Below are positions 1 through 64,000 of a DNA stretch of 64,000 nt, one piece after another. The first letter of the stretch is position 1, and each line of letters starts with the position of its first letter. The notes beneath the pieces were generated by a model. The model saw nothing but the letters and a program-made list of their open reading frames with translations. It searched no databases and was not told the DNA's origin. This DNA is from Myxococcales bacterium (GTDB lineage Bacteria > Myxococcota_A > UBA9042 > JABWCM01 > BTVJ01): NCBI GenBank assembly GCA_045863395.1, contig BTVJ01000025.1:1-64000 (forward strand). The letters run 5' to 3'. Position numbers and translations under genes: made by a program.

Positions 1-3000
1 GTCCACGCCGTCGCAGATCTCCAGCGCGCCGCTGTGGATCGCCTTGTCCAGAGGCTTGCAGTCGGTCACGTCCGGGTCACCGTCGTTGTCGTCGTCGGGA
101 TCGCAGTTGTTCCCGATGCCGTCACCGTCCGTGTCGGGGCCGCTGTCGTCCACCTTGCCGTTGCAGTCGTTGTCCTTGCCGTCGCACAGCTCGGGCGCCC
201 CGTGGTAGACGGTCTTGTCCAGCGGAGCGCAGTCCGTCGCGTCCGGGTCGCCGTCGTTGTCGTCGTCCGGGTCGCAGGCGTTGCCCTTGCCGTCCGAGTC
301 CGTATCGAGCTGGCCGGGGTTGTGGACCAGCGGACAGTTGTCCAGGTCGTCCACCACGCCGTCACCGTCGTCGTCCAGGTCGATGCAGTCCGACACCCCG
401 TCACCGTCCGTGTCCGGGAAGCCCTCGTCCACGAGGCCGTCGCAGTCGTCGTCGATGCCATTGCAGGCCTCCGTCGCCTTGGGGCTGATCGCCGGGTTCG
501 TCGGCGCGCAGTCCTCCGCGTCGGGCGAGCCGTCGTTGTCGTCGTCCGGGTCGCACGCGTCGCCCTTGCCGTCCGCGTCCGTGTCGAGCTGGCTCGCGTT
601 CGGAGCCAGCGGGCAGTTGTCCGCTGCGTCGGGGATCCCGTCGTTGTCGTCGTCCGGGTCGATGCAGTCAGCCATCAGGTCCCCGTCGGTGTTGGGGAAG
701 CCCTCGTCGACCTGTCCATCGCAGTTGTCGTCGATGCCGTTGCACAGCTCCACCGCGCCCGGGTAGATGGCGGCGTTGAACGGGGCGCAGTCCGCCTCAT
801 CGGGCGACCCGTCGTTGTCGTCATCCGGATCGCAGACATCGCCCTTGCCGTCCTTGTCGAAGTCGAGCTGCGGCGCGTTGGCCACGAGCGGGCAGTTGTC
901 CAAGGCGTCCAGGATCGTGTCGTTGTCGTCGTCCGGGTCGATGCAGTCTGCGAGCCCGTCCCCATCCGTGTCCGGGTAGCCCTCGTCGATGAGCCCGTCG
1001 CAGTCGTCGTCGAAGCCGTTGCACTGCTCCGACGCGCCATTGAAGACGGCCGGATTGTAGGGCGCGCAGTCGCTGCTGTCCGGGTCCCCGTCGTTGTCGT
1101 CGTCCGCGTCGCACGCGTCGCCCTGCTTGTCGCCGTCGGTGTCGCTCTGGTCGGCGTTCTTGATCAGCGGGCAGTTGTCGCTGCCGTCGGGGAGCCCGTC
1201 ATTGTCGTCGTCAGGATCGACGCAGTTCGCCAAGCCATCGCCGTCGGTGTCCAGGAACCCGTTGTCCTTGATGCCGTCACAGTCGTCGTCGAGGCCGTTG
1301 CACACCTCGACCGCGCCATGATGAATCGCGGGGTTCGCCGGCGCGCAGTCGGTCTCGTCCAGGTCGCCGTCGTTGTCGTCGTCCGGGTCGCAGGCGTCAC
1401 CGAACGCGTCTCCGTCGGTGTTGGTCTGCCCCGCATTGGGGACGTCGGGGCAGTTGTCCACACCGTTGGGCACCAGATCCCCGTCCCGGTCCGGGTCGAG
1501 GCAGTCGGGGATCCCGTCGCCGTCCATGTCGCCGAGGCCGTCATCGACGAGGCCATTGCAGTCGTCGTCGACCCCGTTGCACACCTCCTTGGCGCCCGTG
1601 AAGACGGCAGGGTTGTATGGCGCACAGTCCGTCTCATCCAGGTCACCGTCGTTGTCGTCGTCCGGGTCGCAGGCGTCGCCCGCTCCGTCGCCGTCGAAGT
1701 CGACCTGATCCGGGTTCCAGACGTCGAAGCAGTTGTCCGCGAAGTCGAACACCCCGTCGCCATCCGTGTCGTTGCCCGTGCATCCCTCCAGGCCGTTGTC
1801 GACGACTCCATCGCAGTCGTCGTCCATGCCATTGCACACCTCGACGGCCCCGTGATGGATCTTCGGGTTGAGCGGGCCGCAGTCGGTGAGGTCCGGGTCG
1901 CCGTCCCCGTCGTCGTCCTCGTCGCACGAGTCGCCGCCCCCGTCACCGTCCGAATCGATCTGGTCAGGGTTGCCGACCTTCGGACAGTTGTCGTGGATGT
2001 CCTGGATCCCGTCCCCGTCGTCGTCCTCGTCGACGCAGTCCGCGATACCGTCGCCATCCGCATCGGGGAAGCCCTCGTCCACCTCGCCGTTGCAGTTGTC
2101 GTCGGCGCCGTTGCACACCTCGGGCCCCCCGTTGTAGATGGCGGGGTTCGTGGGAGCGCAGTCCGAGAAGTCGGGGTCGCCGTCGTTGTCGTCGTCCATG
2201 TCGCACAGGTCGCCCTGACCGTCCCCGTCCGTGTCGTGCTGCCCCGGGTTGGCGACCAGCGGGCAGTTGTCCGCGATGTCCGGGATGCCGTCATTGTCGT
2301 CGTCGATGTCGGCGCAGTCGGCGATCCCGTCGCCGTCTGTGTCCTTGAAGCCCTCGTCCACCGCCCCATCGCAGTCGTCGTCCAGGCCGTTGCAGAGCTC
2401 CGGCGCCCCATGGAAGAGCTTCGGGTTCAGCGGAGCGCAGTCCGTGGCGTCCGGATCTCCGTCGTTGTCGTCGTCCGGATCGCAGGCGTCGCCAAGCGGG
2501 TCCGAATCCGAGTTCTTCTGATCCGGGTTGTGGACGTCCGGGCAGTTGTCGTAGACGTCCGGGATCCCGTCGCCGTCGTCGTCCGGGTCGATGCAATCCT
2601 TGAGCCCATCGCCGTCCGAGTCCTTGTCGAGCTCGTCGACCACACCGTCGCAGTTGTCGTCGATGCCGTTGCACTTCTCGGCCTGGCTCGGCCCCACGCT
2701 CGCGTTGAAGGGCGCGCAGTCCAGGATGTCCGGGTCGCCGTCGTTGTCGTCGTCCGGATCGCAGGCGTCGCCCGCCCCGTCGCCGTCGAAGTCCTTCTGG
2801 TTGACGTTGGCCACCAGCGGGCAGTTGTCGTTGCCATCCAGGATGCCGTCGTTGTCGTCGTCCGGGTCGATGCAGTCGGCGAGGCCGTCGCCGTCCGTGT
2901 CGGGGAAGCTCTCGTCGATCACGCCATTGCAGTTGTCATCGACGCCGTTGCAGACCTCCTGCGTGATCGACGAGATCGCCGGGTTCTTCGGCGCGCAGTC

Positions 3001-5526
3001 GGTCACGTCCGGATCGCCATCGTTGTCGTCGTCCGGGTCACAGGCGTCACCGAGCGGATCGGTGTCGCTGTTGGTCTGCTCCGGGTTCGAGACCAGCGGG
3101 CAGTTGTCCACGATGTCGAGGATCCCGTCGTTGTCGTCGTCCGGATCGCACGCGTCGCCCGCCCCATCGCCATCCGTGTCCGCCTGCAGCGGGTTCGGGG
3201 CCAGCGGACAGTTGTCGAGCGCGTCGGGCACCCCGTCGTTGTCGTCGTCCGGGTCGCACGCGTCACCCAGCCCGTCTTCGTCCGTGTCCTTCTGGGTCGG
3301 GTTCGGCACCTGCGTGCAGTTGTCGATGAGGTCGGGCACGCCGTCGCCATCCGAGTCCACGCCCGCGCAGTCGGCCTTGCCATCGCCGTCCAGGTCTGCG
3401 AAGCCCTCGTCGATCTGGCCGTTGCAGTTGTCGTCCACACCGTTGCACGCCTCGGGGGTCTTGGTCGAGACCTTCGGGTTCTTGGGCTCGCAGTCCGTCT
3501 CGTCCGGATCGCCGTCGTTGTCGTCGTCCGGGTCGCAGGCGTCACCCAGGAAGTCGTTGTCGCTGTTGGTCTGGTCCGGGTTGGCGATCAGAGGGCAGTT
3601 GTCCTGTCCGTCAGGGATCCCGTCGTTGTCGTCGTCCAGGTCCACGCAGTCCTTTGCGCCGTCGCCGTCGGTGTCCGGGAAGCCCTCGTCCACCTGGCCG
3701 TTGCAGTTGTCGTCCTTGCCGTTGCAGGCCTCCTCGTGCTTGCTGCTCACGGTCGGGTCGAGGGGCTTGCAGTCGGTGACGTCCGGGTCGGCGTCGCCGT
3801 CGTCGTCCGGGTCCACGCAGTCGGCGAAGCCGTCCTTGTCCGTGTCCGTGAAGCCCTCGTCGGCGGTGCCGTTGCAGTTGTTGTCCAGTCCGTCGCAGAT
3901 CTCCGACGCGCCTGGGTGGATCGTCGGGTTCTTTGGCGCGCAGTCGACCATATCCGGCGCGCCATCGTTGTCGTCGTCCGGGTCGCAGGCGTCGCCGAGC
4001 CCGTCGAGGTCGGTGTCCACCTGGTCCGGGTTCGCGGCGGTCGGGCAGTTGTCGTCCTCGTCGAGGAGGCCGTCGTTGTCGTCGTCCGGGTCGCAGACGT
4101 CGCCCAGGGCGTCGTTGTCGGCGTTGTCCTGCTTCGGGTTGAAGCTCAGCGGGCAGTTGTCGACGCTGTCGGGGATCCCGTCGCCATCGTCGTCTGGATC
4201 TTCGCAATCGTTGAGGCCGTCACCGTCCGTGTCGACGGCCCCGTCCTCGAGCTTGCCGTCGCAGTCGTTGTCCTTGTCGTCGCACAACTCTGGCGCGCCG
4301 TGGTACGTGAACGGGTCCAGCGGATCGCAGTCGGTGGTGTCCGGGTCGCCGTCACCGTCGTCGTCCGGGTCGACGCAATCCGCCACGCCGTCCTTGTCCG
4401 TGTCGAGGAAGCCCTCGTCCGTGTCGCCGTCGCAGTCGTCGTCGAGGCCGTTGCACTGCTCCTCCGAGATCGCGACGTCGCCCGTGCAGACGAGGCCCAC
4501 GCCGCCAGCGCCGCACTGCCACGTGCCGTTCGGGCAGGAGTCGGGGTCGTCGCCATCGCACGGGGTGCCCACGAGCGGAAAGTCCTCGTCCATCTGACCG
4601 TCGCAGTCGTTGTCCTTGCCATCGCAGAGCTCCGGCGTCGGGAAGGCGGCGTTGCAGACCAGCCCGCCCGCCCCCTTGCACTCGTAGGTCCCCGCGCAGA
4701 TCCCATGCTGCGACTCGACCGTGCAGGCCCCGCCGCCCGTCCCCTCGTCCGTCTCCCCGTCGCAGTCGTTGTCGACGCCGTCACAGCCCTCGTTGGCCGG
4801 GACGGGCGCGTCGCACGCGCCCCACCCCGTCACACTCTTGCAGACCTGCTGGCCACCGCACGTCCCGATGGCGTTCGTGATCTCGCAGCCTTGGACGACG
4901 CCGTCGATCTTGATGGTGCACGGGCACTGGTCGCCGTCGGGGATGCACTGCTTCGACGAGCCGCCCCCTTCTGCGACCGGCACGTCCTTGCAACTGAAGC
5001 CCGAGGGGCAGGAGCCCGTGACCACGCAGTCCTTGCCGCAGAAGTGACCCCGGACGCCCAGGTCGATGCACCGGTCCACCTTGGTCCCGCAGTCGTCGTC
5101 GCTGGTGCAGGGCTGACAGAGGCTCGTGATCTCGGGAACGCACAGGAAGACCACGTCGGGCCCGAACCCGGTGACCGCGCTGCAGTCCCAACCCTTGGGG
5201 CAGTTCTCGACGCACACCTCGGTGCACACCTTTGAGGTGGGCCCGTCGACGCAGTAGCCGCTCTCGCAGTCCGCATTGCTGTTGCAGGGCTTGCCGGTCT
5301 CGCCCCAGAGCGTGTCGCCCTCCGGACCCGCGTCCTCGGGACCCGTCTCCGGCAGGGTCGCGGTGTCCTTGGTCGGGACGTCCGTGCCACCCCCGGAGTC
5401 GAACCCGGTGTCCTCCCCGAGATCGCCGCCTCCCGTGGTGGCGTCGTCGTCGGGGCAGCCGACGAGGAGGACCGCGGCGAGGGCCAAGGCGAGGGAAGAG
5501 CGAGACACGAGGCGTCGGGCGTGCAT
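1..5526 (-). CDS. Giant Ca-binding surface lipoprotein with alternating thrombospondin type-3 (DxDxDGxxDxxDNCP) and MopE-like (GAxExCxGxDDDCDGxxDE) repeats; 3' end lies outside the window
   Basis: Manual translation of the reverse strand. ATG at 5526 with GGAGG 6 nt upstream. N-terminus MHARRLVSRSSLALALAAVLLVGC is a lipobox. Bases 60..1 read CKPLDKAIHSGALEICDGVD in the same frame. It is absent from the ORF track, consistent with no stop codon in the window. Confidence 0.9.
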   Translation of the reverse strand, partial: MHARRLVSRSSLALALAAVLLVGCPDDDATTGGGDLGEDTGFDSGGGTDVPTKDTATLPETGPEDAGPEGDTLWGETGKPCNSNADCESGYCVDGPTSKVCTEVCVENCPKGWDCSAVTGFGPDVVFLCVPEITSLCQPCTSDDDCGTKVDRCIDLGVRGHFCGKDCVVTGSCPSGFSCKDVPVAEGGGSSKQCIPDGDQCPCTIKIDGVVQGCEITNAIGTCGGQQVCKSVTGWGACDAPVPANEGCDGVDNDCDGETDEGTGGGACTVESQHGICAGTYECKGAGGLVCNAAFPTPELCDGKDNDCDGQMDEDFPLVGTPCDGDDPDSCPNGTWQCGAGGVGLVCTGDVAISEEQCNGLDDDCDGDTDEGFLDTDKDGVADCVDPDDDGDGDPDTTDCDPLDPFTYHGAPELCDDKDNDCDGKLEDGAVDTDGDGLNDCEDPDDDGDGIPDSVDNCPLSFNPKQDNADNDALGDVCDPDDDNDGLLDEDDNCPTAANPDQVDTDLDGLGDACDPDDDNDGAPDMVDCAPKNPTIHPGASEICDGLDNNCNGTADEGFTDTDKDGFADCVDPDDDGDADPDVTDCKPLDPTVSSKHEEACNGKDDNCNGQVDEGFPDTDGDGAKDCVDLDDDNDGIPDGQDNCPLIANPDQTNSDNDFLGDACDPDDDNDGDPDETDCEPKNPKVSTKTPEACNGVDDNCNGQIDEGFADLDGDGKADCAGVDSDGDGVPDLIDNCTQVPNPTQKDTDEDGLGDACDPDDDNDGVPDALDNCPLAPNPLQADTDGDGAGDACDPDDDNDGILDIVDNCPLVSNPEQTNSDTDPLGDACDPDDDNDGDPDVTDCAPKNPAISSITQEVCNGVDDNCNGVIDESFPDTDGDGLADCIDPDDDNDGILDGNDNCPLVANVNQKDFDGDGAGDACDPDDDNDGDPDILDCAPFNASVGPSQAEKCNGIDDNCDGVVDELDKDSDGDGLKDCIDPDDDGDGIPDVYDNCPDVHNPDQKNSDSDPLGDACDPDDDNDGDPDATDCAPLNPKLFHGAPELCNGLDDDCDGAVDEGFKDTDGDGIADCADIDDDNDGIPDIADNCPLVANPGQHDTDGDGQGDLCDMDDDNDGDPDFSDCAPTNPAIYNGGPEVCNGADDNCNGEVDEGFPDADGDGIADCVDEDDDGDGIQDIHDNCPKVGNPDQIDSDGDGGGDSCDEDDDGDGDPDLTDCGPLNPKIHHGAVEVCNGMDDDCDGVVDNGLEGCTGNDTDGDGVFDFADNCFDVWNPDQVDFDGDGAGDACDPDDDNDGDLDETDCAPYNPAVFTGAKEVCNGVDDDCNGLVDDGLGDMDGDGIPDCLDPDRDGDLVPNGVDNCPDVPNAGQTNTDGDAFGDACDPDDDNDGDLDETDCAPANPAIHHGAVEVCNGLDDDCDGIKDNGFLDTDGDGLANCVDPDDDNDGLPDGSDNCPLIKNADQSDTDGDKQGDACDADDDNDGDPDSSDCAPYNPAVFNGASEQCNGFDDDCDGLIDEGYPDTDGDGLADCIDPDDDNDTILDALDNCPLVANAPQLDFDKDGKGDVCDPDDDNDGSPDEADCAPFNAAIYPGAVELCNGIDDNCDGQVDEGFPNTDGDLMADCIDPDDDNDGIPDAADNCPLAPNASQLDTDADGKGDACDPDDDNDGSPDAEDCAPTNPAISPKATEACNGIDDDCDGLVDEGFPDTDGDGVSDCIDLDDDGDGVVDDLDNCPLVHNPGQLDTDSDGKGNACDPDDDNDGDPDATDCAPLDKTVYHGAPELCDGKDNDCNGKVDDSGPDTDGDGIGNNCDPDDDNDGDPDVTDCKPLDKAIHSGALEICDGVD
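333..3110 (-). repeat. 279-bp (93-aa) coding super-repeat of TSP3 plus MopE-like units
   Basis: The DNC anchor (cagttgtc on +) recurs at about 333, 612, 891, 1170, 1449 and 1728. After one shorter (about 255-bp) unit it recurs at 1984, 2263, 2542, 2821 and 3100. Confidence 0.85.
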
Positions 5527-5655
5527 GGGAGACCTCCGCGGGAGACCCGGGACGGATCGAGAGCAATGTTGCCGGTAGAGCATAGCGGGCAGCAGCCAAG
5601 GGGAGCAACCGGAACTCCCATTGCGCCCTGTCACCACGCGGCGTAGGGTACGCGC

Positions 5656-6492
5656 ATGGGCCGCCTTTCCGCGCTGATCGTCGCCTTGCTGCTCACGGCT
5701 TCAGGTGCGGAGGCCGGCCACAGGGTGTTCCGGGTCATCGACGGCGACACCCTCGTCCTCGGCAACGGCGACAACGTGCGGCTGCGCGGTGTGAACTCGC
5801 CCGAGCTTGGTGAGGCCGCGGCCGACGCAGCCACGGACTTCGCCCGGTCATTCGCCGAGGGAAGGGAAGCCGAGCTGGACCACGGCAAGGGGGTCGACGG
5901 GCAGCCGCTCCCGCCGGCGCGTGACGGCTACGGGCGGCTCCTGGCGGACGTCGTGGTCGACGGGCAGAGCTTGAGCGAGGCGCTGGTTCGCGAGGGCCAC
6001 GCCCACGTGTTCGTCATCCCGCCGACGCCGCTGGACATGGAGCGGCGGCTCGTGGAGCTGCAGGTGCAGGCGCGGCGCCGCAAGAAGGGCATCTGGTCGA
6101 CCCCGCGCTTCCAGGGGGCGCTGCACATCACGAGCATGCACGCGGACGCCCCCGGGGACGACCGGGAGAACCTGAACGGCGAGTACCTGCGCATCGCCAA
6201 CGTGGGCACGAGGCCGGCGGCACTCGGGGGCGTCACGCTGCAGAACCACCGCGGCATGCGCCTCACCTTCCCCGACGCGACCCTCCCGGTGGGACACACG
6301 GTCATGGTCTTCACCGGCACCGGCGAGGACCGCCTGGATTCAGCGCTGGGCCCCCTCCAGGTCTACTGGCGCCTTACCGAGCCCGCCTGGGGCAACCGGG
6401 GCGACAGGGCGATCCTCCGTTCAGCCCGGGGGCGCATCGAGGACGACCTGGAGTTCAAGCCCAAGCGACCCTTCGGGGGGCGCAAGCACTGA
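5656..6492 (+). CDS. Secreted thermonuclease (SNase) fused to a lamin-tail domain
   Basis: Signal peptide. SNase motifs VIDGDT, VRLRGVNSPE, DGYGRLLA and ARRRKKGIW. C-terminal LTD motifs NGEYLRIAN and WGNRGDRAIL. Confidence 0.85.
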   Translation: MGRLSALIVALLLTASGAEAGHRVFRVIDGDTLVLGNGDNVRLRGVNSPELGEAAADAATDFARSFAEGREAELDHGKGVDGQPLPPARDGYGRLLADVVVDGQSLSEALVREGHAHVFVIPPTPLDMERRLVELQVQARRRKKGIWSTPRFQGALHITSMHADAPGDDRENLNGEYLRIANVGTRPAALGGVTLQNHRGMRLTFPDATLPVGHTVMVFTGTGEDRLDSALGPLQVYWRLTEPAWGNRGDRAILRSARGRIEDDLEFKPKRPFGGRKH

Positions 6493-6499
6493 TTTGGTG

Positions 6500-7681
6500 T
6501 CAAGGAGCGAGCTGGCGGATCAGCTCGTCCACGTGAGGTTTGGGCAGCGCGCCCTCCGCCTTGTGCCAGTTCACGAAGAAGGTGGGCGTCGATGCGACCG
6601 CGAGGCGGGCCGCCAGGGCGATGTCCGCCTGGATCCGCGCCGCGACATCGTCGGAGCCCATGCACACCTCGAACGCTCCCCGGTCCATGCCCAGACGCCC
6701 CGCGTACTCGAGCAGATCACGCGGGCTGAGCTCCCCCTGGTTGTGGAACAGGACGTCGGCGTACTGCCAGAACTTGCCGCTGCGGCGGGCGCACTCGGCC
6801 GCCCGCGCAGCAGCACACGCATGGGGGTGCATGGGGCTCGACACGAGGGGGTTGCACGAGCTGTCCAGCGGGAAGTGGGCGAAGACCATGCGCACCTCAC
6901 TGGGACGCTCGGCAGCCACGGCCTCCAGCGTATCCCACAGCTTGCGGCAGTAGGGGCACTGGAAGTCACTGAACTCGACGATGACCACCTTGGCGTCGGC
7001 GGGGCCGCGGTAGGGTCCGTCGGGCACCTCGAAGGGCTCGACGGCCTTCCTGTTGACGATGTCCGCAGTAACGGACGCGACCTCACTGCGGTGCTCGGAG
7101 GCCATGCCGGCCTCCATGGTGCCGAACACCAGGTGGCCCACCCCGAAGGCGCCCGCCACCGACACGGCGAACACCGGAAGCGCAGGGTCGCCGAGCGGCC
7201 GTCGGAGCGCCCCGATCACGTCCGCCAGGGCGCGATGCCAGGGGCGGTCCAGAGCGATCCACGCCGCAACGAGGATCCCGGCGTTGATCCCATACCAGAT
7301 GACGCAGAAGGGGCAGAAGCTGCCCTCCGCAATCGAGGCCGCCGCCATCAGCAGCGACACTGCTCCCCCCCCGATGCCCAGCCAGAAGAGGAGCGGCAGC
7401 GCCACGGCGACGCGGCCAGCCAGCGCAAGCAGGGCGGCTGCGGCGATGCCAGTATCCACCGCGACGCCGACGAAGGCGACGGGCACACCCGCGATGGCGC
7501 TCCAGCGGCTCTTGACGGCGACATCGCAGCCCTTGGAGGAGAGCTGGTTGCACGTGCCGCTGTCGTAGGTCTGCTTGACCTCGAACTGCACGTGCAGGCG
7601 GGTGAGGTAGACGCCGTCGGCGACCCCCGCCACAGCGAGCAGCACGAGCACGACCAGGGCGAAGCGTCTAGAGGTCTTCAT
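6500..7681 (-). CDS. Vitamin K epoxide reductase (VKOR) - DsbA thioredoxin fusion
   Basis: Start MKTSRRF at 7681 with GGAGG upstream. VKOR loop C-x7-C..V..S.WS.IAGVP and CPFC. DsbA motifs FSDFQCPYC, HFPL and STPTF. Confidence 0.88.
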   Translation of the reverse strand: MKTSRRFALVVLVLLAVAGVADGVYLTRLHVQFEVKQTYDSGTCNQLSSKGCDVAVKSRWSAIAGVPVAFVGVAVDTGIAAAALLALAGRVAVALPLLFWLGIGGGAVSLLMAAASIAEGSFCPFCVIWYGINAGILVAAWIALDRPWHRALADVIGALRRPLGDPALPVFAVSVAGAFGVGHLVFGTMEAGMASEHRSEVASVTADIVNRKAVEPFEVPDGPYRGPADAKVVIVEFSDFQCPYCRKLWDTLEAVAAERPSEVRMVFAHFPLDSSCNPLVSSPMHPHACAAARAAECARRSGKFWQYADVLFHNQGELSPRDLLEYAGRLGMDRGAFEVCMGSDDVAARIQADIALAARLAVASTPTFFVNWHKAEGALPKPHVDELIRQLAP

Positions 7682-7798
7682 GGGGGCCTTCCTCCGCGAG
7701 CACCGACCGGAGGGACCCGCGGCTGCTCCATTTGCCACAGCACGCGCCGACGCGCAAGGCATGAGGTCACCGCCAGGAGCGAGGGTGGGAAAAAGCGC

Positions 7799-7828
7799 TT
7801 GCACGCAAAGCGACCGCTTCACTAGAGT
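7799..7828 (+). promoter_or_regulatory. Putative sigma70-type promoter of the deiminase gene
   Basis: TTGCAC-N18-TAGAGT about 80 nt upstream of ATG 7909. Confidence 0.35.
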
Positions 7829-7908
7829 GCTTTCACCTGTCGCTGGCGGCGCCCGTGCGCCCGAACCTCATTGATGAGGCCCGACCCCCGATCCTCTGGA
7901 GTGTGACC

Positions 7909-10347
7909 ATGAAGAGACGCATCCTGCCCTGGCTGAGCCTGCTGCTGGCCATCCCCGCGGGCTGCGCCGATCAGAGCGAAGGGCCGAGCGCCCCCGCTCC
8001 GACCGGCGGCGAAGTGACCGAGGCGCGCCCTGACTTCTCGACCCTGCTCCCCGCGTTCGAGACCGAGGCGGAGAAGAAGGTCCCCGGCAAGGCGGACGCC
8101 GCCGACGACTACCGCAAGGCCAACCCCCAGTGGTACTCCATCACCCAGCCACCGGCGGGCAAGACGTACCGGGCACTCACGGAGTGGGAGCCCCAGCAGA
8201 TCCTGCTGACCACCTACTCCGACGGCGTGAAGGGGAACAAGAACGTCCGCCAGACCATCGTCGACATCGTCTACCACACGATCGTCGACGCGCACTCCAA
8301 GGCGGGCGTGATCGTCGCGAGCCAGGCCACGGCCAACGACTTCACGGCGGGGCTGAAGGCCAAGGGCGCCAGCGACGCGATGATCACGGACAAGATCCAG
8401 TACATCATCATGCCGAACGACAGCATCTGGCTGATCGACTACGGCCCCGTTCCCGTCGTCGAGGCGGAGACCGGCACCCTCGCCTTCGGCGACTTCCGCT
8501 ACTACCATAATCGGTACCTGGACGACGCGATCCCGACCCGCCTTGCCCACGAGACGTTCGGCGTGTCGGCCTACCGGATGCCCATCAGCACCGAGGGCGG
8601 CACGTTCCAGGCCGACGGCGTGGGCGTCTGCTACACGGCCGAGCGCGCTCTCCAGTACTCCGGCATGACCAACGCCGAGTTCCTCAAGGTGTGGAAGGAC
8701 TACCTTTCCTGCGACCAGCTCGTGGTCATGAAGGACATCACGGACGACGGCACGGGACACATCGACATGTTCTTCAAGCTCGCGGCGCCGGACCTGACGC
8801 TGCTCGGCGAGTACCAGGACAAGTACGTGGTGGACGCCACCAACAAGAAGCGCATGGACGACAACAAGACCCTCCTGGAGGCGCTGGCGCTCCCCGAGGG
8901 CAAGACCATGAAGGTGGTCCGCGCGCCGTTCCCCTCGAAGAAGAACAACGTGCCCCGGACCTTCCTCAACTCGACCCTCATCAATGGGGTCAACCTGTGG
9001 CCGGTCTACTCGGATGCGAAGGACGCCGAGGCCGAGGCCCTCGCGGCATGGCAGGAGGTCCTGCCGGACTGGAACCACGTGGGCATCCTCTGCGACGACA
9101 TCGCGCAGTGGAGCGGCACGGTACACTGCGTCACCCGCACCATCCCGGAGGGCAACCTTCAGAAGTGGATCCCGGACGGCCAGTGCAACGGCGGTCAGTG
9201 CACCCCCGCCAGCGCGGATGGGTATGACGGCGCCTGCTTCGGCACGAGCAAGGACCAGTGCTGGGGCCCTGACTGGGTGTGCGAGTGCCCCCTCTGCACT
9301 CCCGACGGCAAGTGCTACGCCCCGACCTGCGAGGGCCACTGCGGCTCCGACCAGCCCACGGACGCAGGTTGCTACTGCGACGCCGCGTGTGTCCAGTACG
9401 GCGACTGCTGCGGCGACTACCAGCAGGTCTGTGGCGGCGGCGGCGGCGAGGGCTGCGAGGGCAAGTGTGGATCGGATCAGCCCACGGCCGCTGGCTGCTA
9501 TTGTGATGACTCCTGCGTCCAGTACGGCGACTGCTGCTCCGACTACGCGACCCTCTGCGGCGGGGAGCCCACGGGGTGCGGCGGCGTGACCTACGAGGGG
9601 TGCTGCGCGGAGAACGGCACCAAGCTCCAGTACTGCGAGAACGACAAGCTCACGGTGCTCAACTGCGCTGAGAACGGCTGTGGCTGGGACGGGACCAACG
9701 GCTTCTACGACTGCGGCAAGGAAGGCGAGGACCCGTCAGGCGAGAACCCGCGGGTCTGCACCGAGTGTGTTCCATCCTGCGGGGACGCCAAGTGCGGCGA
9801 CGACGGCTGCGGCGGAAGCTGCGGCTCCTGTGGTCCCAATGAGTACTGCGACGCCGGCGCGTGCAAGGCGGGCCAGGACCCCCGCGGCAAGAGCTGCGCG
9901 GGCAACTGTGGCGGCCAGGCCCCGTCGGGATGCTTCTGCGACGCAGAGTGCCTCGGGCGCGGCGACTGCTGCCCGGACGTGTGCGACTCCTGCGCGGATC
10001 TGTGCGAGCCGGTGGTCGGTGAGGACGTCGGCGGCGGCACGGACGCTGGAGGTGGCGGCGGTGCTGACGCGGGCGGCGGGGGCGGTAGCGCGGACACCGG
10101 CGGTGGCGGCAGCGGCGCGGACACCGGCGGCGGCGGGGGCGGGGGCGCAGACGCCGGCGCTGGCGCCGACACCGCTGGCGGCAGCTCCGACACCGGCGCT
10201 GGTGGCGGCGGCGGCGGCGGAAGCGGTACGGGTGGCGGTGACGGTGGCGGTGGGTGCTCGACCAGCAGCTCGACCTCCCCTGCCCCCGCGGCGCTCCTCG
10301 CCCTGCTGCTCCTCGTCGGCGCGTCGATACGGCGGCGCCGCGTCTGA
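7909..10347 (+). CDS. Surface agmatine/peptidylarginine deiminase family protein with somatomedin-B-like Cys repeats, Gly-rich linker and MYXO-CTERM
   Basis: Lipobox LLLAIPAGC. Deiminase motifs EWEP, WLIDYGP, EGG, GHID, FLN and GTVHCVT. Three CxGxCG..CYCDxxCxxxGDCC repeats. C-terminus GGGCS, hydrophobic helix, RRRR. Confidence 0.85.
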   Translation: MKRRILPWLSLLLAIPAGCADQSEGPSAPAPTGGEVTEARPDFSTLLPAFETEAEKKVPGKADAADDYRKANPQWYSITQPPAGKTYRALTEWEPQQILLTTYSDGVKGNKNVRQTIVDIVYHTIVDAHSKAGVIVASQATANDFTAGLKAKGASDAMITDKIQYIIMPNDSIWLIDYGPVPVVEAETGTLAFGDFRYYHNRYLDDAIPTRLAHETFGVSAYRMPISTEGGTFQADGVGVCYTAERALQYSGMTNAEFLKVWKDYLSCDQLVVMKDITDDGTGHIDMFFKLAAPDLTLLGEYQDKYVVDATNKKRMDDNKTLLEALALPEGKTMKVVRAPFPSKKNNVPRTFLNSTLINGVNLWPVYSDAKDAEAEALAAWQEVLPDWNHVGILCDDIAQWSGTVHCVTRTIPEGNLQKWIPDGQCNGGQCTPASADGYDGACFGTSKDQCWGPDWVCECPLCTPDGKCYAPTCEGHCGSDQPTDAGCYCDAACVQYGDCCGDYQQVCGGGGGEGCEGKCGSDQPTAAGCYCDDSCVQYGDCCSDYATLCGGEPTGCGGVTYEGCCAENGTKLQYCENDKLTVLNCAENGCGWDGTNGFYDCGKEGEDPSGENPRVCTECVPSCGDAKCGDDGCGGSCGSCGPNEYCDAGACKAGQDPRGKSCAGNCGGQAPSGCFCDAECLGRGDCCPDVCDSCADLCEPVVGEDVGGGTDAGGGGGADAGGGGGSADTGGGGSGADTGGGGGGGADAGAGADTAGGSSDTGAGGGGGGGSGTGGGDGGGGCSTSSSTSPAPAALLALLLLVGASIRRRRV

Positions 10348-10601
10348 GCCTGAGTCTTGGGGGAGGGTTCCACTCGGGCGCCCTCTCCTCTCAGCCACTT
10401 CCAATCCCCCCACCAAGTCCGTCGGCAGGCGGCGGCCGGATCGCGGGCGCGGTCGGCGCCGGGGGCGGCGGCGCCGCCGTCGCCGCGCAAGGAGCCGAGC
10501 GACGCTCCAGCCACCCGGGCTCACGGACCAACGCCTTCCCCGTTTACAATTCGAGCGGCATGCCGATGATTCGTGCAGGGCTTGCCACGAAGTGAGCGTG
10601 C

Positions 10602-11633
10602 ATGACCGGCCTGTCCGTGCTGCAGATGGACCAGCGACGCCGAGACCGCCACATCGGGACGGTCATCGGCGGTCGCTGGCTGATCCGCTCCCGCCTCGGA
10701 GGGGGCGGTGAAGGGGCGGTCTACCTCGCCGCGGCCCTCACCGATGACGCCCCTGTCGCGGTGAAGGTGCGGTTCGGACCGCCGGTGCCCGAGACGGAGG
10801 CCGGGGGGCTCCCCGCCGACCCCCTGGCCCGAGAGCACGCCATCCTGGGCGCCATCGCGGGCCCCCACTTTCCGCGGGCAGTGGAGCTCGGACATCTCGC
10901 CGACGACGAGCCCTACCTGGTGCGCGAGTTCATCGACGGACCGACCCTTCATGAGGTGATCCGGACCGAGGCACCCATGGCGCTCCCGCGCGCGATGATG
11001 GTCCTTCGCCGCCTGTGTGATGCAGCCCTCGCACTGCACGCCGCCGGCTACTGGCACCGGGACATCAAGCCGGCGAACGTGATCCTCTGCGGCCCTTTGG
11101 CGGACGCGGCGTCCTTGCGCCTGCTGGACTACGGCTCGTCCTGGCCTGTCGGCGCGCCGACCCCGGACGACGCCTCGCTGGTGCAGCTCCCCTCGGGGAC
11201 TGCGGCGTACATGGCTCCCGAAGTGGCTGCCGGCGGAACCGTCGGTGGTGAGGCGGCGGACCTCTATGCCATCGCGGCCGTCGCCTACGAGCTCCTCACC
11301 GGGAAGCACATCCTCGGCAAGGCCGTGGACTCGCCAACGGCGGCCCACGAGTACGTCCTCGGCCGGGGCCCCATCCCGCGCACACCCATCGCGCCCCTGA
11401 GGCCCGATCTGCCCTCCGAGCTTGCCTTCGGCATCGAGCGGGCCCTGAGCCGCGATCCGATGGACCGCGGCAGCTCGGTGGCCGAGCTGCGCAAGCTGCT
11501 GGGACCCGTCCCACACTCTGCGTGGGAGGACACATGGGACCCTCGGCACCGGGTCGCTGCGCCGCTGTCGCGCTGGGAGCAGCTCCTGGCGCGCCTCCGC
11601 AAGCTCTGGCGAGGATCAGGCCCTGCGCGGTGA
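10602..11633 (+). CDS. Soluble Ser/Thr protein kinase
   Basis: LGGGGEGAVY, VAVK, HRDIKPAN, LLDYG and GTAAYMAPE. No transmembrane helix seen. Confidence 0.85.
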   Translation: MTGLSVLQMDQRRRDRHIGTVIGGRWLIRSRLGGGGEGAVYLAAALTDDAPVAVKVRFGPPVPETEAGGLPADPLAREHAILGAIAGPHFPRAVELGHLADDEPYLVREFIDGPTLHEVIRTEAPMALPRAMMVLRRLCDAALALHAAGYWHRDIKPANVILCGPLADAASLRLLDYGSSWPVGAPTPDDASLVQLPSGTAAYMAPEVAAGGTVGGEAADLYAIAAVAYELLTGKHILGKAVDSPTAAHEYVLGRGPIPRTPIAPLRPDLPSELAFGIERALSRDPMDRGSSVAELRKLLGPVPHSAWEDTWDPRHRVAAPLSRWEQLLARLRKLWRGSGPAR

Positions 11634-12929
11634 CCACCGGCGCAGCACGAGCCCAGCGACCCCGGCTACGAAGACGACCCCCAGCACCGCCACCCCGACC
11701 AGGGCCACCCGGGGTCCCGCCGCATCGGGGGCCCCGCCTGCCCCGGTGGCCCCGAGGAACGCCACCGCGACGGCGGCCAGCACCCCGAGGGCTGCCGCCG
11801 CGGCCCCGGCGATGAGGCCCGCGCCAGCAAGCAGCCGACGGTGACGCCGAAGCGCCCAGCCGATTCGAGACAGCAGACCGGGGGGGCGGATGCTGATCGG
11901 GTCTCCCTCGGCGAAGGCGTCGAGATCGTCAGCCAGCTCCCCCGCCGACTTGTAGCGACCCCCCGGCTCCTTCGCCATGCAGCGCCGGCAGATGGCGTCG
12001 AGCGCGTCCGGAGCCGACCCACCCTTTGGGAGCGCCAGCGAGGGGAGCGGCTCCGTGACGGCCCTCCGCAGCGTATCCAGGTGCGTCGCCCCGAAGAACG
12101 GCGGCCGCGCCGCCACCAGGTGGTAGAGCACCGCGCCAAGGGCCCAGATGTCGGTCCAGGGCCCGAACCGGTCGGGCTGGCACCGGATCTGCTCCGGCGC
12201 CATATAGTACGGGGTCCCGATGGCCACCCCCACCGCGGTCACGGGCGTCTCGCTCGACAGCTCCCGGGCGATGCCGAAGTCGACCACGTGAGGCTCGCCG
12301 GCCTCGTCCACGAGCACGTTGTCGGGCTTGAGGTCCCGATGGAGCACGCCCCGCTGATGGGCGTAGTCGATGGCGCGCGCCACCTTGGCGAGCACGCGCG
12401 CCGCCCGCACTGGCGTGAGCTGCCCGTCCAGGAACAGCTTGGAGAGGGGCGCGCCCCGGATGAAGTCCATGACGAGGTAGTGCCGCCCATCGGCGGAGAC
12501 CCCGCTGTCGGTCACGGGGCAGATGTTCGGGTGGCTGAGCCGCGCCTGGAGGGTCATCTCCCGCTGGAAGCGCCGCAGCGAGGCCTCCTCGGCCTGATGC
12601 AGCACCTTGACGGCCACGACCTTGTGCAATCGGCGGTGAAAGGCCTTGTAGACCGTCCCCATGCCACCGCTGCCCATGGTGTCGAGGATCTGATACTCGT
12701 CCAGCAGCGTGCTCGGCGCCAGGTCGCCCGAGCGCGCCTGCGCCACGTCCAGCATGACCGTACGCTCGGCGGACGCGAGGCTGGCGGCGTCCGGGTGCGT
12801 ATCGCCTGCAGAGAACATCACCGTCGGCGCGTCGGCCAGCAAGGGCAGCGCCGCGCCACACGCGCCACAGCTCCGCGCCCCGGCCGGCGCCGGTGTCCCG
12901 CAGCGCGAGCAGGCGCTCACGGGAACCAC
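11616..12929 (-). CDS. Membrane Ser/Thr protein kinase with N-terminal zinc ribbon (start uncertain)
   Basis: CSRC..CGAC ribbon; GSGGMGTVY, VAVK, HRDLKPDN, DFG and GTPYYMAPE; two C-terminal hydrophobic helices. GTG start at 12929 or 12920 chosen to avoid overlapping the acyl-CoA dehydrogenase. Confidence 0.85.
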   Translation of the reverse strand: MVPVSACSRCGTPAPAGARSCGACGAALPLLADAPTVMFSAGDTHPDAASLASAERTVMLDVAQARSGDLAPSTLLDEYQILDTMGSGGMGTVYKAFHRRLHKVVAVKVLHQAEEASLRRFQREMTLQARLSHPNICPVTDSGVSADGRHYLVMDFIRGAPLSKLFLDGQLTPVRAARVLAKVARAIDYAHQRGVLHRDLKPDNVLVDEAGEPHVVDFGIARELSSETPVTAVGVAIGTPYYMAPEQIRCQPDRFGPWTDIWALGAVLYHLVAARPPFFGATHLDTLRRAVTEPLPSLALPKGGSAPDALDAICRRCMAKEPGGRYKSAGELADDLDAFAEGDPISIRPPGLLSRIGWALRRHRRLLAGAGLIAGAAAAALGVLAAVAVAFLGATGAGGAPDAAGPRVALVGVAVLGVVFVAGVAGLVLRRWSPRRA

Positions 12930-13128
12930 GCATTCGCGGCTGCCGGCCTGGGAGTCTTCGCGTCTGCGCTCCGCACCGTGCTCACACCTCACCTCCGTCG
13001 GGCGATTATGAAGAGCGCTGGTCCACCGCGTCAACGCGGCTTGCAAACGAGGCCACGCTTGCCGCACCATCGCGGCGGAGTACACCCCGGCGCGAGGTGA
13101 CGCGCCAGAGCCGCTGCGAGGAGACACC

Positions 13129-14295
13129 ATGGCGATTCCGCTGACCAAAGGCCACTACCCGTGGTTCGACGACGGCCACACCCTGTTCCGCAAGTCGGTC
13201 CGAGAGTGGGCCATGAAGGAGCTCTACCCACACGTCGAGGAGTGGGAGCGCGACCGCCTGTTCCCCCGGTGGGTCTTCGAGCAGGCCGGCAAGCTCGGCT
13301 TCCTGGGCATCCGCGCCCCGGAGGAGTACTCCGGCAGCGGCCTCGACTGGTGGTACACCACGTGCTGGGCCGAGGAGCTCGTCAACTGCGGCATGGCGGG
13401 CCTGACCATGGGCCTGCTGGTCCAGTCGGACATGGCGACGCCGGTCATCGGCGAATTCGGCACGCCGGAGCAGAAGCGCGAGTTCTGGGAGCCGGCCATC
13501 AAGGGGGAGCGCATCGCGGCCCTGGGCATCTCGGAGCCAGGGGTCGGCTCGGACGTCGCCAACCTGGCGACCACGGCCCGCCGGGACGGCGACGACTACG
13601 TGATCAACGGCGCCAAGACGTTCATCACCAACGGGACCCGCGCCGACTTCATCACCCTCGCGGTGCGCACCGGCACGGCCCCAGGCTACGGCAGCATCAG
13701 CCTGGTCCTCTTCCCGACGGACACCAAGGGCTTCCAGGTCTCGAAGAAGCTCGAGAAGGTGGGCAACCACTGCTCGGACACGGCGGAGCTCTTCTTCGAG
13801 GACTGCCGCATCCCCCGCCGCTACCTGCTCGGGCAAGAGAACATGGGCTTCATGCACATCATGCAGAACTTCCAGGGGGAGCGGCTGGTCGGGGCGCTGT
13901 CCGCCACCTCCGGCGCGACGCGCATGATCGAGCGCACCCTCGACTACTGCACTGACCGCAAGGCCTTCGGCCGTCCGCTCATCAAGTTCCAGGTCAACAA
14001 GCACAAGGTGGTCGACCTGCTGACCATGGTGGAGGCTGGCCGCCAGCTCGCCTACCGCGCCGTGGACCTCGTCAACCGCAAGAAGGACGCGACCCGCGAG
14101 ATCAGCATGGCCAAGCTGTTCTGCGGCCAGACGGCCTGCGACGTGGCGGACGCCTGCCTCCAGCTCCACGGCGGCTGGGGCTACATGGCGGAGTACGAGA
14201 TCTCGCGCTACTGGAGAGACACGCGGCTCATCACCATCGGCGGCGGCACCAACGAGATCATGAAGGAGATCATCGCCAAGACCTTCGGGCTCTGA
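13129..14295 (+). CDS. Acyl-CoA dehydrogenase
   Basis: ISEPGVGSD, INGAKTFITNG, FQGERL, RKAFGRPL, QLHGGWGY and IGGGTNEIMK. GAGGAG RBS. Confidence 0.95.
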   Translation: MAIPLTKGHYPWFDDGHTLFRKSVREWAMKELYPHVEEWERDRLFPRWVFEQAGKLGFLGIRAPEEYSGSGLDWWYTTCWAEELVNCGMAGLTMGLLVQSDMATPVIGEFGTPEQKREFWEPAIKGERIAALGISEPGVGSDVANLATTARRDGDDYVINGAKTFITNGTRADFITLAVRTGTAPGYGSISLVLFPTDTKGFQVSKKLEKVGNHCSDTAELFFEDCRIPRRYLLGQENMGFMHIMQNFQGERLVGALSATSGATRMIERTLDYCTDRKAFGRPLIKFQVNKHKVVDLLTMVEAGRQLAYRAVDLVNRKKDATREISMAKLFCGQTACDVADACLQLHGGWGYMAEYEISRYWRDTRLITIGGGTNEIMKEIIAKTFGL

Positions 14296-14297
14296 GC

Positions 14298-14753
14298 CTA
14301 CTCCGCCGCCCTCTTCTGGAGCTCACAGACCGCCCGGAGCCGCTCCTCCACCTTGCCACAGTCGATCTTCGGCATCTCTGCCTTCCGCACCTCCATGGCC
14401 TCGACGCCCAGACCGTTGGCGTCCAGATCGATGGTCAGAAGGTGCACGACGCGGTACCGCCCGGTGTCATCCAGCGAAGCGACGAGGCGCCCGCGGAGGC
14501 ACGTCAGCTCGTCCGGGGTCAGGAGCCCATCCCCGATGCGCCGCTCCAGGGCCTCGAAGTCTCCGCACCCTGGGACGCCGGGGTTGGGTAGGACCACCTG
14601 CTTCTCCAGCTCGGCTGGCGCGGCGGCAGGTGCAGCGGGTGGCGAATGTGACGCAGGAGGCGGGCTCGGGGGAGCAGTCGACGCCCCCCCTCCCTGCGCG
14701 CTCTTGCCGGAGCAGCCCGCTGCGATGACGGCAATCACCAAGAGCACCCTCAT
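14298..14753 (-). CDS. Hypothetical lipoprotein
   Basis: MRVLLVIAVIAAGC lipobox, Pro/Ala linker, small Cys-containing domain. Starts 3 nt after the upstream stop. Confidence 0.7.
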   Translation of the reverse strand: MRVLLVIAVIAAGCSGKSAQGGGASTAPPSPPPASHSPPAAPAAAPAELEKQVVLPNPGVPGCGDFEALERRIGDGLLTPDELTCLRGRLVASLDDTGRYRVVHLLTIDLDANGLGVEAMEVRKAEMPKIDCGKVEERLRAVCELQKRAAE

Positions 14754-14756
14754 GGC

Positions 14757-17573
14757 CTACTCCAGCTCGCTCAGGACCTTCTTGGCGACGGGCTCGTCCG
14801 GCTCCGCCGCGAGTGCCCGGGTCGCCGTCTCCTTCGCCTTGTCGCGCTCGCCCGAGTCAAGCAGCACCCGCGCGAGGAGCCCCAGGGCCACCGCAGGCCG
14901 CTCGGGCTCCAATGTGAGGGCCAGCTCCAACCCCTCGCGAGCCGCCACCCCATCCCCCTCTTCGAGCCGCACGCGCGCCACCGCCACCTGGACCGCAGCA
15001 GAGAACGGGGCGATCTCAAGCGCTCGGAGCGAGGCCGGACGCACCAGCTCCTTGCGACCGACCTTCCCGGCGAGCGCCACCACCTGAAGCTCCAGCTCCG
15101 CGTCCATCTGGCTGATCTCGGCGGCCTTCAGCGCGGCGTCGAGGGCCCCCGCGTCGTCCTTGCGGTCCGCCCGCAGCGCGTACAGCGACCGCCACGCCCC
15201 CTCGTGGGAGGGCTCCATCTTCGCGAGCGCCTCGTACTGCTTCTCCGCCTCGTCGAGATCCCCCATGGCCCGACACGCCGCACCGAGCCCCTCCCGGATG
15301 GCGATCCCGTCCTTCCCCCGTTCCAGCAGCCCCTCCAACGCCTTCCGCGCCGCAGCCCAGTCCTGGGCGTGCACACTCTGCTGCGCGGAGAGCCACGCGG
15401 TCAGCGGCTCCTCCGCGTCCAGCTCCACCGCCTTGGCGATGGCCGCGCTCGCCTCCTTCAGCTCCCCGTGGGCGAGGTGGGACATGGCCAGCTCCGCCTG
15501 CGCCCGCGCGCTCTCGGGAGCCTGCTGCGCGGCGCTCTCCCACCGCGCCAGGTCGCGATACGCGCCTGGGTCCGGCTCGAAGTGCCCCTCATACCGTGCA
15601 AGCGCCCGCGAGAGCCACTCGCGGAACGCCTCGTCGAACTGCCCCGTGCTCACACCGACCGCCTCCTGGAACACCGCCCCTGTCGGCTTGCGCGCAGCCC
15701 ACCCGAGGAGCATGGCGCGCAGCGCAGGGAAGCCCCACCGCTCCTCGATGTACTGCACGACGACGCTGGCCTGGTAGTAGGCGACCAGGATGTCGTCGAG
15801 GCTCTTGGCCTGGGTGAAGGCGGCGTTGAAGCCGTCGATACCGACCAGCTCGCCCCGCTTGAGCCGCTGAAAGAGCTCCAGGTCCATTGGGCGCGCCCAG
15901 GCCGGGCGCAGCCTCCGTGTCTCGTGGACGGCCAGGCCCTCCGTGAACCATCGTGGAACCCGCGAGTCGCTCATCTGGATGTGGTAGACGTGCGCCAGCT
16001 CGTGCCACAGCACCTGGTGCCAGTTGAAGTTGCCCTCGCTCGGGGAGCGCGCCGTGATCACGTGCCCGAAACACACACCGTGCGCGCCCATGCGCGGCAG
16101 CCCCACGGTCCTGATGGCAAACAGGGACGGGTCCGGGAACACCTCGATCTGGAGCGGCGGCTTCGCCTCGAACCCATAGCGGTCATTGTAGTAGGTGCGC
16201 GCTCGGAGCATCTCTGGCGTGACATGACGAGAGAGGACGTCCTTCTCCTTCTTCTCGAAGCGAAAACGCATTCCGTCGCGCTCAATCAGCTCGAAACGGT
16301 GGATCATCGTGTCATAGAAGATGGACGAGATGTTGTAGGCTCTCACATTGTACGGGTCCGCATCGAAGCCCCGGTCCAGGTACTGGCGTGCCTTGTCGTC
16401 GTCCGCGAGGCGGCTCCACCCGATGCCAAGCCCGATGAGCGCCCGGGCGTTGTCCGGGTCCAGCGCCAGCGCCTTCTCGTAGAGCCCGACCACCTCCACG
16501 TAGCGGTGCTCCCGCTCGCCGGCCTCCGCCGCGTCACACCAGACGTCCGCGTAGGTCGGGTTCACCGCCAGGGTGGCCTTGACCGCCTTGTCGAACGCCT
16601 GCGTCTCGTCCCGCAGGAAGCGCACCGTCGCCACGGCCGACAGCGCCGGCACGTGGCGCGGATTCAGCGCGAGGGCCTTGTCCAGCGTCGCGAGGGCCCC
16701 ATCGTAGTCCTCGTTGCGGATGGCGATCTCGGCCCGCACCAGCATGGCCTCGATGAGCCGTGGGCTCACCTTCAGCGCCTCCTCGATGCGCCCGGCCGCC
16801 TTGATCAGGTCGTTGTCGCTGCCGATGTCCACCCGCGCCATGCCGACGAGCGCCATCGGGTGGCGCGGATCCTTGGCGAGCACCTCCTGGAAGCTCCCGT
16901 CCGCGTCCCGGTAGTTGTACTTCTCAAGGAACAGGAGCCCCCACCACACGTTGGCCTCCAGGAAGGTCGGGTCCGCCTGGACCGCCTCCCCGAAGACCTG
17001 GTTCGCGTTCTTGAAGTACCCGGTTCGCCAGAGGCCCAGCGCCAACCACGTGAGGTCCTGGGCGGTCGTCACCTTGTCGTCCGTATAGGCGTCCGCCATG
17101 GGGTCGAGCACCGCCGTCGCCCGGGCCCCCCGCCCCAGCGCCAGGTTCGCCTGCCCGAGCGCCCAGCGCGCCCGGAAGTCCAGGCCGTTGCGGGCGACCA
17201 CCGGGTCGAGCCGCTTGATGGCCTCCTCGTATCGCCCACCAAGCAGGTCCAGCTCTCCAAGGAGCACGGCCCCCCGATCCTCCGCGCCCTTGCGCCCCGC
17301 GAGCTCCCTCGCGGTCTTGCCCGCCCCGTCCCAGTCGCCGACCCGCACCTGAGCGTCGAACAACGCGACGTGGGCCGCGCCCGTGGCGTCAGCCTTCGCC
17401 GCCTCGGCGAGCGCCGTCAACGCGCCCGCATAGTCACCGCTCGCAAAGCGCGCGAGGCCATCTCGGAGCCGGTCATCTCCCCGCGCGTCGGGAGCGAGGA
17501 GCAGCGCCGCGGTCAGGATCAGGAAGAGAGTGGGTCGTGCAGAGGTGAAGGGGAGCACTCGAAGCACGTTCAT
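14757..17573 (-). CDS. Secreted TPR protein with central peptidase MA (gluzincin-like) domain
   Basis: Start MNVLRVLP with GGAGG. Signal peptide; many TPRs; LWHELAHVY...VPRWFTEGLA; AYYQAS. Confidence 0.85.
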   Translation of the reverse strand: MNVLRVLPFTSARPTLFLILTAALLLAPDARGDDRLRDGLARFASGDYAGALTALAEAAKADATGAAHVALFDAQVRVGDWDGAGKTARELAGRKGAEDRGAVLLGELDLLGGRYEEAIKRLDPVVARNGLDFRARWALGQANLALGRGARATAVLDPMADAYTDDKVTTAQDLTWLALGLWRTGYFKNANQVFGEAVQADPTFLEANVWWGLLFLEKYNYRDADGSFQEVLAKDPRHPMALVGMARVDIGSDNDLIKAAGRIEEALKVSPRLIEAMLVRAEIAIRNEDYDGALATLDKALALNPRHVPALSAVATVRFLRDETQAFDKAVKATLAVNPTYADVWCDAAEAGEREHRYVEVVGLYEKALALDPDNARALIGLGIGWSRLADDDKARQYLDRGFDADPYNVRAYNISSIFYDTMIHRFELIERDGMRFRFEKKEKDVLSRHVTPEMLRARTYYNDRYGFEAKPPLQIEVFPDPSLFAIRTVGLPRMGAHGVCFGHVITARSPSEGNFNWHQVLWHELAHVYHIQMSDSRVPRWFTEGLAVHETRRLRPAWARPMDLELFQRLKRGELVGIDGFNAAFTQAKSLDDILVAYYQASVVVQYIEERWGFPALRAMLLGWAARKPTGAVFQEAVGVSTGQFDEAFREWLSRALARYEGHFEPDPGAYRDLARWESAAQQAPESARAQAELAMSHLAHGELKEASAAIAKAVELDAEEPLTAWLSAQQSVHAQDWAAARKALEGLLERGKDGIAIREGLGAACRAMGDLDEAEKQYEALAKMEPSHEGAWRSLYALRADRKDDAGALDAALKAAEISQMDAELELQVVALAGKVGRKELVRPASLRALEIAPFSAAVQVAVARVRLEEGDGVAAREGLELALTLEPERPAVALGLLARVLLDSGERDKAKETATRALAAEPDEPVAKKVLSELE

Positions 17574-17642
17574 GGGTCCTCCGGTCGGCTCCAGAGCGAG
17601 CGCCAGCAACCGCCAGCCGGGGAACTCACGAGTCGGCAACCG

Positions 17643-18113
17643 CTACAGGCCGGCGGCGATCTTCCACACCCCGTCCTCGCGGACGAGCTCCAGGCGGTTG
17701 AAGTCGTTGGACGCCACCCACCCCTCCTTGCCGCCCTCGGTGTAGAGGAAGCGCGCGATGTACTCGAAGGTCGCGTACCCCTTGGTGTCTCCGACCTTGA
17801 TGTCGGTGACGCGGAGCTCCACCTTCACGCGCTTGATGTTGTCCTTGAGGATGGGCAGGACGTCGGCCATCAGCTTCTCGTAACCGTAGTCGTCGGTGGT
17901 GTCGTCCGTGGTCGCCGCGTTCTCGAAGTAATCCCGTGAGATCATCTTCCGCAGGTCCACCACGTCCCGCTCCTCGATGCTGCGCCGGTAGCGCTGGAGG
18001 AGCTCCCACACCTCGCGGTTCTCCTCCGTGTCCTCGATGGCGGTGCCGGGAAAGGTGGATGGAGCGCAGGCAGCCGACAGCAGCGCCAACGCGAGCAGGA
18101 GCGATCTCACCAT
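17643..18113 (-). CDS. NTF2/SnoaL (DUF4440)-like lipoprotein
   Basis: Lipobox LSAAC. Helix then D...L..MISRDY. C-terminal LVREDGVWKI typical of the NTF2-like fold. Confidence 0.75.
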   Translation of the reverse strand: MVRSLLLALALLSAACAPSTFPGTAIEDTEENREVWELLQRYRRSIEERDVVDLRKMISRDYFENAATTDDTTDDYGYEKLMADVLPILKDNIKRVKVELRVTDIKVGDTKGYATFEYIARFLYTEGGKEGWVASNDFNRLELVREDGVWKIAAGL

Positions 18114-18158
18114 GGATGTCCCTCGGTCCAGGCGGCGCCGGCCGCCGATGCAGCGAGC

Positions 18159-18186
18159 AGCATGGCCGCCCGTATCGTCCTGTCAA
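18159..18186 (-). promoter_or_regulatory. Putative internal sigma70 promoter
   Basis: Minus strand TTGACA-N16-CATGCT about 45 nt upstream of ATG 18113. Confidence 0.35.
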
Positions 18187-18313
18187 GCTTTGTCGTAGCG
18201 GAGTCTGCTCCGTGAGCATCGTGGGCGACGGCGCCCGCCTCACACCAGCTCTGGAGGTCGCCCCCCGGACGGCAGGCTCTCAACGACCGACACCACATCA
18301 GGATTCCCGCTGC

Positions 18314-18763
18314 TCACCGGCTCGATGCCTTGACCGCGATGATCAACGCCCCACCCGCGTGCTGGGCTCCTCCATGGAAGAACACGCCGCCCTCGTGGAC
18401 CCGGATGTTCATCTGCAGATCCCCCATGACGAAGCGCAGCTTCACGTACTCCTTGCTGGTGCCCCGGTAGATGAGCTGGAGGGTCTTGCCGTTGGGCATC
18501 GCCATGGAGCCGGTCTGTTCCATGGCGAGCTCCATGTTCTGCCGCCCGAGCATGGTGAAGCGCTCGTAGCCCCCGAACCGCTTGAAGTGCTGGGCCAGGT
18601 CCTGCAAAGACGGATGGACGTAGGGCTCTCCCTTGGTCGCATGGATGATGCGAACGTCCAGGCGAGCCCTGTCGTCGGCCTGGACCGGCCGGGGAGCAGC
18701 GGTGATCGCAAGGACGATCACAGCCACCACCGCTGCTGCCACAACGCGCGCACCCATCGTCAA
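18314..18763 (-). CDS. Secreted hypothetical protein coupled to the anti-sigma gene
   Basis: Signal peptide and beta-rich mature part. TTG start overlaps the anti-sigma stop (an ATG 6 nt downstream is an alternative). Confidence 0.75.
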   Translation of the reverse strand: MTMGARVVAAAVVAVIVLAITAAPRPVQADDRARLDVRIIHATKGEPYVHPSLQDLAQHFKRFGGYERFTMLGRQNMELAMEQTGSMAMPNGKTLQLIYRGTSKEYVKLRFVMGDLQMNIRVHEGGVFFHGGAQHAGGALIIAVKASSR

Positions 18764-19455
18764 CCTCCCTGAACCCCGGAGTCCACCGGCTCGTCGTCAT
18801 AGTGCCACACGATGGTGGGCTCCGACGGGTCGTCCTGAATCTGATCGATGATCACGGTCCCCCGCGTGTACTCCACTGCGCTGATCCACGCCCTGTTGTC
18901 GCCCCCGCCAGCTACCCCCACGGGCTCCTGGGGCCGCCCCGACTTGGCAGGGCTCGCTGCCGAGATCTCCGCCGGGCCGCGCTCACCGGCGGCCTTGTCC
19001 TTGGACCCGTCCGGCAGCAGCAGCGCCACGGCCACGGCCACGACCACCGCTGCTGCGAAGGCCGCCGCCATCACGGGCTGCCCTCCGAAGACGGTTGACC
19101 AGGCGGCGCGGAGGCGCTCCCACAGGCTCGGCTGCTCGACAGCCGCACGGCGCACCGCATCGGGCAGCACCTCCGGCACGGGGACCGGCGACAGGGACGC
19201 GCCGGGCCGAGCCGCGATCCCGGCCTCGATGCGCTCCCACACTCCGTCGAAGCTCGCCGTCTGGGCGGCCGCGATCACAGGTTCGCGGAAGGCTTCACGC
19301 AGGGCGACGAGGCCCTCGACCTCCTCCTGGCAGGCGGCGCAGGTGGCGACCTCCGCCTCGACGGCGGCGGCCTCCGCCTCCGACAGCTCCCCGTCGAGCC
19401 ACGCGCCGAGCAGCTCGGACACGTGGTTGCGATGATCCCGCTGTTCCTGCTTCAT
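18760..19455 (-). CDS. Transmembrane anti-sigma factor (zf-HC2/ZAS-like)
   Basis: LLGAWLDGELSEAE....EAEVATCAAC; single TM; directly downstream of an ECF sigma. Confidence 0.85.
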   Translation of the reverse strand: MKQEQRDHRNHVSELLGAWLDGELSEAEAAAVEAEVATCAACQEEVEGLVALREAFREPVIAAAQTASFDGVWERIEAGIAARPGASLSPVPVPEVLPDAVRRAAVEQPSLWERLRAAWSTVFGGQPVMAAAFAAAVVVAVAVALLLPDGSKDKAAGERGPAEISAASPAKSGRPQEPVGVAGGGDNRAWISAVEYTRGTVIIDQIQDDPSEPTIVWHYDDEPVDSGVQGG

Positions 19456-19462
19456 GGCACCC

Positions 19463-20113
19463 TCACTCCTCCAGGTAGTCCTTGAGGTGTTTGGCCAGGT
19501 TGTGCCGGGCGTGGAAGAGGCGGCTCATCACCGTCCCTTTCGGGATGTCCAGCACCTCTGCAAGCTCCTCGTAGGACAGCCCGTCGACCTCTCTCAGCAC
19601 CAGGATCTCCATGTGGGCCGGGCTCAGCTTCTTGCTGGCCTCGTCGATCTTCTGCGCCAGCTCCTTCTGCCGGAGCGCCCGCAGCGGGCTCACGCCCGTG
19701 CTCGTGGACACCACCGGCGTCTCCGACTCGGCGGCGCTCTCGTGGGCCCGGCCGTCGTCATACTCGACGCTCCGCTTGTTGCGCTCGCGGCGGATGCGGT
19801 CGATGGCCACGTTGACTGTGATGCGATAGAGCCAGGTGTAGAAGCTGGAGTTGCCCTGGAAGGTGTCCAGGTGCCGATGCACCTTCACGAACGCTTCCTG
19901 GACCAGATCCATCGCGTCCTCCGGGTTCCGCACGAAGCCGTACGCGATCGAAAAGACCTTGCGCTGGTACCTCTCGAAGAGCGCCCGAAACGCTCGCTGG
20001 TCTCCACTCCTGGCTGCCTCTACGAGGCGCGCGTCGCCTTCGGGGGTTCCCGCACCAGCGACCACATCGGGCCGAGACGCCTGGGCGCTGGCTGTATTCA
20101 CGGGGTCCTTCAC
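19463..20113 (-). CDS. ECF sigma factor (RpoE-like)
   Basis: [55 protein letters not shown]. Confidence 0.93.
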   Translation of the reverse strand: MKDPVNTASAQASRPDVVAGAGTPEGDARLVEAARSGDQRAFRALFERYQRKVFSIAYGFVRNPEDAMDLVQEAFVKVHRHLDTFQGNSSFYTWLYRITVNVAIDRIRRERNKRSVEYDDGRAHESAAESETPVVSTSTGVSPLRALRQKELAQKIDEASKKLSPAHMEILVLREVDGLSYEELAEVLDIPKGTVMSRLFHARHNLAKHLKDYLEE

Positions 20114-20208
20114 GCGGCTCCACCCGGTCCTGACGGGGCTGGCGGGGCGGATCCAGGGGCCCCTGCCGGTCGATGCGGGGTCATCCTAGCCTACAAGGGT
20201 CCCGCCAG

Positions 20209-20234
20209 ACAACCGCCGCGGGTTGTGCTATCCT
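20209..20234 (+). promoter_or_regulatory. Palindrome ACAACC-N6-GGTTGT abutting an extended -10 (TGCTATCCT) in the divergent intergenic region
   Basis: Read directly from the sequence; function inferred from position. Confidence 0.3.
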
Positions 20235-20361
20235 CCTCGCCCTCGCGGGGGCGTCCGGCCGTTGTCGCCGGGAGCGGAATGTGGCCCCGCGAACGCCCAT
20301 TCTACCTGTCGCGCCCCTCCTGGCGAGGCGCCTGCTTCTCGCGCGGAGCCCACGGAGCCCG

Positions 20362-23300
20362 ATGCCTCGCAGCCCGACATCGCAGATCCTCGACGTGGTC
20401 CGGCGCGTGCGGCGCCGCATCGTCGTGCTCGCCGCGCTGGAGGCGGGCCTGTCCGCGGCGCTGGGGCTCCTGCTGCTCGGAGCCGTGGTCGTTCTGCTCG
20501 CGGCGCAGGATCTGGACCCGGCGCCCCTGCGCTGGGCGCTCGGGCTCGGGGGTGTCGCCGCGCTGGCGGGGGGGCTGGCGCTCGCGGCACGGCGGGGGCT
20601 CCGGCTGGCACGATCCGAGCTGGACGTCGCCCTGCTCGTCGAGTCGCGGGTGCCCGGGCTGCACAGCGGCGTCGTGTCGACCCTGGAGTTCGCGGCCGCG
20701 CAGCAGGAGGACCCGGTCACCGCGGCGCTCGTCGCCTCTCTGGCCGAGCGCACCGCCGAGCGCCTGGAGGGCGTGACCCCGGGGCACCTCGTGCCAGCCC
20801 AGCGGGCGGAGCGCACCGCGCACGTGCTCGGGCTCGTCGTCATCGCCCTGGGGCTGGTCGCCATCGTGGCCCCCGGCCCCTTCCGCGCAGGCCTTCACGC
20901 CTTGGTGGAGGGACGCGCGTCCGCGGCATCCCATCAGGGGCCGCAGAGCGCGGTGGTGGAGGCGAACGTCCGGGACATCCGGCTCCGGCTTCACTACCCC
21001 GCCTACATGCGGCGCCCGGTGCGCGAGATCGCGGGCGCCGGCGGAGACGTCGCGGCTCCCGCCGGCACCGTCGTCGAGGTGCGCGCCACCGCGCTGCGGG
21101 CGAGCCGCGACGCCATGCTGCTGATGGGCGACGGCCAGCGCCCGGTGCCGCTCACCCTGGAGGGCGGCATGGACGTGGCCGGGTCGTTCACGGTGACGGA
21201 GCCCACCACGTACACGTTTCGGCTCGTCACCCGTGACGGGCTGCGGCTCGACGAGGCCGCCAGCCATGTAGTCGACGTGGACCCGGACCACGCGCCGGAG
21301 GTGAGGCTTCTGGCGCCCGAGGCCGACCTGGAGCTGAACAAGCAGGACCGGCTGACGCTCGTGTACCAGGCGGCGGACGACGTCGGGCTCGGCCAGGTCG
21401 ATCTTGTGTACCGCAAGGTGGGCGGGGACGTGGTGCGGCGGCGGGTGGCGACGCTCGACGCAGACCTGCGGCACCAGGGGGACGCGGCGCTGGACCTGGG
21501 GGACACGGAGGGGAAGCTTGGCGACACCCTGGAGGTGTGGGTGGAGGCCTTCGATCAGGACACGGTGGGGGGGCCCAAGGTGGGGCGGAGCGAGGCGCGG
21601 CGCATCAAGATCTGGTCGCCGGAGGAGAAGCACGAGGAGAACGTGGACCGCCTTGCGGCTCTTGTCGAGGTGATGCTCGGGGTGCTGGCGGACCGCCTGG
21701 AGAGCCCCATCGACACGCTGAGCCTGGAGCGCTGGACCGACGCGCTGGACGTGGCCAGCTCGGCGAGCGTGCGGATGCGGAAGGTCATCGCGGCCCTCGA
21801 CGAGGTGATCGCCAGCGTCTCGGAGGACTCGATGATGCCCGCGGAGGTGCTCGGCGACTTGACGAGCATCCGCGACCGGCAGGACGAGCTGCGCCGGGGC
21901 GAGGAGCGGGACATGACGGCGGCGCTCGTGCTGGACGCGGACCACCCGCGGCGCCGGGAGATGCTCACGCTGCTGTTCGCCCACAACAACGAGGCCGTGG
22001 ACGCCCTGGAGGAGGACATCGTCAAGCTGGAGGACCTGGTCGACGCCTTGCGGGAGGACAAGCTCAAGAGCCAGACCCGCGACCTGCTGACGCAGCAGGC
22101 GCAGCTCATGGACCTGCTCGACGCCTTGCGGAAGTCGGGGGATCCGAGCGACGTCGCCAAGGCGCAGCGACAGATCGACGCGCTGCAGGATCAGCTCCGC
22201 AGCATGATGGAGCAGGTCGCCAAGCAGGCGAAGCGGCTCCCCTACGACAACTTCAACGCGAGCGCGCTGGACCCGAAGGGCACGCACAAGGACGTGATGG
22301 ACTTCCAGAAGGAGCTGGACGCCATCCGGGATCTGCTCGCCCAGGGGCGCATCGACGAGGCCATGAAGAAGGCGGAGGAGCTCCAGAAGGCGATGGCGGA
22401 GCTGATGGCGTCCATGGAGGAGGGCCTCGAGGGCACGGGCGGGGGCGGCGAGGCGCAGCAGAAGATGTCGGAGCTGGAGCAGCGGCTCGGGGAGGTGGCC
22501 GCCGAGGAGCAGGCGCTGCACCGGGAGACCAGCGAAATAGCGGAGGCGCAAGCCGAGGCCATGCAGCAGGCGCGGGGAGAGAGCTTGAAGGAGCTTCTGC
22601 GCGAACAGAAGGAGAAGGCGGACGCTGCCAGGATGAGGCTGAGCGAGATCGGCCCGAGCGGGATGGATCCGCGGGATCAGGAGGCGCTGGACGCCGGCAA
22701 GGAGGGGCTGCGGGAGCTATCGGAGCGGTTGGGGGCGGAGGATGTCGGGCAGGCGCTCCAGCTCGCCGAGGACGGGGAGCGGCAGCTCGGGGAGCTGGCG
22801 GGCGAGCTGGCGAAGGGGGCGGACGCGGCGAAGGAGGGGGCCGCGCAGCTCCACGAGGCGGGGAGGAAGGCGCGGGCGGCGGGGCAGGCGGCCGGCGAGA
22901 TCGCCGAGGCGCTGCGGGGGCTCCAGCCGAAGCCCGGAGAGATGATGACCCCGCAGGACGGCGAGCGGATGGCGGAGCTGGCGAAGCGGCAGGGGGAGGC
23001 GCGGCAGAAGCTGGAGGGGATCGGGCAGGAGGCGCGCGAGATGGGGCACACGCCCGGCATGGAGGGGCTCCAGCAGCTCATGGAGGGGGCGGGGCAGTCC
23101 ATGGAGCAGGCGGAGAAGCGGCTGTCCGAGCAGCAGCCGGGGGAGGCGCAGCGGTCCGAGGAGTCGGCGATGGACGCGCTCGACCGGGCGCGCAAGCGGA
23201 TGCGGCAGATGATGCAGCAGAAGCGGGGACCGGGCCCGGGGACGGGGCTGTCGCATGAGCGGGCCGAGATCCCGAAGGCCGAGGACTACCAGGTGCCCGC

Positions 23301-23397
23301 CGAGTTCCGGGAGGAGGTGCTGAAGGCGATGCGCGAGGGGGCCCCGCAGCGGTTCACGCCGATGATTCAGAAGTACTACGAGGAGCTGATCCGATGA
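20362..23397 (+). CDS. DUF4175-like membrane protein (N-terminal TMs, Ig-like domains, long Q/E-rich coiled coil)
   Basis: Three hydrophobic helices; YPAYM, DHAPEV and AADDVGL motifs; coiled-coil C-terminal half ending KYYEEL. Start chosen at MPRSPTS (GGAG upstream). Confidence 0.8.
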   Translation: MPRSPTSQILDVVRRVRRRIVVLAALEAGLSAALGLLLLGAVVVLLAAQDLDPAPLRWALGLGGVAALAGGLALAARRGLRLARSELDVALLVESRVPGLHSGVVSTLEFAAAQQEDPVTAALVASLAERTAERLEGVTPGHLVPAQRAERTAHVLGLVVIALGLVAIVAPGPFRAGLHALVEGRASAASHQGPQSAVVEANVRDIRLRLHYPAYMRRPVREIAGAGGDVAAPAGTVVEVRATALRASRDAMLLMGDGQRPVPLTLEGGMDVAGSFTVTEPTTYTFRLVTRDGLRLDEAASHVVDVDPDHAPEVRLLAPEADLELNKQDRLTLVYQAADDVGLGQVDLVYRKVGGDVVRRRVATLDADLRHQGDAALDLGDTEGKLGDTLEVWVEAFDQDTVGGPKVGRSEARRIKIWSPEEKHEENVDRLAALVEVMLGVLADRLESPIDTLSLERWTDALDVASSASVRMRKVIAALDEVIASVSEDSMMPAEVLGDLTSIRDRQDELRRGEERDMTAALVLDADHPRRREMLTLLFAHNNEAVDALEEDIVKLEDLVDALREDKLKSQTRDLLTQQAQLMDLLDALRKSGDPSDVAKAQRQIDALQDQLRSMMEQVAKQAKRLPYDNFNASALDPKGTHKDVMDFQKELDAIRDLLAQGRIDEAMKKAEELQKAMAELMASMEEGLEGTGGGGEAQQKMSELEQRLGEVAAEEQALHRETSEIAEAQAEAMQQARGESLKELLREQKEKADAARMRLSEIGPSGMDPRDQEALDAGKEGLRELSERLGAEDVGQALQLAEDGERQLGELAGELAKGADAAKEGAAQLHEAGRKARAAGQAAGEIAEALRGLQPKPGEMMTPQDGERMAELAKRQGEARQKLEGIGQEAREMGHTPGMEGLQQLMEGAGQSMEQAEKRLSEQQPGEAQRSEESAMDALDRARKRMRQMMQQKRGPGPGTGLSHERAEIPKAEDYQVPAEFREEVLKAMREGAPQRFTPMIQKYYEELIR

Positions 23398-24950
23398 GCG
23401 TCCTGAGTCGGGTGCTGCTTGCGGGGCTGCTCGTGCTGGTGGTGGGGCCGGCCCGCGCGGCGTCAGGACCCTTCGCCGAGGCGATGACGCTGCTCTCCGA
23501 GGAGCTGGTCGGCGAGGCGGTGCCGCTGGTCGAGGAGCTGGAGCGCCGCGAGCCCGACTCCGTGGACACGCGGCTGCTGCGGGCGAGGCTCCTCTATATG
23601 CAGGGGCGCTACCAGGACGCGGTGGACGCCATCGAGCGGGCGCGCGAGGCGGGGGCCATTCCCCGGCAGTGGCGCGGCTTCGAGGAGCAGGTGCGGTCGA
23701 CCCTGCAGGTGGTGCGAGGCTTCAAGGCGGTGCCGACCTCCCGGGGGAACTTCGTGCTGCACGTCCCGCCCGGGGTCGACGAGGTCTTGATCCCCTACGC
23801 GGATCAGGCCATGGAGGCCGCCTGGGACGCCTACGGGGACCTGTTCGGCTACCGGCCGTCCGAGCCCGTGCGCATCGAGGTCTACCCCCGCGTCGAGGAC
23901 CTGGCGGCGGTGAGCACGCTGTCGGTGGAGGACATCCAGAACAGCGGGACCATCGCGCTGTGCAAGTACAACCGCCTGATGATAACGAGCCCGCGGGACC
24001 TGCTGTACGGCTATGACTGGCTGGACACGCTGGCGCACGAGTACATCCACTTCGTCATCACGAAGCGGTCGCGCAACCGGGTGCCCATCTGGTTGCAGGA
24101 GGGGCTGGCCAAGTTCTTCGAGAACCGGTGGCGCGAGAAGGGGGACGCGCGGCTGGAGACGAGCTCCGAGGACCTCCTGGCGCGCAACCTCGCGAAGGGG
24201 CGCCTGATCACCTTCGAGGAGATGAGCCCGTCCATGGCGAAGCTGCCCACGCAGGAGGACGCGGCCCTCGCCTTCGCGGAGGTGTTCATGGCCATGCGGT
24301 ACATCCACCAGAGCGTGGGGCCGCAGGGGATCAATACGATGATCGACGTGATGCGGGACGGGGGGAGCGACCGGGAGGCCATCGAGCGGGTCATGGACAC
24401 GTCTTTTTCACGCTTCCAGGCGGACTGGCGCAAGTACCTCGGGCAGGCGGGCCTTCGGACGATGCCCGCGGCCTGGTCGCCCAAGCTGTACTTCCGGAAC
24501 AAGGACAAGAGCGGCGACGAGCTGGAGGAGATCGGCGCCGAGAAGGCGCGGCGGCACACCTACCTCGGAGACCGGCTGCGCGCCATGGAGCGCCACGGGG
24601 CGGCCGTGAAGGAGTACGCCAAGGCCATCGACGTGGTCGGAGAGTCGCCCATCGTGGCCGCGAAGCTGGCGGCGGCGTTGAACGCGCTCGGGCGGTGGAC
24701 CGACGCGCTCGACGCGCTCGCCCCGGTCTTGAAGGCCGAGCCCGACTATGTCTTGATCTGGCTCCACCTCGGCAAGGCGCGGCTCAACACGGGCGACGCC
24801 GCGGGGGCGGCGGAGGCGTTCGAGGCCGCGGTGCGGCTGAACCCCTTCGACCCGGACGCGCACGTGGGGCTGGCGAACGCCTATGAGAAGCTGGGGCGCA
24901 CGGAAGACGCCGCCCGGGAGCGGGCGCAGGTCGCGCTGCTGGCGCAGTGA
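23394..24950 (+). CDS. Secreted TPR protein with peptidase MA domain
   Basis: Signal peptide; LAHEYIHF...VPIWLQEGLA; TPRs on both sides; ATGA coupling to the upstream gene. Confidence 0.85.
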   Translation: MSVLSRVLLAGLLVLVVGPARAASGPFAEAMTLLSEELVGEAVPLVEELERREPDSVDTRLLRARLLYMQGRYQDAVDAIERAREAGAIPRQWRGFEEQVRSTLQVVRGFKAVPTSRGNFVLHVPPGVDEVLIPYADQAMEAAWDAYGDLFGYRPSEPVRIEVYPRVEDLAAVSTLSVEDIQNSGTIALCKYNRLMITSPRDLLYGYDWLDTLAHEYIHFVITKRSRNRVPIWLQEGLAKFFENRWREKGDARLETSSEDLLARNLAKGRLITFEEMSPSMAKLPTQEDAALAFAEVFMAMRYIHQSVGPQGINTMIDVMRDGGSDREAIERVMDTSFSRFQADWRKYLGQAGLRTMPAAWSPKLYFRNKDKSGDELEEIGAEKARRHTYLGDRLRAMERHGAAVKEYAKAIDVVGESPIVAAKLAAALNALGRWTDALDALAPVLKAEPDYVLIWLHLGKARLNTGDAAGAAEAFEAAVRLNPFDPDAHVGLANAYEKLGRTEDAARERAQVALLAQ

Positions 24951-24973
24951 ACACATACCACGGAGAGTGACAG

Positions 24974-25990
24974 TTGGAAGCGCAGGCAAGTGCGGCCGTG
25001 ACCGGCGTGGTCGCGGAGGTGGCCGAGATCGGAGAGGCGCGGCAGCGGATCCTGCGGGAGCTGGGCAAGCGCATCGTGGGGCAGGAGAAGGTCATCGATC
25101 TCTTGCTGGTCAGCCTGTTCGCGCGCGGGCACTCCCTGTTCATCGGCGTGCCGGGGCTCGCGAAGACGCTGCTGATCAGCACGCTGGCGGAGGCGCTGTC
25201 CCTGTCGTTCAACCGCATCCAGTTCACGCCGGACCTGATGCCCGCGGACATCACGGGGACGGACATTCTGGAGGAGGACCACACGACCGGGAAGCGCTTC
25301 TTCAAGTTCATCAAGGGGCCCGTGTTCTGCAACCTGCTGCTGGCCGACGAGATCAACCGGACGCCGCCCAAGACGCAGGCCGCGCTGCTCCAGGCCATGC
25401 AGGAGAAGCAGGTCACGGCGGGGGGGACGACGTTCACTCTGGAGCCGCCGTTTCTCGTGTTCGCGACGCAGAACCCCATCGAGCAGGAGGGGACCTACCC
25501 GCTGCCCGAGGCGCAGCTCGACCGGTTCATGTTCTCGGTGGGGGTGGACTACCCCGCTTTCGATGAAGAGCTTGAGATCGTGCGGTCGACCACGTCGGGG
25601 AGGCAGGTGAGGATCGAGAAGGTGCTCGCGCCGGAGCAGATCCTGCGCTACCAGGACCTGGTGCTGAAGGTGCCGGTCGCCGACCACGTGATCCGGTACG
25701 CCGTGCGGCTCGCGCAGGCGACGCGGCCCGACAACGCGCTGGCGCCGGAGCCGGTCAAGCGGTGGGTGGCGTGGGGGGCCGGGCCGCGGGCTTCGCAGTA
25801 CCTGATCCTGGCGGGCAAGGCGCGGGCGGCCATGCACGGGCGGCCCGCCGTCAGCGCCGACGACGTGCGGGCGCTGGCTCCCTACGTGCTTCAGCACCGC
25901 GTGCTGCCGAGCTTCCAGGCGGAGGCCGAGCGGGTGACCGCGCAGCGCATCGTGGAGGAGGTCCTGCGCGCGGTGCCCGAGAAGGCATGA
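24974..25990 (+). CDS. moxR: MoxR-family AAA+ ATPase
   Basis: GVPGLAKT, RIQFTPDLMPADITG, LLADEINR, ATQNPIEQEGTYPLPEAQLDRF and GAGPRA. Confidence 0.95.
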   Translation: MEAQASAAVTGVVAEVAEIGEARQRILRELGKRIVGQEKVIDLLLVSLFARGHSLFIGVPGLAKTLLISTLAEALSLSFNRIQFTPDLMPADITGTDILEEDHTTGKRFFKFIKGPVFCNLLLADEINRTPPKTQAALLQAMQEKQVTAGGTTFTLEPPFLVFATQNPIEQEGTYPLPEAQLDRFMFSVGVDYPAFDEELEIVRSTTSGRQVRIEKVLAPEQILRYQDLVLKVPVADHVIRYAVRLAQATRPDNALAPEPVKRWVAWGAGPRASQYLILAGKARAAMHGRPAVSADDVRALAPYVLQHRVLPSFQAEAERVTAQRIVEEVLRAVPEKA

Positions 25991-26880
25991 GCGCCCACGC
26001 CCTGCTCGACGCCGCGACCATGGCGCGGCTGTCCCATCTCGCCGTGAGGACCCCTCGCTTCGTGACCGGACCGCTGTCGGGACAGCACCGGAGCCCGCTC
26101 CACGGCTCGTCCATCGAGTTCGCCGAGCACAAGGAGTACTCGCCGGGCGACGAGATCCGCAACATCAACTGGCGGGCCTACGGCAAGAGCGACAAGTACT
26201 ACGTCAAGCGCTTCGAAGACGAGACCAACCTGCGGGCGTTCCTCTTGGTCGACGCGTCTGCGTCCATGGGCTACGCCGGGGCGGGGACGAGCAAGCTCCT
26301 GTTCGCGTCGCGCCTCGCGGCGGCGCTGTCCTTCCTGCTGCTCAAGCAGCAGGACCAGGTGGCGGTGCTGGCGTATGGGGACGACGTGCGCGCCTGGGTG
26401 CCGCCGCGGGCGACCAGCGCCCACCTCGGGATCATCGAGGACGCGCTCGTGGGGCTGGAGGCCAGCGGGGGGACGCGGCTCGACGTGGCGGTGCGCACCC
26501 TGATGGAGCACGTGGGGCGGCGCTCGCTCGTCTATGTGCTCAGCGACCTGTTCGAGGACCCGGCGACCATCGGGCGGCACCTGGGGCTGCTGGGGACGCG
26601 GCACCAGATCACGCTGCTCCACGTGCTCGACCCCCACGAGGTGGAGTTCCCCTTCGACGAGCTGACCCTGTTCAAGGCCATGGAGAGCGACCGCCAGGTC
26701 ATGGCCGAGCCGCGGGCCATCCGGGACACGTATCTGCGGGAGCTGGGGAGGCACTTCGACGCGCTCCGGCAGACCTGCCTGGAGCGGGGCGTCACCTATG
26801 CGAGGGTGGACAGCGGGACGCCCGTGGCGGACGCGGTCGTTGCGCTCCTCGGGGGGAAGGGGGGCGGGCGTGCTCTTTGA
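25987..26880 (+). CDS. DUF58 (VWA-like) protein
   Basis: G.HRS...GSSIEFAEHKEYSPGDEIRNINW; LLVDASASM MIDAS; VLSD; ATGA coupling to moxR. Confidence 0.92.
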   Translation: MSAHALLDAATMARLSHLAVRTPRFVTGPLSGQHRSPLHGSSIEFAEHKEYSPGDEIRNINWRAYGKSDKYYVKRFEDETNLRAFLLVDASASMGYAGAGTSKLLFASRLAAALSFLLLKQQDQVAVLAYGDDVRAWVPPRATSAHLGIIEDALVGLEASGGTRLDVAVRTLMEHVGRRSLVYVLSDLFEDPATIGRHLGLLGTRHQITLLHVLDPHEVEFPFDELTLFKAMESDRQVMAEPRAIRDTYLRELGRHFDALRQTCLERGVTYARVDSGTPVADAVVALLGGKGGGRAL

Positions 26881-28963
26881 GAGCCCATGGATGCTGCTCG
26901 GGCTCGCTGGGGCCGCCATCCCGGTGATCATCCACCTGATCAACCGCCGGAAGGCGCCCGTGCGGGCCTTTGCACCCATCGACTACATCCTCTTGTCCAA
27001 CAAGCGCCTGATGCGGCGCATGAAGCTCCGCCACTGGCTGGTGCTGGCGGTGCGCATGCTGCTGATCATGGCGATCCCCTTCGCGCTGGCGCGCCCGTAC
27101 ACCGTGCCCGAGGAGGCGCTGGCCGCCATCGAGGGGACCCCCGGCAGCACGGTCATCGTGCTCGACGACAGCCTGAGCATGGGCGGGGTGGTCGAGGGGC
27201 AGACCGGGTTGGGGCGGGCGGTGGAGCGGGCCGAGGAGCTGGTGCGCCGAATCGGGCGCGAGAGCAACGTGGCCGTCGTGTTGGCATCCGCGCCGCCCCG
27301 GGCGCTCCAGACGGAGCTGAGCTTCGACAAGGAGGGGCTGCTTCGGGAGCTCGCCCGGGTGGCGGAGGCGGGGCCGTCCGAGCGGGCGGCGGACGCGGCG
27401 GGGGCCCTGCGGATGGCCGAGGCGCTGCTGGCGGCCTCGACGCTGCCGGAGCGACGGATCCTGGTGCTGACGGACCTGCAGGCGGCGAGCTGGGGGGAGG
27501 TGACGCGGCCCTGGGCGCTGCCCACGCCGCCCGCCGTCGAGGTGGTGGACGTGGGGGCGCCCGAGAGGAACGCCGGCATCACCGACGTGGTGGTGGAGCG
27601 GGCGCTGGACGTGTCGCCCAAGCACCTGCGAGTGGCGGTCGAGGTGGCCGCCTTCGGGGCGCCCTTCTCAGACAGCGTCACCGTGCGGGTCGGGGGGCGG
27701 TCCATGGTGTCTTCGCTGCGGGTGCCGCCGGGGGACCGGGGGCGCGCCACGTTCCTGGTGAAGCTGGACGCCACGGAGGCGCTCGCGGGGGAGGCCAGCA
27801 TCCCTGGGGACGCGGTCCCCGGCGACGACTCGCGGGCGTTCACGGTGGACTTCCTGCAGACGGTGAGCGTGCTGATCGTCAATGGCGCGCCGCGGAGCAT
27901 CCCCTACAAGGACGAGGTCTACTTCCTGGAGCGGGCGCTGCGGGCGGCGGACGACCAGGCGCGGGTGTCCGTCTTGACGATGCGCGCCGACGAGGTGACG
28001 CCGCAGCAGCTCGCCAACGTGGACGTGATCGTGCTCGCCAACGTGCTGGAGCTGCGCCCGGACGCCACGTCGGCGCTCCGCAAGGCCGTGCGCGGCGGGG
28101 CGGGGCTGCTCATTGCGGCGGGCGACAACGCCACGACCTCGTGGAATGACCGGCTCGGCGACCTCCTGCCCATGCGGGTGCGGGAGGTGAAGCCCGTGGT
28201 GAAGCGGGGGCAGGAGGGCGCCAACCTCAAGGCCCTCGCCGTGGACACGGTGGACCTGGAGCACCCTGCCCTCCGGGTGTTCCGCAACCTGCCGTCGGCG
28301 AGCCTCTACACGGCGCGGTTCTACACGTACCTGCTGCTCGACGGGGGCGAGGCCCGCGTGCTCGCTCGCTACACAAACGGTGCGCCGCTGCTGGCGGAGA
28401 AGGAGGTGGGGGCGGGGCGCACGGCCATCCTGACGACGACGGTGGATCGGGACTGGGGCGACCTGGCGATCCGCACGAGCTACCTGCCGCTCGTGCAGCA
28501 GCTCGTGCTGCACCTGGCGGGCCGTCTGGACCGCCCCTTGCGGCCTTCCGTGCTGGCCGGCGAGCCGTGGCCGGTGGACCTGGAGCCCACCGTCACCCGG
28601 GTGGAGGTGGAGACCCCGGACGGGCGCGCGCTGGACTTCGACACCCCCCTCAAGGACGGCAAGGGGCCGCTCCTGGTCGAGGACACGGGGCGGAGCGGCG
28701 TCTACACGGTGCGCAAGTGGCTCGACGGAGCGGGTGGGGCCAGGGTGGAGCGCTTCGCCGTCAACCCGGACCCCCGGGAGATGGACCCCGCGAGGACGGG
28801 CCGAGAGGATCTGATCTCGAGGCTGGCCCCAGGGACCGCAGACGGCCCGAGCATCGCCCCGCTCGCGAGCACCAGCCCGTGGCGCACCAACCTCTGGCCC
28901 TACGTGCTCGTGGCGCTGTTCGCGCTGTTGGCGAGCGAGGCGGCGCTGGTCTTCAGGCGGTGA
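26870..28963 (+). CDS. BatA-domain / VWA membrane protein with GATase1-like segment and C-terminal TM
   Basis: PWMLLGL...IPVIIHLINRRK (BatA); VLDDSLSM and LTD MIDAS; DVIVLANV..VRGGAGLLIAAG; FAVN; C-terminal TM. Confidence 0.88.
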   Translation: MLFESPWMLLGLAGAAIPVIIHLINRRKAPVRAFAPIDYILLSNKRLMRRMKLRHWLVLAVRMLLIMAIPFALARPYTVPEEALAAIEGTPGSTVIVLDDSLSMGGVVEGQTGLGRAVERAEELVRRIGRESNVAVVLASAPPRALQTELSFDKEGLLRELARVAEAGPSERAADAAGALRMAEALLAASTLPERRILVLTDLQAASWGEVTRPWALPTPPAVEVVDVGAPERNAGITDVVVERALDVSPKHLRVAVEVAAFGAPFSDSVTVRVGGRSMVSSLRVPPGDRGRATFLVKLDATEALAGEASIPGDAVPGDDSRAFTVDFLQTVSVLIVNGAPRSIPYKDEVYFLERALRAADDQARVSVLTMRADEVTPQQLANVDVIVLANVLELRPDATSALRKAVRGGAGLLIAAGDNATTSWNDRLGDLLPMRVREVKPVVKRGQEGANLKALAVDTVDLEHPALRVFRNLPSASLYTARFYTYLLLDGGEARVLARYTNGAPLLAEKEVGAGRTAILTTTVDRDWGDLAIRTSYLPLVQQLVLHLAGRLDRPLRPSVLAGEPWPVDLEPTVTRVEVETPDGRALDFDTPLKDGKGPLLVEDTGRSGVYTVRKWLDGAGGARVERFAVNPDPREMDPARTGREDLISRLAPGTADGPSIAPLASTSPWRTNLWPYVLVALFALLASEAALVFRR

Positions 28964-29029
28964 CCACCGCTCTGCCGGAAGCGTGAGCAGGATCCCTGAG
29001 CGTTCCGCAGCAGAACACCGGCGGGCGCC

Positions 29030-30079
29030 TCACGTGGCGTCGCGCAGTCGCTGGACCCACGCCTCGTGCGCGGGGGCGCGCACCGTCCGCGCGAGGGAGT
29101 CCAATGGGGGTGCTGGGGTCACGCGCTCTCGAAGCGCCTCGATGCGCCCGACCTTGCGAGCCAGGTCGTCTGCGCCGAGCACGCCCCCGTCGAGGAGTCG
29201 CGACGCGGCGTCCAGGGTCCGACGCTGCTTGCGCTCCGTGTGGCAGACGAGCAGCAGGTCCACGCCGGCGAGAAGGGCGCGGCGGGTGACCTCCTCCAGG
29301 GGCCAGCGGTCGGCGATGGCGGACATCTCGAGGTCGTCGGTGATCACGACGCCGTCGTAGGCCAGCTCGCCGCGGAGGAGGGAGCCGATCAAGGCGTCGG
29401 AGAGCGTGGCGGGGAGCTCCGGGTCCACGCCCTCGTAGACCACGTGGGCGGTCATGAGCATGGGCACCGTGACGGCGCGAAAGGGGACGAGCTCTACCGA
29501 GCGCAGGCGCCCCAGATCGTGGGGCAGGCGCGGCAGGTCGACGTGGCTGTCGAGCGCCGTGTCGCCGTGGCCGGGGAAGTGCTTGCCGCAGGGGATCACG
29601 CCCGCCGCCTCCAGGCCCCGCGCAAACGCACCGGCCAGCCGCGCGGCCTCGGCCGGATCCGACGAGAAGGCGCGGCGGCCGATGATAGGGTTGTCGGCGC
29701 GGGTGTTCACGTCCAGGACCGGCGCGCAGTCGACCGTGAAGCCCAGCGCGCGCACCTCCGCGCCCAGCATGCGCCCGAAGTCCTCGGCGAGGGCCTCGCT
29801 CCCGGCCGCTCCCACCTCCCCCGCCGGCGGCCAGCGGGTGCCCACCCCGCGGAGGCGCTGCACGAGGCCCCCCTCCTCGTCGACCAGGATCAGGGCGCGC
29901 CCGTCGGGCGCACACGAGCGCAGCTCGTCGGTGAGGGCGCGCACCTGCGCCGCATCGCCCAGGTTCCGCGAGAACAGGATGACGCTGCCCCCCGCGGCGA
30001 GCAGCTCGCGGATGAAGGGCGTGGGCTCCGTTCCCTGGAAGCCGGCGCAGAGCAGAGGGGCGACGCGGGGGTCCAGCAT
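29030..30079 (-). CDS. nagZ: Beta-N-acetylhexosaminidase (GH3)
   Basis: VDEEGGLVQRL, APVLDV, KHFPGHGDTALDSH, MTAHV and ITDDLEM. Confidence 0.92.
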   Translation of the reverse strand: MLDPRVAPLLCAGFQGTEPTPFIRELLAAGGSVILFSRNLGDAAQVRALTDELRSCAPDGRALILVDEEGGLVQRLRGVGTRWPPAGEVGAAGSEALAEDFGRMLGAEVRALGFTVDCAPVLDVNTRADNPIIGRRAFSSDPAEAARLAGAFARGLEAAGVIPCGKHFPGHGDTALDSHVDLPRLPHDLGRLRSVELVPFRAVTVPMLMTAHVVYEGVDPELPATLSDALIGSLLRGELAYDGVVITDDLEMSAIADRWPLEEVTRRALLAGVDLLLVCHTERKQRRTLDAASRLLDGGVLGADDLARKVGRIEALRERVTPAPPLDSLARTVRAPAHEAWVQRLRDAT

Positions 30080-30087
30080 GGGCGGCC

Positions 30088-30930
30088 TCACAGGGAGTGG
30101 GGGTCGAGGCGGTCGCGCAGGGCGTCGCCGAGCAGGTTGACGCCGAGGATGGTGACGGCGATGGCCAGGCCAGCCGACACGGCCACATAGGGGGTCTTGA
30201 TGAACAGGACGGCCCCTTGGTCCAGGATGGCGCCCCAGGAGGAGCCGTCCTGGGGGCCGAGGCCGAGGAAGCTGAGGCTCGCCTCCGCCAGGATGGCGCT
30301 GGCGACGCCGAAGGTGCCCTGCACCACGACGGGCGAGACCACGTTCGGCACTACGTGGACGGCGAGGATGCGCGGCACCGACGCGCCCAGGCAGCGGGCG
30401 GCGGTGACGTGCTCCTGCTCCTTGACCACGAGCACCTGGGCGCGCACGAGGCGCGCGTAGCCGGCCCACCCCGTCACGGCGAGCGCCAGGATGACGCTCA
30501 TGACGTTGGGCTCCTGCGTGAGGAAGATCACGAGGATGGCCAGCAGGATGCCGGGGAACGACAGCAGGATCTCCAGCAGGCGCATCAGCACCTCGTCCAC
30601 CCAGCCACCGTACCAGCCGGCGATGGCGCCGATGACCACGCCGGCGACCACGGACACCAGGACCGTGCCGAAGCCGACGAGCACCGCCACGCGGGCGCCG
30701 TGGATGACCCGGGAGAGCAGGTCGGCGCCGTCCTCGTCCGTCCCGAAGGGGTGGGCTGCCGACGGATCCGCGAGGGCGTTGGCGGGGTCGCTCCAGCCGT
30801 CGGCGTACGGCGCAAGGACCGGCGCCAGGGCGGCGCACGCCAGCACGGTCAGCACGATGACGGTGCCCACGATCACGGGCAGCCGTCGCATGCGGCGGCG
30901 CCACAGCAAGGCTCGGCGGGCCCGGCTCAC
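30088..30930 (-). CDS. Peptide/nickel ABC transporter permease (DppC/OppC-like)
   Basis: HPFGTDEDGADLLSRVIHGAR; EAA-like AARCLGAS; ILAEASLSFLGLG; GDALRDRLDP. Confidence 0.92.
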   Translation of the reverse strand: MSRARRALLWRRRMRRLPVIVGTVIVLTVLACAALAPVLAPYADGWSDPANALADPSAAHPFGTDEDGADLLSRVIHGARVAVLVGFGTVLVSVVAGVVIGAIAGWYGGWVDEVLMRLLEILLSFPGILLAILVIFLTQEPNVMSVILALAVTGWAGYARLVRAQVLVVKEQEHVTAARCLGASVPRILAVHVVPNVVSPVVVQGTFGVASAILAEASLSFLGLGPQDGSSWGAILDQGAVLFIKTPYVAVSAGLAIAVTILGVNLLGDALRDRLDPHSL

Positions 30931-31895
30931 GTCGCCTCCGGCCCTTGCAGGCGCACCCGGGGGTCGATGGCAGCGTAGAGCAGGTCCGTCGCCAGGTTGA
31001 CGACCACGTAGGTGAGCGCGATGACGATGACGCAGCCCTGCACGACGGGGTAGTTGCGCCGCGCGATGGCATCGAGCAGCAGGGTCCCGAGCCCCGGGCG
31101 GGCAAAGACCTTCTCGGTGATGATCGTTCCGGTCAGCAGCGCCGCGAACTGGAGGCTCATCACGGTGACGACCGGGATCAGGGCGTTGCGCAGCACGTGA
31201 CCCACCATGACCTGGCGCTCGTCGAGCCCCTTGGCCCGCGCGGTGATCGTGAAGGGCATGGCGAGGGCCTCCAGGACGCTGGAGCGCACCATGCGCGTGA
31301 GCTTCGCGGCGAGGGCGGCCCCAAGCACCACCGACGGGAGCACCAGTGATTCGAGACCGGTGATTGCGGCCCCAGGATCGGGGAACCAGCCCCAGCTCAC
31401 ACAGAAGAGCCAGATCAGCATGGGGCCGAGCCAGAAGTTGGGCAGAGCCACACCGACCAGCGCGGCGAGCATGGACACGTTGTCCACCAGCGAGTACTGC
31501 CGCACGGCGGACGCGATGCCGAGGGGGAACGCGATGAGCACGGCGATGAGCATGCCGCCCACGGCAAGCTCGAACGTCGCCGGGAAGCTGCGCGCGATGA
31601 CGCTGGACACGGTGATCGGGCGCTCGGCGCTCTCCAGGGACGCGCCGAGGCTCCCGTCGAGCACCTGACCCCACAGGCGCGCGTACTGGCTCGGGAGGGA
31701 ATCGGCGAGCCCCATGCGCTCACGGAAGGCCGCCTTGTCCGCGTCGCTGGCCTGCTCGCCGAGGATCGTCTCGACGGGGTCCCCGGGCGCCAGGCGCAGC
31801 GCAAGAAACACGGCGGTGACCACGCCGACGATGGCGATGGCCGACGCGCCGAAGCGCCGGAGCACGTAGCGGAGCAGGGGGTGTCGGGGCCACAC
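30927..31895 (-). CDS. Peptide/nickel ABC transporter permease (DppB/OppB-like)
   Basis: LAPGDP, PATFELA, TARAKGL..HVLRNALIP, EKVFARPGLG and DLLYAAIDPRVR. GTG start is approximate. Confidence 0.92.
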   Translation of the reverse strand: MWPRHPLLRYVLRRFGASAIAIVGVVTAVFLALRLAPGDPVETILGEQASDADKAAFRERMGLADSLPSQYARLWGQVLDGSLGASLESAERPITVSSVIARSFPATFELAVGGMLIAVLIAFPLGIASAVRQYSLVDNVSMLAALVGVALPNFWLGPMLIWLFCVSWGWFPDPGAAITGLESLVLPSVVLGAALAAKLTRMVRSSVLEALAMPFTITARAKGLDERQVMVGHVLRNALIPVVTVMSLQFAALLTGTIITEKVFARPGLGTLLLDAIARRNYPVVQGCVIVIALTYVVVNLATDLLYAAIDPRVRLQGPEAT

Positions 31896-31908
31896 GGCGG
31901 CTACGGTA

Positions 31909-32529
31909 TCACCGGCCCCCGCGCTCCGCCAGGAATCGGGCGAGGGCGTCCGGCGTGTTGACGCCATCGAGCGCCCAGGGGGGGAGCAGGCCGCGGGCGA
32001 ACAGCTCCTCCCGCAGTATGACGCGCACCGGAAGGTGGTCGCGCACGGCCTGGAGGCGCCGCAGGCCACCGTCGTGCAGGCAGAGCAGGTGGTCGGCGAC
32101 GTCGGTGGGCCACACGGCGTGCAGCGGCTCCATACCCCGCGGGCCGGCCGGCGCCACGATGCGGCCCGGCTCCGCAAGCTCACAGAGCGCCCGCACCAGA
32201 GGCGGGTGGAGCCCCGGCATGTCTACCGCGCAGACGAAGGTGTACGTGGCCCGGGGCCGCAGATGGGAGAGCGCCGTCGCCACCGCCCCGAGCGGGTCGC
32301 TGCGCCCCGGCAGGTCCACGAGCGGCGTCGCGGTGCCGACGTCCAGGAGCTCCGGGCGGCGGGCGACGACCACGACCGTGCTGAACAGCTCGGCGAGGCG
32401 GTCGGCCAGTACGCGCACCAGCGGCCGCTCATCACCGGGCAGAGCGAGCAGCGCCTTGTCGGCGCCCATGCGCCTGCTCTCCCCTCCCGCGAGGAGGGCC
32501 GCCGCAAAGTGTGTAGGGAGTGCTTCCAA
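31909..32529 (-). CDS. mobA: Molybdenum cofactor guanylyltransferase
   Basis: LLAGGESRRMGADKA, PLGAV, VDMP, EPLHAVW and VNTP. Confidence 0.88.
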   Translation of the reverse strand: MEALPTHFAAALLAGGESRRMGADKALLALPGDERPLVRVLADRLAELFSTVVVVARRPELLDVGTATPLVDLPGRSDPLGAVATALSHLRPRATYTFVCAVDMPGLHPPLVRALCELAEPGRIVAPAGPRGMEPLHAVWPTDVADHLLCLHDGGLRRLQAVRDHLPVRVILREELFARGLLPPWALDGVNTPDALARFLAERGGR

Positions 32530-32540
32530 CGGAGGAGGGA

Positions 32541-34430
32541 CTACGGACTGCCGCCAAGCCGCTCGATGGCAGTCCGGACCGCGTCCGCGTCGGGCGCGCC
32601 AGGCTTCTTGCGGAGGTACTGCCCGTAGTGGTCGATGGCCTGCGGCGCCTTGCCCTGGGACGCGTAAATCACGCCGAGCTGCTTGTGCGCGTCCGCGTAG
32701 CCGGACTTCGCGGCGGCGTTGAAGCGATCCACGGCGAGACCCAGGTTGCCCTGGATCTTGGCGGTGCGCCCCTCGTGATAGAGGCGCGCGCCCTCGCCCT
32801 TCTTGGTGTCGGCCTTGGCCGCGGTATCCTGCTTCTCCGTCTGCTTCTCGGGTTGCTTGACCGCAGCGGTCTCCTTCTTCTCCTCGCGCGCCTTGGCCTC
32901 GGCAACCAGCTCCTTCTGCCGCCGCACCACTGTCTTCTTGAGGGTCTTCCCCTTGACGTTGGAGGGATCGACGCCGAGGACCGCCGACAGGAGCCCGTTG
33001 GCCTGGTCGAGGTTGCCCGCCTTGATGTCCTTCTCGGCCTTGGCGAGGTAGTCATCGATGTAGGCCGTGCGGACCTGGCCGTGTAGCTCCTTGATCTTCT
33101 CAAAATAGACGCTCGCGCTCGCCGTGTCGTGGAGCTCGTTCACCTTGCTCCACGCCGCCGCGTAGTTGCGCTCGGTCACCTTCTTCTCTACCTCGGCGAT
33201 GCGGCCGGCGCGCTCCTGCTCGACGCGGGCGCTCAGCAGCTTCGACTCGGCCTCCTGGTTGGCGGGCTCGGCGGCCTTCACCTTCTCGAGCAGCGCGATG
33301 GCGCGGCCCCAGTCCTGCTCCTCGGCAGCCTTCCCCGCGGCGGTCATCCAGTCGGCGGGGCCCTCCCCCGGGGCAACCGCGACCTCCACCGGATCGGCCA
33401 CAGGCTCCTTGACGGGCTCCTTCGCGATCTCCACGGGCGGCTGGACGACCGCGACCTGCTGCTCGCCGGCGCCAGGCTCACCCATCGCCGTCTTGGATGC
33501 CTCCCCCTGGGGCGCCTCGCCCGCGGCCGGGTCCTTCTGGGCCGGCGCCGCCGCCACCTGGACCGGCTCGGTGCCCGGCTTGTCCGTCTCGCCGCTGCGC
33601 CCGGAGGGGCCCGTGGCCTCGTTGGACGGCGCGGAGACACGATCAGGCGTGTCGGAGCGGTCGAACACCAGGAAGTAGACCGCCACCAGCGCGACCAGCG
33701 CAACGGCAATCACGGCGAACAGCGCCTTCTTGCCAGAGCCCGACGGCAGGGTGTCCTCGTCCGCGCTCGGCGTCCACTCGTAGGCCTCCCCAGGGCCCAC
33801 GAAGCGGAGGCGCACGTGGCCAAGCTCCACCGCGTCGCCGGCCCGCAGGGACACGCGCTTGTAGCTCTCCCCGTTGACGTGGACGCCGTTGGCGCTGTCC
33901 AGGTCTTCGACGATGTAGCCCTCTGCCGCCGACCACTCGATGCGGACGTGCATGGCGGAGACGGAGCGGTGCTCGATGGTGTGGTCCGCCGTCTCGGAGC
34001 GTCCCACCGTCATGGGAGTACGGTCCAGGAGCAGCTCCCGGCCGCCGAGCGGGCTGCTCGTGATGACCAGCCGCCCCCGATGCTCCGCGGGGATCAGCGG
34101 CTGGCGGGGCTGGGGCGAGTCGGCGGTCGCCGCGGCGCGCACATCGTCCAGGAGCTCTATCTCGTAGTCGCCGACCCGCAGGCTGTCGCCCACGCGCAGC
34201 ACGGCCCGGCTGTCGATGCGCGCGCCGTTGACCTGCGTGCCGTAGCTGCTGCCCGCGTCCTCCACGACGACGTGCCCGTTGTCCCGCACCAGCCGGACGT
34301 GGCGCCGTGAGACGTTACGCTCGGGGAGGCAGATGGTGTTGGCGCGATCACGGCCGATGGTGATCTCGTCAACCTGCACGGGCACGTCACTACGCTGCCC
34401 TTCGTCGTCGTGGATCCGGAGCCTCAGCAT
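32541..34430 (-). CDS. Double-FHA membrane protein with periplasmic TPR region
   Basis: Start MLRLRIHDDEG (GAGGA RBS). FHA1 IGR..N...ERNVSRRH..SSYGTQVNG. FHA2 VGR..SVSAMH..SANGVHVNG. One TM, Pro/Ala linker, TPRs. Confidence 0.88.
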   Translation of the reverse strand: MLRLRIHDDEGQRSDVPVQVDEITIGRDRANTICLPERNVSRRHVRLVRDNGHVVVEDAGSSYGTQVNGARIDSRAVLRVGDSLRVGDYEIELLDDVRAAATADSPQPRQPLIPAEHRGRLVITSSPLGGRELLLDRTPMTVGRSETADHTIEHRSVSAMHVRIEWSAAEGYIVEDLDSANGVHVNGESYKRVSLRAGDAVELGHVRLRFVGPGEAYEWTPSADEDTLPSGSGKKALFAVIAVALVALVAVYFLVFDRSDTPDRVSAPSNEATGPSGRSGETDKPGTEPVQVAAAPAQKDPAAGEAPQGEASKTAMGEPGAGEQQVAVVQPPVEIAKEPVKEPVADPVEVAVAPGEGPADWMTAAGKAAEEQDWGRAIALLEKVKAAEPANQEAESKLLSARVEQERAGRIAEVEKKVTERNYAAAWSKVNELHDTASASVYFEKIKELHGQVRTAYIDDYLAKAEKDIKAGNLDQANGLLSAVLGVDPSNVKGKTLKKTVVRRQKELVAEAKAREEKKETAAVKQPEKQTEKQDTAAKADTKKGEGARLYHEGRTAKIQGNLGLAVDRFNAAAKSGYADAHKQLGVIYASQGKAPQAIDHYGQYLRKKPGAPDADAVRTAIERLGGSP

Positions 34431-34594
34431 CGCCGTCCTCGCACGAGTCGCCGTCATCTTCGCCATGGGTCGCGGGTGGAAGCGCTCGCAGCAACCTGTC
34501 GTTTCTAGCACGCGCCTGCCAGATTGGCAAGACGGGTGCGTGGACGCCACCTTACGGTGATCCGATGGCAGCGGGCGCCACGCCCGGCTCGTTG

Positions 34595-34619
34595 AACGGA
34601 CAGGCGTGTCACAGGTTCC
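34595..34619 (-). promoter_or_regulatory. ECF-type promoter GGAAC-N16-CGTT facing the FHA-mobA-ABC-nagZ operon
   Basis: Minus strand GGAACctgtgacacgcctgtcCGTTcaa, 165 nt upstream of ATG 34430. Confidence 0.55.
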
Positions 34620-34799
34620 ACGCCCGCTGTGTACTTTTTGCAACCCGCCACGCCCACCCCGACAGCGCCGCCCAAGGTTGGGGCGCCTGCGCCCCATTGC
34701 AGAACCTTTGCCAAGCAAGGGCGTCTCCATGTAATTCGGAGGTACGTGGTCCGCGTTCGCGTGGGCGCAGGCCGCGAAGATCAAGACTCCGGTGGAGGC

Positions 34800-34841
34800 G
34801 GCGCGGCGAAGCCGGCGCCGCGCCTTGGCACAGTTCCTGTA
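34800..34841 (+). promoter_or_regulatory. 9-bp inverted repeat followed by a sigma54-like -24/-12 element upstream of the ECF gene
   Basis: GGCGCGGCG-N7-CGCCGCGCC then TTGGCACAGTTCCTGTA (GG-N10-GT rather than the consensus GC). Confidence 0.35.
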
Positions 34842-34905
34842 AGGGTTAGCTTGTAATCACGGAGCCCGCGGAGGGCTCCCGGTCGGCCACCCTCGCCGGC
34901 AAAGG

Positions 34906-35538
34906 ATGCACGCCATGACTGACACGAGCACGACGCTTCACGATATCGAGACCAAGCGCGAGTTCGAGGAGACCACGCTCCGCTACCTGGACGAGCTCTA
35001 CTCGACGGCGCTGCGCCTCACCCGCAACGACAAGGACGCCGAGGACCTGGTCCAAGACACGTACCTCAAGGCGTACAGCCACTTCCATCAGTTCAGCCGG
35101 GGCACCAACGCGCGCGCCTGGCTGTTCAAGATCCTCACCAACACCTTCATCAACGCCTACAGGCGGCGAGTGAAGGAGCGCGAGATCCTGGACAAAGAGG
35201 AGAAGGGCCAGCTCGGCAGCTTCTTCTTCTCGAAGGAGACGACGGCGCGCTGGGGCAGCCCGGAGTGGCACGTCCTGTCGACGCTGCTGTCCGACGACGT
35301 CAAGCGGTCCCTGGACGAGCTCCCGGTGGACTTCCGCACCGTGGTGGTGCTGGCGGATCTTCAGGACTTCTCGTACAAGGAGATCGCGAGCATCATGGAC
35401 ACGCCCATCGGCACAGTGATGTCCCGCCTCTTCCGGGGCCGCAAGCTGCTGCGCAAGAAGCTCCACGACTTCGCGCGGCGCGAGGGCGTCATCGACGCGT
35501 CGTGGCAAGAGCGTGGCTTCGAGGCCGTCCCTGCCTGA
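34906..35538 (+). CDS. ECF sigma factor, SigH/SigR-like
   Basis: [69 protein letters not shown]. Confidence 0.93.
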
Positions 35539-35712
35539 GCCGGCGCCCGTTTCAATGTGGGGGGACCCCTCTCGAATTGAGACGATGGTGAGCTGTCCCG
35601 GGAGCGCTTGAGGCCAGACCCGACGACTGGGGTCGCACCCTGCCGAGTGGCCGTGGTGCCTTGGGTGAGAGTAGAATGCCGTGGTCTCTGCGCTCCCTGG
35701 GAGGGCGTCCGC

Positions 35713-38700
35713 ATGAACCGACGTGCAGCGAACGACACTCAGCCGCTGGTGCGCGCCCTGGCGGCGCTCCTCATCGTCATGGCCACCGCGAGCTGTGTCA
35801 CGGCCGACGGTCCGTCGCCGCTTCCGGAGGGGGACACGGAGAGCGACGCGGCCGGCGACGCTCACGCCTCCGGGGGCGACACGGGCACTGACGGCGCCAC
35901 GGACGCAGCCCACAGCGATACCACCACCGGCGACGCGGGTCCGGGGGGGGCGGATGGGGCAGGCGGAGACGCACCGGATGCCGCCACCGACGCAGCGGAC
36001 GCCACCGACCCCTTGAAGGACGGAGCTGGCGGGCCCGACGGAGGCGACGGCGACGCGGGCGGGCTCGACGGGGAGTCGGACCTCCATGGCGGCAGCGACG
36101 GCGAGGCCGACGGCGCCGACGCGACGCCCGATGGGGTGGATGCGGACGCTGGCTCCGGCTGCCCGGCGGGGGGCTGTGACGACGGAGACCCGTGCACGAC
36201 CGACTCGTGCGACGAGGGGGCGGGCGCCTGCGTCCACGGGCCCGTGGCCTGCGATGACGGGGACCCCTGCACGCTGGACCTCTGCACGTCCGCCACGGGC
36301 TGCTCGTCCACTCCTGCGGACTGCGACGACGGGGACGCCGACACGATGGACGGGTGCAGCTCACTGCACGGGTGCGTCCATGCGCCCCTTGGCTGCGACG
36401 ACGGCGACCCATGCACGGTGCACACCGAGAGCTGTGAGGCGTGGCCGAAGAGCTGCTCCGACGGGGACCCAGCGACGTTTGACCAGTGCGTGCCGGGGAC
36501 CGGTGCGTGCGCACATACCTCGCCCCTGTGCGACGACGGCGACCCCTGCACAGTGGACGCGGTCCACCCGGAGAGCGGCGCGTGCACCCACGTCGCGGCC
36601 CCGTGCGACGACGGCGATCCGTGCATGGAGGACGGCTGCTCCTCCGGGGTGTGCTCCCACGTGCCGGCCTGCGACGACGGCCTGCCGTGTACGACGGACG
36701 CCTGCACCCCCGACGGCGGCTGCGACCACGTGGTGGCCTGTGACGACGGCGATCCCTGCACCAACGACGGGTGCGACGACGGCGGAGAGTGCGTCTGGGC
36801 ACCCGCGAGCTGCGACGACGGCGACCCATGCACCGAGGACGCCTGCACACCGGCGGGAGGTGTCGCGACCTGCACCAGCAGCCCCAAGAGCTGCGACGAC
36901 GCGGACCCGTGCACCGAGGACCTGTGCCTGGGTGGGGTCGGATGCATCCATGTGCCCGTCACCGGGTGCGCAGCGTGCGCGACGGACGCCGCGTGCGATG
37001 ACGGGGACCCCTGCACCGTGGACCGGTGCGAGACCGGCGCGTGCGCCCACGAGGAGGGCGCGTGCGCCGACGGCGATGCCTGCACGGCGGACCTCTGCTC
37101 CCCAGGCTTGGGCTGTGTTCACGACCCGTTCTCGTGCGCCGACGATGATCCCTGCACGGCCGAGTCATGCGACCCCGTGCTCGGCTGCGTCGCACCTGCC
37201 GCGTGCGCGGATGGGGACGCATGTACCACCGACGCATGCGATCAGGCGACGGGGGCCTGCTCCCACGGGGCCGCGGCCTGCGATGACGGCGACCCGTGCA
37301 CGTCCGACGGCTGCGACCCAACCCTCGGGTGTACCCACGGCGCCCCCTGCGACGACGGAGACCTGTGCACCTTCGACCTCTGCATCGGCGGACAGTGCCA
37401 GGCAGCGCCGGTGGCCTGCGACGACGGCGACGCGTGCACGGCGGACGGGTGTGACCCGCGGCTCGGGTGCGTCTCGTCGCCGAAGAGCTGCGACGACGGC
37501 GACCCTTGCACCACCGACGCCTGCGCGCCCGGTGGGGGCTGCGCCCACTCACAGAGCCCTTGCGACGACGGGGACGCCTGCACCGCCGACGGGTGCGACG
37601 ATGAGGGCGCGTGCCAGAGCAGCCCTCTGGACTGCGACGACGGTGATGTGTGCACGACGGACTCGTGCGATCCATTGCTGGGCTGCGCCTATGCGGCGGC
37701 CCTGGTCTGCGACGACGGCATCGCCTGTACGGTGGACGCCTGCGACCCGAAGTCGGGTTGCGAGGCGCTGGACGGCTGCGAGGACGGGGACTTCTGCACC
37801 ATCGACGCCTGCGACGCAGTGAGCGGGACGTGCAGCCAGGAGGTCGTGGACTGCGCCGACGAAAACCTGTGCACGGCGGACGTCTGTGGCCCCATCGGGT
37901 GCTACCACGCGGCGACGGCGTGCGGCGACGGCAACCCGTGTACGGCGGACGCCTGCGACGCTCTGACCGGGAGCTGCGTCCATGCGCCCATCCCAGGCTG
38001 TGCGGGGTGTGCCTCCTCCGCGGACTGTGACGACGCCGACCCGTGCACCGACGAGCTGTGCAGCGCGGGCAAGTGCGCCTTCACGCCAAGGACCTGCGAC
38101 GACGGGAACCCGTGCACGGTCGATGCCTGCACCGGCCCCTTCGGCCAGTGCGCCAGCACCCCGAAGGACTGCGGCGACGGCGACCCCTGCCTTCTCGTGG
38201 GCTGCGATCCCAAGGCGGGCGGGTGCGTCACACTGTCGGTCGACTGCGACGACTACGACCCGTGCACCAAGGACTCCTGCAACCCTGCGTCGGGGTGTGT
38301 CAACGCGAAGACTCCCGGCTGCGCCACCTGCATCGTCCCCAGCGACTGCGACGACGGGCTGGTGTGCACCACGGACCTGTGCAGCCCGTCGACCTTGATC
38401 TGCTCGCACGGGGTGGTCCCGTGCGCCGACGGCGACCCGTGCACCACCGACGCGTGTGTCGAGGGCGCCGGCTGTACCCACACGCCGGCGCCAGGGTGCG
38501 CGGGCTGCCTCACCGCCGCTGACTGCGATGACCAGGACCCCTGCACCCTCGACGCGTGCAACGGCGCGACCAAGGCCTGCACGCACGCGCCGGTGCCGGG
38601 GTGCCAGGTGTGCGCCATCGGCGACGCGTGCGACGACGGGGACGCCTGCACCTCAGACGTGTGCAGCGTCCAGACGCTGCTGTGCGAGCACGAGCCGACG

Positions 38701-39420
38701 CTCTGCGACGACGGTGACCCCTGCACCGTCGACTCCTGTCTCGGGGGGGCGTGCGTCGAGACCCTGCTGCCCGATTGCGAGTCCTGCAGCGGACCCAACG
38801 ACTGTGACGACGATGCGGATCCCTGCACGGATCCGGCATGCGAGGGCGGCTTCTGCGCCCACATGCCCGTGCCCGGGTGCGTCGCCTGCGCCTCCTTCCT
38901 CGACTGCGACGACGGCCTCGCCTGCACCCTCGACACCTGCGACCCACAGACGAGCCGCTGCGTCACCACTGAGGTTGTGTGCGGCGCCCTGGGTCCGTGC
39001 GCCGCTGGGACCTGCGAGGAGCCCGGCGGGTGCGCCGAGCGCCCGGACCCGCAGTGCGACGCGCCCTGTACATCGGCCGCGGACTGCGGCGGGAGCCCCT
39101 GCGTGGCTGCGGCGTGCGTCGCCGGACATTGCCTGCTGACACCCAGGGCCTGCGACGACGGCAACCCTTGCACCGAAGACGCGTGCGACGAGGCCATCGG
39201 GGACTGCGTCCACGAGGTCGCGCCCACCTGTGGAGCCGCACCCTGCACCGAGGACCCGCACTGCGAGACCGACTCTGCGTGCACCTTCGGCTGGTGCGCG
39301 ACGCCGACCGGCACCTGCGTCGTCGCTCCCTTCCTGTGCAAGGTCCCCGACCCCTGCGTCAGCGTGAGCTGCGACCCACTCCTCGGCTGCCTCTCGACCC
39401 CGATCCCCGCCTGCCCCTGA
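35713..39420 (+). CDS. Cys-rich lipoprotein made of about 40 CDDGDPCTxDxC (Dictyostelium CTDC-like) repeats
   Basis: Start MNRRAAND; lipobox ATASC; D/G/A/T-rich linker; repeats continue to the C-terminus. Confidence 0.85.
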   Translation: MNRRAANDTQPLVRALAALLIVMATASCVTADGPSPLPEGDTESDAAGDAHASGGDTGTDGATDAAHSDTTTGDAGPGGADGAGGDAPDAATDAADATDPLKDGAGGPDGGDGDAGGLDGESDLHGGSDGEADGADATPDGVDADAGSGCPAGGCDDGDPCTTDSCDEGAGACVHGPVACDDGDPCTLDLCTSATGCSSTPADCDDGDADTMDGCSSLHGCVHAPLGCDDGDPCTVHTESCEAWPKSCSDGDPATFDQCVPGTGACAHTSPLCDDGDPCTVDAVHPESGACTHVAAPCDDGDPCMEDGCSSGVCSHVPACDDGLPCTTDACTPDGGCDHVVACDDGDPCTNDGCDDGGECVWAPASCDDGDPCTEDACTPAGGVATCTSSPKSCDDADPCTEDLCLGGVGCIHVPVTGCAACATDAACDDGDPCTVDRCETGACAHEEGACADGDACTADLCSPGLGCVHDPFSCADDDPCTAESCDPVLGCVAPAACADGDACTTDACDQATGACSHGAAACDDGDPCTSDGCDPTLGCTHGAPCDDGDLCTFDLCIGGQCQAAPVACDDGDACTADGCDPRLGCVSSPKSCDDGDPCTTDACAPGGGCAHSQSPCDDGDACTADGCDDEGACQSSPLDCDDGDVCTTDSCDPLLGCAYAAALVCDDGIACTVDACDPKSGCEALDGCEDGDFCTIDACDAVSGTCSQEVVDCADENLCTADVCGPIGCYHAATACGDGNPCTADACDALTGSCVHAPIPGCAGCASSADCDDADPCTDELCSAGKCAFTPRTCDDGNPCTVDACTGPFGQCASTPKDCGDGDPCLLVGCDPKAGGCVTLSVDCDDYDPCTKDSCNPASGCVNAKTPGCATCIVPSDCDDGLVCTTDLCSPSTLICSHGVVPCADGDPCTTDACVEGAGCTHTPAPGCAGCLTAADCDDQDPCTLDACNGATKACTHAPVPGCQVCAIGDACDDGDACTSDVCSVQTLLCEHEPTLCDDGDPCTVDSCLGGACVETLLPDCESCSGPNDCDDDADPCTDPACEGGFCAHMPVPGCVACASFLDCDDGLACTLDTCDPQTSRCVTTEVVCGALGPCAAGTCEEPGGCAERPDPQCDAPCTSAADCGGSPCVAAACVAGHCLLTPRACDDGNPCTEDACDEAIGDCVHEVAPTCGAAPCTEDPHCETDSACTFGWCATPTGTCVVAPFLCKVPDPCVSVSCDPLLGCLSTPIPACP
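36175..39417 (+). repeat. Coding tandem array of about 24-aa CDDGDPCTxDxC units
   Basis: About 41 units counted by eye in the translation; tgcgacgacggcgacccgtgc-like motif recurs. Confidence 0.85.
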
Positions 39421-39708
39421 CCGCCCGAGGCCCCACCCGCACATCGGGCCTGCACGGTGGCCAACTACGAGTCGCTCGTCGGGGCGGGTCCCTGAGCAGA
39501 CTCGGTCCGCGCGCGCATCGGCGCGCCCGGCGCCCTTCGACGCTCATGGCAACGCCAGGTCGCCGGGAGCCGGGTCGCCGGAACGAAGCGCGAGATCGAC
39601 CATCGCAGACGAGGTCCAGCGGCGAGGGACCCCACCCCGACGGGCCGGCGCGGTGAAACGAAATGATGGTGAGAGGCCCGCCTCACGCGGGCATGGGCCG
39701 GGGGGCGG

Positions 39709-42700
39709 TCAGGCCGTGAGGCGCCGCCGGACGGCAGGGAGCAGGAGCACGAGCAGGAGCACCAGCACCGACCGAGGCGCGCCCGGCGCCGCGGCGCAGC
39801 CGCCGTCGTCCCCACCGCCGCCACCACCAGCAGAGGCCGCGTCGGGTCCACCGGCGACGTCGCTCCCGCCGGCCGCGTCGGCTCCCCCGATGGTCTCGCC
39901 GCCAGACGAGGCGTCCACGCCGCCGGCAACGTCACCGCCGCCGGTCCCGGCGTCCTCGGACGGGCCGCCGATGTCCTCGCCGGGCTTGGGCGGCTCCTTC
40001 ACGGCCGTGCCATAGAGGAAGTCCTGGTCGTAGTTGTTCGTGTTGTGGTGGTCGTGGGCGAAGCTCTGCCACTCCACGATGCCGTCGGAGGGGCCGGGCG
40101 CTTTCCAGGCGAACATCCAGCCGTTGCGGATGCCGACCGCCACATCGAACTTGCCGTCCCCGTCCAGGTCGCCCATGGTCGGCGACGCGGTCAGCCAGCC
40201 GCCCGTCATCTTGGGCCAGCCGCTGGGCTCCACGCCCTCGGAGTTGATCGCCCGGACCAGATAGCCGCCGCTCCCATTGAGGACCTCTGGCTTCTTGTCA
40301 CCGTCGATATCGGCGACGGTGGGGTTCATGAAGAACTGCCAGTCCTCCATCACCCGCGGCCACGCGTCCAGGAACTTGCCGTTGGCCGTGTCCCACGCGC
40401 CCAGGTGGTGCTCGAAGTTCTCCCTCACGCCGCCGGCGACGAACGTCTTGGCGAAGCCGAAGCCGGCGCCGCCCTTGATGTAGTCGATGCCGCCCTTCGC
40501 GTCGAGGCGGGCGAAGGTGCCGTGGTTGATCAGCATGTACAGCGGCGAGTCTGAGCTGTTGGACTTGGGCCCATAGACCTGGTTGTTGAGCTGGCGGTAG
40601 ACGGTGCCATCATGGTTGTAGATGTAGCCCGAGGACGAGATGGCCTCGATGGCGATCTCCATGGTGCCGTCGTAGTCCAGGTCGGCGAGGATTGGATTGG
40701 CCGGGACGCCCTTGCCCACCACAGGGAGCACGTTGTCCTGCAAGCCGAACAGCTTGATGGGCCAGCCGGGGTGAAAGGGCCCGCCCGCGTGGTCGTTGCC
40801 GTCGTGGTAGAGCACGTAGCCGCGCCCCTCGTTCTCGGCGCCCTTGGCCCCAAAGGTCTCATTGGTGCCGGTCACGATGTCGAGCCACCCGTCGCCATCC
40901 ACGTCGCCCACGGCCGGCGTGCACACGATGCGGTCGGAGTTCTGGGTCTTCTTCGGGTCACGGACCCGCACCGGCCAGCCCTTCATCAGCTTGCCGTCGG
41001 CGTGCCACACGTACATGAAGCCGTCCTGCGCGGCGACGATGATCTCGAGCTTGCCGTCCTTGTCGAGGTCCGCCAGCACCGGGGACCCCATGATGCCGTG
41101 GTCGACGATGTGATCCGGGTCCGTGGTGCCCACCGAGTTGGAGAGATCCGTGGACACGGGGAAGCCCGGGGCCGGCTTGCCCTTGGAGTCATAGACGAAC
41201 ACGCCGCCGTCCCACGTCGTCACCACGACGAACAGGTCCCCGTCCTCGCCCATGAGCTTGCCGATGGCAGGCGCGCCGATGGTGGTCTGGCCTACGTCGG
41301 GGTCGACGACGAGGTCGGCCGTGGCCTTGCACCCGGTCTTGTCGGCGCGGTGGGCGCAGGAGTCCCGGTGGTTGCCCATGCCGAGGATCTTGCCCGTCAG
41401 GTCATTGGCCGGGTCGAGGTGCGGGCGGTACCCCATGCGCACGGGCCACCCATCCGCCTGGCTCCCGTCCGCCTTGAACGCGTGGATCTCACCAGTGCCC
41501 GTCCCCTGGATGATCTCGTCCGTGCCGTCCCCATCCAGGTCCACCATCTTCGAGGCGCCCTCTGCCGAGCCGTTCATCCAGATGGGGAACGCAGGGTGGA
41601 GGTCGGGGTCCTTGTGGACGTGCACTGTCTTGCGGAACTCGCCCTTGAGGTCCGGCTTTCCGGTCACCGACGCGCGCAGTCGGAGCGTGACCGACCGGCC
41701 GTGGGGGTCCTTGAGCTGCTTGTCCAGATCCATCTTCTTCGCCGCCTCGGTGGCGTCCCACGTGGCGATGACGCCCTCCATGCCCGGGGTCGTGCCGCCG
41801 GCGATCTTCGTCCAGCCACCCTTGGGGTCGACGCCGATGGCGTACTCGAGCTCCCAGTCGTAGCTCGCGTACCGCGGGCCTTTGCCGTCGCGACGGGTCC
41901 CGATGCGGCCAGTCACGTCGATCTGCCCCTTGCGGTCGGGGTAGAGCATCTGGAACCAGAGGGGGTCCACGATATCGAGCTCCGGGGGGATCCTGGCGTC
42001 CAGCACGAAGTCCACGCTCGTCCGTGCGTTGTTGCGCCCGTAGCCGAAGTGGAGGTCCCAGCCGGGGCCGCTCGGGAACTTGGTCGGGTCAGTGGCGGAG
42101 CCCGCCACGTCGATGTCGTCCGAGCTCATGATGAGGATGCCGTGCAGCTCCGCCGCGGACAGGGGCGGATCCAGCGCCGCCTTGAGCCCCGCCGCGTAGA
42201 TCAGCCCGGCGTGCCCGCTCGTGATGCCGGTCGCCTCCGAGCTGCACCCGCCACCGGGGGTCGACAGCACGAGCTGCCCACCGTAGTTGGTGCAGTTGTT
42301 GAAGTTCAGGAACGTGGTCGACTTCTCCTTCTTGCCGTGGTCATGGACCACCGCATGCACGTACACCGTGTGGTTGTTGGTGCCCGGCATGTTGTGGTGG
42401 AAGGAGAGCTCGTCGGCGGCGCTTGCAATGACGACCACGTTGTTGTCGTAGGCCCAGTCGATGGCCTGCATGGCCAGCTTCGAGTTGTTCACCGTGCCGA
42501 GCGCCTCCTGGATGACGCTGGCTCCCGAGTCGACGCCGAAGATCACGCCCTCTGCGAAGTCGTTGACGTCCGTCACGAAGCCGTCGCCCACGCGAACATT
42601 CAGAATGGTACAGTTCGGGCACACACCGATGTCGCCCTTGCCGTTGTTGCCCTCGGCCGCCGAGTCGCGCGCCTCGCCGGTGCCGTGGCCGAACCGCGTG

Positions 42701-43305
42701 TCGTCGTAGGGATCGTTGTCGTTCCAGAAGAAGTCCCAGCCGCTGATGTCGTCCACGTACCCGTTGCCGTCGTCGTCCTTGCCGTCCGACGCGAGGCGGA
42801 TGAGGTCGCCCGGATCGAAGACTCCGTTCCCGTTGAGATCCTTGTCCTTGCCGAAGTCGGGGTCCACGTGCTCGTAGTCGCGGATGTCGAACCAGCCGTC
42901 GTTGTTGACGTCCCACTCGTCCTTGCTGTCGGGGCCCTTGGCCGGCATGTACTTGGCCAGCTCGCCCTTGTTCAGGTAGTGCTTGTTGCGGAGGTCGTCG
43001 TTCTCCCAATGGATGCCGCTGTCGAGCACCGCGATGATCACGCGCCGGTCGCCCGTGGTCCGCTGCCAGGCCCGATCCGCGTGGATGCCCGTGCCGAGCT
43101 TGACCTCGTAGGCGCTGATACCGTTGGCCGTGACCCACTCCTCGGGAATGTAGGACCACAGGTTCCACTGGCCCCCAAAGCCCGGGTCGTTCGGCGGGTC
43201 GAGGCGCGGGTCCTCGTTGGGGCCGTTGGGCCAGGCGAGCGCAGTGGACGTGCCAGCCAGGGCCAGTGCGGCGAGCGCCAGAAGGGCGATGCTTCGCAGT
43301 CTCAT
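39709..43305 (-). CDS. Subtilase (S8)-like peptidase with EF-hand-like inserts, FG-GAP repeats and MYXO-CTERM
   Basis: Signal peptide MRLRSIALL...ALA. IAVLDSG, GHGT and CSSEAT. DLDGDG/GWP repeats. C-terminus GGC, TM, RRR. Confidence 0.85.
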   Translation of the reverse strand: MRLRSIALLALAALALAGTSTALAWPNGPNEDPRLDPPNDPGFGGQWNLWSYIPEEWVTANGISAYEVKLGTGIHADRAWQRTTGDRRVIIAVLDSGIHWENDDLRNKHYLNKGELAKYMPAKGPDSKDEWDVNNDGWFDIRDYEHVDPDFGKDKDLNGNGVFDPGDLIRLASDGKDDDGNGYVDDISGWDFFWNDNDPYDDTRFGHGTGEARDSAAEGNNGKGDIGVCPNCTILNVRVGDGFVTDVNDFAEGVIFGVDSGASVIQEALGTVNNSKLAMQAIDWAYDNNVVVIASAADELSFHHNMPGTNNHTVYVHAVVHDHGKKEKSTTFLNFNNCTNYGGQLVLSTPGGGCSSEATGITSGHAGLIYAAGLKAALDPPLSAAELHGILIMSSDDIDVAGSATDPTKFPSGPGWDLHFGYGRNNARTSVDFVLDARIPPELDIVDPLWFQMLYPDRKGQIDVTGRIGTRRDGKGPRYASYDWELEYAIGVDPKGGWTKIAGGTTPGMEGVIATWDATEAAKKMDLDKQLKDPHGRSVTLRLRASVTGKPDLKGEFRKTVHVHKDPDLHPAFPIWMNGSAEGASKMVDLDGDGTDEIIQGTGTGEIHAFKADGSQADGWPVRMGYRPHLDPANDLTGKILGMGNHRDSCAHRADKTGCKATADLVVDPDVGQTTIGAPAIGKLMGEDGDLFVVVTTWDGGVFVYDSKGKPAPGFPVSTDLSNSVGTTDPDHIVDHGIMGSPVLADLDKDGKLEIIVAAQDGFMYVWHADGKLMKGWPVRVRDPKKTQNSDRIVCTPAVGDVDGDGWLDIVTGTNETFGAKGAENEGRGYVLYHDGNDHAGGPFHPGWPIKLFGLQDNVLPVVGKGVPANPILADLDYDGTMEIAIEAISSSGYIYNHDGTVYRQLNNQVYGPKSNSSDSPLYMLINHGTFARLDAKGGIDYIKGGAGFGFAKTFVAGGVRENFEHHLGAWDTANGKFLDAWPRVMEDWQFFMNPTVADIDGDKKPEVLNGSGGYLVRAINSEGVEPSGWPKMTGGWLTASPTMGDLDGDGKFDVAVGIRNGWMFAWKAPGPSDGIVEWQSFAHDHHNTNNYDQDFLYGTAVKEPPKPGEDIGGPSEDAGTGGGDVAGGVDASSGGETIGGADAAGGSDVAGGPDAASAGGGGGGDDGGCAAAPGAPRSVLVLLLVLLLPAVRRRLTA

Positions 43306-43448
43306 CGGTGGTGCTCCTCGGGGGTGGGTCCCAGTTCGACGGTCGGCGGACCATACCACAACCGCCCCACCGTGAGCCACACCCGGTTGCGCTGGGTTAC
43401 CGAGGGTCCCCGTGGGGGCGGCGGATGCCTCCCCAGCCCTCAGGCTCG

Positions 43449-43477
43449 GGAACTGTTGTCGCCCCGACGTTGTCGCA
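43449..43477 (+). promoter_or_regulatory. Putative ECF autoregulatory promoter GGAAC-N18-GTCgcA
   Basis: About 95 nt upstream of the ECF GTG at 43569. Confidence 0.4.
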
Positions 43478-43568
43478 CTACACTGCGGCTGAGCCGGGGC
43501 CCTACCGGCCGGCGACGCCGAGCCAAACGACCCCCCTCTGCGGGGAGAGCTCCCAGGGCGAACGGAAC

Positions 43569-44213
43569 GTGAGCAGAACTTTCGCTACACAGGCGCGTTC
43601 GACGGTGCAGGCAGGCGCGGAGGCGACGCCGGCTCTGGAGCCCTCGGACGAGCAGCTCATGGAGCGGTTCCGCGACGGCGACGCGCGTGCCTTCGAGGTG
43701 CTGGTCGGCCGCCATGGGCGCGCCGTCTACCAGTTCGTTCTTCGATACGTCAGCGACGGCGCAACGGCCGAGGACCTGGTCCAGGAGGTGTTCCTGCGGG
43801 TGGTCCGGAGCGCCCCGGAGTACGAGCGGCGCGCGAAGTTCACCACCTGGGTGTACACCATCGCGCGCAACCAGTGCATCGACGCGCTGCGGAGGCGCCG
43901 CTACCGGCGCCACCCGTCGCTCGATGCGCCCATGGGCGACGAGGACGGCCCGACGCTGCTGGAGACGGTAGCAGGCGACGAGCCGGGCAGTGATCGGAGG
44001 GCGGCTGACACCCAGTTCACTGGGGCGCTGGACGCCGCGCTGGCAGCGCTCCCAGACGAGCAGCGGGAGGTGTTCCTCATGCGGGAGGTGCACAACCTGC
44101 CGTTCAAGGAGATCGCGGAGATCACACAGGTGCCGACCAACACCGTGAAGAGTCGTATGCGTTACGCGCTGGAGGCGCTGCGTCATCACCTCCAGGAGTT
44201 CGACCCGACGTGA
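43569..44213 (+). CDS. ECF sigma factor
   Basis: SDEQLM..GDARAFEVLV.RH, AEDLVQEVFLRV, FTTWVYTIARN, LPFKEIAE..NTVKSRMRYA. Start approximate. Confidence 0.92.
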   Translation: MSRTFATQARSTVQAGAEATPALEPSDEQLMERFRDGDARAFEVLVGRHGRAVYQFVLRYVSDGATAEDLVQEVFLRVVRSAPEYERRAKFTTWVYTIARNQCIDALRRRRYRRHPSLDAPMGDEDGPTLLETVAGDEPGSDRRAADTQFTGALDAALAALPDEQREVFLMREVHNLPFKEIAEITQVPTNTVKSRMRYALEALRHHLQEFDPT

Positions 44214-44241
44214 GCGATCACGACGGGCAGGTGGGTTCGAG

Positions 44242-46095
44242 ATGTCATTGAGCAGACAGGACATCGAAGATCGGCTGATGGACTACCTCTACGAGGAGCT
44301 GTCCGACGACGAGTCGGCGCTCTTCGAGGAGGAGCTCCGCCGTCACCCGGATCTCCAGGCGGAGGTGGACTCCCACCGGCGCACCCGGTCTGCGTTCGCT
44401 CGCCTGCCGCAGCTCGACATGCCCCACCTCGTTCAGGCCAACATCCTCAGGGAGGCGCGCCGCGCCGCCGCCGACGTGGGAGCGGCCCGGCAGGAGCCGG
44501 CCGGGCTCCTGGCGCGCCTCGCCGCGTGGCTGATGCAGCCGGCGGTGGCCACGGCGATGATCGGGGTGCTGGTCGCGGCCATCGGGCTCTACGTGGCTGA
44601 CCGCCGCATGCTGTCCAATGACGAGGTGCGCGAGGATCTGTACGGGCCCGAGCGGGGGCCGTCGCTGACCGCGGCGGAGCCTCGCTCGCCTGCGCGGGCA
44701 GACCGGACGACGCTCTCCGAGGCAGAGCCCCCGCCGGCCGACCTCCCCACCGCGCCGGATCCAGGACCCGGTTGGGGCGACGAGGTGGCCGTTGCGCCCG
44801 TGCCAACCCCGGCGGCGCTGCCTGCGCCGGTCGAGGCGGCGTCCGCAAGAGTGCCGGATATGGAGGTCGCAGCGGCAGAGGTGGACCGACTCTCGGATCT
44901 GGCGCGGGACCGGGGGCTCCGGGCCGGTGGTGTCGACAAGAAGGCCGAGGGCAAGGTGGGCTCGAAGCTCGACCTGGCGGCTCCGAAGAAGAAGGCGGCG
45001 GCCCCGTGGGGAGGCGATCTCGCAGCCGACCTGGACACCCGACAGCCTCAGCCCGCGCCGGACGTCGCGAAGGAGGCCCCACGCAAGGACGCTCCCGTCG
45101 CCGTGCCCCAGGGCATCGCGAGCAACGTGGAGCAGCGGGCGGTCGCACCAGGCGCCGACGACAACGCGGTCCGAGACGGGTTTGCGCGTTTCGGCGCAAA
45201 GGCTCCCGCTACGGCCCCCCCTGTCCAGGCAGCAGAGAAGGCCGCTGTGGTGAGCCCGGCCGAGGAGCCCGAGGCATTCCCGCAGGGGGCGAGCAGCGCC
45301 CCGCTGGCGAACGAGGTCCGTGGGCCCCAGAAGCAGCAGCTTCAGGAGCGCAGGGCCGCTGAGGTGGTCTATGGAGGGGAGGACCTCCGCAACTCCGCCA
45401 GCGCGCCGGCCGCGACGAGCGTTGGTGGGCTCGCTGACGACTCCTGGAAGCTCGCGACCGGCAAGGCGGAGCAGCCGGGCGACGCCGGCGGAGCCCAAGT
45501 GGAGGCCCAAGCGGCCCAGATCGCTGGTGGAGCGCTGGCGCAGGACCCGTCCTCCGGGTACCGGACCGAGTCATCGACCCTGGACGCTCGGGAGGACACG
45601 GCGCCGCTCGGGATGATGCGACAGGGCGACGCGCTGCTGGCGGCGGGCGACGTACAGGGAGCGATTGCCGCATACGAGAAGGCCGCGAAGCAGGACCCGT
45701 CGCTGGCGCCCCTCGCGCGGCACAAGGTGGCCCAGGCCTATCGTCAGGCCAACCGCTTCCTGGACGCGCTGGTGAGCTACGACGGGCTCCTGAAGAACTA
45801 CCCGCGCTACCAGAACCGAGCTGCGGCGCTGCGGGAGAAGTTCGAGGTCAGCATGGCGCTCGGGCGCCTGGATGTGGCCGAGCGGGCGCTCAAGGACATG
45901 GAGGCGGTCGAGGGCGTCGCCGTGGAGGAGCTGCGACAGCGCCTGTACGCCCGCCGAGTGGCCATGGAGGCGGACGTCAAGGCGAGCAAGGCCGCCGGAG
46001 CCGCCAAGGGCAACGCCGCGCCCGCGCGCGCAAAGTCCATGGAGGCCGCCGAGCCCGCGTTCGACGAGATCAAGCCCGCCACCGAGGCCAAGTAG
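44242..46095 (+). CDS. Large anti-sigma factor: Cys-less ZAS-like domain, TM, disordered periplasmic region, C-terminal TPR
   Basis: RLMDYLYEELS....FEEEL; one TM; A/P-rich region; TPR helices; follows an ECF gene. Confidence 0.8.
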   Translation: MSLSRQDIEDRLMDYLYEELSDDESALFEEELRRHPDLQAEVDSHRRTRSAFARLPQLDMPHLVQANILREARRAAADVGAARQEPAGLLARLAAWLMQPAVATAMIGVLVAAIGLYVADRRMLSNDEVREDLYGPERGPSLTAAEPRSPARADRTTLSEAEPPPADLPTAPDPGPGWGDEVAVAPVPTPAALPAPVEAASARVPDMEVAAAEVDRLSDLARDRGLRAGGVDKKAEGKVGSKLDLAAPKKKAAAPWGGDLAADLDTRQPQPAPDVAKEAPRKDAPVAVPQGIASNVEQRAVAPGADDNAVRDGFARFGAKAPATAPPVQAAEKAAVVSPAEEPEAFPQGASSAPLANEVRGPQKQQLQERRAAEVVYGGEDLRNSASAPAATSVGGLADDSWKLATGKAEQPGDAGGAQVEAQAAQIAGGALAQDPSSGYRTESSTLDAREDTAPLGMMRQGDALLAAGDVQGAIAAYEKAAKQDPSLAPLARHKVAQAYRQANRFLDALVSYDGLLKNYPRYQNRAAALREKFEVSMALGRLDVAERALKDMEAVEGVAVEELRQRLYARRVAMEADVKASKAAGAAKGNAAPARAKSMEAAEPAFDEIKPATEAK

Positions 46096-46116
46096 GCAGG
46101 GCCGCGCGGCTCCTGC
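46096..46116. terminator. GC hairpin between convergent genes
   Basis: GCAGG-GCCG / CGGC-T-CCTGC with one bulge; no U-tract. Confidence 0.25.
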
Positions 46117-46139
46117 GGTCCGCCCTTACGCCGAACCCG

Positions 46140-46823
46140 TCAGACGCCCCGCGCGTCGGCCCCCCAGATCAGCTTGTGCAACTGCAGGTTGAGGCGCACC
46201 GGGAGGCGATCCTCGACAATCCAGGCAGAGAGCTCCCGCGCGTCGAGCTCCCCGTGGCTGGGACTGAAGAGCACCTGCTGGACCCGGCGCGGCAGGGCGA
46301 GCTCCGCCATGGCGGCGACCGCCCATTCATAGTCGGCGCGGCTCGTCAGCACGATCTTGATCAGATCGTGGGGCAGCAGGGCGTCCAGGTTCGATCGGTC
46401 AAAGGTGCTGAGAAACGCGGGGGTCAGGTCGAAGCCCGGCGGCGGATCGCGACGGATCGCGCCTGGGGTCTTGAGATCGACGACCTTGATGACCTCCGAG
46501 GGCACCTGGGAGAGGGGCCGTGACCCGCCGGTCTCCAGGAGCACCGTGTAGCCGCGACCGACGAGCTCGCCGAGGAAGGGCACGATCTCGCGCTGCAGCA
46601 TGGGCTCGCCGCCGGTGACGCACACGAGGGGCAGGCCAAGGTCTGCCACGCGCGCCAGGATGCCCTGGCGGTCGAGGTCCTCGCCTTCGTAGAACGCGTG
46701 CTCGGTGTCGCAGTAGGTGCAGCGCAGGTTGCAGCCCGTGAAGCGCACGAAGGTGCACGGCTCGCCGGCGCGGGTGCCCTCGCCTTGGATGCTCGCGAAG
46801 ATCTCGTTGACTCTCATGGACAT
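46140..46823 (-). CDS. queE: 7-carboxy-7-deazaguanine synthase (radical SAM)
   Basis: EIFASIQGEG, FVRFTGCNLRCTYCDT, TGGEP and RLNLQLHKLIW. Confidence 0.92.
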   Translation of the reverse strand: MSMRVNEIFASIQGEGTRAGEPCTFVRFTGCNLRCTYCDTEHAFYEGEDLDRQGILARVADLGLPLVCVTGGEPMLQREIVPFLGELVGRGYTVLLETGGSRPLSQVPSEVIKVVDLKTPGAIRRDPPPGFDLTPAFLSTFDRSNLDALLPHDLIKIVLTSRADYEWAVAAMAELALPRRVQQVLFSPSHGELDARELSAWIVEDRLPVRLNLQLHKLIWGADARGV

Positions 46824-47008
46824 GCGACATCCTGGGGCGCGCCGTCAGCCGGCAGGCGGCGCCGCGGCGCGCGATTCTAGCAGAAGCCGAGTGATCGACT
46901 CCAACGGTTGCTGGGCTTTTCTGTACCGCGCTCGCCCCCGTCCGTATCATGCGGCGCGGACGTCCCTGTGCCTGGACTCCGCCGTGGCTCCACCTTGGAG
47001 GATCATTC

Positions 47009-48340
47009 ATGAAGCTCACCGGTCGCATCGCGCTCGTCACCGCCCTGTTCGCCACACCTGCCTGGGCCGAAGGCTTCGAGGGGCAGTTCGACGGCGGCCT
47101 GGGCTTCGGAGGCATCGCGGAGGACTGGTTCGTCAAGGTGTCCGTGGGCGCCGCGTTCCAGTTCGACAAGATCGGTTTTGGCGTGCAGGTCCCCCTGAAC
47201 TTCCGCGCCATCGACTACGAGCCGGAGCAGGACAGCGTCATCCGCGAGGAGGACTGGGACGAGGTCGGGGACTTCTTCAAGATCCTCAGGTACTTCCAGT
47301 ACGGGTTCCCGAACGAACCCTACTACGTGCGCGTGGGAGAGCTGACCGGCGTGTCCATCGGCCACGGGACGGTGGTGAACAGCTACTACAACGTGGTGGA
47401 CGTCAACCACTACAAGATGGGGATCCGGAGCACCATCGACGTGGGCTACGGCGGCGTGGAGGTGATGATCGACCACGTCGCGCCGCCCAACCTGCTGGCC
47501 ATCCGGCCCTTCGTACGGCCGTTCACGTTCTTCCCGACGGCGGACATCTTCAAGAAGGTCACGACGGGGCTCGTCTTCGCGGCGGACTTCGACGCACCGA
47601 CGGCGCTCAAGGTGGACGCGGGGGGCGTCCCGGTCATCGAGGAGGCCGGGCCGGTCCGGGCATCGAGCGAGCCCGTCATCCTGTGGGGGTGGGACCTGGA
47701 CTGGGAGGTGTTCTCCAACGAGTGGGTGGCGATCATCCCGTTCTTCGACGTGATGGTGCTCGGCGACGAGGGGGCAGGGACCCACCTCGGGACGTTCATC
47801 AACTTCAGCCTCCCGGCGAACATCCACATCGACACGTGCATCGAGTGGCGCTTCGCGTCCAAGGGCTACCAGCCGACGTACATCTCTCCCATCTATGAGA
47901 TCGAGCGGTGGCGGTTCGTGCAGGGTCCGAAGATCACCGACGTGCGCGCAGGGTTTGCGGGCGCCGACAGGGACCGGCACGGGCTGCTCGGGAGCCTGAC
48001 CTTCCGAGTGGACAAGTGGGTGACCGTGACGGCGGCCTACGAGGACTACCAGGGACCGGACAACGCAAACTTCACGGCGCGCCTTGAGCTGCCCTGGATC
48101 GCAGACGTCGTGCAGGCGGCTGCTTTCTGGACCAAGCGCAACTTCGACGACGCGGAGGACCTGGGGAGCCTGGACAACGCGCTCCTCGTGGCCATGCTGC
48201 GGGTCAAGGTGTACGACCCGCTCTACCTCTGGGCCGAGTACAGCCGTCAGTGGCACGTAGACGAGACCGGCACCGACCGCGGGGAGTACGAGACGGTGGA
48301 CAACTTCGGGGGCGGCGTCGGCGTCCACGTAGGGTTCTGA
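47009..48340 (+). CDS. Uncharacterised outer-membrane beta-barrel protein
   Basis: Signal peptide ending PAWA; amphipathic beta strands rich in aromatics; C-terminal GVGVHVGF; GGAGG RBS. Confidence 0.75.
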   Translation: MKLTGRIALVTALFATPAWAEGFEGQFDGGLGFGGIAEDWFVKVSVGAAFQFDKIGFGVQVPLNFRAIDYEPEQDSVIREEDWDEVGDFFKILRYFQYGFPNEPYYVRVGELTGVSIGHGTVVNSYYNVVDVNHYKMGIRSTIDVGYGGVEVMIDHVAPPNLLAIRPFVRPFTFFPTADIFKKVTTGLVFAADFDAPTALKVDAGGVPVIEEAGPVRASSEPVILWGWDLDWEVFSNEWVAIIPFFDVMVLGDEGAGTHLGTFINFSLPANIHIDTCIEWRFASKGYQPTYISPIYEIERWRFVQGPKITDVRAGFAGADRDRHGLLGSLTFRVDKWVTVTAAYEDYQGPDNANFTARLELPWIADVVQAAAFWTKRNFDDAEDLGSLDNALLVAMLRVKVYDPLYLWAEYSRQWHVDETGTDRGEYETVDNFGGGVGVHVGF

Positions 48341-48355
48341 CCTACCGGGGGACGG

Positions 48356-49903
48356 ATGGAAGCACTGATGGCGCTCTGGGCCCTGACCTTCCTGGCCGGG
48401 GCCATGCTCATCCAGCTCCTGCGGGCAAACCGGCGCGGGGAGCTGACCCGCAAGCTCGGCCTCGCCACCGTGCTGGGCATCGCCGCGACCTGGCCTGACG
48501 GCTTCGGCGTGCCGGCCGAGTGGCAGCCTCCCCTGATCGCCCTCGCCCTCTCGGTCCTGGTGTGGTTTGCGCTGATCCCGATGGTCGGGCGCTCCGTGGC
48601 ACGGAGCCGGCCGCGGCTCGGACGCAGGCTGACGGAGCTGGTGGTGTGGTCGGCGGAGGGGCGCGCCGACGAGGCCGTGGGGCGCGCCGCTGCGGCCCTC
48701 GGCACGGAGGACGCGGCGGCCGCGCTGTTGGCCCTGGAGGGGATTCCCAACGGTGAGGCGGCGGCCTTGCGTGCGGTGGCGCACGCCCTCCTCGAGCAGT
48801 GGGACGACGTGCTTCGGATCCCCGTGGACGCGGCCAGCGGCCCCCAGGCGCTGCACGTGCGGGGGGCGCGGGTGCTCGCCCTGGCAGAGACCGGACGAAT
48901 CGCGGAGGCGCGCGCAGAGGCCGAGGCCATGCGGACCGCCGACGTGGGGACGGTCGCGCCGGGGGTCCAGCAGTCCATGGCCCTGCTGGCGGACCTGGAC
49001 ATCGCCGCAGCCGAGGGGGACGCACGCGCCGCGGTCGAGGTCCTGTCGAATCCGCTGCCCCAGGTCCGCGCGGCGTGGATCCTGTGGCGCCTCGGCGTGG
49101 CCATGAGCCGGGCGGGACGCCCGTCCGACGCCCTTCGGGCATGGCTACAGGCCTGGGACCGCCTGGTGCCACAGCAGCCCATCACACGCCGCGTCATCGA
49201 GCAGGGGCTGCGGTCTCTGGGGACGGAGCCGCCCGCGGCGCCGCACCTCGCCATCGGGGCGCCGGTGGCGACCGCCGGGCTGGTCGGGCTCATCGCAGTG
49301 GCGTATCTGATCCAGGTGGTGCTGGAGCGCACCGTCGGTGCCGACGCGCCCTTCGAGCTCGGCGCCTTCTTCGTGCCGTCGAGCGGGGAGCGGTGGCGCC
49401 TCGTCAGCTACGGGCTGGTCCACGCCGGAATCGTGCACGCGGGCATGAACGCCTGGGTGCTTTGGGACGTGGGGCGCTTCTTGGAGCGTCGCCTCGGGCC
49501 AGCGGCCGTGTTCGGCTCGTTCGTGCTCGGGGTGTTCGGCGGGTCGCTGCTCAGCGAGGCCTTGATGACCCACGGGGGGCTCGTCGGGGCGTCGGGGGGA
49601 GTCCTCGGGGTCGGCGGCGCGCTGCTGGTCAACGCGTGGCAGCGGAGCGCCCAAGAGGGCACGCAGCTCTTCCGCGGCGTCGGCACCTGGCTGCTGATCA
49701 TCATGGCGTTCAGCGTCATCTTCCCGAACGTGTCCATCTGGGGGCACCTGGGAGGCATCATCGCCGGCGCTCTGTTCGGCCTCGGCTTCGGGCGGCTTCG
49801 GGGGCACGCGGTGGACTGGGCGCTCATCTCTGCGTCGGCCATCGCCATCGCGTGGGCCGTGGTCGGGGTGGTGACCAAGGGAGTCGAGCTGTCGCTGTGG
49901 TGA
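48356..49903 (+). CDS. Rhomboid intramembrane serine protease with N-terminal TM and TPR-like region
   Basis: WRLVSYGLVHAGIVH..MN, GASG and SIWGHLGG. Confidence 0.9.
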   Translation: MEALMALWALTFLAGAMLIQLLRANRRGELTRKLGLATVLGIAATWPDGFGVPAEWQPPLIALALSVLVWFALIPMVGRSVARSRPRLGRRLTELVVWSAEGRADEAVGRAAAALGTEDAAAALLALEGIPNGEAAALRAVAHALLEQWDDVLRIPVDAASGPQALHVRGARVLALAETGRIAEARAEAEAMRTADVGTVAPGVQQSMALLADLDIAAAEGDARAAVEVLSNPLPQVRAAWILWRLGVAMSRAGRPSDALRAWLQAWDRLVPQQPITRRVIEQGLRSLGTEPPAAPHLAIGAPVATAGLVGLIAVAYLIQVVLERTVGADAPFELGAFFVPSSGERWRLVSYGLVHAGIVHAGMNAWVLWDVGRFLERRLGPAAVFGSFVLGVFGGSLLSEALMTHGGLVGASGGVLGVGGALLVNAWQRSAQEGTQLFRGVGTWLLIIMAFSVIFPNVSIWGHLGGIIAGALFGLGFGRLRGHAVDWALISASAIAIAWAVVGVVTKGVELSLW

Positions 49904-49915
49904 GAGGGCGAGGGT

Positions 49916-49944
49916 TTGACACTCGCGGGGACTTGGGGTACTCC
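49916..49944 (+). promoter_or_regulatory. Sigma70-type promoter TTGACA-N17-TACTCC
   Basis: Perfect -35 and 17-nt spacer between the rhomboid stop and ATG 49972. Confidence 0.5.
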
Positions 49945-49971
49945 GGCAGGTCGGAGTTCCCAGGAGGCAGC

Positions 49972-51099
49972 ATGGGCAGAGCACGTCGGATGTGGGTCCT
50001 GGTGGCGCTCCTCGCGGTGGCGGGCGCGACTCCGGCAGGCGCGCAGACCGCCGCCGAGCAGGCGGAGATCGAGAACCAGCAGGGCAAGGAGCTGTTCGGC
50101 GCCGGGCGCTACGTGGAGTCCGCCGCGCGGTTCCAGCGCGCCTTCGACCTGAACCCCCTCTCCAAGTACCTCTACAACCTCGGCTACGCGTGGCTGAATA
50201 CGGGCACCGAGCCCCAGAAGGCGCTGGACGCCTTCGACAAGTTCGTGCCCCTGTGCAAGGAGGAGGGCAAGGGCATCTGCGCCGACCAGGAGCGCGTCGA
50301 GAAGGAGATGGTCCGCCTCAAGGACCTGGCTTACCGCGCCCTTCCGCTCGTGACCATGCAGTCCGACCCGGCGGGGGCGACCATCTACTTCATGGAGGAG
50401 GGCGCGTCCCAGGAGCGCATCATCGGCCAGACGCCCTTTGCGACGAACCTCGCTGAGGGGCGCTACTACCTGCGCCTCGTGCTGGACGGCTACGAGCCCT
50501 TCTCGGCGCCCTTCGAGGTCAAACGGCAGGGGGACCTGACCTTGTCGTTCCCGCTCGCGCGCATCAAGAACATCGGGCATTTGCGAGTTCGGACGAACGT
50601 GAAGGGCGCTCGCATCTTCCTCGACGGCAAGCCCTTCGGGATCTCGCCCTACGAAGAGGTGGTGGACGTCGAGGCGGGCAAGCACCAGATCGTCGTGGAG
50701 AAGGACGCCTACACCACCTTCAACGAGCCTGTGGATGTGGCGACGGGCGCGGAGGTGGACGTCAGCGCGACCATCTTCCTCAAGGACGCCCCCGCGTCGT
50801 GGCGGGCCTACGTGGGCTGGCCGACGGCGGTGATCGGGCTGCTCGGCGTCGGGGCGGGCATCACCTTCTGGCAGCTCGCCGACAAGGAGTTTGCGGGCAC
50901 GCCCACCTTCAACGACTATGAGCTGTACCAGAACCTGGGGTACGGCCTCGGCGGCGGCCTGCTGGCCGTGGGCACGGGCCTGATCATCTGGGAGTACGTG
51001 CGGACCGACGTGGCATCGGAGGACCGCATCGACATCGCCCCGGTGTTCAGCGTCGATCCGGGCAGCGGCATGGTCTTCGGCGCCATGGGGAGCTTCTGA
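49972..51099 (+). CDS. TPR + double PEGA domain protein with C-terminal membrane hairpin
   Basis: AGGAGG RBS; signal peptide; TPR with LYNLG; PEGA motifs SDPAGATI..GQTP and TNVKGARIFLDG..GISP; two hydrophobic helices; ends GSF. Confidence 0.85.
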   Translation: MGRARRMWVLVALLAVAGATPAGAQTAAEQAEIENQQGKELFGAGRYVESAARFQRAFDLNPLSKYLYNLGYAWLNTGTEPQKALDAFDKFVPLCKEEGKGICADQERVEKEMVRLKDLAYRALPLVTMQSDPAGATIYFMEEGASQERIIGQTPFATNLAEGRYYLRLVLDGYEPFSAPFEVKRQGDLTLSFPLARIKNIGHLRVRTNVKGARIFLDGKPFGISPYEEVVDVEAGKHQIVVEKDAYTTFNEPVDVATGAEVDVSATIFLKDAPASWRAYVGWPTAVIGLLGVGAGITFWQLADKEFAGTPTFNDYELYQNLGYGLGGGLLAVGTGLIIWEYVRTDVASEDRIDIAPVFSVDPGSGMVFGAMGSF

Positions 51100-52466
51100 T
51101 GCGCGCTTTGACGCTGTTTCTGGCCCTCGCGGCCGGGTGTGCCCAGGGGATCACGCCGCCCGACCCGACCTCCATGGTGAAGGTCGAGGACTACGACGGC
51201 GTGGTGGACTACCTCTTCGGCGGGGTCCCGCCGTGCCAGCCCATCCAGCAGAGCCAGTTCGACAAGGAGCCATTCTCGTGCGCGGGGGGCTGCCCCTGCA
51301 TCCAGTGCGAGAAGTGCTGCAAGGAGTGCGAAGACCCGGGGCAGTGCCCCAAGATCGCGGGCTGCGACACGGGGCAGGAGCTGGACAAGGACAAGTGCGC
51401 CACGCCAGACGGCATCTGCAAGCAGGGCGAGCGATGCAAGAAGCGGGACGCCTGCCTGCAGCGGGACAACCTCTCGCCGCCCATGCGCGTGAAGGTCCCG
51501 GCCTTCAAGATCGACCAGCACGAGGTGACCAACGTCCAGTACCGCTTCTGTGTGGAGATGGGGGTCTGCCGGGCGCAGCCCTACGACACGCTGGGTCAGG
51601 CCATCCTGGACGACTACGCCGGGGCGGAGCGGTACGACCAGTACCCGGCCCTCGTGCTCAACCTCGACGACGCGAAGACCTACTGCGAGTTCGTGGGCAA
51701 GCGGCTGCCGACCGAGTTCGAGTGGGAGCGGATCGCGGGCGGGGCGACGCTCACGGACAAGGCCGCGGGCGCCCACGAACTGAAGAAGAAGCGGGTCTAT
51801 CCCTTCCTGGCGCCGGACGAGCCCATCACCAAGTGCAAAGGGCGGGGCATCGCGCTCAAGCCGTGCAGCGGGGCCTTCTCGACGGCTCCGGTCATGACGT
51901 CCACGGACGACAAGGTGGAGGAGCCGCCGGGCAGCGGGCAGTTCGTCTATGACCTGGGCGGGAACATGGCCGAGTGGACCTCCACGGACCTGTCGACCAA
52001 CATCATCACCTGCCTCGGCACCGAGAGGTACGCCGAGTGTGTCGAGAGCAGCGCCGAGGGGTGCGACCAGTGCGTGGACATGGGCGATCCGGATCCGGCT
52101 GACGACCCCGAGCCCGTGTGCCAGAGCGTAGGCACGGGGGAGACCTCGTGCTGGTATCCGTCGGTCGCCGGCAGCGGCGCAGGCGCCCAGGGGTGCTACG
52201 CCATCTGCGCGACCCAGCTCGGGTCTACCGCCATCTGCGAGGCCCGGTGGTCGCCGGCGAGCGGCGCCATCGACCCGAAGAGCGACCTGTCGGACGTAGA
52301 GGTGACGCCGTCCCACCGCATCGTGCGCGGCGGCTCCTACGGCATCGAGGCGGGCGACATCTGCACCGCCCGGAGCGGCGCCCGCGGGACCGAGGCCGTC
52401 GAGGGGCTGGAGTCCCACCCCTGGCTCGGCGTGCGGTGCGCGTGCGACGCGGACAAGTGCCCCTGA
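51099..52466 (+). CDS. Cys-rich lipoprotein with FGE-sulfatase (SUMF1/CLec) domain
   Basis: Lipobox LAAGC; IDQHEVTN, GKRLPTEFEWE, DLGGNMAEW, RGGSY and GVRC; TGATG coupling to the PEGA gene. Confidence 0.85.
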   Translation: MRALTLFLALAAGCAQGITPPDPTSMVKVEDYDGVVDYLFGGVPPCQPIQQSQFDKEPFSCAGGCPCIQCEKCCKECEDPGQCPKIAGCDTGQELDKDKCATPDGICKQGERCKKRDACLQRDNLSPPMRVKVPAFKIDQHEVTNVQYRFCVEMGVCRAQPYDTLGQAILDDYAGAERYDQYPALVLNLDDAKTYCEFVGKRLPTEFEWERIAGGATLTDKAAGAHELKKKRVYPFLAPDEPITKCKGRGIALKPCSGAFSTAPVMTSTDDKVEEPPGSGQFVYDLGGNMAEWTSTDLSTNIITCLGTERYAECVESSAEGCDQCVDMGDPDPADDPEPVCQSVGTGETSCWYPSVAGSGAGAQGCYAICATQLGSTAICEARWSPASGAIDPKSDLSDVEVTPSHRIVRGGSYGIEAGDICTARSGARGTEAVEGLESHPWLGVRCACDADKCP

Positions 52467-52487
52467 CGAGCGGGCCACGACCCCAGA

Positions 52488-54383
52488 CTACTTCAGGATA
52501 TTGACCTGGCCCGTGTCCTTCGGCTGGGAGGAGACGGTGGTCCCCGTGTCCTCCTTCGGGGGGCGCACGGGCTTCTTCTTTCCCACGACCTGCGGCGGAT
52601 CCTTGGCCTCCGTCGTTCCAGGGGTGTCCGCAGACTCGCCCGAGGGGCCCTCTGCCTGCTCGCCTGTGGGGTCCTTCGTGGCGTCCAGCTTGGGCGCGTC
52701 GGCGACGGGAGGCGGCGCCGGGAGCTGCGCCGTGTAGGTGCCATCGGCGCGGAAGGGGACGTCCAGGGTCACGACCTGTCCCTCGTCGAAGCGGAAGGCG
52801 TAGCTGAGGTGGGCCTCGTCGCGCAGGCGCTCCACGATCAGCGGGGCCTTGCCAAGACTGTCGTCGCCCTGGAGCACCTCTGCGCCGGGCGGGACACTCG
52901 AGAGGCGCACCTTCACCGTGTCGAGGGGCAGCTCGCCGAGCTGCTGCGTGGGCAGGAGGCCAGGCCCGATGGACAGGCGGTACGCCGGAGGCAGCGTGTC
53001 CACGGAGAGCTTGAAGGCGACGGCACCGCCCGCCAGCACCACCAGGGTGGTTGCGCCCGCGAGGGCCCAGCCCAGCCACCGGGGGCGCGGCGCAGCCGGC
53101 ACGTCCAGCGCGGTCGGAGCGGTGGTAGCGGTGGTCGCCGGGCCACCGTGGGCCATCGTGGCCGCCCGGTGGGCCGCGGTGATGACCGTCGAGGTCTTGC
53201 GGTCCTCCAGGACGGCCTTCTGAGCCGCCTCGTCGCGCAGGACCAGCTTGTCGTAGGCTGGCGGCAGGGCCTCGCGCAGCCGGTGGCACTCGGCGGCCAG
53301 GTCGTCGCCTGTCGCCGGGCGGAGCGCCGGGTCTTTGGAGAGCAGCCGCATGACGAGCTGCTCCACCTCGGCGGGGACGTCGATGTCTGGCCGCACCTCC
53401 CCCGGCGTCTTCGGGGGCGTGTGGACGTGGTGGTACAGCAGGGCCATGGGCTCGCCGGTGAACGGCGCGACGCCTACCAGGGCTTCGTAGGCCATGACGC
53501 CCAGCGCGTAGAGGTCGCTGCGCCCGTCCAGGGGGCGCGTCATGCCCTGCTCGGGCGACATGTACTTGGGCGTCCCCAGGATCATGGCGGTCTGGGTGAG
53601 GCTCTCGCGCGTGCCGGACTCGTCGTCGATCATCTTGGCGACGCCGAAGTCGAGCACCTTCACGAAGTCCGGGTCGTCGTCCACGGTGCAGAGGAAGATG
53701 TTGTCCGGCTTGAGGTCACGGTGGACGATGCCCTTCCCGTGCGCCTCGTGGAGGCTCCTCGCCGCCTGCTCGATGATGCGGAGCACCCGCCGGACGCCCA
53801 TGGGGCCGCCCTCCCGCAGCGCGCGCTGCAGCGGGCGGCCGATGAGCAGCTCCATGACGATGTAGAAGGTGCCCTCGTCGAGCTGGCCGAAGTCGATGAT
53901 GCGGATGGTGTTCGGGTGGGCCAGCTTGCTGACCGCGAGCGCCTCGTTCTGGAAGCGCCGGACGAACTTCTCGTCCTTGACGAGCTGGCGGAGCAGTGTC
54001 TTGATGGCCACCGGGCGCTTGATGCTGATCTGCTCGCCCTTGTAGACGGTGCCCATGCCGCCTTCGCCGATCTTGCCGGTGATGCGGAAGCGACCCTGGA
54101 TCTCCATGCCGAGCATGGGGTCGTGCTTGACCCGCGCGCGCTCGGAGGCCTCCTTCATGCGGAGGATCTTCTGCTCCAGGGCGGCTGCCTCTCCGGCCGC
54201 GGTCACGTCCAGATCGGCCTCTACGGCGGTGGTGCGGCCTGGGTCGGCCCCCGGCCTCGTCCCCTCGTGGGTCGGGTAAGCGGGACGCCCCCCGTCGGTG
54301 GGCTGGGCGACGGTGGCGCCGATCGCCACTTCTTCAGCGGTGGCCAGCGTCTCGTCCGACTCCTTGCCTCTAGGATCGTGCAT
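52488..54383 (-). CDS. Membrane Ser/Thr protein kinase with periplasmic PEGA-like domain
   Basis: IGEGGMGTVY, VAIK, HRDLKPDN, KVLDFG and GTPKYMSPE; TM; SVPPGAEV..LGKAP. Confidence 0.92.
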   Translation of the reverse strand: MHDPRGKESDETLATAEEVAIGATVAQPTDGGRPAYPTHEGTRPGADPGRTTAVEADLDVTAAGEAAALEQKILRMKEASERARVKHDPMLGMEIQGRFRITGKIGEGGMGTVYKGEQISIKRPVAIKTLLRQLVKDEKFVRRFQNEALAVSKLAHPNTIRIIDFGQLDEGTFYIVMELLIGRPLQRALREGGPMGVRRVLRIIEQAARSLHEAHGKGIVHRDLKPDNIFLCTVDDDPDFVKVLDFGVAKMIDDESGTRESLTQTAMILGTPKYMSPEQGMTRPLDGRSDLYALGVMAYEALVGVAPFTGEPMALLYHHVHTPPKTPGEVRPDIDVPAEVEQLVMRLLSKDPALRPATGDDLAAECHRLREALPPAYDKLVLRDEAAQKAVLEDRKTSTVITAAHRAATMAHGGPATTATTAPTALDVPAAPRPRWLGWALAGATTLVVLAGGAVAFKLSVDTLPPAYRLSIGPGLLPTQQLGELPLDTVKVRLSSVPPGAEVLQGDDSLGKAPLIVERLRDEAHLSYAFRFDEGQVVTLDVPFRADGTYTAQLPAPPPVADAPKLDATKDPTGEQAEGPSGESADTPGTTEAKDPPQVVGKKKPVRPPKEDTGTTVSSQPKDTGQVNILK

Positions 54384-54498
54384 GGTCTCACGCTACCTGG
54401 ACGCCGGGGGGATTGCCAGCGCGTCAGGTATGACGCGCCTGGGCCATGCGGGGATCTGTGCGCAGCGTTGTTCGCGCGCGGTGCCTCACGGAGGGCGG

Positions 54499-55722
54499 CT
54501 AGGGAGCGCCCTCCGGCGCCGGGGCGGCGCCCTCCGGCGCCGGGGCGGCGCCCTCCGGCGCCGGGGCGGCCCCCTCCGGCGCGGGGGCGGCCCCCTCCGG
54601 CGCGGGGGCCTTCTCTGGCGCCTGGGCCGGCTTGGCTCCCTCACCGCCCTTCGCCTGCTTCTCCTTCTCCCGGTGCACCAGATAGAGGTTGTCGATGACG
54701 GTCTCCAGCGGGAGGAACATCTTGCAGGTGTAGGCCCACTCCTCACCCTCTGCACGCACGGCGTCCGCCGCGTGTGGGGTCTTCCAGCCCGAGGCCATGG
54801 TCCGGGAGGCCTCGTTGGCAAAGTAGTTCATGTAGGCGTCCTCCAGCTTCGCGCCGAAGGGGGAGGCCTCCGCGATGGCGTTGACGGTCTGCCCGAGCTG
54901 CACGGCCAGAGGCATGCAGGCGCGCCCCTTGGCGACCTCCTCGAAGCCCGCGGCCGCCTCGTCCCACTCGCCCTCCTCGGTCTTGGGCGGTACCACGAAC
55001 TCGGACGCGAACAGGAGCCTGGCTGAGCCCTCCTCCCAGTTGCCCTTGGCCGCCAGATCGGGCTTGATCTTCTCGTGGAACGCCGCGTAGGCCTTCTTGA
55101 GGAACGAGCGCTTGCGGAGCTCGGTGATCCGGGTGAGCAGGGGGCGCTTCTCCTTCTTGTCCACGTAGAGCTTTCGCACCGAGTTGGCTACCTCGATGGC
55201 ATCATCGAAGCGCTCCTCCTCCACCGCCTTGTCGAAGGCCGCGACCCGTGCCTCCATGAGCTTCTTGTTGGCGCGGATGTTGCGCTTGCCCAGCTCCTCC
55301 TCCAGCGCTGCGGCCTTCTCCAGGGCGGCCGTCTTGATGGCGACATCGCCCCCCTTGTCAGCCTGGGCCATGTAGGCGGTGTAGAGGCGGTCCTTGATCA
55401 GCCCCTCCGTCGCCTTGCCCTCCGGCTTGCCGAGCGCCTCCTCGAACAGGGGGATCGCCTTGTCCCACTCCTCCGCCTCCTGCCAGGCCGTCGCCAGGTA
55501 GAACAGCGCATCGTAGTTGGACGGGTCGCTCTTGTGGATCTCCTCCAGCCGGGCGGCTGCCGCCTTGGGATCGGAGTCGATGAGGGCGATGGCCTCGTCG
55601 AGCGGCGGCTCCTTCTTGCATGCGGGGAGCGCAGCGGCGACCAGCAGCAAGAGCAGGGCGCGCCGGCTCCACCCGCTTGCGCGGGTCGTGGTCGAAGGGA
55701 GAAGTCCGAGCGAACCAACCAT
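54499..55722 (-). CDS. TPR lipoprotein with C-terminal (APAPEGA)5 tail
   Basis: GGAGG upstream of ATG 55722; lipobox ALPAC; TPR helices. Confidence 0.8.
   Translation of the reverse strand: MVGSLGLLPSTTTRASGWSRRALLLLLVAAALPACKKEPPLDEAIALIDSDPKAAAARLEEIHKSDPSNYDALFYLATAWQEAEEWDKAIPLFEEALGKPEGKATEGLIKDRLYTAYMAQADKGGDVAIKTAALEKAAALEEELGKRNIRANKKLMEARVAAFDKAVEEERFDDAIEVANSVRKLYVDKKEKRPLLTRITELRKRSFLKKAYAAFHEKIKPDLAAKGNWEEGSARLLFASEFVVPPKTEEGEWDEAAAGFEEVAKGRACMPLAVQLGQTVNAIAEASPFGAKLEDAYMNYFANEASRTMASGWKTPHAADAVRAEGEEWAYTCKMFLPLETVIDNLYLVHREKEKQAKGGEGAKPAQAPEKAPAPEGAAPAPEGAAPAPEGAAPAPEGAAPAPEGAP
54506..54610 (-). repeat. Five tandem 21-bp units encoding APAPEGA
   Basis: gcgccctccggcgccggggcg x3 followed by gccccctccggcgcgggggc(g/c) x2. 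Confidence 0.9.
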
Positions 55723-55853
55723 GGCACCATCCTCCGGGGTGTGCGGGAGCCTCGATGACCCACCGAAGGTAACCGGTCCGACGCCGAGCCGCAACAACGG
55801 AGCACGGGGCATTTCTTGATTGGCCCCGGGGGGTTCTCTATCCTCTGGCCCTG

Positions 55854-57113
55854 ATGAGCCTGCCACGCCTCAGCCTCGCCGTCACACTGCTGGTCGCCTG
55901 CGCCAACGAGGAGGCGGCGCCCACCTGCGTCCACCAGAGCTGCCCCGAGGGGATGTTCTGCGACGCAGACCAGGGGGTCTGCCTCGAGGAGCCCATCCCG
56001 GCGGCCGCAGTGGGAGAGATTGGCAGCCGCAACGCGCTCCTCGTCGACCAGGAAGGCGCTCTGCTCGTCGCCACCTACGACCGCACCCACGGTGCGCTGG
56101 CCGTGGGGCGGGGCACCGGCCGCCAGGAGATGGACTTCGTCTTCGTCGACGGGGCGGACGACGCGCAGGAGCCCAGGGACGTGGGGCGGCACTGCGCCGC
56201 CACGCTGGACGCTGCAGGCCGCCTGCACGTGATCTATTACGACGCGACGATGGGTGACGCTCGCCATGCGATACTCCAAGGTCTGCGGCTGCTGTCCGTC
56301 GAGACGCTCGATAGTGAGGGGGACGTGGGCCAGTACGCATCGATCACGGCCGCGGGGAACACACTGCACGCGGCCTGGCGCGACGAGACTCGCGGGGACC
56401 TCCGGTATGCTCGGCGCGCGGGGGAGACATGGGAGGTCGTGACCGTACCGCCCCCGTCCGACACACCCTGCGTGGACGCTGCGTGTGCCCCCGCGGCACC
56501 GGACGTGGGTCGCTTTGCGTCCGTGGGGGTCGCCGGGGGGGCGCCCGTGATCGCCCACTACGACGCGGCGCGCGGGGACCTGCTCCTCTCGCGGCTCGAT
56601 CCGGGTGCGTGGTCCACCTCCCGCATCGACGGCATCGACCCGTCGAGCGGCGCCAACGTCGCGGACGTCGGGAGGTTCGCCTCCCTCGCAGTGGCCCCGG
56701 GGGGGACCGTGGCGGTCGCCTACTACGACGCCACCAACCGCGCCCTCCGCTACGCCTACAGCGAGAGCGGCGCCCTCAAGGTGCTCATCGTGGACGACGG
56801 GGTCCACGAGGACCCGGACACCGGCGTGGTGCGACGGAACGTCGTGGGGCAACACGCGAGGCTGGTCGTGTCACCGGCGGGGGTGCCCTCCATCTGGTAC
56901 CTGGACGCCACCGACATGGTCATCAGGCGCGCGGTGCGCGGCGAGGGGGGCGGGTGGTCGAGCGCCGTGGCCGCAGGGGAGGCCCAGGGTGGCCCCTGGA
57001 TTGCCGCAGCCACCCTGCCGGACGGTCGCGCGGCCGTTGCCTGGGAGGTCCTGGGGCTGGGCACCGACACCCCCGGGGTCGTCCGTGATCTGGCCCTGTG
57101 GGTGGAGCCATGA
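55854..57113 (+). CDS. Lipoprotein with short Cys knot and beta-propeller-like repeats
   Basis: Lipobox LLVAC; CxxxSCPEGMFC; repeated DVG(R/Q)xASxxxxxG...YYDAT..LRYA blades. Confidence 0.8.
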   Translation: MSLPRLSLAVTLLVACANEEAAPTCVHQSCPEGMFCDADQGVCLEEPIPAAAVGEIGSRNALLVDQEGALLVATYDRTHGALAVGRGTGRQEMDFVFVDGADDAQEPRDVGRHCAATLDAAGRLHVIYYDATMGDARHAILQGLRLLSVETLDSEGDVGQYASITAAGNTLHAAWRDETRGDLRYARRAGETWEVVTVPPPSDTPCVDAACAPAAPDVGRFASVGVAGGAPVIAHYDAARGDLLLSRLDPGAWSTSRIDGIDPSSGANVADVGRFASLAVAPGGTVAVAYYDATNRALRYAYSESGALKVLIVDDGVHEDPDTGVVRRNVVGQHARLVVSPAGVPSIWYLDATDMVIRRAVRGEGGGWSSAVAAGEAQGGPWIAAATLPDGRAAVAWEVLGLGTDTPGVVRDLALWVEP

Positions 57114-59086
57114 CGCCGGCGCGGCGCCACGTAGCGCCAATGAGGGCCGTGAGCACGCCGGCTCCCAGGCCCATGGGACCCGCCGCCGCCTGGTGTCTGG
57201 CGGTGGTCGCTGCGTGCGCGTCGGGCTCCGACCTGCCCCCGGAGCAGTCGCTCCCCGTCGCGGTACAGCAAGCGGCCACGATCACCGCGACCCCCACGTT
57301 CCTCCAGGCCGCTGCGGACCGCGCAGTCGCCCGCCTTGCAGAGCTGAGGCCCGAGGGCTACCCCATCCTGCTCCCCCACACCTCCCACTACGACCCGGAT
57401 GGAGAGGTCGCCATCGGCTTCGGGCCGGCAGAGGGACACGCGGTGGTCCTGGCTGCGGGGATGTCGCCCGGCGAGGTGGACTCCCTCGCGGTCGACCTGC
57501 TGCTCGACGACGTGGCCCTGGACGTGGCCGCCCACGACTCGGCGGGCCTCGGCTCGTGCATGGTCGCAGTGGCGCTGCGAGACGTCGTCATGCGCTTCGA
57601 TCTGCGCATCGCCCGCAACAAGCTGGGCAAGACCGAGGCCGTGGCTCACCTCCCCGCGACCCTGGATGCCACACCATGGATCGGCCCCCTCGACGGCTGC
57701 GAGGCCATCGGCCTCGGCGGGCTCGCGCCGCTCGTTGCGTCGCGCGCGCTGGACGCTGCCCGGGAGCAGCTCACGACCAGCTTCGTGGCGACCATCGCGC
57801 CCACGCTCCGCGAGGTGCTGCCGTTCAGGCTGCCGCCGGGGCGCCGTGTGACCCAGCAGTCTCCTGGCGGAGACCCAGGGTCCATGTCCGAGCGGCTCAC
57901 GCCGTCGGCGAGCGCCGACGGAAGCTCCGTGCTGGTCGTTCAGGGGGCGCTGGTCTCCATGGGCGCGGACCTTGCGCTGTCCAGCGCCCGGAACACCTGC
58001 GTACCCGATCTGCCCATCGACTCGGCCCCGGCCACGGAGCCTCCTGGGGTGCCCCCCACGGTCCCCGGGACCGGGGCGCCCTACGACGTCGCGCTGAGCC
58101 TGTCCGTGTCGGCTCTCAAGCAGGCCGTCGCCCACGCCTGGCGGGCGGGCCTCTTCTGCGAGAGCGTCGGATCGACGCAGGCAGAGGGGCTGACGGCCGC
58201 AACGTTCGCCCCGTGGCTCCCCGACATCGAAGCCCTGGCCAACAGCAACCCCGTGTGGCTCCGCTTCTGGCCGGCCGCGTCGCCGACGGTCACCTTCAAC
58301 GACGAGGGGGCCGGCCCCGGCGGTCTCTCGGTGCACCTCTTCTTCCCCCAGATCCAGGTGGAGCTCTACGCCGACGTGGAAGAGACGCGCCTCCTGCTGT
58401 ATCGCCTGACGGGCGCAGTGAGCCTTGGGACCCACCCGGTCCTCGGCGCTCCGACGAGCCTCGGTGCCCCCCTGGAGCTGCTGGTCGACACGGTCGCCAC
58501 GGACGGGGTCGTCGTGACGAGCCCCCTGGTCGATGGCCCGGTCGCGGCTGAGCAGGAGCTGGCCGCCCAGCTCTGGGAGACGGCCATCGGCGCGCTGCTC
58601 GGCAAGACGGAGTGGCTCGCCCTGCCGGTGACGACGTGGGAGCCCGAGCTGCTGTCCGCGGTGAGCGTAGGGGGCACCCACGCGACCCTGTTCCTCCGTC
58701 TCGGCAAGCCCGGAGGCGCTCCCGTGGGCGTTGCGCCGGGGCTCCTGCGGGGCCTGTCCACCATCCCTGGCGAGGCGCCCCCATGGGCTGGCCCCATCGA
58801 GCTGCCCCCCATGGGACCGGGCAGCGCGTGGCGGGCAGACGGCCGCCTCTGGCGCTCTCTTGCAGGCGGAGCGATGCTGCCCCCGAGCGCGAGAGCCGGG
58901 CTCCACGTCGTCGAGATCCGCGCCCCCGGGGCTGCGGCGGTCCCGTACTACTGGCTGAACCAGCCCGCCCCCCCGGAGGCCGCATCGGGCGGCTGCACGA
59001 CGGCCCCTGCTGCGCCGGGGGCCCTGTGGCTCGGTCTGTTCGGCGTGCTCTGGGCGCGGCGCGGGCGGAGAGGTCCGCGGCCGTGA
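57110..59086 (+). CDS. MYXO-CTERM surface protein, possibly BPI/LBP (TULIP) fold
   Basis: ATGA coupling; possible lipobox VVAAC; C-terminus SGGC, TM, RRGRR. The fold is inferred. Confidence 0.7.
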   Translation: MTPARRHVAPMRAVSTPAPRPMGPAAAWCLAVVAACASGSDLPPEQSLPVAVQQAATITATPTFLQAAADRAVARLAELRPEGYPILLPHTSHYDPDGEVAIGFGPAEGHAVVLAAGMSPGEVDSLAVDLLLDDVALDVAAHDSAGLGSCMVAVALRDVVMRFDLRIARNKLGKTEAVAHLPATLDATPWIGPLDGCEAIGLGGLAPLVASRALDAAREQLTTSFVATIAPTLREVLPFRLPPGRRVTQQSPGGDPGSMSERLTPSASADGSSVLVVQGALVSMGADLALSSARNTCVPDLPIDSAPATEPPGVPPTVPGTGAPYDVALSLSVSALKQAVAHAWRAGLFCESVGSTQAEGLTAATFAPWLPDIEALANSNPVWLRFWPAASPTVTFNDEGAGPGGLSVHLFFPQIQVELYADVEETRLLLYRLTGAVSLGTHPVLGAPTSLGAPLELLVDTVATDGVVVTSPLVDGPVAAEQELAAQLWETAIGALLGKTEWLALPVTTWEPELLSAVSVGGTHATLFLRLGKPGGAPVGVAPGLLRGLSTIPGEAPPWAGPIELPPMGPGSAWRADGRLWRSLAGGAMLPPSARAGLHVVEIRAPGAAAVPYYWLNQPAPPEAASGGCTTAPAAPGALWLGLFGVLWARRGRRGPRP

Positions 59087-59147
59087 GGGCTCGCGGTTGC
59101 TCCCGCCGACCCCCGAACGTATGATGCCCGCCCTTGGAGGAGATCCC

Positions 59148-59852
59148 ATGCTTCGCTTCGCTCCCGCCCTGCTCCTGTCGCTGCTCCTGGCCTGGCCCGC
59201 AAGCGCCAGGCCCAAGAGCGGCAAGACCTTCACCTACATCGGCCAGCTCCAGGACGAGGCGCACAACCCCATCGGCGGCGTGTACCCCTTGCAGTTCGCG
59301 CTGTACGCCTCGCCGTCCAGCTCCAAGGCCCTGTGGACCGAGACTGCGTGGGTCGCCGTGGACAAGGGCCGCTACGTCATCGACCTCGGCAGCTCGTCGC
59401 CGTTGCCCGCGAAGCTCCGCGTCGAGGACCTGACCATCGGCGTCGGGCTCCGCGGCGGCCTGGAGCTGGTGCGCGAGCCGGTGGCAGCCGCCATGGGGTT
59501 GCCCGTCGAGCCCGTCGCCGTCCCAGCGCCCGAGGGCCGTCAGACGGTCCCCGAGCCCTCGCCGCGCGCCAAGAACGTGGTCGAGTACGCCGACAAGGCC
59601 GGCTACGCGTTCGAAGCGGAGCACGCCGCCACCGCCGACAAGATCGAGAACATGACCCTCGAGGAGCTGAAGAGGGCCCTGGCGACGAAGCCGAGCCTCG
59701 GGAAGGCGAAGAAGTACACGGGACAAGCCGGGGGCGAGGGGGGGTTCGAGTACACCGAGATGTGCCCGGAGGGCTACGTGGTCGTCGGCATGACCGGCGC
59801 CGCGGGCAAGTTCCTCGACAGCCTCCGGTTGGTGTGCGCCCCCCTGGAGTGA
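59148..59852 (+). CDS. Secreted fibre-like protein with C-terminal jacalin-like blade
   Basis: GGAGG RBS; signal peptide ending PASA; YIGQLQD...PI.G...QFALY head domain; YA..A..A stalk; GGEGG...CPEGYVVVGMTGAAGKFLDSLRLVC. Confidence 0.7.
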   Translation: MLRFAPALLLSLLLAWPASARPKSGKTFTYIGQLQDEAHNPIGGVYPLQFALYASPSSSKALWTETAWVAVDKGRYVIDLGSSSPLPAKLRVEDLTIGVGLRGGLELVREPVAAAMGLPVEPVAVPAPEGRQTVPEPSPRAKNVVEYADKAGYAFEAEHAATADKIENMTLEELKRALATKPSLGKAKKYTGQAGGEGGFEYTEMCPEGYVVVGMTGAAGKFLDSLRLVCAPLE

Positions 59853-59887
59853 CCCCCCACCTGGCCCTCCACCCGCCGACCTCCGGG

Positions 59888-60853
59888 CTACCGCTCGGCG
59901 ATGCGCTTGAGGGCGCCCGCCAGGCCTTCGTGGATGGCCTTGACCTGCGCCGGCGACCAGTCCGCCTTGTCCGTGCGCAGGAACGACGTCTTGTCCACCC
60001 GGTTGTCGAAGCGGCCGATGGGCACGTGCCACACCTTGTCGCGCGCCTCCACCCTCACGGTGTCCGGCTGCCCCGAGGCCTGGATCAGGTGATCGATGTC
60101 GTCGCAGCCGTACTCGCCGAGCATGACCGACATGGGGACGCCGTGGTGGAGGATGGACCCCGGGTCGTTCGGGTCCGTGCGCTCCGTGTTCTTGCGCCGG
60201 GACTCCTCGGGGGTCACCCACACGTACAGGATGGACGCCTTGTCCAAGATGGCGTCCGACAGGGCGGACAGCATGTACTGGTAGCCGTTGTAGCCGGTGA
60301 GCGGCATTGTCGACCCGTCCGCGCCGCCGCGGGCCGCCTCGATGACGACGGTGTGCCCCGTCAGGCTGGGGACGTAGGCGGCCTGCTTCTCGTCGAGCTG
60401 AGCGCGGCACTCTGCTTCGAGGGCGTCCGCCACGCGGCCGAGGACGTCCGCGGGCACGGAGTCGAGGAGCGCATCGCCACCGGCCGTGACCGTCGCTCGG
60501 TCCAGGCGCGCGAAGAGGTGGTGGGCCGCCGAGACCGGCGCCACGGTGCGCTGGTGGACCAGGTCGTCGTAGTCCTCGTTGAGCAGGGCGGTCAACGTTC
60601 CCCAGAAGACCGGCGCACGGAAGGGCTGGTCCGGCCCCCCGTAGAACACGTAGCTCCCGCCCGCCTTCTTCAGCTCGTCGTCGATGCGGTGCATCAGGTG
60701 GACGTACGGATAGTCGTCGAGCTGGACCGTCGGGCCCAAGTGCAGCTCTTCCCGACAGGTCGTCGGGTCGAGGGAGGCCAGGTACTTGCGGACCTCGGAC
60801 TTGCCGGAGGCCGGCAGAGCCAGCAGCAGGAGGGTGTCGATGATCTTCGCCAT
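59888..60853 (-). CDS. Uncharacterised P-loop (NMP-kinase-like) protein
   Basis: Start MAKIIDT (GAGGA RBS); LLLLALPASGKS Walker A; VVIEAARG; ILYVWV..EESRRKN. Confidence 0.75.
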   Translation of the reverse strand: MAKIIDTLLLLALPASGKSEVRKYLASLDPTTCREELHLGPTVQLDDYPYVHLMHRIDDELKKAGGSYVFYGGPDQPFRAPVFWGTLTALLNEDYDDLVHQRTVAPVSAAHHLFARLDRATVTAGGDALLDSVPADVLGRVADALEAECRAQLDEKQAAYVPSLTGHTVVIEAARGGADGSTMPLTGYNGYQYMLSALSDAILDKASILYVWVTPEESRRKNTERTDPNDPGSILHHGVPMSVMLGEYGCDDIDHLIQASGQPDTVRVEARDKVWHVPIGRFDNRVDKTSFLRTDKADWSPAQVKAIHEGLAGALKRIAER

Positions 60854-61059
60854 GGGGTCCTCTCTTGTTGCGTCGGTGAGCGCCGAAGTGCGACGGAGCA
60901 TAGCCGGCGGCGCGCACGCCTGGCAACCAGGTTCGGCGCGAAGGACCCGAGGGACGGTCGATTCGTGGCGCCGCATGGAGGGGACCGCTGCGAGACCCCC
61001 CAGGGGCGGGCCCGCACGTGTCGACGCCCGAGTGAACCGGCCGCGCGGGACGGCGCCGG

Positions 61060-62208
61060 CTACCGCGGGGACGGCACCAGCGCGGCGCGGGCAGCCAGCA
61101 CGGTGCGCTCGGCCGTGTCGGCGTCGGAGCCGAACGCGACGAGGTGCCCCATCTTGCGACCGCGGTGCGGGCGCGCCTTGCCGTAGAGGTGGAGCTTGAT
61201 CTCCGGGTGGCGGCAGGCGGCCGCCCAGTCGGGGGTGCCCGTGTCCCAGAGCTCGCCGAGCAGGTTCGCCATGGCGGCGGGGCGCAGGAGCTCCATGGAG
61301 CCGAGGGGGAGGCCGCAGATCGCCCGGAGCTGCTGCTCGAACTGGCTCGACACGCAGGCGTCGAAGGTCAGGTGGCCCGAGTTGTGGGGGCGGGGGGCCA
61401 GCTCGTTGACCAGCAGCTCCCCGCCCCGGGTCAGGAACAGCTCGATGCACAGCACGCCCACGACATCGAGGGTCTCCAGCACGCCGCGCGCGATCTGGAG
61501 CGCCCGGCGCCGCACCGAATCGGGCACTCGCGCCGGCGCCACCGACACGTCCAGGATGTGGCGCTGGTGGTGGTTCTCGATGAGGCCGTAGTCCGCGTAG
61601 CTGCCATCGAGGCTGCGGGCCGCGACGACGCTGAGCTCCAGCTCGAAGTCGACCAGCGCCTCGAGCACCATCTGCTGCTCGCCGTGCGCCTGCCAGGCGC
61701 CGAGCACGGCCTCCTTGGACGACACCCGCGCCTGGCCCTTGCCGTCATAGCCCCACGCGGCCGTCTTGAGCACGGCGGGGAAGCCGACCGCCGCGCACGC
61801 CGGGTCGACGTCCTCCTCGGTGGCGATCACCGCCCACCGCGTGACGGGGAACCCGTTGTCTGCCAGGAAGCGCTTCTCCCGCGCGCGGTTCTGCGTCGTG
61901 TTCAGCACGACCCCCGCCGGGCGGACGGGGGCGTGGCGCGCGCACTCCTCCGCGGTGGCGGCGGGCACGTTCTCGAACTCGAAGGTCACCACCTGCACCT
62001 TCCTGGCGAACTCGGCGACGGCGTCCAGGTCGTCGTAGGCCGCGCGCACCTCCACGTCGGAGACCTGGCCCGTGGGCGTGTCCAGGTCCGGTGACAGGGT
62101 GTGGACGCGGTAGCCCATGCGGCGGGCCGCGATGGCGAACATGCGGCCGAGCTGCCCGCCGCCGAGCACGCCGATGGCGCCCCCCGGCTCGATAATCGGG
62201 GTGCTCAT
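61060..62208 (-). CDS. purK: N5-carboxyaminoimidazole ribonucleotide synthase
   Basis: [38 protein letters not shown] and HLYGK..RGRKMGH. Confidence 0.96.
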
Positions 62209-62696
62209 GGGAGCGCCTCGTCGAGGACCTTCCGCTCTTGCTCGGCGCGGAAGGCGCGCAGCGCGTCGCGGAGCTCCGGGCGGCTCGTGCCGAGGATGGC
62301 GACGGCGAGGAGCCCCGCATTGACGGCGCCCGCCTCGCCGATGGCGAGGGTGCCGACGGGGACCCCGCGGGGCATCTGGACGATGGAGTAGAGCGAGTCC
62401 ACCCCTCGGAGCGCCCGGCTCTCCACCGGAACGCCGAGCACCGGGAGGACGGTGCTCGCCGCGACCATCCCGGGCAGGTGGGCGGCGCCGCCCGCCCCGG
62501 CGATGATCACCTCGATGCCGCGGGACTCCGCCTCGGCGGCGAAGGACTGCATGAGCGCGGGCGTGCGGTGGGCGGAGACGACGCGGCGCTCGTGGGGTAC
62601 GCCGAACCGCTCCAGGATGGCCACGGCGTGCTCCATGGTGGGCCAATCGGACCGGCTCCCCATGATCACCGCCACCAGCGGTCGGTCGCTGCTCAT
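62205..62696 (-). CDS. purE: N5-CAIR mutase
   Basis: [25 protein letters not shown] and [11 protein letters not shown]. Confidence 0.97.
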
Positions 62697-62790
62697 GACA
62701 CCCTCCGAGGACGAGGACCTGGGCAGGTCATAGCACGCGCCGCCCCGCGGGACAACGCCTCGGATGTCGCCGCGGGCGTGTGCTTTTGCC

Positions 62791-62820
62791 TTGCAAATTC
62801 AGACAAAGAAGATACCAATT
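62791..62820 (+). promoter_or_regulatory. AT-rich promoter/operator region upstream of the Rrf2 gene
   Basis: TTGCAA -35-like element and imperfect palindrome AATTCAGACA-N5-GATACCAATT ending 4 nt before the ATG. Confidence 0.3.
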
Positions 62821-62824
62821 GCGC

Positions 62825-63325
62825 ATGCTTGTGAAGACAACCGAGCTGGCGCTTCGAGCGCTGACCGTCCTGGCCTTGGAGGGCGACGGCACCCCGGCGA
62901 CTCCCAAGCAGCTCGCCGACCGCCTCGAGTGCTCCGTCTCCTACCTCAGCAAGACCCTCGGGATGCTGGTCAAGGCCGGCATCCTGGAGTCCATGCGCGG
63001 GGCCTACGGCGGGGTCCTGCTGCGGCGCCCCGCGACCGAGATCACGCTGCTCGACGTCTTCGTCGCCTGCCAGGGCGTCCTCGCGACGGACCACTGCGCC
63101 GGGACCGCGCCCCGTGACCGGCAGTGCGCCTTCCACGTCGCCATGCAGGACGTGTACGACCAGACCATGGCTGCGTTGCAGAGCTGGACCCTCGCGGATC
63201 TGAAGGCCCGGCCCGTGCGCTGCCGGGACACGGCGGCAGGGGTGAAGTGCAAGATGTCGTTCACGGGCTGTGAGCACCACGACGACTGGTGCCCGGCGAA
63301 GCAGACCGCCGTGATCGACGCCTGA
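62825..63325 (+). CDS. Rrf2-family transcriptional regulator
   Basis: ALRAL..LA, SYLSKTL..LVKAGILES.RGAYGG..L.RPATEITLLDV and TLADL. Confidence 0.9.
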   Translation: MLVKTTELALRALTVLALEGDGTPATPKQLADRLECSVSYLSKTLGMLVKAGILESMRGAYGGVLLRRPATEITLLDVFVACQGVLATDHCAGTAPRDRQCAFHVAMQDVYDQTMAALQSWTLADLKARPVRCRDTAAGVKCKMSFTGCEHHDDWCPAKQTAVIDA

Positions 63326-63388
63326 GCGGCGGCCTCCAGGAACGTCGAGGGCTCACTGTCGCACTGGCGCGCTCCGCGGAGGTGTCCG

Positions 63389-64000
63389 CTACCTGGTGGG
63401 CCGCTCCAGGGACACCGTGACGATCTCCCGGTCGTCGCAGGGTCGCGACATGAGGATCTCAGCCTGACCGCTGTCCATGGGCAGAGCGACCATCTTCCCG
63501 AGCCAGGGGTGATCCGGCTTCTTGCCGAGGGCGGCCTTGTAGAGCTCGCGGGCCTCGGCCAGGCGACCCGCCCTATGGCGCACCCGACCCAGCTCGCACC
63601 GCGTCTGCCACAGGGCGTAGTCTCCGCCGATCGCAGCGCCGAACGTCTCCTGCGCGCCCGCCACGTCTCCCTGCGCGAGCTGCATCATGCCCAGGTTGTG
63701 GGCCGCCCGGCTGTCGGTGGGCGCGAGCTCCAGCGCCCCCCGGTAGAGCACCTCCGCGCCTCTTGGGTCCCGGAGGTGGTACAGGACGTTCCCCAGCGCC
63801 ACCTTGGCATCGGCCGCGCCGGGTACCAGCTCCAGGTAGCGCTCCAGGTGCTTCCTCGCGTCGGCGAACCGGTGCTCCCGGTAGTGGACGTCGCCGAGGA
63901 CCAGGTAGAGGATCGCGAAGTCCGGGTCGGCGACCAGGCGCTCTTGGAGTAGCGCCAGCGCCTGCTTGAGCTGCCCGCGCTTCTCCATGAGGTCGACGAT
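63389..64000 (-). CDS. TPR protein (5' end probably outside the window)
   Basis: Tandem TPRs (LGDVHY, LGNVLY, NLGMM, LGRV). The frame stays open from the ATG at 63988 to the window edge. Confidence 0.8.
   Translation of the reverse strand: MVDLMEKRGQLKQALALLQERLVADPDFAILYLVLGDVHYREHRFADARKHLERYLELVPGAADAKVALGNVLYHLRDPRGAEVLYRGALELAPTDSRAAHNLGMMQLAQGDVAGAQETFGAAIGGDYALWQTRCELGRVRHRAGRLAEARELYKAALGKKPDHPWLGKMVALPMDSGQAEILMSRPCDDREIVTVSLERPTR

Follow-up and report, generated by a model that had tools for sequence, protein, structure and literature searches.

A predicted surface deiminase of the PPAD branch with somatomedin-B modules, from a widespread family in uncultured myxobacteria

Within the window, the 64,000-nucleotide stretch of Myxococcales DNA analysed here, ORF calling placed a gene at 7909..10347 (forward strand, +, as for all features below) that is predicted to encode an 812-residue surface deiminase, P0001. 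The protein combines a PAD_porph domain, three somatomedin-B (SMB) modules, a MYXO-CTERM tail and an N-terminal lipobox; Pfam and TIGRFAM profile scores confirmed the layout of deiminase, SMB modules and MYXO-CTERM that a first-pass annotation had flagged for this interval. P0001, a member of a family that is widespread among uncultured myxobacteria, is not a housekeeping agmatine deiminase. Judging from sequence, we favor, at a probability of roughly 45%, the reading that it is a pentein-superfamily deiminase from the PPAD branch, lipid-anchored and displayed on the surface, that acts on peptide-bound arginine and needs no free C-terminus. Its substrate would be an arginine residue of an extracellular protein or peptide, or a similar N-acylated arginine, which it would convert to citrulline and ammonia with no requirement for a free C-terminal carboxylate; its purpose, at a guess, may be to neutralise cationic peptides or to release ammonium from the protein of prey or flocs. 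The reading draws on sequence signals for export and for anchoring, on a full Cys-His-Asn-Asp-Asp set, on loops of PPAD length and on the lack of a link to the putrescine pathway.

The PPAD-type pentein deiminase domain comprises residues 60–414 (8086..9150), as delimited by Pfam and by alignment to PPAD. When P0001 was searched with the two profiles that the first-pass annotation had named as a check, PAD_porph (PF04371) matched residues 90–413 at 127.7 bits (cut-off 25) and Somatomedin_B matched three stretches at 63 bits (cut-off 23.1). From alignments to solved structures, we infer a five-bladed alpha/beta propeller fold for the catalytic domain. D177, H284, D286, N354 and C407 align with D130, H236, D238, N297 and C351 of PPAD; the catalytic set described earlier as intact-looking, a Cys-His-Asn triad plus two guanidinium-binding Asp residues, is thus present in full, as it is in 119 of the 120 closest homologs. 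The triad Asn, N354 (8968..8970), is kept in all 120, and the segment at 9127..9138 holds the catalytic C407, found in 119/120, and R410 at Cys+3, found in 120/120. W174-L-I176-D177 (8428..8439) corresponds to PPAD W127-T-R129-D130, with W174 and D177 invariant among the 120 homologs.

The Ile that the first-pass annotation noted where W-x-R-D usually has Arg is real, but it is a clade-wide trait and probably compensated. I176 occupies the position of PPAD R129, at which 116/120 homologs have Ile and none has Arg. Loss of this Arg was accompanied by Arg or Lys at position 410 in 70 of 70 instances (covariation), which suggests that a basic residue at Cys+3 probably compensates for it, R410 being the candidate compensator. 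In a phylogenetic test, the 176/410 swap amounted to three changes and two to three independent pairs and fell short of significance in a sign test (p 0.5); phylogenetic proof of the swap was rejected on this ground. An Ile in place of Arg129 could instead mark a changed function, either other pentein chemistry (an amidinotransferase or methylarginine hydrolase) or a low-turnover adhesin that binds arginine peptides. Such a change would suit the trees, in which W-x-I-D is a derived trait of the clade, as well as the Met at the position of the PPAD gatekeeper C239 in 119/120 homologs and the related MYXO-CTERM paralogs in which the catalytic His and Cys are gone but the Y-x-x-x-R-x-x-D-D loop remains. 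We nevertheless regard it as distinctly unlikely, since the full catalytic set is retained in nearly all homologs, the invariable pairing of Arg176 loss with a basic residue at 410 looks like compensation, and the only pentein matches in a profile search of the PDB were PPAD and chains of the agmatine-deiminase type.

In that search the clade profile placed PPAD at the top (118.7 bits), with 1xkn level at 117.9 bits, and matched no PAD at E≤1; the alignment to PPAD stops at P0001 residue 414, and the PPAD single-sequence score is only 57 bits. Like P0001 as predicted, PPAD of Porphyromonas gingivalis (PDB 4yt9/4ytb, 5ak7; PF04371) is an exported, surface-associated pentein deiminase, and equivalents of its W127, D130, R154, G182, H236, D238, N297 and C351 are all retained in P0001. 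The N-terminal segment before the propeller is similar in the two proteins, and their entrance and Michaelis loops are equal in length; the alignment of both entrance loops to PPAD is gap-free, whereas 1xkn has AguA-type insertions at the same loops. P0001 differs from PPAD in lacking equivalents of R152 and Y233, in the replacement of R129 by Ile, H354 by Arg, C239 by Met and T180 by Glu, in having a lipobox and MYXO-CTERM where PPAD has a T9SS tail (Pfam and TIGRFAM searches of P0001 gave no T9SS match), and in carrying Cys-rich modules where PPAD has an Ig-like domain.

The PPAD-length entrance loop of P0001, Y-Y-H-N-R-Y-L-D-D, places H200 at the R152 position and R202 at the R154 position (8506..8514). 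R202 is found in 120/120 homologs; position 200 is Arg in none and varies freely among H, P, K, Y, Q, A, G and F. In the Michaelis loop, D280-G281-T-G-H284-I-D286 (8746..8766), G281 takes the position of PPAD Y233, with Gly in 116 homologs, Ala in 4 and Tyr in none. In PPAD, R152 is the essential carboxylate clamp (R152A was inactive), R154 binds the upstream peptide carbonyl and also one carboxylate oxygen, and a substrate running on beyond its C-terminal Arg would collide with R152 and Y233; agmatine deiminases have closed active sites (Goulas 2015). With no Arg at 200 and a Gly at 281, the substrate chain in P0001 would be able to continue past the arginine, and the predicted openness of its active site rests on loop lengths. 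In PAD4, the small residue S468 at the Y233 position allows action on internal Arg. The P0001 clade would share this internal-Arg mode with animal PAD2/PAD4 and bacterial PADIs, but PAD4 keeps both R372 and R374 whereas the clade has one Arg only, and PADIs (animal and cyanobacterial) form a lineage separate from pPAD-type enzymes (Cummings 2021); the bacterial PADIs include citrulassin PAD.

Loss of R152 alone does not give endo activity, since PPAD R152A is inactive or stays C-terminal-specific: R152A and R154A retained activity on C-terminal Arg only, and free Arg can serve as a PPAD substrate (Montgomery 2016). P0001 might accordingly be read as a PPAD-like exo-enzyme or free-arginine deiminase, in which neighbouring surface proteases supply free or C-terminal Arg and R202 alone binds its carboxylate (R154 in PPAD also contacts the carboxylate), and in which the His or Lys found at position 200 in 83/120 homologs could partly stand in for R152. 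We hold this to be unlikely, as a position that is an essential clamp in PPAD varies freely here, the Y233 equivalent is missing in 120/120, and no conserved protease neighbour was seen in the ORF comparison of clade loci.

AguA (TIGR03380; PDB 2jer, 3hvm, 6nib; also 1xkn) shares its Pfam family and catalytic set with P0001, which differs in being exported (as predicted) and multidomain and in having neither the lid loop nor an aguB neighbour. With 65 bits on TIGR03380, P0001 stays below the cut-off of 381.8; the genome's own AguA, a 341-residue protein whose gene adjoins aguB and lies apart from the P0001 gene, also fell below it (209.7 bits). An aguB-like gene was present at 10/10 AguA loci versus 0/78 clade loci, and none was found in the 64-kb window, in agreement with the earlier remark that no putrescine-pathway genes are adjacent. 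The N-[AG]-W-G lid loop, present in all 10 AguA rows, is replaced in P0001 by its entrance loop, and the entrance Arg that is invariant in the clade is missing in AguA. The anchoring signals, the AguA score and the separate aguA-aguB pair uphold the view of P0001 as an exported, surface-anchored, catalytically complete PPAD-type enzyme rather than a cytoplasmic agmatine deiminase. A phylogeny against AguA and PPAD, also proposed earlier, bore this out in part: AguA stood alone across a 100% branch, and P0233, a PPAD proxy that scores 204 bits to PPAD itself and carries R-P-R, E-Y-x-x-H and a T9SS tail, fell on the P0001 side. The trees have no outside root and represent PPAD by this proxy only, and a grouping in which the core clade joins AguA was not rejected by an AU test (p 0.295).

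As an alternative, P0001 may deiminate small guanidines at the surface (agmatine, N-acyl-agmatine and further Arg derivatives that are decarboxylated or amidated); the missing R152 would then reflect only a substrate that has no carboxylate, its amine end being bound by D280 or its acyl carbonyl by R202. D280 lies at His-4, where 120/120 homologs have Asp or Glu and 133/146 wider relatives have an acid; in MtAIH, a plant agmatine deiminase, the residue at this position, Asp220, binds the agmatine amine. AguA probably likewise has an acid there, and an E-G-G motif is common to P0001 and AguA where PPAD has T-G-G; the level scores of 1xkn and PPAD and the non-significant AU test also speak for this alternative. 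PPAD too, however, has an acid at His-4 (E232; Thr in one solved PPAD variant), and the register of the His-4 loop relative to AguA was not the same in HMMER and MAFFT. Given also the missing lid loop, the invariant entrance Arg and the lack of an aguB neighbour, we consider a small-guanidine enzyme rather unlikely. Counted against our preferred reading, an enzyme for peptide-bound arginine, were D280 at an amine-binding position, the 1xkn tie, the AU result and the behaviour of PPAD R152A and R154A.

By a rule-based lipobox, the signal peptide (7909..7965) is of the lipoprotein type, with Cys19 of P-A-G-C as its last residue; the lipobox was found in 113/120 homologs versus 0/120 in a control stretch, and this Cys had been overlooked in the first-pass annotation. 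At the other end, the MYXO-CTERM sorting signal proposed earlier, with its Cys motif, transmembrane helix and RRRR (10243..10341), is substantiated by 32.1 bits on TIGR03901 (cut-off 20; tied for the top score among the genome's 18 matches), and TIGR03382 scored 16.6 (cut-off 15.85). A MYXO-CTERM-like tail is present in 90/120 homologs, and tail and lipobox occur together in 85. The tripartite tail is that of Myxococcota surface proteins such as TraA and MepA (myxosortase MrtX), but unlike these the P0001 family has an N-terminal lipobox in addition and may be lipidated at both ends. In M. xanthus, MYXO-CTERM proteins are mostly predicted adhesins or hydrolases and take a T2SS route to the surface (Guo 2025). 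An MrtX-like gene at G000:C1:375835-376887 matched in two pieces (112.7 and 26 bits) against a family cut-off of 180. A G-K-A-D motif was rejected as a general sorting signal, its counts being too few (4/515 predicted lipoproteins versus 15/4615 other ORFs, and 2 in a control window).

The fusion is no assembly artefact, since P0002 has the same module set (catalytic domains 79% identical) and a single RNA-library contig from a related strain covers 7843-10147 unbroken. GGAG lies at 7898-7901, 7 nt 5' of the P0001 ATG, and RNA-library contigs from four studies start at 7843-7850, which is a weak hint only. RNA-library depth was highest over the P0001 gene in all four runs, but this ranking was rejected as expression evidence because the runs had been picked by this gene, the data are contigs, and DNA carry-over is possible; 11 of 20 runs contained less than half of the sampled words, and of these only X14 was used. 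A sigma-70 scan gave no site upstream of the P0001 gene, its sole site lying downstream at 10543. Visual inspection picked out a TTGCAC...TAGAGT pair at 7799-7828, which fell below the scan threshold and so is not claimed as a promoter.

Directly 3' of the catalytic domain, where PPAD has its Ig-like domain, is a family-specific Cys module (9178..9288) with no Pfam match, whose C387, C392, C404 and C412 (alignment A2) are invariant in 100 rows. It is followed by SMB modules 1 (9328..9432; Somatomedin_B 44.4 bits) and 2 (9454..9558; 43.6 bits; cut-off 23.1 for both). The 126-bp-spaced duplication reported at 9328 and 9454 was recovered, and with 88/120 nt and 29/40 residues identical it is an old one. 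Next come an unnamed Cys module of the C-G-G-V-T-Y-E-G-C-C type (9577..9759; pattern in 47/120 homologs), for which structural look-alikes in other secreted Myxococcota enzymes were weak (all TM <0.5), and one C-G-x-D-G-C-G-G-S-C-G-x-C repeat (9766..9864; pattern in 67/120 homologs), which reaches up to 15 copies in homologs and is common in other ORFs of the genome. The more divergent SMB module 3 (9895..9993) is the third Pfam stretch and matches by pattern, but is missing from the genome-wide SMB matches at E≤0.001; all three proposed modules are thus borne out by the profile (PF01033) and the eight-Cys spacing, the third more weakly. A flexible linker rich in Gly, Asp, Ala and Thr (10030..10242, from sequence) leads to the tail. 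An Atlas feature search of the Cys modules gave no usable match, only unnamed Myxococcota clusters below 0.8, and Atlas neighbours of the multi-module stretch include SMB proteins at a TM of only 0.21-0.38.

The P0001 modules have the same eight-Cys spacing as the SMB domains of ENPP1-3, EndoU and vitronectin; all eight Cys of modules 1 and 2 align with those of ENPP1 and EndoU, and the tandem pair aligns with the SMB1-SMB2 pair of ENPP1 (E 2.2e-9). The idea that SMB is a special, eukaryote-like attachment of this enzyme did not hold up, as the genome has 24 SMB matches in 13 ORFs, SMB occurs in 77/301 genomes of the phylum, and only 24/120 of the closest homologs carry it; genomes of this class reach at least 23 matches. 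Unlike the SMB of ENPPs, EndoU and vitronectin, that of P0001 is a mobile stalk module, one of several interchangeable Cys-rich modules across the lineage, and the Cys modules including SMB would together make up a spacer or adhesive stalk that is variable and held by disulfide bonds. On SMB the outcome mostly deflates expectations: the class uses the module routinely in its stalks; our literature search found no paper on SMB in that role.

Members of the clade turned up in 39/58 genomes sampled from the class and in 9/243 from the rest of the phylum, and no paper describing it was found in the literature search. An all-against-all ORF comparison of 75 loci plus the window, in which many clade loci end early at contig ends, yielded lineage-limited synteny only (largest cluster 21 loci), and a conserved gene neighbourhood was rejected on this basis. 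The window was absent from all of the 30 clusters listed, and its neighbouring VKOR-thioredoxin and SNase genes were found at 0/77 other loci.

The common view of PPAD is that of a peculiarity of Porphyromonas, and most of what is known of endo-acting citrullination comes from the separate PADI lineage. It is possible, if doubtful, that a class of uncultured Myxococcota displays multi-copy surface endo-peptidylarginine deiminases of the PPAD branch, lipid-anchored at both ends, which would citrullinate internal Arg in cationic peptides and in proteins of prey, of competitors or of the matrix. Within this environmental family, then much the larger group, the C-terminal specificity of PPAD (R152 and Y233) would be the state of a minority and perhaps a derived one, and the dead paralogs would be arginine-peptide receptors. 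The clade, a PPAD scaffold without the C-terminal clamp, offers a natural test of exo versus endo specificity in penteins. If action on internal Arg is true, P0001 could be a small citrullinating reagent, calcium-independent to judge by PPAD, and protein citrullination would be suggested as an extracellular tool of environmental myxobacteria.

The open reading frame at 7909-10347(+) encodes an 812-residue protein in which a Pfam scan placed a PAD_porph domain at residues 90–413 (127.7 bits) and three Somatomedin_B (SMB) modules at 9328-9432(+), 9454-9558(+) and 9895-9993(+); a MYXO-CTERM sorting signal lies at 10243-10341(+) (32.1 bits). SMB modules 1 and 2 are spaced 126 bp apart and share 88 of 120 nucleotides; their codons differ synonymously at 12 sites and non-synonymously at 11. 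The deiminase domain, SMB modules, 126-bp duplication and MYXO-CTERM described in the first-pass annotation are all present, and an N-terminal lipoprotein signal with Cys19, which it had overlooked, was also found. By a rule-based test, 113/120 closest homologs have a lipobox, against 0/120 control stretches; 85 of the homologs combine it with a MYXO-CTERM-like tail. One homolog, P0002, carries the same module set and is 79% identical over the catalytic domain. RNA-library contigs from four sludge and wastewater studies (X1, X4, X7, X14) cover the gene, starting at 7843-7850, and a single contig from a related strain spans 7843-10147. These contigs support the deiminase-SMB fusion as genuine and hint weakly at a transcript start ~60 nt upstream of the ATG, but are no proof of expression. 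By analogy with the M. xanthus model of lipidation, myxosortase cleavage and type II secretion (T2SS) outlined in Guo 2025 (PMC11980579), the protein may be exported by Sec, lipidated at Cys19 and/or the MYXO-CTERM Cys, cleaved by a myxosortase and delivered to the surface by T2SS. The MrtX-like myxosortase gene of this genome scores below the family cut-off.

Using the residue numbering of the Porphyromonas gingivalis enzyme PPAD in Goulas 2015 (PMC4487231), the aligned positions are W174 (PPAD W127), I176 (R129), D177 (D130), H200 (R152), R202 (R154), G231 (G182), G281 (Y233), H284 (H236), D286 (D238), M287 (C239), N354 (N297) and C407 (C351). The Trp, both Asp, the His, the Asn and R202 are invariant in 120/120 homologs and the Cys is present in 119, and with it the full catalytic set (D177, H284, D286, N354, C407). 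Arg occurs at position 200 in 0/120 homologs, and position 281 is Gly in 116 and Ala in 4. Searched against the PDB, a clade profile ranked PPAD first (118.7 bits), level with the agmatine-deiminase-type chain 1xkn (117.9 bits); other agmatine deiminases scored 66–85 bits. Alignment to PPAD needs no gap in either entrance loop, whereas 1xkn has insertions there. Because the loops are of PPAD length, R202 is kept, Arg is missing from position 200 and position 281 is Gly or Ala, we infer an open site for peptide-bound Arg that lacks a C-terminal clamp. We give a probability of about 0.45 to peptide-bound Arg, with no requirement for a free C-terminus, being the substrate. C-terminal or free Arg would be an unlikely substrate; in its favor, and against peptide-bound Arg, the PPAD mutants R152A and R154A are described in Montgomery 2016 (PMC4893104) as still active but confined to C-terminal Arg; Y233 was unaltered in both. 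Our literature search found no published tests of the Y233 position. Small guanidines such as agmatine derivatives rank ahead of C-terminal Arg, yet are also unlikely; in their favor, Asp220 of a plant agmatine deiminase, at the His-4 position, is reported to bind the agmatine amine (PMC6447857), and D280 occupies this position here (D/E in 120/120 homologs), but PPAD too has an acid there, E232. Given E232, and since HMMER and MAFFT place the insertion in the loop of the agmatine deiminase AguA differently, D280 can be only a tentative argument against peptide-bound Arg. On the peptide-Arg reading, chemistry would proceed as in PPAD, through attack by C407, a thiouronium intermediate, release of ammonia and hydrolysis to citrulline; other chemistry, or binding only, appears least probable of all.

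The Ile noted where W-x-R-D usually has Arg is indeed present (I176), but is not peculiar to this protein, as the clade as a rule has W-x-I-D (Ile 116, Val 2, Met 2). Among 156 aligned rows, the column most strongly associated with position 176 was residue 410, three residues beyond the catalytic Cys, which is Arg/Lys in 70/70 rows without Arg at 176; 81 of the 86 rows with Arg at 176 lack Arg/Lys at 410. R410 is found in 120/120 close homologs, and where PPAD pairs R129 with H354, the query pairs I176 with R410. R410 may plausibly compensate for the lost Arg, though the trait changes three times on the tree and yields just 2–3 independent pairs (p 0.5).

For the phylogeny, 263 profile-matching sequences were reduced to 161 rows by dropping 15 incomplete ones and thinning close homologs to roughly 1 in 4, and removal of five degenerate rows left a 156-row tree. 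FastTree split 10 AguA rows from the other 146 by a 100% branch; the R154 equivalent is present in 145 of the latter, and the Tyr of Y233 in one. The PPAD proxy P0233 (204 bits to PPAD over the catalytic and Ig-like domains, with R-P-R, E-Y and a T9SS tail) grouped among the 146 rows. IQ-TREE on 35 rows agreed (support of 100 for AguA and 99 for the PPAD-like group). The comparison with AguA and PPAD suggested in the first-pass annotation thus sets AguA apart and puts the proxy on the query's side, but an AU test did not reject a topology uniting the core clade with AguA (p 0.295). The loops and the long AguA branch support placing the clade on the PPAD branch. Since sequences entered the tree through their similarity to the query, and the unrooted tree represents PPAD by a proxy, it does not show in which direction the change went. 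A small PPAD-like subgroup with R-P-R, which supplies the equivalents of both R152 and R154 (P0203, P0219, P0227, P0233 and P0241; Tyr only in P0233), comprises candidate C-terminal citrullinating enzymes outside Porphyromonas.

By sequence and gene context, the query is distinct from the housekeeping agmatine deiminase. It scores 65 bits on the AguA equivalog (cut-off 381.8); the genome's own AguA, at 209.7, is likewise below cut-off. That AguA gene adjoins an aguB-like amidase gene in a canonical pair with overlapping stop and start (L001:587-2499, on G000:C6). An aguB-like gene is present at 10/10 AguA loci, including this one, and at 0/78 clade loci (75 with flanks of up to 6 kb, two paralog regions and the whole window), in line with the earlier remark that no putrescine-pathway genes are adjacent. 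No gene neighbor common to the whole clade was found. Divergent from the deiminase gene is a VKOR-thioredoxin/DsbA fusion by Pfam (6500-7822(-)), which could form disulfides in Cys-rich surface proteins; it adjoined the deiminase at 0/77 other loci. Directly downstream, two Ser/Thr kinase genes (10602-11633(+) and 11616-13148(-)) converge, and their 3' ends overlap. A frame of at least 1900 codons at 1-5700(-), extending past the window start, has 12 TSP_3 and 16 Cu-binding_MopE stretches.

A catalytic-domain search matched 236 of 7080 candidates of 446–1421 residues, the best 120 being 35–79% identical to the query. Profile A1, built from 22 members, matched 48/301 phylum genomes at E<=1e-60, 39/58 in the window's class and 9/243 elsewhere by our count; related genomes are not independent, and this threshold also admits more distant W-x-R-D relatives. 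Among close genomes, 36/41 match at E<=0.001, plain AguA included. Among the best 80 of 447 stretches, 75/75 titled loci are metagenome-assembled genomes, labeled mostly Myxococcales, Myxococcota or Deltaproteobacteria. The query's genome (G000) has one short AguA in addition to three long paralogs. Its other intact paralogs are G000:C14:136738-139308 (L003, L124; 57% identity over the catalytic domain, two SMB modules, extending past the contig end) and G000:C33:65746-68142 (L004, L125; 46%, no SMB). Two deiminase domains share one chain in P0121 and G228:C2:193706-197281, tandem pairs of the gene occur in several family-f7 genomes, and one subclade (P0067, P0081, P0112 and relatives) has ~60–120 extra residues inserted after the triad Asn segment and before the catalytic Cys. 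Catalytically dead paralogs with MYXO-CTERM-like tails (L108, G039:C68; L111, G034:C74; L112, G029:C655; L118, G011:C2; L119, G024:C154) have lost W174, H284, N354 and C407 but retain a Y/F-x-x-x-R/K-x-x-D-D entrance loop, and are possibly pseudo-enzyme receptors for arginine peptides. Relatives from outside the class (L120–L123, in G198, a single-contig genome, G108, G136 and G221) are 540–573-residue lipoproteins that keep W-x-R-D and the R154 equivalent and lack those of R152 and Y233; by eye their C-termini resemble P0161 and P0186, which have a proprotein-convertase P domain.

By sequence the SMB modules are real: in the tandem pair, the Cys align with those of ENPP1 SMB1-SMB2 (E 2.2e-9) and of EndoU. 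In a comparison of predicted structures, the neighbors of a multi-module stretch included SMB proteins, at TM 0.21–0.38. The fusion highlighted in the first-pass annotation is, however, not special to the deiminase: G000 has 24 SMB matches in 13 ORFs, two of them deiminases, and SMB occurs in 77/301 phylum genomes (many class members with at least 23 matches each), 0/14 control genomes and 24/120 homologs by pattern (15 by precomputed Pfam). SMB-bearing ORFs of G000 also lie on contigs C27, C2, C58, C16, C42, C85 and C70; by eye, their products resemble a CotH kinase with a C-type lectin, giant Cys-repeat proteins and pure repeat proteins. A scan of 22 deiminase-family proteins showed that, in place of SMB, other homologs can have different Cys repeats or a beta-propeller, FGE-sulfatase, P or dockerin domain. 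The Cys module at residues 552–660 weakly resembles parts of other secreted Myxococcota hydrolases (TM under 0.5). We interpret the stalk as most likely a spacer or adhesin of variable make-up.

Genes of the pPAD type are described as more widespread than thought and separate from PADIs (Cummings 2021, PMC8826395), and clade members already bear the database label 'agmatine/peptidylarginine deiminase'. Literature searches, mostly without subscription papers, on peptidylarginine deiminase or citrullination in myxobacteria, Myxococcota deiminases, PPAD-homolog phylogeny, bacterial PAD and bacterial SMB turned up no account of this clade, nor any of SMB in Myxococcota. The SMB fusion is the least special part of the protein; the clade itself would represent PPAD-related surface deiminases of uncultured Myxococcota with a distinct, testable specificity signature.
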